From Trypethelium eluteriae (lineage: Eukaryota), in assembly GCA_051942245.1 (NCBI GenBank), contig JAVECL010000022.1, positions 62,001 through 97,587 on the forward strand: a stretch of 35,587 bases of DNA. Reading direction: 5' to 3'. Within the stretch, counting starts at the first letter, position 1. Each line of letters opens with the position of its first letter. The translations under genes were made by a program, and so were the position numbers. Of the stretch, positions 1-35,587 are shown one piece after another. The notes under the pieces are model-generated. The model did not search any database. It was not told where the DNA came from and saw nothing but the letters and a program-made list of their open reading frames with translations.

Positions 1-2264
1 TTTTGCCATTCGTTCGAAGGATGTCGAGACGTAGGAGGGAAGGGAGTAGCTTGCTGAAATGAGGGCTCCCGCTGACCTCCAGAGTTCATCGAATGTACAC
101 TTGGCGTAGGAGAGACAAATGAAGAATCTGCGGTCTGGACACTTTGTTTCTCCCACGCGCCTCCATCAATGGCCTCGATCTTTGTGAGATCGATTGGTTC
201 GCCATTTAGTCGGACCGGGTACAAATCAGGATCGTCCTCCTCGGTGCCCCTCAGGAAAAGGACGCTTACAGGCCGAGTAGAGGAGAACATGTCCTGCAGA
301 GTAGCTAGCTTGTACTGGAGATCATCCTCTGTGGATGGCCGGCCTCCAGTCGAGCTTGCTGATGACATTGACCAAGTTCGTTTATGCTTAGGGACTTTGC
401 CAGGGCGGGAGCTTGCGCTTGCTCTTGAAGTGGACCCACTCCTCTTTCTCTTGCCAAACTCCTTCATACCGCTTCCTGCTTTTTCAATTTGGTCTTTGAG
501 CTTCTCAATGGTCTTCCTGACGTGCGCTGCATCATTTGAGAGCTTGCGTTCTGCTCCGTGATCGCGGAAGAGCTTGACCTTGCAATAGCAGATTTCGGGT
601 GCAGTCCTCCCAGGAGAGGCTGCGGTAGGACCGTCGATTAATTCTGTTTTGGCGCAAAGTCTTACAGGAATGCCCTTGACACCCTTCGAATGACTGAAGT
701 CAGTAGAGAGAAAATTGAACCGCACCCCGATCGAGCAATCAGCGGAAGCGTTCGGAGCCAGTGTCCAGGTAACACAGAAACAGTCGAACGAGGCAGACTC
801 AAGGTCCATTCTTGGTCTTCCCGGATCTTCTGGTCCACCAAGCTGAGCTTGATCAACGTATTCGACGGCCTGGAGACGTCCGCCACGCTGATGGGCTTCA
901 TTGGTACCTCGACCTTCTTTCCAAAGGTGCCAGCAAGTGGCGGGACGTTGCCTCTGGCTTTCATCTTCGAATGAAATGCGAACAAACGTGCGATACTTCA
1001 AAGGAGTTCCCATGACCTGATCCGGAAGGGTATCGACCATGTTGATAACATATGTTTGCCCCTTGTTGAGGTATGTCACCGGAATCTCATCAGCATGTTT
1101 GACCATTGCCGTGGGCGCATTGAGCGTAGCGTTGTACCGAAATCTATGACGATTAGTGAATGACACCACAAATGGCCTAATGACCTAAGAATTTGGCACC
1201 CCAAAAGTTCGAGTTGGCGGGAATGAACAACTTACTTTTCCGCTGATTGATGGGAGGAGGATGCCTGCATGCCCTGCTCAAGATTCTGTGGATTGAACGT
1301 CAAAATCGGAGAGTCCTCTTGAACGTCCAGGTTGATGCCTAGGTCCTCTATGCGCGATTCGTCTGACGTCGTTTCTAATGGCTCAAAGGACGCGTGGGCA
1401 TGGGAAAAGTGGTGTGGAGCAAAGGACTGCGGCATCGAAAATTGAGCTGGGTGATGGAAGGTCTGGCCGTGAATTCCGGAAAAGTCATGCATGGACGGCA
1501 CAGCAGGCGGTGGGTGCAACGATGCCTCTGAAGTTGGATTGGATAAAGGAGTTCCTAGTCCCATGTTGAATGCAGGAGTATGTAGATCTCCGGCTTGACT
1601 GTGATAAAGTGTGTTCTGGCCGCCAGGAGTGGGTGTATAGTAGCCAGGAGGTTGATTGGCGAAATTCGTGAAGGCAAAGCTGTTCGGATCCATAAGAGAA
1701 GGTGTAAAGCGCCAGGGTTCAGCAGATCCTCTGGGAGTGTGGTCGGCATCTTTGATATCATCCGACTCCTCAAAGCGTCTGCAAGTGTGAAAGACGTGTC
1801 AGCCATCAGACCAAGACCGTCCATCCAACCACATGCATGTTTCATAATAAGGAACGAGGGTGCTACTGGGGAGCTCATAGTAAACGCATCTTTTAGGCTA
1901 TTGCACGAATCGGCGAGCTTTCGAGCAATTGAAATGACGTGGATTTATGAAAAATTTAGGGACATACTGTGGATTCAGTGTGTTATTCAGAGCATCCGTG
2001 AGGGAGCTTGCACTGTGAGGCTGGGACGTCGGCGCATTCTGGGACGCGGCGGTATGGACGTGTGGAAAAGATGATTTGAAATTCGCGTAGAACTCCTCTG
2101 TCGGTTTTTGCGAGCTCATACTATTGAGTTAAAGTTAGTCGAGTGATCGATGGTAGTCCAGGTATTCGTGCAGGTCCAAAGTAGGAATGGCGTTAACATC
2201 CTTCGAGAAGTTTACGCCACAATTTTTTTTATCAAGACAATGACACTTACCGGTTCCGAAACAT
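1..2264 (-). CDS. Grainyhead/CP2-family transcription factor, 3'-truncated by the window edge. Probable exons 2264-2251, 2120-1968, 1778-1236, 1143-<1
   Basis: Spliced translation MFRNR-MSSQKPTEEF...WRFTPSLMDPNSFAF...EK-FRYNATLNAPTAMVKHADEIPVTYLNKGQTY...RISFEDESQRQRPATCWHLWKEGRGTNEAHQRGGRLQAVEYVD matches the fungal CP2 DNA-binding domain. GTAAGT/GTATGT donors and YAG acceptors are in compatible phase. The frame appears open to position 1, which explains its absence from the ORF track. Confidence 0.9.
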
Positions 2265-4507
2265 TGCTGGTGAAAGAGTGCTTCAACGCGCCCTCAGCAT
2301 CGAGTGAGAGGAGGATAGAAGTGTGACGGCCCTATGTAGATTGGAAATGGGGCTCAATTTTGGAAGAATGGGTGTCAAGCCACAGGGAGAAGCGCAGGCC
2401 AGGTTCTTTCTTAATGAACTAGGTCAACGCGGTAGGGCACAGTATCTATACATGCACGATGCCGAGGGTGCGAGGACGTGAGTGCGGGTCTAGTGGATGG
2501 TACCCTGCAGCGACGTCAAGCGTGATATACCGGGCGCCATGTGGGACTTAGCAGACAGATTCATCGGCCACGGAAGGCGTATGCTTCGGCTGCATGGCAT
2601 AATTCGGCACGAACGTGTCGCAGGAGAGCAGGAAGGTTGCGCACGAGAACGGATTGAGCATGTCGGGTCTCCTCGACTCGGGGTAGGGGAATCTTAACGA
2701 AACAGTCTCGATGATCGTAGAGCACACTGCGCCACAAACGGCTGCAGCAGCGCGGATCCTAGCGCCGGCGGGAACGAGCTTCTGGGAACGCTGTGGCGAG
2801 GGCTTGCGTGGATTGAGCGCCCGGCATCCTTGTGACAGCGCGACTTAGCCCGGCTGCTGCAGCATCGTGTGGCTGACCCCGGGAGAATTGCGTGGTGCGA
2901 TCATCTTCTCCCCTTGTGTCTGACCCTAGTCGCCTGAGGCGTCGCCCCGCCGCATTCCAGCAGAGAGAGATGATGAAGCTGTGAGCTGCCTGCCCACGCC
3001 AAACCCCCAGGCGTCGCCTGCATCTATGGACAATGACTCCAAACGATCGGCTCTGCCTGACCCAGAAATCCGATTTCATCGATCCAAGCATGAAGTGAAT
3101 CAATTGGCACTGGCTTGTCTTGAGACCGTCGTAGACGTGTTTCATTTGATGGAGCTTGTCGCGCGCTCGTTGGCACCCGCGAAGCTCAACCCGCCTAGCG
3201 CCCAACACGTCAGGCCTGCTGCAGAAATGAGAGGGCTCTTGTGGGCTGCCGATTTCATGACGGCATTCTCCAGTCACAGGCAAATAAGCGGCGGTGGGAA
3301 AATTCCAGTGGTGATGGGATGCGTTGGAGAAAGACAGGGATAGCTAACGTGGCGACGTGTTTCTTGAAACCACGTATTGGCCAATCACAATGCCTGTTTT
3401 GCGAACTTGCCCTCAGGTCTCGCGGTCAGGGATTGACGCGGCGCAACCCGTTGGCGGTACCTTTTAGGGGGGGAGATAGGATCATGGTGTGGCTTGTGAT
3501 TTCCAGACTCGGTCACCTCGGATCATTCTACCGTCTAATGTCGGATGGAAATTTGCTAGAATCATTCTGCCGCCACCAATATCCCACCGGAAATGATGAG
3601 ATATGCCGTAGATACGCGCTTGCAAGGGGCTTCTTTCGAACCGTCTTCCAGAAGAGAGCTGTGTCCGGTAATTATGCACATGAGGCTTATGCATTTTCCA
3701 CCAGTAGCTCGGGAAGTTTTACTTGTCACGGGCAGCAAATATCCATCCAACAAAGGAAACCCTTTGGAAATCGATTGCGTACGAAGCACTCCCAGCTTAC
3801 GTACGGCAGTCGAAGAAGACTTTCTCGAGAAACGGCACGGAAGATCGACCTAGTCTTCCTACCTGTGGCGGCAGTTCAAGGAATGTAAGCTTTCAAAGGC
3901 CGCTCGGCCGAAAGAGGTTCCATGATTGGGATCGCTGGAGATGAGAGGAGCAAAGGCAAAACAAAAAGGACCACGGTGGACCGGGTACGCCACATCAGCC
4001 CATGCATCCGCGGACGATCGACAGGCAAAAGCCACAGCAGTGGCGGTGCAGTCCGATGGCGATCACCTCGCTCCACTTACAGTACTTTAAGTTGACAACT
4101 GAGACGACGATCGCTTCTGGAACATTTGCGGGGAAGAAGGTTGACGCGTCCAACGATGGGTTCACGGCTGAACAATCTTAACTTGGTGACTTGATCGTCC
4201 ACGACGATTAGGGTTGAGCTCGCACTGCGCCTCTCAACTCCCCAATTTCCAAACATCTTCACCGAATTTTGCTTTGCCATGAGTCCGAGCACCTTCGAGA
4301 AGAATTGTGATGCCCGATCAGGCGCAGATTGTCACAGGAAGTTCCCTATTGCATATCGGCCTAGTGCTCTCTGCATTGATGAGACTTATTCGACTTCACG
4401 ATTACAACATTTCCCCTGCTAATGGTGCCACCGTGTACTGACATTGCTTCATAACAACACGAAAAATCTGTTCCCCCGCAAAGCTGCAGTCTCAAGAATG
4501 ACAGGAT

Positions 4508-6215
4508 CTACCTCGTGGGGCTTCTGGAGCTGTTACCAATATTCTTCATCTTTCGTGCAAGATTCGATGTTGTCAGCCTCGTCTCTCCCATCTTCTTCAG
4601 TGACTCGGCGCTCTTCATTTGCAATAGCTTTTTCGGTGCGCTCTTTTCACCATGAGGTGCCCTTACATCTGAAAATTCTGGCACCTGAATACGTTTTGTA
4701 CGAACAGCAGGATCCTTGTCATCTTGCAAGTATTCAACCAGCGTGAGGGCAACTCTGGGCACAGTGGGGAGAGCTGGTCTTGAATCTTCGTAGCGAGTGT
4801 TGATCTCCGTGAGCATGCTGGAAACAGAACTCTCTCTCCTCGGACGTGCCAGAAATGAACAATCTTGAACTGGACTGGGAATCCTTGACCGTTTCCAGCA
4901 GCCCCACGATCGTCTCTCAGATTCCGGTGTCGTTGAACTTCGCACAGAGCTTCGAAGACTATTGCCAGAATGAAGCAAGTCATCTCTTAGCGTTGAAGCA
5001 TCTCCTCCCCGTAGATATCCAGTCGGTGACGGCTTCTGAGGCAGCGTCAGGTTCGCATTTTCCACTATGCTATCGTCTCCGAGATTAAATGAAAATTCTC
5101 GGCGATGCTCACGTATATCCGGGAATTTAGTCAGCGATGGGTGCCGGCCTGATCGTGCAATGTCAATCCTGATCGGATCGTCATTTGTATCATAGACTCT
5201 GTACCTACCTAGAGCTGGCTTATTTTCGGTAATATGCCTCTCCACACCCAGACGTCCCATCTCTTGACTCTTGGCTTTGAAACGGTCGTAGTATAGGTAT
5301 GCAACATCATTCCATACGTCTGCAGTTGGAATTCCCTGGCGTTGGGAAATGATACGGGCAATAGTTTGCAAGTTCTTCGCATCCTGCGCGTTCGGAGCTG
5401 GAGTGACATTTTCGCCCCAGTCAGAGGCGTTCGTGAGAAATGTTCCGCGTAAGTCGACCTCAGAGCGAGCACTACGAAGGTTGGTTGTTCTAGACGCAAG
5501 AAAGGAGGTACCTAGAACATTGAAATCTGCGTTCAGCTTGTAAACATAGAGAAATTCGTCTCAAACTGTTACCAGAGGGCATTGGGCTCTGAGTTGGGTA
5601 TTGAGAGCCCTCAGTTTTGTTTGGATCCATGAACCCTTGTGAGTTTTTCTTTAACTCGTTTTCTACCCTCGGTCTTAAATCTACCAAGTTCTGCAGCCTT
5701 TCAATTTGGTGCTTAAATTCCTGTCTTTCCGCCATCCAAGCATGCTCGTCGGCTTGTCGGCCTGCGCTTTCTTCGCGAAGAACATTTTTGACGTCGGCAA
5801 GGTCATCTCGCAGCTTTTGAAAAGCTTCAGCAATGTATGAAAGGGCACTGGTGAAACGAGGTGGCAAAGGCTCAAAGGGATATGCAAGCACGTGCTTGAG
5901 GATAGACTCTAACAATCGATCTGTTTCCGGGGGTGCTGCTGGGGATGAAAAATCATGGCTCGGAGGGTAGGACTGCCACGGGTCGAATGAGGTTGCCGTA
6001 GAGTAATCTTGCCTCCTATCGCTTGAGGTTCCTTGATTTGATTTTGAGCGTTGGCCGGTTATGTACGACGCGAATTTAGGTCGCGGACGGCGGCGAATAT
6101 CAATGGAAGATGAAGCATCCGGATTTGCGTTGAGCCTCTCGATCTGACTGGGTGGGACGGCCGGATTGATAGCTGGGTCACGGATGTCATGACCAGACTG
6201 TTCAGGTTCAGCCAT
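4508..6215 (-). CDS. Hypothetical protein (~548 aa) with a central coiled-coil and low-complexity Ser/Arg regions. Exons 6215-5573, 5511-4508
   Basis: ORFs 5490..6215 and 4508..5371 join in frame via a 61-nt GTAACA...TTCTAG intron (5572-5512). Heptad-like segment FQKLRDDLADVKNVLREE...FKHQIERLQNLV. No family recognised. Confidence 0.7.
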
Positions 6216-6829
6216 GATGCTGCAATTGATTGTGGGATCATAACAAGCACGGAGTTCATATGTATTAGTGGGGCAAGCAAGTGACCGTGCATCTCAATCT
6301 GTGGTGAGGAGAGTGAATGTTGAATACAGAAAGGGTAGCTACGAATGTCCTCCTGTCTCCGCCGTCTGTACGTCATAACATCACATCACACGATGAACAT
6401 TGCTCGAGAACACGCGAGCATCTAAGGTAGGTAGTGAATGAGCAGAGACGAACACTCGTGTCCTTCCTTCTTTTGTCTGTAGCCCTTTCTCCATGCACCC
6501 GAACCTTAGGAATGGGAAGGAGAGGTGTTTGGTAATGAAAGGGTATATCATTTTCGGCACGTTCAAAATTTCCTTCAGCGAGCGCGCATTGAGATAGCAC
6601 GAGGCTGTACACACATATGCCTTCGTGGAGGTCAGATCGTATGTCGACGTACAACTCGTCACATTGTTAAGAACAGTCATAGTTTTGCCAGCGCGCTGAC
6701 ACTTAGATTGCAAGAGGGGATCGTTTGCTCAGATATACAAGCAGAAGTGCAAGGCCACAAGCGCCCAACACGATATCATCGTGCCGCCATCACCGAACCG
6801 ATTGTCGACGCCATGCAAGTATGAATTCC

Positions 6830-7255
6830 TTAAGCCGAATCTCGCTTGCCCTCTTTCACCTCTTTCTGGAAAGATATCAATGTCAGCTATTGCCATCTTC
6901 AAAAGTAGCTTCCGTCTTCGAGATTACTGCCGTGGGAAAAAAACGTACTAGCGCCCTCATCGTGCCATGCAATGCATGCCTGTGATTCCGTCGAAACTTG
7001 GGATCCGTGCCTTTGAGAGATGGATATCGATGTGTCTTAGGTTTCTTGATACTGTGTGGACGATACAAGATCAGAAACAAACGCTATGCACGAATCGGGC
7101 TGAAGTCGAAGTGGTAAATTGGGGAGGAGCGTGCTCACCCATTCTTGTGGTTCTTCTTGGCTTGATTATGCTGAGACGAGTTCTTGGATTCTGAAGTCAA
7201 AGTCAGAAATTAGAGGCGACCTCCAGTTTCCAATGCCGAGTAGCTCACTAGCCAT
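6830..7255 (-). CDS. RPL29: 60S ribosomal protein L29 (eL29), 65 aa. Exons 7255-7249, 7190-7139, 7051-6949, 6865-6830
   Basis: Spliced translation [65 protein letters not shown]. Three GT-AG introns are in phase; the total is 198 nt. Confidence 0.96.
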
Positions 7256-7639
7256 GGCTGCTGCTAAGTCGAGACTGCAGCTGCGCTTGAATTGGGCGTA
7301 TTCGCGGTGGTAAAATCGATGTTCAGTCAGAGCGCATTCGAATTTCCCCGTCGTTTGTGCGCGCTGCGCTGAACCGAAAAACATCCGATGGGCCTGCCGC
7401 TACCTACCTTACAGTACTCTAGGTACAATATCTACACCACAGCACTATGAAGCACAATCCTTGCGTTTCCAATGGTATCTAAGAAGTAATTAATCACCGA
7501 AACAATTCATTTTCTGGAAGTATATCATTCATCGTGTCGATGGTATTCTAGATCTAAAAGCTACAAGAAACAGGAGCTATTCAGCATTCCAGTCACGAAA
7601 AAACCGCATTCGATACGTATCACGTGCAAACATATGCCG

Positions 7640-9223
7640 CTATTGATGCCCATGCTTCCCATAGCCAGCATCCAGAAGCTGTTGTTGGATTCTCGCATCT
7701 GCGGATAATGGATGGTGAGATGTGCTGCTGGAACCCTCATCGGGTGCGTGATGCTCAAGATTTGAAGCATAGAGTAGGTCCGGCCTTGAACTTGCTCCGT
7801 TATCGAAGGATAAGCTATGTGAAGCCTGCTGTTCCTTTTCCTGCGGTTGATATTGCGTGGTAGACGGAGAAGACTGATGATAGTCGTAGTGCTCAATCCC
7901 TTCCATAATTCGGGGATCGACAGGCATCTCATAATTCTGAGCACGAGACATATTCGCCATTGGCGCTCGATATTGCTGATTTTCGTTTGCCTGGATAATA
8001 GGTGATAACTGGTCGGCATGATCTTGGAGGACGGTAGTGTCGTCTGCTCCTTGCTTGGGTCCCAAGGTATTTGGCGTTTCGAGTTGTGTTTCACCACGCA
8101 TTGCAGCTGCTCGAGCAACCTGAGTTTTACAATCGTGACAATTTCGAATGACTTGATTGGCAGTCTCCTTGATTCGAACCCAATGATATTTCTCGGCGAT
8201 GACAGCAGTAGTCTTATTGATACCGGCATGGTGTTCGCAATGGATCTTGCGAGCAATTTCATACTGCTTTTGAGGTTCTGAGATGACCTCCTTTCCCTTA
8301 AGCATTAGTCGCTCTGGCTCTTCGTTTGTCTCTGGTATGAGCTTGTAATGTGTAGCAGCGCTCCGAAGCCGACTTTTCTCTGCGCGATCTGCTCCGTCCG
8401 GGTATTTGCCATGTTTTAGATAATACCGAATTTTATCGAATCGCTCCTCAGACACGTATTCTTCACTGTCGGGACCAAGATCACGACCGTAGACTATCGC
8501 GTCGACGAGTTCGTCTGGGTACGACCGGAGGGCACCGGCGCCTTTGACCCGGCCAATGCGTTTGAATCCCAGCGCATCCCATATTCGGAGCGAGGCGACA
8601 TTTGTCTCATAGACAAGATTGAAGACAGAATATGCATACCCCTAGGAAGTTAGTACAAAGCAGAGTGTATTTCCAAGGCAACGTTTGGGCCATACCAGCC
8701 TGGGAGCCCAATCCAGATAAATCTCCCCCATCAATCTACCAACACCTCGATTTCGGGCTGCATCTGTGACCAAGAACCCACCATTGCAGACATGACTTGA
8801 CCTCCCAGGATAGTTGGGTTTGATGTAGAAGCTACCTAGACATTGCTTTTCCCAATCAGAGCCATTCAACTCCATCTGTCGAACTTCTTCCCTATCTTTG
8901 ATCTCGCCTAACAGCATCACGGCACCAAAATTGGCGAACCAATAAGGACCGAAGGTTTCCAACGGCAATGGATCCAGCATTGGGTAGGTATCTCCCTTTT
9001 CGATTTCACGATTCAATAGGGCGCCAAGATAGGACAGAAGTGCAGGAGGCACCTGATCGGGAGAGGAGAAGGGCATCAGGGTAGCAGCTGTGACACGGTC
9101 TCTTAATGTGACCTGACGAGGCGTAATTTCTGGAGGCAGCTCCCCGTACAGCGCTGGGAACGGCGGAACTCCAGAGCGGCGAGAAACCAGCCTCGCAGTC
9201 GGATCATCTAGCATTGCAGGCAT
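7640..9223 (-). CDS. SPT10: Spt10-like GNAT histone acetyltransferase with C-terminal H2C2 zinc-binding domain (~509 aa). Exons 9223-8696, 8641-7640
   Basis: GNAT motif CLGSFYIKPNYPGRSSHVCNGGFLV...RNRGVGRLMG...APRL|GYAYSVFNLVYETN joined across a GTATGG..CCTAG intron. C-terminal IHCEHHAGINKTTAVIAEKYHWVRIKETANQVIRNCHDCK. Confidence 0.9.
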
Positions 9224-9721
9224 GACTGCCAGTAAGATTCGGCTCGGCACGCCGAAGAAACCTGAACGATTTCATGTCAGTCGTGAAAAACGGCATCATC
9301 CACGTTGCATCAATGGGATATTGAAATCTGCTCTTCAAGCTGGCTTGGATGAGACTTTTTCAACGCAGGGCGCCTCCCTTGCCATCATATTCAGCCCGAC
9401 ATGGAGCGCATCCACATGAGTGCTATCATGTGGAAGAAGGGGGAGTGGGTAATGAGAGGGGTTTACTTACGGATGGGAAAGGAGGACTGCAGTCTGGAAG
9501 TTGCGGGCCGTTCTGGAGAATTCCATTGACCTTGATGAGCTCGTCCCCGGTAGGCCTTGGCTGGCACGTGACTGAGATTTTAATAGCCGAACACATTTTC
9601 TTGTTTTGGTCAAGTCTCTCGTGAAAAGGGCGCAGAGCTTTACGGTTTGTACATTTAGATCTTCCATTCCTCAATCCAGTCCATGTTGGGTACCTTGGAT
9701 CTACTAGTTGAGATAGATAAA

Positions 9722-10988
9722 CTATGACGGCCATCTGCTCGGTGCGTTCACAATGGCTCTGGAAAATGAAGCTGAGACGTTGTCTTGCGTCTTCAGCCTC
9801 TGCTTTGCTGCAATCCCCGTCCTATCAGTGACAGGGGTAGCTATCATAATATTGTCGAACTCGTCGTCCTGACCGACATCACTACCTGACTCCGCGTCAG
9901 AATCGACGGGCTCCGAGACTTTATTGGGCGCAGGCTCTGTTCGAGCAAGTCTCGGAGGTGGAGGCTTTTGTTCTGTGTGGTTGGGGTTCGTGAAGGGCTT
10001 CGATTGTAGCACCTTCCTACGCAACTCTGCCATTTCTTCCTCGTCATCAGACTCCTCTGGTAAATCGAGTGGGTGTCGATCCTCTTCCGAAGGGTTGCTC
10101 CCTTCTCCACTTGAGTGGCTATCTCCATCTCCCTCTTCTTCAGTACCTGACCCATGAGACTTGCGTCTATTGTGGTTCCCTCTGCTCCAAGCCTCGCCTT
10201 CCGTTGTAGCACTCCTGTCCGCGCGACTTTCGGAATACTCTCGTTCAATCTTTGCTAGCCAGGTTTCTTCAGCCTTTTTGATTTCTTCTTCGTTGGAACA
10301 AGCCGCGTAGAGTTTGAACAGTGAAGAGTTTATCTCAAGAAACGCATCACCGTATGAGAATGTCGAGAGGATGTCTTCTGCCCAGGTCCGATGGCCACAA
10401 ATGTAGAAGCAAGCTGCAAGCGCCTCGACGCAGTTCAAACGCCACGGTCGTCCATAGTTTGTGGGATTGGCGGCAACTAGATATGGCACTTGGATATCGT
10501 TAATGGAGCAATCCAATGGTAAAATATGAGTTGGTGGAGGACTTACGAAGACGCTCACATTTGCCACCAATTCTCGAGAATGGGACTTCGTCAACACGTT
10601 TCCAAGAACATTCCACCACAGCTGCTCCAAATTTCTCAAGTAATTCCTTGTCTGCTGAGGATAAAACTGTTTTTGCCTTCGGCCTAAGTAGAGCGAAATT
10701 AGTACACAGTATTGGGAGTCGGCTGTACAGGATTACTCACGAAATCACAACGCCAGCGAATTTTTGGCCTACGTGAAGCTCGCGCATCATACCCAACCTC
10801 ATGAGTCGCTTTCCAGAGCACCTTTTCATGTCGCAATGACCCAAATCCCAGCATGCAGCCTTGTATTGGGGTCTGGATCTCGGCTCGCCATCATCAAGCG
10901 CTTCACCCTGATCGAGCCTCTGCGCTTGAGATGCAGTTTGAAATTGCCTTCCTCCTTTCGAGAGTCTGTCTTTCTTGTGGCGCACCAT
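9722..10988 (-). CDS. TSR3: 18S rRNA aminocarboxypropyltransferase Tsr3 (RLI-like + DUF367). Exons 10988-10741, 10683-10547, 10488-9722
   Basis: Motifs [56 protein letters not shown], followed by an acidic C-terminal tail. Two in-phase introns. Confidence 0.93.
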
Positions 10989-11296
10989 CGTGTGCTCGAA
11001 CTTGTGGGCGGTAGGGCGAAATTTTCGGAAAGAAAGTCAAGGTGGGATAGCAGTGACGAGTAGCTAATTGCTCGAGGACGACGTCAAGTCGTGCTAAGCC
11101 ACCCCACTCCTCTACATACTCCGTACCACGAACACCGGACTACCTAGGTATAGGTCAGGTACTTGGAGCCCAGCTAAACCGTGTACACGTGCTATTTTCT
11201 ATGATTTTCTGATCAAAAGCATGCGGGCTATATTTTCCTAAATTACTGATCCGAATCTCAATCTCCATTCATTCCCTCCCCTGATTCATTGGCCAA

Positions 11297-13695
11297 ATGG
11301 AGGCCGCATCAGCACGTATGGCTGCAAGAGACCGGTTCAGCGGTTTCAACGAGCCTTCACTTACTCCTTTACAACGATATATCCGTAGGTATCACTAGAT
11401 GCACAAACGTAGTTCCCATCTGAATTGAGAGGTGGCTCATTGAAGCGTTATAGAAAATGCCTGCGATCCGACCAACTTCGAACCTAATCTTGCGCTGAAC
11501 CTGGAGATTACGGATCTTATCAATTCGAAAAAGGGTAATGCGTAAGGACTAAGGATCGTTGAATTGTGAATGTGACTACAGCTAATGAATCTGTAGGCCT
11601 CGAGAAGCAGCTGTTGCCATCGTCAATCTGATCAACAGCCGCAATCCAAATGTCTCTATGCTGGCTTTAACTGTAGGACGCAACCTCTCTTCCCCTCTAC
11701 TATACAAAGTTGACATGTATTCAGCTTCTAGACATCTGTGTCAAAAACTGTGGTTACCCTTTTCATCTTCAGATCAGCACGAAAGAATTCCTAAACGAGC
11801 TTGTGCGACGATTTCCAGAGAGACCACCAATCCGCGCAACAAGAGCACAAACCAAGATCCTCGAATTGATAGAAGAATGGCGGCAAACCATATGTCAGAC
11901 CTCAAAATACAAGGAAGATCTGGGTTTCATTAGGGACATGCATCGCTTGCTGAGCTACAAAGGATATATGTTTCCAGAAGTTCGGGCTGATGATGCAGCG
12001 GTCTTGAATCCCAGCGATGTATGTTGGATATGTCACCAGTGGGTCAAATATCTAACGTCCCGCAGAACCTCCGATCCGCCGAAGAGATGGAGGAGGAGGA
12101 GCGAGCCGCGCAGTCTGCGAAGCTACAGGAACTGATACGGCGAGGCTCTCCGCATGACCTGCAAGAGGCCAATAAACTGATGAAAGTAATGGCTGGCTAC
12201 GATAATAGACACAAGACAGACTACAGAGCAAAAGCTGCCGAAGAAGTTCTCAAGATCCAGGAAAAGGCCAGATTGCTCGAGGACATGCTACAAGGACATA
12301 ACGCAGGAGAAGAGATAAAGGAAGGAGACGTCTATGAAGAGCTCGTAAATGCGCTAGCAAGTGCCCATCCGAAGATTCAAAAGATGTGCGAAGAGGAATC
12401 GGACGACACAGAGGCAGTCGCTAAGTTATTTGAGATAAACGACAGTATTCACCGGACGATAGAACGATACAAGCTTGTCAAGAAGGGTGACCTCGAAGCC
12501 GCATCAAAGATACCAAAAGGTACGCTGGGTACGAGTGGTGCTGGTGTGACCAAGGGACCCGACAACGAACTATCTTTGATCGATCTCGGTGGCCCTGAAG
12601 ATGCAGAACTTCCGACAGGCCAAGCTTCGTCTTCGCAGGCATCAGGGGCGCCTCAATCTAAGGGTAATGCATTAGAAGATGACCTTCTTGGCCTATCGCT
12701 CCAGGATAATACCTTTGGACAGGGTGGAGGTATTTCATTGGGATCCAGCGACGGACTTGGTCAGTACACGCTCCTGCTCGTCCGTCCATCGAGACTGACA
12801 TGAATTGCAGGAAACTCAGGCTTGCCACAGCCAGCTCAATCTACGCAACCTACCATCTCGTCGATGAATCAAAGCAATCTATCTCAGCAAGTCGCTCCAT
12901 CACAACCTTCTACGCAGACCAAGCCCAACTATGACCCTTTCGGACCGATAAGCAATGCCCAAACGACATCTAAACCGGCAACCCCTACTCCCTCTCTTGG
13001 CTCTCCGCCCCCCCAACATCAAGCACAACAGACTCGAATCGACCCATTTGCTTCACTGAACGCGCCTGCTCCACGGCAAGCGTCGCCGTTTCAGTTCCAG
13101 CAATCAATCCAACAACCCTCATCACAGCCTTCCTCATTGCTCGATCTCACCACCTCCAACGCTTCTCAGACACTGCCAGTGGTATCTACACCTGATCAAC
13201 AGAGTAACGGCGCTGCTACGTCAGCCGACGACGAGTGGACTTTCTCCTCTGCCCTACCTGACTCATCACACGATCTAACAGTAGTGCACTCAAGCATCCA
13301 CGTCTTGTTCCACATCTCTCGTCAGCCTGGGCCCGACAACGTCATTTTAATACAATCTCGGATCTCCAACAATACGGCGCAGCCAATTTCCCAGCTCGCC
13401 TTTCAGCTTGCCGTTACAAAGGTACGTCAATTGAACAGGGAATTTGTCGTGTCCTTGTGCTGCTTTGCCTGCTTGCTCATCCTCTTACTTCCAGGGCTAC
13501 CAACTTAAGCTCGAACCTCAGTCTGGGCGTGCTCTGGGTCCGCATCAACAACATGGAATTACGCAGACCATCCGGTTGCACGGCGTCGGGCCGGGTCAAG
13601 GCAGCTCAGTTAAGATGCGGTGGAAAGCATCGTATGATGTAGGGACGGAGCACAAGGAAGAAATGGGTGATATTTCGGCGTTGGGCGTATCGTGA
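11297..13695 (+). CDS. GGA2: GGA-family clathrin adaptor (VHS-GAT-hinge-GAE), multi-exon
   Basis: VHS: ENACDPTNFEPNLALNLEITDLINSKKG, LLDICVKNCGYPFHLQISTKEFLNELVRRFPERPP. GAT: QSAKLQELIRRGSPHDLQEANKLMKVMAG. Q/S/P-rich hinge. Gamma-ear: FQLAVTK|GYQLKLEPQSG...VKMRWKASY. ATG at 11297, stop at 13693-13695. Confidence 0.92.
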
Positions 13696-14363
13696 CTTCT
13701 CATGGTGATATTAGGAGTCCATATTGGATTGCTTACGAATAGAAGATACCTCTTTCTGCGTCAGCAATGTTCGAAGATTGAATGAAAACAAAAAGGTTCA
13801 CATCATGCGAACGAAGGCACAGGTACTGCGTCGAGCGTTTTGTCAAAAAATATATTATGATATTACTTATGTGCACACACCCACTTCTATTGTGGTGCGG
13901 CCTGGTATTCCCAATGATGCCCGGATAAAGTAGCCCTCCCTCACCAATGAAGTGCCTATTACTACCCTATCCGCCAAACATGTAAGTTGTTCCGAGGAGA
14001 TAGGCGTACCAAGGCGACGTGGAGTACATGCACGCACGATTACATGTGATTATGGGGGCCCAACACCCGCTATTTATGCTATGCAAAGAACTATCATTGA
14101 TCCCAACGTTGAAGTCACCCTGCCAAACGTGCAGGGGCAGACCGAATTTCTGCTCGAGATAGTCTATAAGATGATTGGATTAGGTGGTGGTCGGACTCTA
14201 AGGAGGAACGGGTGTTGCCGTGAGGTGGAGTCCGAATGCTTGTAAGAGGGGGCTGTCGAGTTGATGCGGAGACGCCTGAGAACCGATGCTCAGGCCCGCA
14301 GATCAGTCTATTGAGCTTGGCCAAATGTTGGGTTAAGGAGTGGGAAGCCGACAGTGGAAATCT

Positions 14364-16851
14364 CTAGCGTGTAATGATCATTCCGAATCCATCGACCCAT
14401 TGGCCACAGGTGCCGTAGACCCCGGCAATACTATAGCCTCGTGGTGGTATCAGAGTATGGCTAGGACAAATTCAGTCAGCATTAAGGTCTTACGAGGGGT
14501 TGAGGAAACGGTTTGGAGGACGTACCCAGATCCACCAGTAGCATTTCCATAGATTTCGCTCTTCCTTCCCAGGCTTGTCAGAATTTGTAGACCATCAATC
14601 CATACGCCAGCCCTTAGGTAGAACCCCATTAGAATTTCGCCTCTCCGTGTATCTAAGGCGAATTCACTTCCACCAGGTTTGCCGCCGCGCTTCCCAAATA
14701 GTTGCGTAGTAGAGTCCTCATAGATGAACTCGACTCCATCAAGACAAAAGCCACTATAGACTCGGACTGCTCTGAGAAGTTTCGTTTGCTGAAAGGCAGA
14801 TTGAAGAAGGATCTCTTGCGCTTGTGTGCCGTCCTGCTGGGAGAAGCCGAGCTTGCCACCTCGGAATCCTGCTCGGCCGTCAGGAAGCTTGACACGAGAA
14901 GCCTTTGAGGCGAGTTGATTGAAGTCTTCTACGGTGTGTTTGCCTCCGCCGGCAGAAAAGATGTCAATCTTCAATTTCTTATTCCGGCTCTTTTCAGGGA
15001 GTCGTGAACGGAGTTCGCCTTCAATAAGACTGACTTGGCGGGGAGGTCCATTCGACGAGCCGGGCTCCATGTACTCGATCCACGCATGACAGACATCGTC
15101 CCCTTCAGCGAATAGCTCAATGAAGGGAATGCCACTCGAAGCAGTCGCAAGCACATTTCCGACATCCACCGTCCAGACTTGAACACTTCCATCTTGGTTT
15201 GGAGATGGATCGGTCGGTAATCGGAAACATGGGTGAAAACGGAAGCGGAGAGTATCGAGTCTGTGCCAGGTACATTCATCTTTCGGTAGGCACAAACGCT
15301 GGCCAGGGGATTTGGTGCGAGTGGCAAACGCTTCCCTCGCTACAAATGTTCGGTTAAGTTTTATATAATCTCGGAGCATGACTCCAGACTCTTGATGAGG
15401 ACAACCGAGAAGATGGCCAGTTTCATGTAAGTGTGCTCCGATACCGATATTGGCGGCTTCCCAATTACTTCCCGACTCATTCAGGTCATTGGCAACGAAG
15501 TTCGTATCAGTTCGCGTACAATCCATGAAGGCCGGCACCACTTCTTCAATACTAGCTGGATAGCTTTGGAGGGCATGGGATCCGAAGACTGCAAGCTGCA
15601 GATCATCGCTTCCACCACCCAGCGCAGCGTGCCCGCGCACAGTCTTGTACTGTGAATCCCAATGAGTATCGAGATACATGCACGAAACGTACTGTTTTTG
15701 ACCCGGCCTTGGCGCAAAGTAAGCCCGAACAGCGTCCATTGCCCAGCTGTAGAGATCACCTTTTCTCTTCGCCGGCTCGTACTGTTGTGCCACCTCCAAG
15801 TCACGAATTTCTTGCAGGGTCTTTTCCATCCTAATGATGTGAATCTTAGCCTCGTTGCGCATTTGGTTGGTTTCCGTATCGCGGTAAGTAAGTGTGCCTT
15901 GTTGCCATTCCTCTTCGAACCGGAAGCAACGCCTCCCAAAGTTATTGCGATTCATTTGCTCGCCAGTGAAAGCCTGCCAGAGGTAGGCAGACATACGATA
16001 CTTGCGGATTGCAGTCGCCAGCCCGTTCCCTTCCCGCTGTACCCTCTCTGGGACTGCATCGTAGGTTTCTGGTGAATTTCTTGCAAGAAGAATGACAAGG
16101 TGGAGCGGTGGGGAGGCATTGAGAGGAAGGTAATTGATGTTGATCCATGACGAGTGTGCGGGCGAGGAGGTAGGCGGTGCTGCTTTGGCAGGAAGGAAGT
16201 CGAGTCGTAATCGATTGGGTCCCGGCTGTAGATGAACGAGTGTTTTGAAGTGGGAATCGAACACCGGCCAACTGGTCTGCGGGAAACTATCCTGGTGGTG
16301 GCAGACAATTACGTGACCGTCCTGCGGCTGCGTAACGTCGCCAATTTGACCATAGATCAGGAATACTTTTTGATGCACCTATGACACATCAATGCAAATA
16401 TCAAGCTATACAGATTCAAGCCACGTACCCAGGAATTGTCTGAAATGGAAACCACGCGAGGGGCCAATGGAGATGTAGCTGCCATGTTTCGTGGCTGACC
16501 GTTGGACACAGGAGATCCCTGGAGAGCAGATTAACCAAGTGCTATTATGTCCTCGTCATGATCTGGACTCACTACGATCGAGTAGCGATTGCTCTTGGAA
16601 CTGACGACGGAAGGTCTTGTTGGGACAGGCGGTGGAGAACCGTTGGTAGCGACTAGATTTGTGGCAGACTTTGAACGCTCGGAGAGGAGGGTGCTGGGCG
16701 GGGTAGAGGAGCCAAGGAAAGAGTTCAGGGTGGAGGAGGATTTATTGGTGCCATTGGAAGATGTGTTTGAAGCGGACCACTTCTCACTGTCGGCTGAAGG
16801 TGGCTTGCGCGTGATAGATTTGCGGCGCAGGTCTTTGAGAAACGAGGGCAT
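14364..16851 (-). CDS. Putative zinc metallopeptidase (YIL108W-like) with C-terminal jacalin-like lectin domain. Exons 16851-16573, 16518-16429, 16378-14526, 14460-14364
   Basis: HExxH zinc motif GAHLHETGHLLGCPH. C-terminal beta-prism-like repeats (RVYSGFCLDGVEF, GFYLRAGVWIDGLQI, AGVYGTCGQWVDGFGMI). Three in-phase introns; Ser-rich N-terminus. Confidence 0.88.
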
Positions 16852-19712
16852 GCTCACGGCCTGAGCGAGGTGGGACAGAGGCCGTCAGCGATCGACCAAA
16901 CACGTCGGCGAGTGAAGAAAGAGTGGGAGGTGACGACGTGTGGGCGTGAGGGAGTTCAACGGGTACGACCAGCAAGTACGCTATGTAATAGTTACCTATC
17001 GTGCAATCCTGGACGTCGACCAAGCAGCCAACAGGGGCTTCGCACCTTCACTTCTTTCGTACCTCTCCTCTCTTTACCAACGTCTTTTTAATCTCGGCCC
17101 GCACCGATGAAACGCGACCGTTTGGTGCAACGTTAGATGCGGCTCCTGCTCTGCATTCAGCTCAGTGAACGATCTAACTTTGTCGTCGAGTTGTTGGGGC
17201 CAACTTGGATGCGGAGTCTCCACGACCACGCAGTGCCAGGCACCTTCCACAGCCGGGAATCTCTTGCTCCTTCCCCCGGGAGCTTTATGGATCCGTGCTA
17301 TCGGCCGCGCCACCTCTCGCGCTCGTTCCTATCTTCTGACCCTTACCCACTGCTGAACTATCCCAGCCTTTCATCTATTAAACTTATCGTGCCCTACGCG
17401 GGTCGGCCTGGGAGCTCCGCCAAATCCACACTAGCGGCCAGGTTCCCACTCTGAGGAATGGACAAACAAGTGGCGACCTTCTCATCAACATGTATCCGCA
17501 TATGGCTAGCAACTGGTAACACGAGGCCGACACCGTTGGATGACGTTTTGCTCCGTAGTCTGCAGATCAAAAGCTTTGAACCTGCTAGCTCTTGTTCCAA
17601 GGCTGCGCCTTCAAACCTTCTCTTCGTAGCCCATATTCTCTTGCTCCAAATTTCAGGCTTCGCTGCTACTATCCAGAGATCTCTTTTCTTTCCTCATAAA
17701 GATCAAGTCTATCTCTTCTGGCGATTTTCCTGCCGTCTGTTTCAGATTCTAGTCGCCTGGTCCCTCAGCTCTTTCCTTTCTATTTTGCTTACCTCCAGGC
17801 ATCAGAAAAATCACGTCGTTGTTGCATCAGAATTCTGTCGCTGTTCAATATGCAAAAAGTTACAAACACAAGGTAAAATGCAGGAGCCAAGTTGCCTGGA
17901 CCGTATCCTGTAATTGACCCACTGGAGCGCAATACCACCACCAAAGGCCGTAGCAAATGTCATGGGTCATTCGCCACTTTCCCTACTACCCCATCAAGTT
18001 GCCCATATCTCAATGGGGCATTTCTAGGATCTACCTTCAGTCTTCTGAATCGTCGTTCCGCTCATGGAGGTGGGAACTGTTACCGGGATAAAATCAATGC
18101 CCAATCTACAGACAACTCGAGCAATTATGGTCTGTGCCACAGCTTCCGAATGGTCAGAATTAGATCACCAAAGGAGAGTGAAAAGTACTAGGAATACTAA
18201 CACCAAGATGACGCTTGGAGAGCGCCCCCGACCATTACGCAAGCATCACCAACTAAGATGCTCATGCGCCGACTAGATGGTCAGCCAAAGTCAGAAAGTC
18301 TGAGGGAGACTGCCATGGCAAGGCATCCAAGCTTATGGGATGATACTATCAGTGGAATTCTGAGGGGTCCTCCGGGGTGCTAGTCAGTGTTAGAGGTGAA
18401 TATTGGCATGAAATAAGAGCGATTTCCCACGCCCAACGCCCGGAGAAACGGTTCTGTGGTCTGCACTTCTCCGAGGCACTCCGGTATCATAACTGCTCTA
18501 GGTTGAGACACGACCGACTTAAATTTTGGAGGTAGGAACTCTCTCACCAATCCAAAGACTTTGAACGCCTTTGGCCTCAGTCAGCAGAGGGGTTGATGTG
18601 TCTTCTATATCGAAGTGATTAGAGCGCAACTGATTGATATGGTTCGGCAGAACGCACGATCCTGAAGACTGAGCAACGTTCTGTCTCATCTATTAAACTC
18701 CGACCGAAGACGTCTCGAAAAAGTAGGCGAATGAGAAGACAACTTCGCATGGAGGTCTTTGTTCAGGCCTACTTCCAGACCAGACTCTTTGCAATTGCGC
18801 GTGGGCAGATCTTCGCAATGGAGCATCGCACTATCGTGTGCGCTCGTCAAGTACAAAAACAGAACCCTGTTCGTAATCTTTGCGCGTCACAGCAAATAGG
18901 ATTTCGGTGAGAAAGTCACCAACCAAAGTATCAATATCCCGACCTGGAGTTCACACCGTTCCCCTTCTATACCGGTTTAATCATCCTCTATCCAGATGGA
19001 GCAAGTCTAACGATCTTCAATTTATCTTCCTAATTGATAACAAGAGGCAATCGCCAGCGGCTACTGAACCGACCAAACAAGCAAATTGAGAATTGAGAAT
19101 CCTCCGAGCGCCGGTGGCCAAAGAAGCCGAGAAGGCTGCGGGGCAGAGTGTGGGGAAGATGGGGAAGGGCTCCAACAATCCCTTGGATAGGAATTTGCGG
19201 GAATAATAATGCACGCACGGTGCCATCCGTCTCCACCCCTAAGGTACAGCGACATTAGAAGCGGTTGTTCCTCTGACATGCATGTGCTTGAGTTCTCTAG
19301 TGACCATGCATCAAGTACACAAGCATGTTGAATGCGCTGTCTTCATGGAATTGGAAGAGCTATTGAAGTTTCCTAATTCTACTGGGGCCAGTCTTGCAAC
19401 CCCGCTGATAAGCCTTGGACCTATTGGAAGCGCTTGTCATTTTTTGCAAGCTTTGAAGGATCGTGAGCTAAGGATACGGAAAGAAGCCTAGATGTGGCAC
19501 GGTCGTACGGATTACTCCGTACCAGCTGAATGTTGACCGCGTCGTTTGCCCTTGGCTCTACGCCGTTTGCCCCCCACAAGTTGCATGACGGGCAAGGATT
19601 AAGTTGCATGTATGTTGGCGGCGTTGTTAAGAGTTTAAAGAAAAGAGCAAGAGTGAAAGCCTTCCTTTCCGCACAAGCTCTAGAAAAGAGAACAAAAGAG
19701 AACCTCCTCGAG

Positions 19713-20846
19713 ATGGCGCTTCGCACATTCCCCAGGCTTGCTTTTACCTTACGAACAGCTACGATCCAGCGAACTCGTGCTTTCGATCAAACATCACGGA
19801 ACCGACTCTTAGCCTCGCAACCCAGACATGCAGAAGCAGGCGCTCCGTCAGTTGCTGATTTGCTCAGTATGCGTGGGAAAAACGTACTAATTACAGGTGA
19901 GTCTGCGAGTGCGAGCCTCCAGAGATTATAAAACACATCGAGCACTGAGAAGGATTCCAGGGGGTGCTCGTGGAATTGGCTTCGGCATAGCTAAAGCTGT
20001 TGCACAAATGGGAGGCAATATTGTTTGCCTCGATTCGCTCCCCGAACCAGTGGAGGAATTCAAGGAGTTACCACAGAGATTCGGTGTAAAGACACACTAT
20101 TTCCGGACCGATGTCACGAAAGAATCAAGCCTTTACAAGTCATTTAAGGATGCTGTTGATACAGTTGGGGATTTGCATGGCTGTTTGACGGCTGCTGGAG
20201 TTGCGCTGGACAAACCCTTTCAAGAACATACATGGGAAGAATCTCGAAGAATTCTTGAAGTGAATTGCATTGGTACCTTTTTTAGTGTGCAGTTGGCAGC
20301 AAAACAAATGGAAAAGCAGGGCACCGGTGGGTCGATTGTCACCATTGCCTCAATCGCCGCGCAGGGCAATACCTGGTTTGTAAATTTCTTGGAAAGTTTC
20401 CACTGGAATTTTACACTGACTTGTTGGCTGAAGCCCTGGTCAGAGATTAAGCATATACAACATGTCGAAAGGAGCTGTGAAAGCCTTCGTAGGCCCGCTG
20501 GCTGTTGAATTGGCTCCCCAGAAAATTCGTGTCAATTCCATCTCACCAGGCATTACAAGAACGCCAATGACTGCGGCTTTAGCGATTCAATATCCAAACC
20601 TGGTTAAGATGTTCGATCGAGTGCCACCTCTGGGTCGAATGGTAAGAACTTTCTTCTTCTCGATACTCATCTCCGTAGCCATGCTGAGCCCATTCGGACG
20701 CGCAGGGATCTCCTGAAGATATTGCCAACGCAGCTGTCTTCCTTCTCTCCGATGCATCCCCTTATGTCACTGGCGCAGATTGGCTCGTTGACGGAGGTTT
20801 ACATGCTGGTACGTCGAGGAGCTTGAAGGACCCAAGCGAACAGTAG
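19713..20846 (+). CDS. Short-chain dehydrogenase/reductase (sorbose/arabinitol dehydrogenase-like) with Arg-rich N-terminal presequence, 4 exons
   Basis: TGxxxGxG motif split by an intron ([12 protein letters not shown]), [10 protein letters not shown], catalytic [26 protein letters not shown]. Stop TAG at 20844-20846. Confidence 0.9.
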
Positions 20847-21249
20847 GGAGAATTGAAGTGCGGCGTGGACGTTTGTAGCGGAATGGGAAACATGAAATAA
20901 TTACACAAAGACATAGACTGAGGTCACCCAGCCAGCTCCCAGACAGGAACTCCTAGCCGCTCCTGGACTTTTGGTGGGGTAATGAGGGGGAGATTAACGT
21001 TGAGCTTATCGGATGACTTGGCGCACGGCAGTACGCAAACCCCGCATGCGGAAAAAAGTTTGTACATCCGTGATGGTGGAGCACTTCCTGGAGAACGCGA
21101 CCTAGCCAATTCGTCATCTAGTAAATGAAACATCTTACTCTTTGAGAGCTCCAGCGGCTTAAGCCAGGAGACTTCAAGTAAGCTCAGTAACTTCTACTAG
21201 GGACAACTTGCAACCGGACAAATAACTCTGCGGGAGTTCAATTGTCATC

Positions 21250-23268
21250 ATGCAAAGAGCTCCAAGTGTTATTATTATCGGGGCTGGTAACGATACGCCA
21301 AACAATGTCCACGAGTTGACTCCTGTTAGCTAATGATGAAAACTCTTTAGGCCCCAGTGCAATAGCCATGGCATATAAACTAAAGCATGAGCTCTTTTTC
21401 GACAACTGGATACTCTACGAGAAGAGCGAGGGACCTGGGGGTACATGGCGGACGAATACTTATCGTATGGTCTCATCTATCACATTTCTTCGATTGCTAG
21501 CTGACGTAGAGAGATAGCTGGAGTGGGATGTGATGTACCGACCCAGTATTTTCGCGTGCCATAATACTTTCGACTCCTTCCTGATTCTTATTCACTAGTC
21601 TTTATTCCTTCAGCTTCGATCTCAATCCCGATTGGTCCAAGGAGCTATGTGACGGACCGGAAATCCTCTCGTATATGGAAAGGACGTGCGATAGATGGAA
21701 CCTGTCACAGCACATGCTGTTCAGCATCGAATGTTTGGGTGCACGTTGGCTGAAGGACGAGCAGGAGTGGGAAATCCAGTTCCGAGACTTGAAGACGTCC
21801 GTCGAATTTGTGCGGAGGGCCACAGTATTAATCAGCGCGGTGGGAGGAATCAATAAGCCACGGGAAGTAAAATTTGAGGGTATGAGTAATTTCCGGGGAC
21901 ACATGTTCCATACGGCCAGATGGGACCACAGTGTTGACTACACTGGAAAGACGATGGCTGTCATTGGTAACGGATGTAGCGCTGGTATGTGGTAAATGGA
22001 TCGATTCACAAAGTCCTGAAGACTGACGAGGGTTATGCTATCAGCTCAAGTTGTGCCAACTGTTTCTAAAACAGCTGCAACCGTTAAGCAGTACGCAAGG
22101 TCTCCTCAATGGTACCATGAGCGACCAAATCGCCCATTCACGGCGTTCGAAAAGTGGTGCTTCAGATGGATTCCACTTTGGGCACGTTGGGAGCGATTGA
22201 AGTTGTTCTTGGAAAACGATGCCTTGGTAGAGACGTACATGCCAGGACCTTTGGCAGCGAAGAAGCGAACAGTAAACAGACTCCCACCTTTTCATTGGCC
22301 ACATTTACTGATTGGAGTGTCTTAGATGGTAGAGGAAAACGCTAAGAAATACATTCACAGCATGGTCCCAGAGAAGTATCGTGACTTTATCGTGCCTGAT
22401 TTTCCACTCGGCTGTAAGCGTCGCATCTTTGATCCTGGGTATTTAGAATCTCTTAACGCGCCGAACGTGGAATTGATACCAGAAGGGATTAAGGAGATCA
22501 CTGAAGATGGTGTCATTAGCGAGAACGGGTCGAAAGATGAATTCGACATAATCATTCTTGCCACTGGATTTCAAGTGCAGAATTTCCTGACCCCGATGGA
22601 CATTGTCGGAGAGCATGGTGTGTCATTACGGCAACGTTGGAAAGAGAACAGAGCTGCACAAGCGTATCTCGGGACCACGGTCTCTGGTTTCCCAAATTTT
22701 GGTATCCTGTAAGTTTCGAATGGAACAAATATGAAATGATCAGGTGCTGACAAGATCAAGATTTGGGCCGAACACATTTCCCGCACACAATTCGGCGTTG
22801 TACAGTTGCGAAGTGCAAGTCGAATATTTTGCGCGTACCATCCTAGCTCCCATCATTGACCGCCAAGTCAAGGCCTTGGTTGTCCACGAAGCGGCCGAGA
22901 CCTTCTGGGTCAATTCAGTGCAGAAGGAGTTGGTAGGATCAGTGTTCGAAGCAGGCTGCTCCAATTGGTATATCACCGAGGGAACGGGCCGCAATGCTGC
23001 CTCATTTCCGGGTTATGCTCGTGATCTGTGGAAGCAGACATGGTTGGCCAAGAGTAGCGACTATGACATTGTGCCTGGTGATAGGCTGTGGCCTGTTCGG
23101 AGACTGTACAGATGGCTCAAACTGTTGATGTGGAGGAAAAGCAATACTGCGCTTTGGATTGTATTTTTCGCTCTTTTGTTACGGAGGAGTCAAATCCGTC
23201 GACGGTTAGGAGTCGTCTACCGCGTTGCTTTGCAAGAATTAAGTCGGCGAAGACCGCGCATCGGATGA
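21250..23268 (+). CDS. FAD/NADPH-dependent Baeyer-Villiger-type monooxygenase (FMO-like), multi-exon, including a 28-nt exon at 21518-21545
   Basis: [31 protein letters not shown], BVMO fingerprint FRGHMFHTARWD, AVIGNGCSA, GCKR, IILATGF, FPNFGIL-FGPN. Confidence 0.9.
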
Positions 23269-23633
23269 TATGTATTTCGATTCTAGAACATAGAATTTAC
23301 CATGGTTGAAGCTAATGTGGAGAGACCAGGTTCAAGAATTCGCCGAGAGAGCTAGACTATGCCAGCACTAGTTTCCACAGTCAGCACGCTTACCACATAG
23401 GCTAATGTTTCAAGGAAAAGCCGAACCCGAAGCCATGGTAATAACCCATGCAGATTAACAACCTAAGGTAGGCACTAATTCCACGAACTCCTACAAAACC
23501 TCTAAGGCGCTGCAAAAGTCTTTTGGCTACAAGGCCTGTCCTCAGTCTCTAAGTTGTGCATTTCATTGTCATCTCATTGAAAGAGCAATTCTAGGTCTCT
23601 CCCCGAGATCAAACTTCTCGACCCATCCAGCAA

Positions 23634-24809
23634 ATGGACGTAAAGGCATCTGCCGTTACCGAACAACAACATGAAGCGGCACATGACAAGTCGCAAAGCT
23701 TGCTACACAGTTCCTCGATTGAACCCGAAGTAGCGTTTCCTGGTTCTTTCGGGGCAAAAGCGACTGGCCAAGCACGAATTACTGGCCGGTCGAAGCTCCG
23801 CCGAGACTACCTCCGACGCGATTGGCTTGACATCTCGATCTGGAAGTCTGCCTTCATTGAGCTCGCTGGCACTGCAGCTTTGTGCTATACCTCGGGGCTT
23901 ATCGATGTCACGCTTGCCAATCTACAGAACCCAGATGCCATACCGGCGTATGTGGGTATCAGTAATATTGTGTTGTTGGCGCTGTTCATCTATGCCACAG
24001 CACCAGGAAGTGGTGGCCATATCAACCCTGCAATCTCATTCTCAACTTTCTTGACGGGCTTGACGACTTTGTCGCGAGCTGTCTGCTACATGATGGGCCA
24101 ATTAGTTGGAGCAGGACTTGCAGGAGGTCTGCTTCGAGGTAGTCTTGGGCATGCTGGGGTGATCAAGTGAGATGGAGATGTGCGCAAACGAAGCCGTGCT
24201 AACAGGATCAAGATATCACGGCGGTGGGTGTTTCCGCGTCACTGATCAGATCTCCGCAGGGCAAGCTTTCATTATTGAGTGTAAGGCTCTCCGCAATATT
24301 GGTGAGACTGGTGATTGATCCTCAGACATAGGTATATCAACATTTGTTCTACTGTGAGTGCGTCATACACGAAAGATATGGGAGACAACTCAAAGCAAAT
24401 CAGATATCTTGCCTACGGTTGCGCACTCGATCCACGTCAAGCGAAGCTTTTTGGTCAAAACTCCCCCCTACTGGTCGGCTTGTCTTTAGGACTTGTCAGT
24501 TTCGCCGGAACCAACCTTGGTACGTCAATCGGAGACTCCACAATGCCTGCGTTGCGAATTCATAAACTAAAGTGACATCTCAACAGCTCCAGGCTACACT
24601 GGTGCAAGCATGAATCCTGCTAGATGCTTTGCCTTTGCGATAGCCGAAGCCAATTTTAAAGGTGAGCCTTCCAATTGTCTGAACTGTTGACTACAGTACT
24701 TATGTTCCACTACGTAGATCAGTGGATATGGTGGTTCGCACCAGCGGGCGGTGCCATACTCTTGGCGGCGGTCTACCACGCTGTACCGCCCTATCATGAA
24801 GTGAAATAG
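23634..24809 (+). CDS. Major intrinsic protein (aquaporin), multi-exon, including a 22-nt exon at 24332-24353
   Basis: Two NPA boxes (SGGHINPA; GASMNPARCF), several hydrophobic helices and a DQWIWWFAP C-terminal motif. The introns reconstruct one frame ending TAG at 24807-24809. Confidence 0.88.
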
Positions 24810-25455
24810 GTACGACTGCACTCTCCTAATACTTAACGAATGAGGTAATAGAGCTTATGGCCAATCAAAGTGTGATGGTTGGAAGTGCTCGAGATTTCTG
24901 CTAAGGGGCTCCTAGCTCCTCTTTCAATCTATATCCCTTGTATCTCTCCCTTCTCGACGTCCTTAGTGATCCAAAGTCCACACTCCCGCAATCTTCATTT
25001 GGAGCTTCCAACCCCTATCTCAAACTATCTTACGGCGGCTAGGGCGTATCTCAACTGGTAAATCATACAATGTTACCTTCGTTTGACTGTTATGACCATG
25101 TTGGCCCATGTTAAGGCGGTGTTAATATGGACAAACAAGGTTATAACAGTAAAGTCGAAATAATATTGTATCAATTACCAGTTGAGGAACCCCCCCAGCC
25201 GCTGTAAGGTACCTATTCTATGGACACTTTGGCTTGATCGAGGTGGCCCATGAGTTCAGGCAGCCCCTGGTGTTTGGCCTCAGGTGTCATGTCATGGTAT
25301 CTGTGAGCATCTTTGCGGGATCTTCTCGTGGGCAAAGAGTTGAAAAGGTAGGTACTGTTGGATTATCTGCAGCCCTTTGAGGCGCATCGGCGACACAATC
25401 AATTTTGTGCCAGCAGCGCTCTGTCTCCAACAAACCCATCTGCCCTTACATCGGC

Positions 25456-28400
25456 CTAGTCTTTTATGGAAGGCTCGAAACAATTCCATGCGTGATTGTT
25501 CTGTAGGTGACTGAAGAAAGGCCTACACATAAAACAATAATCAAAGTCTGAACACGTGCGACAGTGGAAACGCGGTCCGCAGATATCCTACGTAATATGA
25601 GTTGCGTTCAGGTTTTGCCAAGCTATGCACTCACATGAAAGCAGCAATTGCACCAATAACCTTCGTGGCGTTTACCATGGACTCGCATAGTATCTTCGCC
25701 AGTGTCTAGTAGAGACATAGAATGTTCGAAAAGCTCTTTGAGCATCTCCCCCTTTCCATGGAAGATAGCGACAGAAATAGAGCTCCAGTGGCCTGCTGGC
25801 CTGGAAACGGCAACATTGGTACTGTGGACGCCTTTCTCAATCAGTTTCTCTACGAGATGGGGATTTCCCTTTCTACAGGCCCAGTGAATAGGGGTCCAAT
25901 ATTCGCTCTGCGTGCGGGAGACACGATCCATATCTAGTACCGCGTTGAGAATCTCCAATGAACCTCCAGACGAAGCATAATGTAAAAGGTTTTCTCCCTT
26001 TAAGTCGGTCATTGCAGGATCAATGCCTAGACGGAGGAGATACTGGAAGGCGTTGAAATGCCCGCCTCTGGCGGCAAGATGAAGAGGCGTTCGACCGTGC
26101 CGTTCAATTAGAAGTGGGGCTTCATAGTTATGATCGTAGATTAAGCGCAATAGATCCGTATGACCCTTGAAGGCAATGAGGTGCAGGGAGGAACCATAGC
26201 GACAGTCAAGAGATCTTAGATGAGAACCAGCGTCCAGAAGGAGCTTCACGACTCCGATAGAGCCGCTGGCACAGGCCGCCCCAAGTGCGTTCGTAAAGGG
26301 TCCGCCCTGCGCATCTATGTTGATGCCCTTGTCAAGCAGCAGCCTCACAATTGGCTCGTAGCCTTTCTCGGAAGCTGCTATCAGCGCATTATCAGAGAAT
26401 TCATCCCGTGCATTAACGTCAGCGCCCTTATCAAGCAGCAACCTTACAATCTGCCCATGGCCTTTCAAGGAAGCTGCTATAAGCGCATTACCAGAGAATT
26501 TATCCTGTGCATTAACATCGGCGCCCTTGTCAAGCAGCAACCTCACAATCTGCTCGTGTCCCTCTAATGCAGCTTCCTCAAGGGCGTTACCATAGTCCCC
26601 ACCCTGTGAATTAACGTCGGCGCCCTTATTGAGTAGTAGCTTCACCATCTCGTAATACCCATGCTTTGCCGCAAGGTATAGTGGAGTCTGACCGTGGCTA
26701 TCCTTACTGGCAAGTGCGGTCGCTCCCTCGTGAATTTGTCGTGCCAGTATCTTCTCTGATGTGAGACATAACCCAAATCTGGCAATTAGATGCAGACCTG
26801 TCGTGTTCTTGGCATAATCCTGGCTGTAGCCCTTGTATTTGTAAGCTGAAGGCCGCAATGCCTGTGTAGCACATGAAACTAATCCTTCATGGAGGAGAAA
26901 TGAACAAATCTGCTCACACACCCCATCTTCAACTGTTATTGCATGCTCTCCCCAGTGCTTGGCAGCATAGTCTAGGAATTGGTTTTGCCGAAGCCTTTCT
27001 TCAAACTCTTCGTCAGTGGCACTACTACCAGATTTGAAAGCATCAAAGCATAGGTAGGTAAGCCACGTTGACGTGATTTCAAGCAGAGCACTAGGGTTCC
27101 ATTGTTCCATAATGCGTTCAAAGTATTCCTGTGTCGTGCAGTGCACAAGACGGACTATAGCACTCTCCGGGTCGATCACAACAAGGCCGGCGCATACTGA
27201 TACCAAGTCTTCAATGTCAGGTACATTGTCTGGGTCAAGTTCCACATCTTCTGGCTCTACTGCTAAAGCACAGCATAGCTCAGCCGTAGTTGGGGGCCTC
27301 TTCGCGTAAGTAATCCAAGAGAGGACCTTCTTTGCTTGTTCCAGGTCGCCACTCAGCTGACCTTCTATCCTTTGAATAGCCTCTCTATATGCATCATCGA
27401 GTGTGACCGAGCCTTTGGAGAGCCTTGTTACAGTTGACTTCACATCTTTTGGTGTTCTCTTATCCAGGAGCGAGTCTGTATATAGGCGGGCGAGAAGGAA
27501 CCTAAGAACCAGTAAGCCTATTCCAACTTCCAGCAAGCAGAGATCAAAGCTTACATGCCGTTTACTGCCTCTGTTATCTCTTCTTGCACCATCTTTTGTA
27601 AAGCAGCGTCACGCCGAATGCATCTTGGCAGCCTGTAAACCTGACCAGCTATAAACCTCTTCACGTCCTCGTCCCTTGCCCGTATCTCTAGGGTTAGCAC
27701 TAATTCAAAGTCATTGCTAATGTCCGGAATGATACGCGAGGTGATCATTAGGCGTAAATCTGTCTCAGCTTGCAGGTCCATAACTTTGGCTAGAAAGAAG
27801 CGACGAGTGCCATCATTGTCGCGACACTCATCTACAGCATCGATTACGACGTACACAGAACAGAACGTTGCAAGTACGTATCTTAGAGCCGCAAAGATCT
27901 CGTCAAATGATGGCCTCGTCCCCCGATGGGCATGCTGCACGTACAACCGTTCCACAGGCTCCTTAAGCGAAGACCGGCTCTGTATCAGCTGCTTGGGAAT
28001 AGCCGCAAGCAGATCAATAGCACTGTGCTCTTCCTGAGTCTTGTAGTTGCAGTATATATAAGCGATTCCGACGGAGTTGCTTTGTACTGTCTTCAATAAG
28101 TGCTCGATTGCGGTGGCTGCTATTATAGTCTTGCCGGCCCCAGGAATACCCGGGCAGAAAAGCGTTCCTTTCGGCTGTCTAAGCCACTGTGCTACCTTGG
28201 AAGTGCTAAGAAACCACTCGCCAGTCCCTTGCTGCCTACGGCTAATGACATCGGATTGTTGCGCGGGATAGTCCGTCGGTCAGATCCATGCCATGAGCTT
28301 GTTATGTTGTGCAAGGTCGGCTTCACGCCGTGTATAGCTAGTGACGTCCTTTATAGCTTCCGTATTACTGCGGGTTACATCTCCGCTCTCTTTTATGGCT

Positions 28401-28878
28401 TGAGATAGTTTACTACATACGTTAGCGACCTTATTAGAATGTAGTCAAACACTGATATCGGAACTAACAAGTGATCCATTTGCAATGCGACCTCTATCAA
28501 TGTCTTCAGGCGCTCCATACGGCTTACTATACTGGCAATCTCCTCTTTCTTGAACCTCCACACTAATGCGTTGCCCGTCTGCCCTATGTTGCCTCTGCCG
28601 GTCATCTTACTTTGCAGCTGCTCTAGCGCTTCCTTGAACTGATCAAGTGGGCCATTCTCAGTTGCAAGGTTCCGGGCTGCAGTATACCACGGAGTACTAG
28701 AGTCCCCTTCCTCGAGGCGGAATCTGAGGGTTGTGAGAAGACTGTAGAGGTTGGCGGCCTCAACCGCACAGATTGCGCGGTCTTTCGAGGTATCTTTGAC
28801 TTCGTTAAGGTACCCGAGAACTCTACTCGAAAGCTGGAGGGTAGCAATAACGCTTGCTGTTATACTGAAAGGGTCCAT
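25456..28878 (-). pseudogene. Fungal NLR-like gene: N-terminal SesA/HeLo-like helical domain + NACHT + ankyrin repeats + ZZ-type zinc finger, with in-frame TGA at 28282-28280. Exons 28878-28469, 28412-27555, 27501-25635, 25587-25456
   Basis: N-terminus MDPFSITASVIATLQL; Walker A CPGIPGAGKT; Walker B VVIDAVDEC; GM|FLLARL; ankyrin repeats; C-terminal WCNCCFH|DICGPRFHCRTCSDFDYCFMC. Exon 2 reads LMAWI*PTDYPAQQSD, where the family usually has WISPxD. Confidence 0.8.
26320..26650 (-). repeat. Tandem 99-bp ankyrin-coding repeats (3-4 near-identical units)
   Basis: The tcaagcagca(a/g)cct(c/t)acaa motif recurs at ~26331, 26430 and 26529, with a more diverged copy at ~26628. Protein unit GHxQIVRLLLDKGADVNAxDxFSxNALIAAS. 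Confidence 0.85.
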
Positions 28879-29431
28879 ATGGAAGGTGGGCGAAGTTTGT
28901 AAAGATGCAAGAGAACATGTCAGAGGAGCTCAACACACAACGAAACATAGGATACGAAAGGCCAATGGGCTGCAAAGAACGGATTGGGGTAACTGCAGCA
29001 GGGCTGAAGAGTTTTGTACACGCGGTTTACTCCGTGCTGTGCCGTGCACCATAGCTATATCAACGACACAGTCGACAGAAGTAGAAGAAACTGAATACGC
29101 AATGATAAAAGCTCGGAGATATTTTAGCCATTAGAGTAAGTTGTAAATACATTGTAAATTGCTCAAAGCACTTCTCCCACAAATTTCAAGGTCTTCTGGC
29201 GAACGTCTCAGGATGTGAAAATTGGAACAGATGCAGAAAAATACAAGCAATGGCACTGGGTCGAAAGAAAATTAAAGAAAAACGGGAGAGCTGACAATTT
29301 ATTACTGGGTGACAGTTTCACTCCGCACAAGCTAAGGAGCGACCAGTGAAAGTCCTTCACGTCTTCAATCCCACTAATATAGGTGGGGATACGTCGCTCG
29401 ATAGTTCCTTCCATATAATTGGTCTGAAAGT

Positions 29432-29449
29432 AAAAAAGAAAACAAAAAA
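29432..29449 (-). terminator. RNA polymerase III oligo-T terminator downstream of tRNA-Met
   Basis: The minus strand reads ATAATTTTTTGTTTTCTTTTTT immediately after the discriminator base. Confidence 0.8.
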
Positions 29450-29489
29450 TTATTGCCCCGTGCAAGGATCGAACTTGCGACCTTCAGAT

Positions 29490-29523
29490 AACTTGAACTC
29501 TTCGAGTCCATCATATGTTCAAA
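29490..29523 (-). other. Canonical 34-nt tRNA intron at position 37/38
   Basis: TTTGAACATATGATGGACTCGAAGAGTTCAAGTT lies one base 3' of the anticodon, contains TATGA complementary to TCATA, and lacks GT-AG ends. Confidence 0.85.
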
Positions 29524-29530
29524 TATGAGA

Positions 29531-29582
29531 CTAAACGATAGAAAGTCAGCGGCTGATTGCATGCAGATGCAACGATGCGTAC
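29531..29582 (-). other. 52-nt spliceosomal-type intron inside the tRNA-Met anticodon stem (between positions 30 and 31)
   Basis: CAG|GTACGCATCG...CCGCTGACTTTCTATCGTTTAG|T: GTRNGY donor, GCTGAC branch site 14 nt before the end, pyrimidine-rich stretch and TAG acceptor. Size matches the mRNA introns in this window. Confidence 0.8.
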
Positions 29583-29640
29583 CTGACGTGATAGCCAACT
29601 ACACCAACGAGGCGATGCAATGATTTAAGATTTTGGTACA

Positions 29641-29650
29641 TAATTATATA
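29641..29650 (-). promoter_or_regulatory. TATA-like element ~30 nt upstream of the tRNA-Met 5' end
   Basis: Minus strand TATATAATTA at about -28 to -37 from 29613. Confidence 0.45.
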
Positions 29651-30534
29651 TTGGTCAATTTAAATAACACCAACATAAGCCTGTTCTCCCTTTAGGTAAT
29701 TAGATTACCTATTACCTACCTTGGTAGGTAGGTGAGTACTAAACTAGGACCGAGCAGGAATAACCCCTTTTCTTAGTACTTCAAGGTTCTTATTAAGGTG
29801 AAGTAGGTCTTGGGGCGAACTGGAACTCTTCTTCGGACTTCCCATGAATTTAGTATGGTCGTGGAAACGCCCATCGCACAAGTTACGCCCGCCTAAGTTA
29901 CTTCGCCCCAATTCTTCCAAGGGTTTCTGGATGAAGGAGGGTGGAGAGGTGGCGGCGGTACGATATGAGGTCTCCGATAAGTGACCAGGTTAACGATAAG
30001 CGAATATGGCTTTCAAAGACAGATCAGTCTGAGCTAACTACTCTACTTGGATAGCAGACTTGCGGATCGAGAGCCGGAGCATGGAAAAACTTCTTGGCGT
30101 TTTCGGAAAGGTGTATATTCAAAACTATAAAAGTAAAGACTGTCATTCACGGCGGATCCAAGAAGCCCCCAACGTCGCTCGTTGCCACTTCGTAACGTCT
30201 TATTGTCCGGAGACTCCAAAGTGAAGATGCTCTCACGTTAGATCAGCTCTGGGAACCAGCTCATGGTGCAATATTATGATTGAAATGGGTAACTGAGTTC
30301 GGAATAATCGCCTCCAGCCATTCTACTTTCCAGCAATGGGACTTACCTTTCCTGATCATCGATCGCTTCCAATCCTGACGTCGTAGTTAATTGAAGTAAT
30401 GTCACTCATGGATTTTTGGCACCACCTGCTCGGATTGTATTCACTAGTGCGCCCCCGAGGCCCTGTTGGGTTCTTCCTGAGCGCTGTAAGAGGAGGTTCG
30501 AGGGAGAAGATGCATTAGCACTCTCAAGCACTAT

Positions 30535-31965
30535 TCAAAGCCCACTCAACTTGATACGGTCCGCGCTCTCACATTGAAGAAAACCATCTCTATCGCATTC
30601 CGGAGGCCACTTCTCCTTAGTAACCCCGTAACTCCCATTCTTCGATTTACCAAAGTAGAAGCGAGCCACATCACTTGTTGCCACCTTCGTCGCACTAGCG
30701 ACATTACTTTCTCGAACCGCTTGGGCCATCCACTCAAAGGTCTCACCAGGAGTGAAGCGCATGATCCATTCGACATCGTTCTGATCCACATCCTTACTCA
30801 AAATCCTGAGTCTGATCGTCATACCCACCCAGTATAAGAACAAAGACTTCACAAGCAGTACCACAATTCCGGCGAGCAACAGGAGCTCCCAAAGGATCCA
30901 CGTTCGTGTCGTGATACAGCCCTGTGACTGCGTTGACATGCTGGAGTTCAACAAATAGTTGTTTCCGCTTGCCACCATGATCATGGAATTTAATATTTGC
31001 TCTAGCACACTTCCGGCGTCTGGAGAAGCGGGCGAGCCCGTTCCGCTGTAGAGTGAGCCTTGGAATGTCTGCTTCCAATCTTGAAGGGTCGCGAAGGAGT
31101 CGATCCCCTTTTGAATGTCCGTGAGCATATCGTAGGTGTCATGTAGAGCGCACTCATAGCTCTGCATTCGTTTCGTGTCATTGCCTTGGGCGGATAAATC
31201 CACAGAAGCTCGAACATTAAACGTTGTGTCGATAGTCTGACCAGCCGAAGTCTCCAGAATAACAAGGTGGCTAAATGTACCGTCTTGGTTCGCATTGGCA
31301 ACAGAGACAGGAGTACTATAAAGCATATTGTGTTGCACAGTGTCGGAGACAACATCATCCGAAGATGTAGAGAATGGATACTCCAGTACCTGCGGCTTTG
31401 CTGTACAAGTCCACTCCCCGAGAACACCAGCTACATCTGCACTGAATCTTGGATCCCTGTTTACTTTAGCATAGATACCTTGCTTTCCACCATTTTGTAT
31501 GCTCTTGAGCTGTGCTTGTGTCACGACCATGTATGGTGCGCCGTTGGATGTTGGGAGCCCCATGCGATAATCTGAGACGACAAGACCGACTCCAAATGGG
31601 CATCGATCGCGAACGGGAACTGATTGGATAAGGGTAGACACAAAGTCTGCCCCCACACTCAATGCGTAAGTTAGGATCATAATAAGGCCTAACCATCCCC
31701 CGGGAAGGACCTTGAGCGTCTTTAGTGCAATGACTGAATCAAGTCCGGATAACCAGTTCGACATTAGGGGCAATGGGGCATGTTGCCTTCGCATGAGCTT
31801 CAGCTTAGCTTGTGTAGCCAACCACTTTCTGCCAAGAAAGCTAATAGCGATGAACAGGACGACAAAGAGAATACGGAACAATAGTCGGACATGAGTACTG
31901 GGGTAATTAACAAGGAGCTTGGCCGTTGTGATTTCAGTAAGCTGTGAGTACTACCGAGGAAGCAT
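30535..31965 (-). CDS. Hypothetical fungal membrane protein (N-terminal TM helices, Cys-containing lumenal domain, C-terminal TM); 5' end unresolved
   Basis: 448-codon ORF 30535..31881 begins at TTG, with hydrophobic segments LFVVLFIAISFLG, WLGLIMILTYALSVGA and WILWELLLLAGIVVLLV. The nearest upstream in-frame ATG (31965) is followed by TAG at 31953-31951. Confidence 0.65.
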
Positions 31966-32505
31966 TAAGAAATGGATCCAATAAATCTGAGATGAAACAA
32001 AAGAGTACTGAGTAGAAAACAATACCTTATTAAAGTACGCTATCGGATGGAAGCCAGCCGAATTCTCTATATCTACATTGAAAGCTGACCTTTACTTCTT
32101 AAAGTCAAACCAAGCGAGTCCACATGGCTCCGTTTGGTTTCTGTGGGCAATGCGCAGGGCATATCACATCAACCATCCGAAGATGTGACAAATCATCCCA
32201 GAATAATACACGATCTGACGACGGATTTGGTATGTGAAAGCGAAAAGATTCGAGCCAAAACGACGAGGTGGGATGATTACAGTGGAGGGTGGTGTGGTGG
32301 GCTGGACCGTTAACCAAAGTAGGAACGCGCCATATTAATGAGGCTTCATATTAGATAAGGCCTAGAACTTCAGCCTGGTCGCTACCTAACTTCGGAAACA
32401 GGCGCTCGTGAGGTGCCCGAGTGGATAAATACTTCAACATTGCGGTTCAGAAGTCGAATGTTCAACATTAGCCCTCTTACCAAAGTCCTCAGGATGCAGA
32501 ACAAA

Positions 32506-33403
32506 ATGCAATTACCTCTTCGGCAACTAGTGACTGCGATTTTCTTCAATATTTTTGTAAATGCGAGCCTCCAAATTCGTCAACAAGAAAGCTCAGCCTC
32601 ATCATTGTTTGATGCTTGCACCGATTATGTTGCAACATGCCCACTGAGCATAAACTGTAGGCCCGCATGTTGAAGATCGTAAGTTTAGATTCAGAGACTG
32701 AATTGAAAATCAGCTTGTGCAACTTAATTCTGCGATTTCTGTGCATCTTTGGCGGGTCCACCTTTCATTTCGTGCTGTGGTGAAGGTTCAGCAACCGCGT
32801 GTTTCGAATCTCTTGCGGGAATTGCTGCACCGCAGACAGATACTGCCATGACGACAGGTATAATCACTGGGAGTTCACCTTCGGTCCCTATCACGCTCGA
32901 CCGGAATTCGATAAGCTGCGATAGTGCGTTCGACATGCTTCGTTCGTGCGCCTCTGAGACGCCAGACTTCACCAAAGGGGATGATGGCTATCAAGCGAGC
33001 TGTCTATGTTACTCTCACTCGACATTTGACCCATGGTCTTTTGACAACCTACAGAGTGCCTGTGTTTCGTATGCGACAACAGCAGATCAAACTGATCTTT
33101 CTGTCTGCACAGCTGCTGCTGGTCTTTGTACTCTGGCTGGTAACGTAAGGTCTGCGACAGCGATTGTTAATAGCCCCGGACAGGCGACACCAGCCCCTAC
33201 CTCGTCAATTCCTGTTTCCACGAGCATGTTGCAACCACCGAGTACCCAGCTACCGTCAAAGACAGCAGCAACTAGCGTAGCTCCCAGAGAGCAGGTGAGG
33301 GTTTCAAGGATCAGACGCTGCCACAAACTAATCTCGAGTATAGGTCTCAGTAGGCTGGGTCTTTTTAATACTGGGCTGCGTTCTTGAATCGTTGCGATCG
33401 TAA
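32506..33403 (+). pseudogene. Small secreted Cys-rich, Ser/Thr-rich, possibly GPI-anchored protein; the best splice model contains an in-frame TAA (32725-32727). Exons 32506-32656, 32714-33294, 33344-33403
   Basis: Signal-like MQLPLRQLVTAIFFNIFVNA; Cys-rich domain (CDSAFDMLRSC...QASCLCYS...FDNLQSACVSY...CTAAAGLC); S/T/P stalk; hydrophobic C-terminus VSVGWVFLILGCVL after the GTGAGG..ACTAAT..TAG intron. Confidence 0.55.
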
Positions 33404-34852
33404 GAACCGGGAGGAATCAACAGAAACATGGGAGAAAGGGAGACGAGGATCGAAATTGATTAGTTACTAGGCGTTAGTTAAAGGTCTGCGTTTTCCTCAA
33501 AGCTTATTATGGCTCAATGAAGGTACCGTACCCAGTATTTGTCCACAGTGAGAACTCATAGCGCTACCACTCTTGGACACTACTACAGTCACAATGTATC
33601 CAAATTCTTTGGGCACCACAATCATAAAGTATCCAAATTCCATCCGATGGGTCAGAATCGATAAGTGGAGAAAGCTTTAGAACCCGAAAAAAACGTCTGA
33701 CACAAAACGAATGTATCCGGTGGTACTAGTAGCCATTTGAGCCGATTATTCATGGGACTGCAGGACTCTTCTGTAAAGATGAAGCAAGCCTTTTGACATA
33801 TCGCAGGATAGAAGGAGCATAAAAGGCACAATACCTAGTCTGTATTTTTTGAGATGATTTCGCTTCGCGCACAGCCATTCTCATGTTCTGGGAAGTCTCC
33901 GCTGCGTTGTGGGAGCGTAAGGATAGTGGACAATGCGTTAAGCTGAAGAAAAACAGGGAAAAGCTGCGCATTGGCCAATGGATCGGCTCTCCACCACTTT
34001 CCAACAAAGCTGGGGTCACGAAAAGCAGTTCGGCAACTTCAGCAGCTTCGGCAACAGCGCCACCAGGAGGCAGTTCGACAAGCGCAAAATTGACAGCTTC
34101 TACAAGTGTCAAGTATAGTATGGCAGGTCATGTTCAATGCGCAACGGTGTGACATATGCATCGTATTTGATAGTCGTTGGGCCAGCCGTCCCAAGGTACC
34201 CAAACGGGTGTCTATCTTGTCATGAAGGCTGGATCGGCCCTAACGGATTGACCTGAGTTCCATTCCTCTGTGCGCGCTAGATACTCGGCGCTCGATGGGT
34301 CTTTGAGGAGGTCTGGCCCGTCGACTGCATCCAATAAGAAGGTTTTCAGGTTGTTCGACTTGGTCGAGTTATCCCCCGCGACTGTGTCTCAAATGATGTG
34401 ATTAATTCCCATCTGTCGGTCTCGGCGCTAACTTGTTTGGCAATTTAGATCAACTGGAGGAACTTCAGATCCCAATTCCATAATTATGTGATCGGAGCTC
34501 TTCCAAGCTGCACTCGGATGTGCTCTCATCCCCTTCCTGGCTTGGAGGATGAGAGTTTAGAATGGCTAACTCGACATCGTCTGTGAGATTTTTCTCCGTT
34601 AGGAAGCAGAGACCCTGCGATTTGAATTTCTTCTGGACAGCGGGATTTTCAACTACAAATCCGATATCATCGATTGGGCAAATTTCCAGGACAGACGTGG
34701 GTAGCCCCAGATTGCGACGATAATGGCTGAGTTTCCTCTCTTCTCATCCTACTTCGGCTAGGCTCTCAGATCACATTCCGTAGGCTTCGCAGCAAGTCAT
34801 AGACCGATCATGAAGGAATATCACATGGTGGGAATTCGATACAAGTTCTACA

Positions 34853-35002
34853 GATCTGTGTAGAAATGACAGACCTGCGTAGAGGTCAAAGAGACCTGCA
34901 TAAAAGCGAGAGACCTGCGTAGAAGATAGGGACCTACGCAGAGATGAGGGACCCGCGTAGACGCGAGGGACCCGCGTAGAGATGGGAGTCGACCCGAGCA
35001 GG
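34853..35002. repeat. Degenerate minisatellite, ~19-bp period, 7-8 units, core GACC(T/C)GCGTAGA
   Basis: Cores start at ~34853, 34872, 34893, 34912, 34931, 34950, 34969 and 34991. Confidence 0.8.
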
Positions 35003-35587
35003 GATGAAAAGGCCATACAGAGGACGTATAGAACCAACAAAAAAAAGGACTTCTCATGTATTGTAGAGTTAGTGGCAGCCTCTCACCAATCCAGACACGA
35101 CACACGCGGCCGCACCGAGAACTTGTGGAGAACAACGGGCTGAACTTGTTCTGTCCATTTAATCAAGCAACCAAAAATTCCTGGAAGAAGGGAAATAAAA
35201 AAAGACTCGCCCGGCAGGATACGGTCGCTTTACGCTCAGCAAAATCCATGCGGGCAATACTCAATTGGTTGATTCGGAACGCTGGTTTCTTCATTGATAC
35301 ATGGATCTGAGGGTTTGGTAAGGGTGCTGCGTCAGCGCCTCCGCCCGAGCCCGAGGGGCGACATTTTACATTTGCTCCGCATTCATCACAGCGAGACCTC
35401 AGTATTCCTTGGGAATAAATAGAAAGGATAGAGCCCGTAAGTAATTCCATTGTGATCGCAGCTATCAATCCATCTTCATCCACCATAAGGAATTTCTGAC
35501 CTCACTCGCAATTCATACCTTATCTGGAGACAATTTGCTCCTCTACTCCATACTCTACTCAACACCCCACCATGCGCGCCCTCCAAC

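Follow-up and report, generated by a model that had tools for sequence, protein, structure and literature searches.

Can a tRNA gene carry an intron of the kind that the spliceosome removes from mRNAs, and would the product of such a gene then depend upon two splicing systems? The textbook division of labor reserves the spliceosome for transcripts of RNA polymerase II, together with a few snRNAs and rRNAs, and leaves the tRNAs to a protein endonuclease and a ligase. The question is raised by a gene for elongator tRNA-Met(CAT) on the minus strand of the Trypethelium eluteriae DNA analysed here (the whole stretch of 35,587 nucleotides, hereafter the window), which occupies 160 nt (29613-29454) and is divided by two introns into exons of 31, 7 and 36 nt. 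Its sequence suggests that the interrupted tRNA-Met may need the mRNA splicing machinery in order to mature. Three things are new at this locus: a 7-nt anticodon micro-exon stands between introns of two different kinds, one of these introns has a twin at another place in the genome, and the tRNA gene itself apparently has none. The features of the gene are as follows.

29454..29613, minus strand: complete gene for elongator tRNA-Met(CAT), with three exons separated by two introns, from the letters and ARAGORN; mature form 74 nt
29583..29613, minus strand: 5' exon, 31 nt, holding the acceptor 5' strand, the D arm with the A box, and anticodon stem bases 1-4
29531..29582, minus strand: spliceosomal-type insert, 52 nt, between tRNA positions 30 and 31
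29577..29582, minus strand: putative donor GTACGC with exon CAG just upstream, from the sequence and the local mRNA introns
29557..29572, minus strand: small predicted hairpin within the insert, TTGCAT / CTGC / ATGCAA; the insert alone folds at -6.7 kcal/mol
29540..29576, minus strand: 37-nt core exactly common to a second locus of the same genome, at a contig depth of 986 against about 435 in the flanks
29545..29550, minus strand: branch-point motif GCTGAC with its candidate branch A at 29546, followed after 11 nt by TAG; an intron of the jacalin gene has this motif at an equal distance
29531..29533, minus strand: putative acceptor TAG with a pyrimidine-rich stretch upstream, from the sequence
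29524..29530, minus strand: micro-exon TCTCATA, 7 nt, positions 31-37 with the anticodon CAT, from the sequence and ARAGORN
29490..29523, minus strand: canonical tRNA intron, 34 nt, at 37/38, from ARAGORN
29454..29489, minus strand: 3' exon, 36 nt, holding the anticodon stem 3' strand, the variable loop, the T arm with the B box, and the acceptor 3' strand; exact match in the metagenome locus L001
29432..29449, minus strand: Pol III terminator-like T runs (T6, T4, T6), read from the sequence, the first T6 at 29449-29444, 4 nt past the gene
29643..29650, minus strand: TATATAAT at -37 to -30, a possible TATA-like upstream element, its role suggested by sequence

The coordinates and letters that a first-pass annotation of this DNA had given for the gene, the insert and the introns all proved exact on re-reading. 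The 5' exon (29613-29583) ends in CACGTCAG, the insert that follows it reads GTACGC...GCTGAC-N11-TAG (GCTGAC at 29550-29545), and beyond the anticodon exon lies the second, normal intron of the earlier description, which ARAGORN recognizes at 34 nt. The latter obeys the 37/38 rule, base 32 being able to pair with the intron base that lies 3 nt before the 3' cut. The gene shows none of the marks of a pseudogene, such as damage at conserved positions or the loss of promoter boxes or of the terminator; the A box, the B box, the stems and the T-run terminator are intact in the sequence and in the ARAGORN cloverleaf, as had been claimed. The longest T run within the gene is T3, and T4 is absent from both introns. 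On the basis of G1-C72 and the T loop, we take the gene to specify the elongator rather than the initiator tRNA-Met. An undamaged tRNA sequence of this sort would be compatible with activity of the gene and is no proof of it.

Removal of GT..AG had been said to restore a mature tRNA, and two observations bear this out. Deletion of 29531-29582 in silico, a check proposed by the first-pass annotation, leads ARAGORN to report a tRNA-Met(cat) of 74 nt that folds into a full cloverleaf and has an intron of 34 nt at the canonical position. Furthermore, the exact 36-nt 3' exon occurs at one locus of a metagenome collection (L001), in which the 5' exon and the micro-exon are contiguous and the sole intron, of 30 nt, stands at 37/38; the mature tRNA is identical to that of L001 at 73 of 74 nt, with the single difference in the D loop. 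As L001 is uninterrupted across G30|U31, the junction proposed here matches that of an uninterrupted gene. The insert is accordingly present in 0 of 1 relatives, and L001 and the window share no flanks and nothing beyond the tRNA itself, such that L001 is to be regarded as a relative's tRNA-Met gene and not as a demonstrably orthologous locus. A degenerate tRNA-Met pattern recovered one locus (L002) from a genome contig collection, with an extra insert in 0 of 1, and 0 loci from a viral contig collection. L002 (FXLX01000321.1, 1,007 nt) is a eukaryote-type elongator tRNA-Met with a 17-nt intron on a short contig of low coverage; it is filed under the assembly of an uncultured SUP05 bacterium, where it probably represents host or eukaryote contamination.

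The undeleted locus defeats the tRNA-gene finders, as had been predicted. With default settings ARAGORN reports 0 genes, and with introns allowed it returns a tRNA-Leu(caa) with an 82-nt intron; Rfam yields no match on the same locus, either at the gathering score or at E values up to 10. We have rejected the tRNA-Leu(caa) call, which places its intron at a non-canonical site, depends on wobble pairing in the D stem and is without the long variable arm that is the hallmark of tRNA-Leu; the Met reading agrees with L001. L001 is itself prone to misreading: at its positions 500-605, a plain tRNA-Met(CAT), ARAGORN with introns allowed parses a tRNA-Ala(tgc), which was likewise rejected, since the intron would fall at 33/34 and the G3:U70 pair expected of tRNA-Ala is absent. 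The 3' end of the L001 intron mimics an anticodon loop, and the same weakness of ARAGORN yields the false tRNA-Leu in the window.

To what extent, then, does the insert resemble the introns of mRNAs from the same neighborhood? A scan of ORF junctions in the window gave 15 candidate introns, from which ambiguous, doubtful or alternative ones were dropped and nine were kept as a reference set; these nine predicted introns make protein sense and are supported by ORFs or by homology, and they belong to RPL29 (three), GGA (two), a metallopeptidase/jacalin gene, CP2, an FMO-like gene and Tsr3 (one each). Splicing of the three RPL29 introns gives a complete protein of 65 residues, which we take to be eL29. 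Measured against this set, the insert falls within the local range both in length (52 nt against 47-92 nt) and in GC content (0.48 against 0.42-0.51). Its donor is GTACGC, and the nine local introns have GTACGT in three cases and C at +6 in two; the GTACGT donors that had been attributed to RPL29 and GGA are indeed found, at 6948 (minus) and 13422 (plus), respectively. Its branch motif is GCTGAC, and CTGAC occurs in four of the nine. The exon ends in CAG before the donor of the insert, a position at which the local introns are variable. One intron of the set, at 14461-14525 in the jacalin gene, has the very layout of the insert, GTACGT...GCTGAC-N11-TAG. The insert therefore has the properties of a U2-type GT-AG intron in its ends, in the exact restoration of its host, in its extended donor, and in its branch, length and composition. 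Each sequence feature tested supports the reading originally put forward, that of an mRNA-type GT-AG intron in an otherwise intact gene, and we consider it very probable, as far as sequence can tell, that the insert is an intron of the mRNA type.

Some of the neighboring genes have features of their own. The RPL29 (eL29) gene (6866-7255, minus) is compact, with introns of 58, 87 and 83 nt, a first exon that is just ATGGCTA, and a T7 run within the third intron. It is adjoined by an ORF (7643-8641, minus) with a match to the H2C2 integrase zinc finger (PF09337, PF17921), apparently the remnant of a retrotransposon integrase. The last intron of the jacalin gene (14461-14525, minus) is read through by a plain ORF finder, and its splicing changes the C-terminus of the jacalin domain to a more plausible one. 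At 25626-28279 (minus) there is an NLR-like gene in which an NPHP3_N/NACHT-type N-terminal part is followed by many ankyrin repeats, an architecture typical of filamentous fungi. The DNA as a whole is that of a fungus, in all probability an ascomycete.

The frequency with which such a layout might be expected by chance was estimated with an anchored grammar, in which both ends are fixed on a 52-mer that begins with GTRNGY and carries CTRAY 4-22 nt before a terminal YAG. On the two strands of the window, 249 of 71,070 52-mers have the form GT..AG, and exactly one, the insert itself, fits the anchored grammar. Because the 5' exon and the insert both end in AG, three cut registers restore the identical mature tRNA, and these equivalent registers inflate the chance threefold at most. 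Given that the tRNA fixes the ends of the insert independently, and allowing for the three registers, such a fit would arise by chance roughly once in 20,000. The unanchored motif GTRNGY...CTRAY...YAG shows no enrichment (20 matches were counted in the window, and 100 shuffles gave 25.5 +/- 5.8), which renders bare motif counts worthless there; the signal is the coincidence of the motif with boundaries that the tRNA defines, and not the motif alone.

The genes of other structural RNAs provide the closest known systems, and the primary papers on spliceosomal introns in such genes are reportedly those of Tani and Ohshima, Takahashi et al., Bhattacharya et al. and Canzler et al. In fission yeast, the U6 snRNA contains mRNA-type introns that are spliced from a Pol III transcript, and the hosts of spliceosomal introns listed in a review are the U6, U2, U5 and U1 snRNA genes and rRNA genes, with tRNA not among them; reverse splicing is the presumed origin of these introns in RNA genes, many of which are confined to single species (PMC5855946). 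The precedent invoked in the first-pass annotation, that of spliceosomal introns in fungal U6 snRNA and rRNA genes, agrees with PMC5855946. The annotation also knew of no described spliceosomal intron in a tRNA gene, and our search of the openly accessible full-text literature found no such description. The likeness to the U6 introns of Schizosaccharomyces pombe and other fungi lies in the fact that both are GT-AG introns with a branch site in the gene of a structural non-coding RNA, U6 being both made by Pol III and spliced. In contrast to U6, however, a tRNA is not part of the spliceosome, and as such the 'proximity to the active site' cannot explain the insertion; the tRNA precursor would additionally need the protein-only tRNA splicing pathway. 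As for the introns proper to tRNAs, the 34-nt intron of this gene and the 30-nt intron of L001 are canonical ones at 37/38, whereas the 52-nt insert lies at 30/31 in the anticodon stem, has no bulge-helix-bulge, and possesses a donor, a branch site and an acceptor by sequence. The tRNA genes of archaea and of the red alga Cyanidioschyzon are similar to the present one in that they can have more than one intron, at non-canonical positions, and are missed by standard tRNA finders, but it is a bulge-helix-bulge that directs the endonuclease to their introns, and the insert has spliceosomal signals instead.

The insert is not unique in its genome. Contigs (k=31) of a single DNA run, X1, which is probably the source of the window and not independent of it, were aligned to 29300-29800, with the following five records.

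Record 1: 4,405 nt, depth 441; covers 29300-29569 with 0 mismatches and ends within the insert
Record 2: 20,339 nt, depth 417; covers 29534-29569 (36 nt) with 1 mismatch, then unlike sequence
Record 3: 37 nt, depth 986; covers 29540-29576 with 0 mismatches and bridges records 1 and 4
Record 4: 6,052 nt, depth 435; covers 29547-29800 with 0 mismatches and starts within the insert
Record 5: 16,783 nt, depth 423; covers 29547-29591 (45 nt) with 3 mismatches, then unlike sequence

As the contig graph breaks in the insert, the depth of the core is doubled and the flanks are unlike, we conclude that the insert is a two-copy repeat with its second locus elsewhere in the genome; no second copy was found inside the window. 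The second copy is near-identical, with a length of 52-53 nt, and its flanks differ from those of the tRNA locus. On the 3' side it reads ...ATCGTT, then ATAG, and then runs into unrelated sequence, with a 1-nt indel, so that the likeness does not extend past the 3' splice site. On the 5' side the contig graph forks at donor position +6, at which the two copies differ. The alignment goes on past the donor for some 9 nt of the tRNA 5' exon (29577-29591; 3 mismatches in 45 nt, one of them forced at +6), perhaps because a stretch of exon traveled along with the intron, or because the intron favors a similar upstream context. The 30 nt of flank visible on each side of the second copy, read by eye, do not resemble a tRNA; the putative junction is crossed by two open frames, which is uninformative. 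Neither joints nor a form of the DNA without the insert were found among the X1 contigs, a result that is uninformative either way in a single source-like run.

In fungi, near-identical introns duplicated in low number among unrelated genes have been described along with high-copy introner-like elements (PMC3609843, PMC8469720), the latter comprising hundreds of near-identical copies that are longer than regular introns and have a stable predicted structure (PMC3609843). A tRNA gene goes unmentioned as an introner host in PMC4457414, in which 'tRNA' has 0 occurrences. With both classes the insert and its twin have in common the near-identical short copies at unrelated places, the likeness that ends at the 3' splice site and the internal hairpin; in contrast to the introner-like elements, we find two copies of 52-53 nt rather than hundreds of longer ones. 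With about two copies, a length of 52 nt and a fold of just -6.7 kcal/mol, the insert does not have the character of an introner-like element, and the pair fits low-copy duplicated introns better. The existence of two near-identical copies implies that the intron arose by, or gave rise to, a duplication or transposition event.

The tRNA exons were examined for a twin in the same run. Contigs 1 and 4 of X1 traverse the 3' and 5' exons, respectively, without a fork and at single-copy depth, and no twin of the exons was found among the X1 contigs listed at 80% likeness, though pieces of the insert as short as 36 and 45 nt were recovered. Since none of the other contigs listed lies on the exons, no twin tRNA with the same or closely similar exons is seen in X1. 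Were this the sole elongator tRNA-Met gene, removal of the insert would be needed for the fungus to live. We put forward only tentatively, as a possibility that we rather doubt, the fuller proposal that the interrupted gene is the sole elongator tRNA-Met, that every internal AUG codon of the cell is dependent upon the spliceosome cutting a Pol III precursor ahead of the endonuclease, and that the intron moved to or from another gene by reverse splicing or duplication.

The reading that we prefer is that the insert is spliced from the tRNA precursor and that the gene works, to which we assign a probability of about 0.55. According to this proposal, an ordinary U2-type (GT-AG) intron of the mRNA type would have been gained in the 5' strand of the anticodon stem, beside the inherited intron at 37/38. 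RNA polymerase III would transcribe the 160-nt gene, and the nuclear spliceosome would excise the 52 nt by way of CAG|GTACGC, the GCTGAC branch and TAG, thereby joining G30 to U31 and restoring the 5-bp anticodon stem. The 34-nt intron would be removed only afterwards, by the tRNA ligase together with the tRNA splicing endonuclease, which takes its measure from the body of the folded tRNA. As the endonuclease needs the correct stem length, the 52 nt would have to be removed first; the tRNA endonuclease of budding yeast works in the cytoplasm, which fits an order in which the spliceosome acts before it. We count against a working gene that the 5' exon is short (31 nt plus leader) and uncapped, that donors with C at +6 are the less common kind, and that the insert is not conserved across species, L001 (1 of 1) being without it.

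Among the rival explanations, one would leave the spliceosome out entirely: the insert would be a non-canonical intron of the tRNA type, cut at a bulge-helix-bulge, and its GT/AG ends and branch motif would have arisen by chance. Ectopic and multiple introns of the endonuclease type do exist in archaeal and some algal tRNA genes (PMC3978253). In the present gene, however, a bulge-helix-bulge motif is absent in all three equivalent registers, whether the precursor is complete or has already lost the 34-nt intron; at most 2 of 4 pairs of the central 4-bp helix can form in any register, and flanking helices are lacking. The eukaryotic tRNA splicing endonuclease measures from the tRNA body to 37/38, such that no cut is possible at 30/31. 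Furthermore, the anchored spliceosomal grammar singles out this one 52-mer in 71,070, and the twin of the insert has flanks that are not tRNA-like. Judged by its position at 30/31 and the lack of a bulge-helix-bulge, the insert is not an intron of the tRNA-endonuclease type, and we regard the contrary as very improbable. Scarcely credible is an assembly artefact, in which a false join would have been made through a repeat inside the insert. There is indeed a branching of the k=31 contig graph at the 37-nt core, but each half of the tRNA abuts insert sequence on a contig of its own (records 1 and 4), so that the tRNA gene is interrupted however the graph is threaded, and a complete tRNA results from the threading that the window has.

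Other rivals accept the intron and dispute the tRNA. The gene might be dead or dying, a copy of an mRNA-type intron or an intron-derived repeat having inactivated this tRNA-Met, with removal absent or rare and a divergent gene doing the work. The insert is after all a repeat with a second copy, perhaps simply copied into a harmful place; several tRNA-Met genes are usual in fungi, and the sole relative found, L001, does not have the insert. Against such a fate, the exons are all intact, with the 73 of 74 nt shared with L001 and the one D-loop difference, and the insert is placed behind CAG exactly where removal of GT..AG restores the tRNA. No X1 contig carries the same or similar exons at 80% likeness, and the two copies of the insert are set apart by a 1-nt indel and, to either side of the 37-nt core, by one substitution or more, a divergence which argues that the event is not brand new. 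On this evidence we judge inactivation of the gene unlikely, while giving it real weight. It is also conceivable that the insert is spliced only from long Pol II transcripts, read-through or antisense-independent, the product never becoming a tRNA and the Pol III precursor being unspliceable. This we hold to be improbable, since nothing in the window points to a minus-strand gene across the locus (of the neighboring ORFs on that strand, one ends at 30535 and the next starts at 28929) and the intact tRNA exons would be left unexplained.

Should the insert indeed be spliced from a working tRNA precursor, a tRNA that needs both splicing systems in a fixed order would break the textbook division between them. 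The spliceosome would then be able to act upon short, uncapped and highly structured Pol III precursors, and the translation capacity of the cell would be tied to its splicing capacity. Genes of this design would also explain the under-counting of tRNAs by gene finders in some fungi, ARAGORN and Rfam both failing at the present locus. With its twin present in the same genome, the intron makes a directly testable case of the entry of a new intron into a gene, and, if the transfer reading is true, the transposition of an intron between an RNA gene and another locus would have been caught nearly in the act.

Follow-up and report, generated by a model that had tools for sequence, protein, structure and literature searches.

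An elongator-type tRNA-Met(CAT) gene of the lichen-forming fungus Trypethelium eluteriae appears to be interrupted by two introns of different classes, a 52-nt GT-AG insert of spliceosomal character in the anticodon stem and a 34-nt intron at the canonical tRNA site, separated by a 7-nt piece that carries the anticodon. The gene lies in a window of 35.6 kb, by which we mean the whole stretch of DNA analyzed here. In the pathway that we propose, RNA polymerase III (Pol III) would produce a 160-nt precursor, from which the nuclear spliceosome would take out the 52-nt insert, joining G30 to U31 so that the anticodon stem can form. Only after this removal would the precursor gain the shape that the tRNA endonuclease recognizes, and the endonuclease together with tRNA ligase would then excise the 34-nt intron at position 37/38. 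We infer from the sequence that the locus is transcribed and that both introns are spliced, as well as the order of splicing and a possible regulatory use, and we regard the account as a whole, that of a working or recently working gene with two intron classes seven bases apart and a spliceosome-first pathway, as evenly balanced between right and wrong.

Anatomy and identity of the interrupted gene

Five pieces make up the gene, which runs from 29613 to 29454 on the minus strand, as delimited from the sequence and by ARAGORN. The interval 29490-29582, to which an earlier sequence-only reading had drawn attention, coincides exactly with the 52-nt insert, the 7-nt piece, and the 34-nt intron. 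Its description of an anticodon piece of seven bases flanked by two intron classes is borne out by the sequence, by ARAGORN, and by the intron comparison presented below.

Table 1. Coordinates of the tRNA-Met(CAT) gene and of its associated elements.
Feature	Position	Strand	Details
Elongator-type tRNA-Met(CAT) gene, whole	29454..29613	minus	160 nt; 74 nt without both inserts; ARAGORN on in-silico forms
Exon 1	29583..29613	minus	31 nt = tRNA positions 1-30, with one additional D-loop base; sequence and ARAGORN
52-nt insert, spliceosomal-type	29531..29582	minus	between tRNA positions 30 and 31
5' site of 52-nt insert, GTACGC	29582-29577	minus	
Branch motif of 52-nt insert, GCTGAC	29550-29545	minus	branch A at 29546
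3' TAG of 52-nt insert	29533-29531	minus	
7-nt piece TCTCATA	29524..29530	minus	positions 31-37: U31, C32, U33, anticodon CAU, A37
34-nt intron, canonical 37/38 site	29490..29523	minus	ARAGORN, form without the 52 nt
Exon 3	29454..29489	minus	36 nt = tRNA positions 38-73
A box	29595-29606	minus	in exon 1, intact
B box	29465-29475	minus	in exon 3, intact
T6 run	29444..29449	minus	4 nt past the discriminator
TATATAAT	29643..29650	minus	-37 to -30 upstream of the gene

Standard searches leave this gene unseen. ARAGORN run without introns reported no tRNA gene anywhere in the window, and no Rfam match across the window reached its gathering score. Within 29300-29800, Rfam matches accepted up to an E value of 10 included no tRNA; the sole match at that level was STnc410, which we consider meaningless. 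When both inserts were excised by their coordinates, the remaining 74 nt were called by ARAGORN as tRNA-Met(CAT) with a score of 112.4, the best of the four possible forms, and either form with a single insert was also called as tRNA-Met. A tRNA that needs the spliceosome for its maturation would explain why such genes are missed by standard finders, and default ARAGORN and Rfam are both blank here.

The initiator signature of tRNA-Met includes A54. Read directly off the sequence, the gene has G1:C72, T54, and A73, and by the G1:C72 pair and T54 it is of the elongator and not of the initiator kind; A1:U72 is described as a mark of initiator tRNA in an excerpt of PMC8450103.

The gene has the make-up of a type 2 Pol III gene: it contains both an A box and a B box, an oligo-T terminator follows them, and its 160 nt include no stretch of T4 or longer that could act as an internal terminator. 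The T6 run on its 3' side is likely to be the Pol III terminator, and the upstream element TATATAAT would be a Pol III TATA element. Measured from the start of one box to the start of the other, the A box and B box are 45 nt apart without the inserts and 131 nt apart with both, in agreement with the lengthened spacing that the sequence-only reading had pointed out. Pol III would be expected to tolerate a spacing stretched to this extent.

By protein similarity, the neighboring genes place the window in the Trypetheliaceae, a family of lichen-forming Dothideomycetes. The peptidase ORF shares 96% identity with a protein of Trypethelium subeluteriae and 91% with one of Bathelium mastoideum, and the corresponding values for the GGA ORF are 95% and 88%. 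One exon of the flavin monooxygenase gene matches a protein of Viridothelium virens with 100% identity, and the other exons of this gene differ from that protein at a few residues. These matches point to V. virens or a species very near to it as the host. The end of the monooxygenase ORF is also matched, at 93% over one third of the query length, by a Trypethelium subeluteriae protein from a metagenome-assembled genome, P0328, in which an aquaporin (MIP) domain is present; in that assembly, two adjoining genes seem to have been merged into one gene model.

Other features of the window were recorded alongside. About 0.5 kb downstream of the tRNA-Met gene lies an NLR-type gene (25623-28929, minus strand), with the tRNA gene in its upstream region; it encodes an NPHP3_N/NACHT-like N-terminal part, a GPI inositol-deacylase winged-helix domain, and ankyrin repeats. 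Upstream of the tRNA-Met gene, an ORF of 448-471 codons (30535-31950, minus strand) has no Pfam match. The ORF at 7640-8641 on the minus strand encodes an integrase-type H2C2 zinc finger (PF09337, PF17921) and is probably a retrotransposon relic.

Spliceosomal signals of the 52-nt insert

We compared the insert with the introns that interrupt protein-coding genes of the same window. The reference set comprised 11 introns supported by protein alignment, for which close homologues were mapped; a further candidate in the GGA gene (11709-11772, starting GTTGAC) was left out, as its ends varied with the query protein, and SDR homologues did not contribute to the set. At 52 nt, the insert falls within the length range of these local introns (47-73 nt, median 54). 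Its 5' site, GTACGC, begins with the GTA found in 11 of 11 and has the G at position +5 found in eight. As its branch motif the insert has GCTGAC, whose branch A is 15 nt away from the 3' end. Eight of the 11 local introns have a CTRAY motif at a distance of 10-18 nt from their 3' end; in three of these it reads CTGAC, twice in the form GCTGAC that the insert has, and one reference intron (16379-16428) lacks CTRAY on inspection by eye. The insert ends in TTTAG, and a YAG end is shared by 10 local introns. Its 3' AG is the first AG past the branch A, and the next AGs lie at least 31 nt farther downstream.

These signals are rare in combination. Under a rule that asks for a GTA start, a CTRAY motif 8-30 nt from the end, and an HAG end, only 4 of the 71,070 segments of 52 nt on both strands of the window fit, the insert itself counted, and it is therefore very unlikely that a random insertion would look like this. 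The 52-nt insert is very probably spliceosomal in nature, to judge from these signals. Two features of the splice sites count against the main account. The C at position +6 of GTACGC recurs in just 1 of the 11 local introns (T in seven, G in three), and the cut that ARAGORN prefers for the 52 nt is not GT-AG.

The placement of the cut affects the sequence of the product. An AG is found on either flank of the insert, so that three slides of the cut, the GT-AG one among them, yield an identical product, with U31, C32, and a U31-U39 mismatch, an anticodon arm that we take to be that of the yeast elongator tRNA-Met. The cut preferred by ARAGORN lies two bases further on and yields a different product, with G31 and U32.

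No second copy of the insert occurs in the 35.6-kb window, where the best other match is 11 nt long, and the similarity of the insert to the local introns is found mostly at the ends, where the splice motifs sit (z of 0.7-3.3). Within the window, nothing speaks for an introner-like or repeat origin. A search for the locus of a relative in metagenome contigs, with the three exon anchors, returned seven loci, all of them chance matches and none of them a tRNA according to ARAGORN (0 of 7); contigs of prokaryote genomes, in which fungi are present only as contamination, gave no match to the locus. The sequence-only reading had likened the insertion site, CAG|T, to a proto-splice site. The exon side does match, and the CAG ahead of the insert adds complementarity to U1; on the other hand, AG precedes just 1 of the 11 local introns. 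The base that follows a proto-splice site is usually a purine, and the T found here is not. The argument from a proto-splice site is thus a weak one. The host spliceosome evidently handles very short exon pieces, as the monooxygenase gene contains an exon of 28 nt (21518-21545, plus strand) between two introns of 53 nt.

Two other ways of reading the interruptions do not fit the locus. On the uncut sequence with introns allowed, the only gene that ARAGORN gives is a tRNA-Leu(CAA) with a single 82-nt intron, a reading that we consider almost certainly wrong and have rejected: its intron would sit at 34/35 instead of 37/38, its D stem is wobble-paired, its variable region has only 7 nt, and its score of 102.3 compares with 112.4 for tRNA-Met. 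Leucine tRNAs have a long variable arm. Some algae have multiple non-canonical introns in their tRNA genes. Were the 52-nt insert a tRNA-type intron at an ectopic site, as known from archaea or Cyanidioschyzon, the endonuclease would cut it at a bulge-helix-bulge (BHB) with no part for the spliceosome, and archaeal tRNA genes do contain multiple introns at non-canonical sites (excerpt of the tRNAscan-SE 2.0 paper, PMC8450103). The geometry, however, fails at every boundary tested, as no BHB was present at any of five shifts of the insert, the 4-bp central helix being incomplete at all five (at most three of four pairs) and the flanking helices poor. Under a BHB reading, moreover, the full set of spliceosomal signals would have arisen by chance, with odds of roughly 4 in 71,070, and we rejected it as very improbable. 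In the reading that we prefer, the insert is a spliceosomal intron within a tRNA-Met gene.

Folding of the precursor and the proposed order of splicing

To follow the anticodon stem through the possible precursors, we computed partition-function folds in which the acceptor, D, and T arms were constrained to form, and took the pairs 27-30:40-43 as the read-out. The predicted stem probability was about 0.07 with both inserts kept and 0.001 with the 52 nt kept and the 34 nt out; it was about 0.2 with the 52 nt out and the 34 nt kept, and 0.8-0.9 in the mature form. The low values in the presence of the insert arise from a decoy helix, in which the CUGAC of the branch motif (29545-29549) is complementary to, and predicted to pair with, the exon sequence GUCAG (29583-29587, positions 26-30), with a probability of about 0.83. 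This agrees with the proposal of the sequence-only reading that the insert breaks the anticodon stem; it sits in the 5' strand, between positions 30 and 31. The predicted GUCAG:CUGAC helix would conceal the branch site as well as the exon adjoining the 5' splice site, and it could hinder the binding of U2. The folding argument for the order of splicing is a soft one, because even without the 52 nt the stem probability reaches no more than about 0.2.

In the predicted fold of the 34-nt intron, the anticodon region UCAUAU pairs with AUAUGA of the intron, a second hairpin follows this anticodon-intron helix, and the 3' splice site is single-stranded. C32 and the intron G(-3) are complementary by sequence, so that an A-I pair is possible, and they are unpaired in the minimum-energy fold. 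A strict BHB is absent at this intron, with two of four pairs in the central helix.

That the spliceosome would act first is suggested for both structural and compartmental reasons. The sequence-only reading started from the premise that the endonuclease measures its substrate, and the literature agrees: TSEN54 is described as a molecular ruler (excerpt of PMC10275265), and yeast mutations in the anticodon stem that disturb the exon-intron structure block splicing, so that unspliced pre-tRNA accumulates and decays (excerpt of PMC6913130). As to compartments, the endonuclease of budding and fission yeast is found on the cytoplasmic face of mitochondria, according to PMC10275265. If the endonuclease is cytoplasmic, the nuclear spliceosome would act first, an argument that was absent from the sequence-only reading. 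The spliceosome is a nuclear machine. By analogy, the same location of the endonuclease is likely in this fungus, as the two yeasts bracket the Pezizomycotina. The earlier wording of an obligate order, in which spliceosomal removal must come first, is nonetheless too strong, since endonucleases can cut mini-substrates (PMC10275265, in part) and the stem probability is low after removal of the 52 nt. Provided that both introns are spliced, the spliceosome probably comes first, as a strong preference and not as a necessity.

A gene with these properties might be a disabled copy, in which a spliceosomal intron or an intron-like piece entered one of several tRNA-Met genes, leaving an unspliced Pol III transcript and a young pseudogene. 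The misfolding predicted for the precursor, with an anticodon-stem probability of about 0.07, would fit such a history, as would the A box to B box spacing stretched to 131 nt and the degradation in yeast of pre-tRNAs with anticodon-stem defects (excerpt of PMC6913130). However, none of the exon parts is damaged, the two promoter boxes are intact, as is the terminator, and the insert has a full, correctly spaced set of signals and no run of T4 or longer; this last point speaks weakly, as a young insertion would look alike. We judge a disabled copy to be unlikely, at a level that still calls for serious attention. Further tRNA-Met genes may exist, and the copy described here could be dispensable or dead.

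Alternatively, both introns could be real and their order not fixed, with the endonuclease cutting the 34-nt intron from a precursor that retains the 52 nt, through local recognition of the anticodon-intron pairing, and the spliceosome acting before or after it, for example once retrograde import has taken the tRNA back into the nucleus. tRNAs are able to return to the nucleus. In the predicted fold of the double precursor, the stem's 3' strand and the helix between anticodon and intron are contiguous, and endonucleases of Xenopus, yeast, and human cut mini-substrates (excerpt of PMC10275265). Against this, the 34-nt intron lacks a strict BHB, with only two of four central pairs, which makes cutting independent of the tRNA body unlikely. 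The anticodon stem is predicted to be mostly unformed with the insert in place, anticodon-stem defects block splicing in yeast (PMC6913130, in part), and the endonuclease is cytoplasmic in two yeasts (PMC10275265, in part). An order that is not fixed therefore seems to us quite improbable. Under the spliceosome-first account, the supply of this elongator tRNA-Met would depend on two unrelated splicing machineries that act in a set sequence, first the nuclear spliceosome, which would rebuild the stem, and only then the cytoplasmic endonuclease, with the 7-nt anticodon piece between the two introns; to this fuller proposal, which is tentative, we give somewhat less than even credence.

Comparison with known systems and implications

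The closest parallels to the insert are found in genes for other noncoding RNAs. Spliceosomal introns occur in many fungal U6 genes and also in genes for U1, U2, U5, and rRNA, and the U6 RNA of S. pombe, a Pol III transcript, is spliced (excerpts of PMC5855946). Like the fungal U6 introns (Tani and Ohshima 1989, 1991; Canzler et al. 2016, cited in PMC5855946), the insert is short, has GT-AG ends and a branch site, and interrupts a small structured Pol III RNA; reverse splicing followed by reverse transcription, the origin proposed for the U6 introns in the same excerpt, is common to the comparison. Unlike U6, the host here is a tRNA and no component of the spliceosome, so that closeness to the catalytic center cannot explain the insertion. 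The tRNA-Met gene differs further in having a second intron of another class 7 nt away, and its splicing is proposed from sequence.

The rDNA of lichen fungi also carries spliceosomal introns, one of which is removed by yeast from a Pol I transcript (Bhattacharya et al. 2000, cited in an excerpt of PMC8527467). The insert shares with those introns a lichen mycobiont as host, an ectopic position, a length of about 50-60 nt, and a gene that is not transcribed by Pol II (same excerpt of PMC8527467). It differs from them in that tRNA-Met is a Pol III gene, whereas the rDNA introns lie in Pol I rRNA with no second splicing system on the same helix. Introner-like elements are present in many near-identical copies in a genome; within the 35.6-kb window, the insert stands alone. 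In the same fungal class, the Dothideomycetes, such elements provide a known route of recent intron gain (excerpt of PMC4457414).

Comparison with tRNA introns separates the two interruptions. Red algae and nucleomorphs have tRNA genes with multiple BHB introns. The 34-nt intron resembles the canonical introns of eukaryotic tRNA genes, as outlined in part of PMC10275265, in its position at 37/38 and its pairing with the anticodon region. The 52-nt insert is unlike them, as it lies at 30/31 in the stem, carries spliceosomal signals, and has no BHB or BHL context. Archaeal tRNA genes with multiple BHB introns (excerpt of PMC8450103) likewise have more than one intron and very short exon pieces; there, in contrast, one endonuclease cuts all of the introns at BHBs, and the insert failed the BHB test.

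The review PMC10275265 presents the splicing of pre-tRNA as the work of endonuclease and ligase and contrasts it with the spliceosome. In the excerpt of PMC5855946, the noncoding RNA genes named as having spliceosomal introns are those for U1, U2, U5, U6, and rRNA, and tRNA is not among them. A literature search, whose scope was the literature outside subscription journals, found no published spliceosomal intron in a tRNA gene. Ectopic spliceosomal introns in noncoding RNA genes are already known, and what is new here is the proposed action of two intron classes on one helix. With 7 nt between the two classes on the anticodon arm, it can be measured directly which of the two pathways comes first.

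A spliceosome-dependent tRNA would add a third route of tRNA maturation and would allow substrate measurement by the endonuclease to be tested in a natural setting. It would also bear on the spread of introns by reverse splicing into abundant RNAs. A regulatory coupling of tRNA-Met output to spliceosome activity, which the sequence-only reading had raised, is speculation. If this is the main tRNA-Met gene, the translation capacity of the lichen fungus would be tied to the activity of its spliceosome, and such a coupling, if true, would parallel the growth-slowing role proposed for ectopic introns in lichen rDNA.
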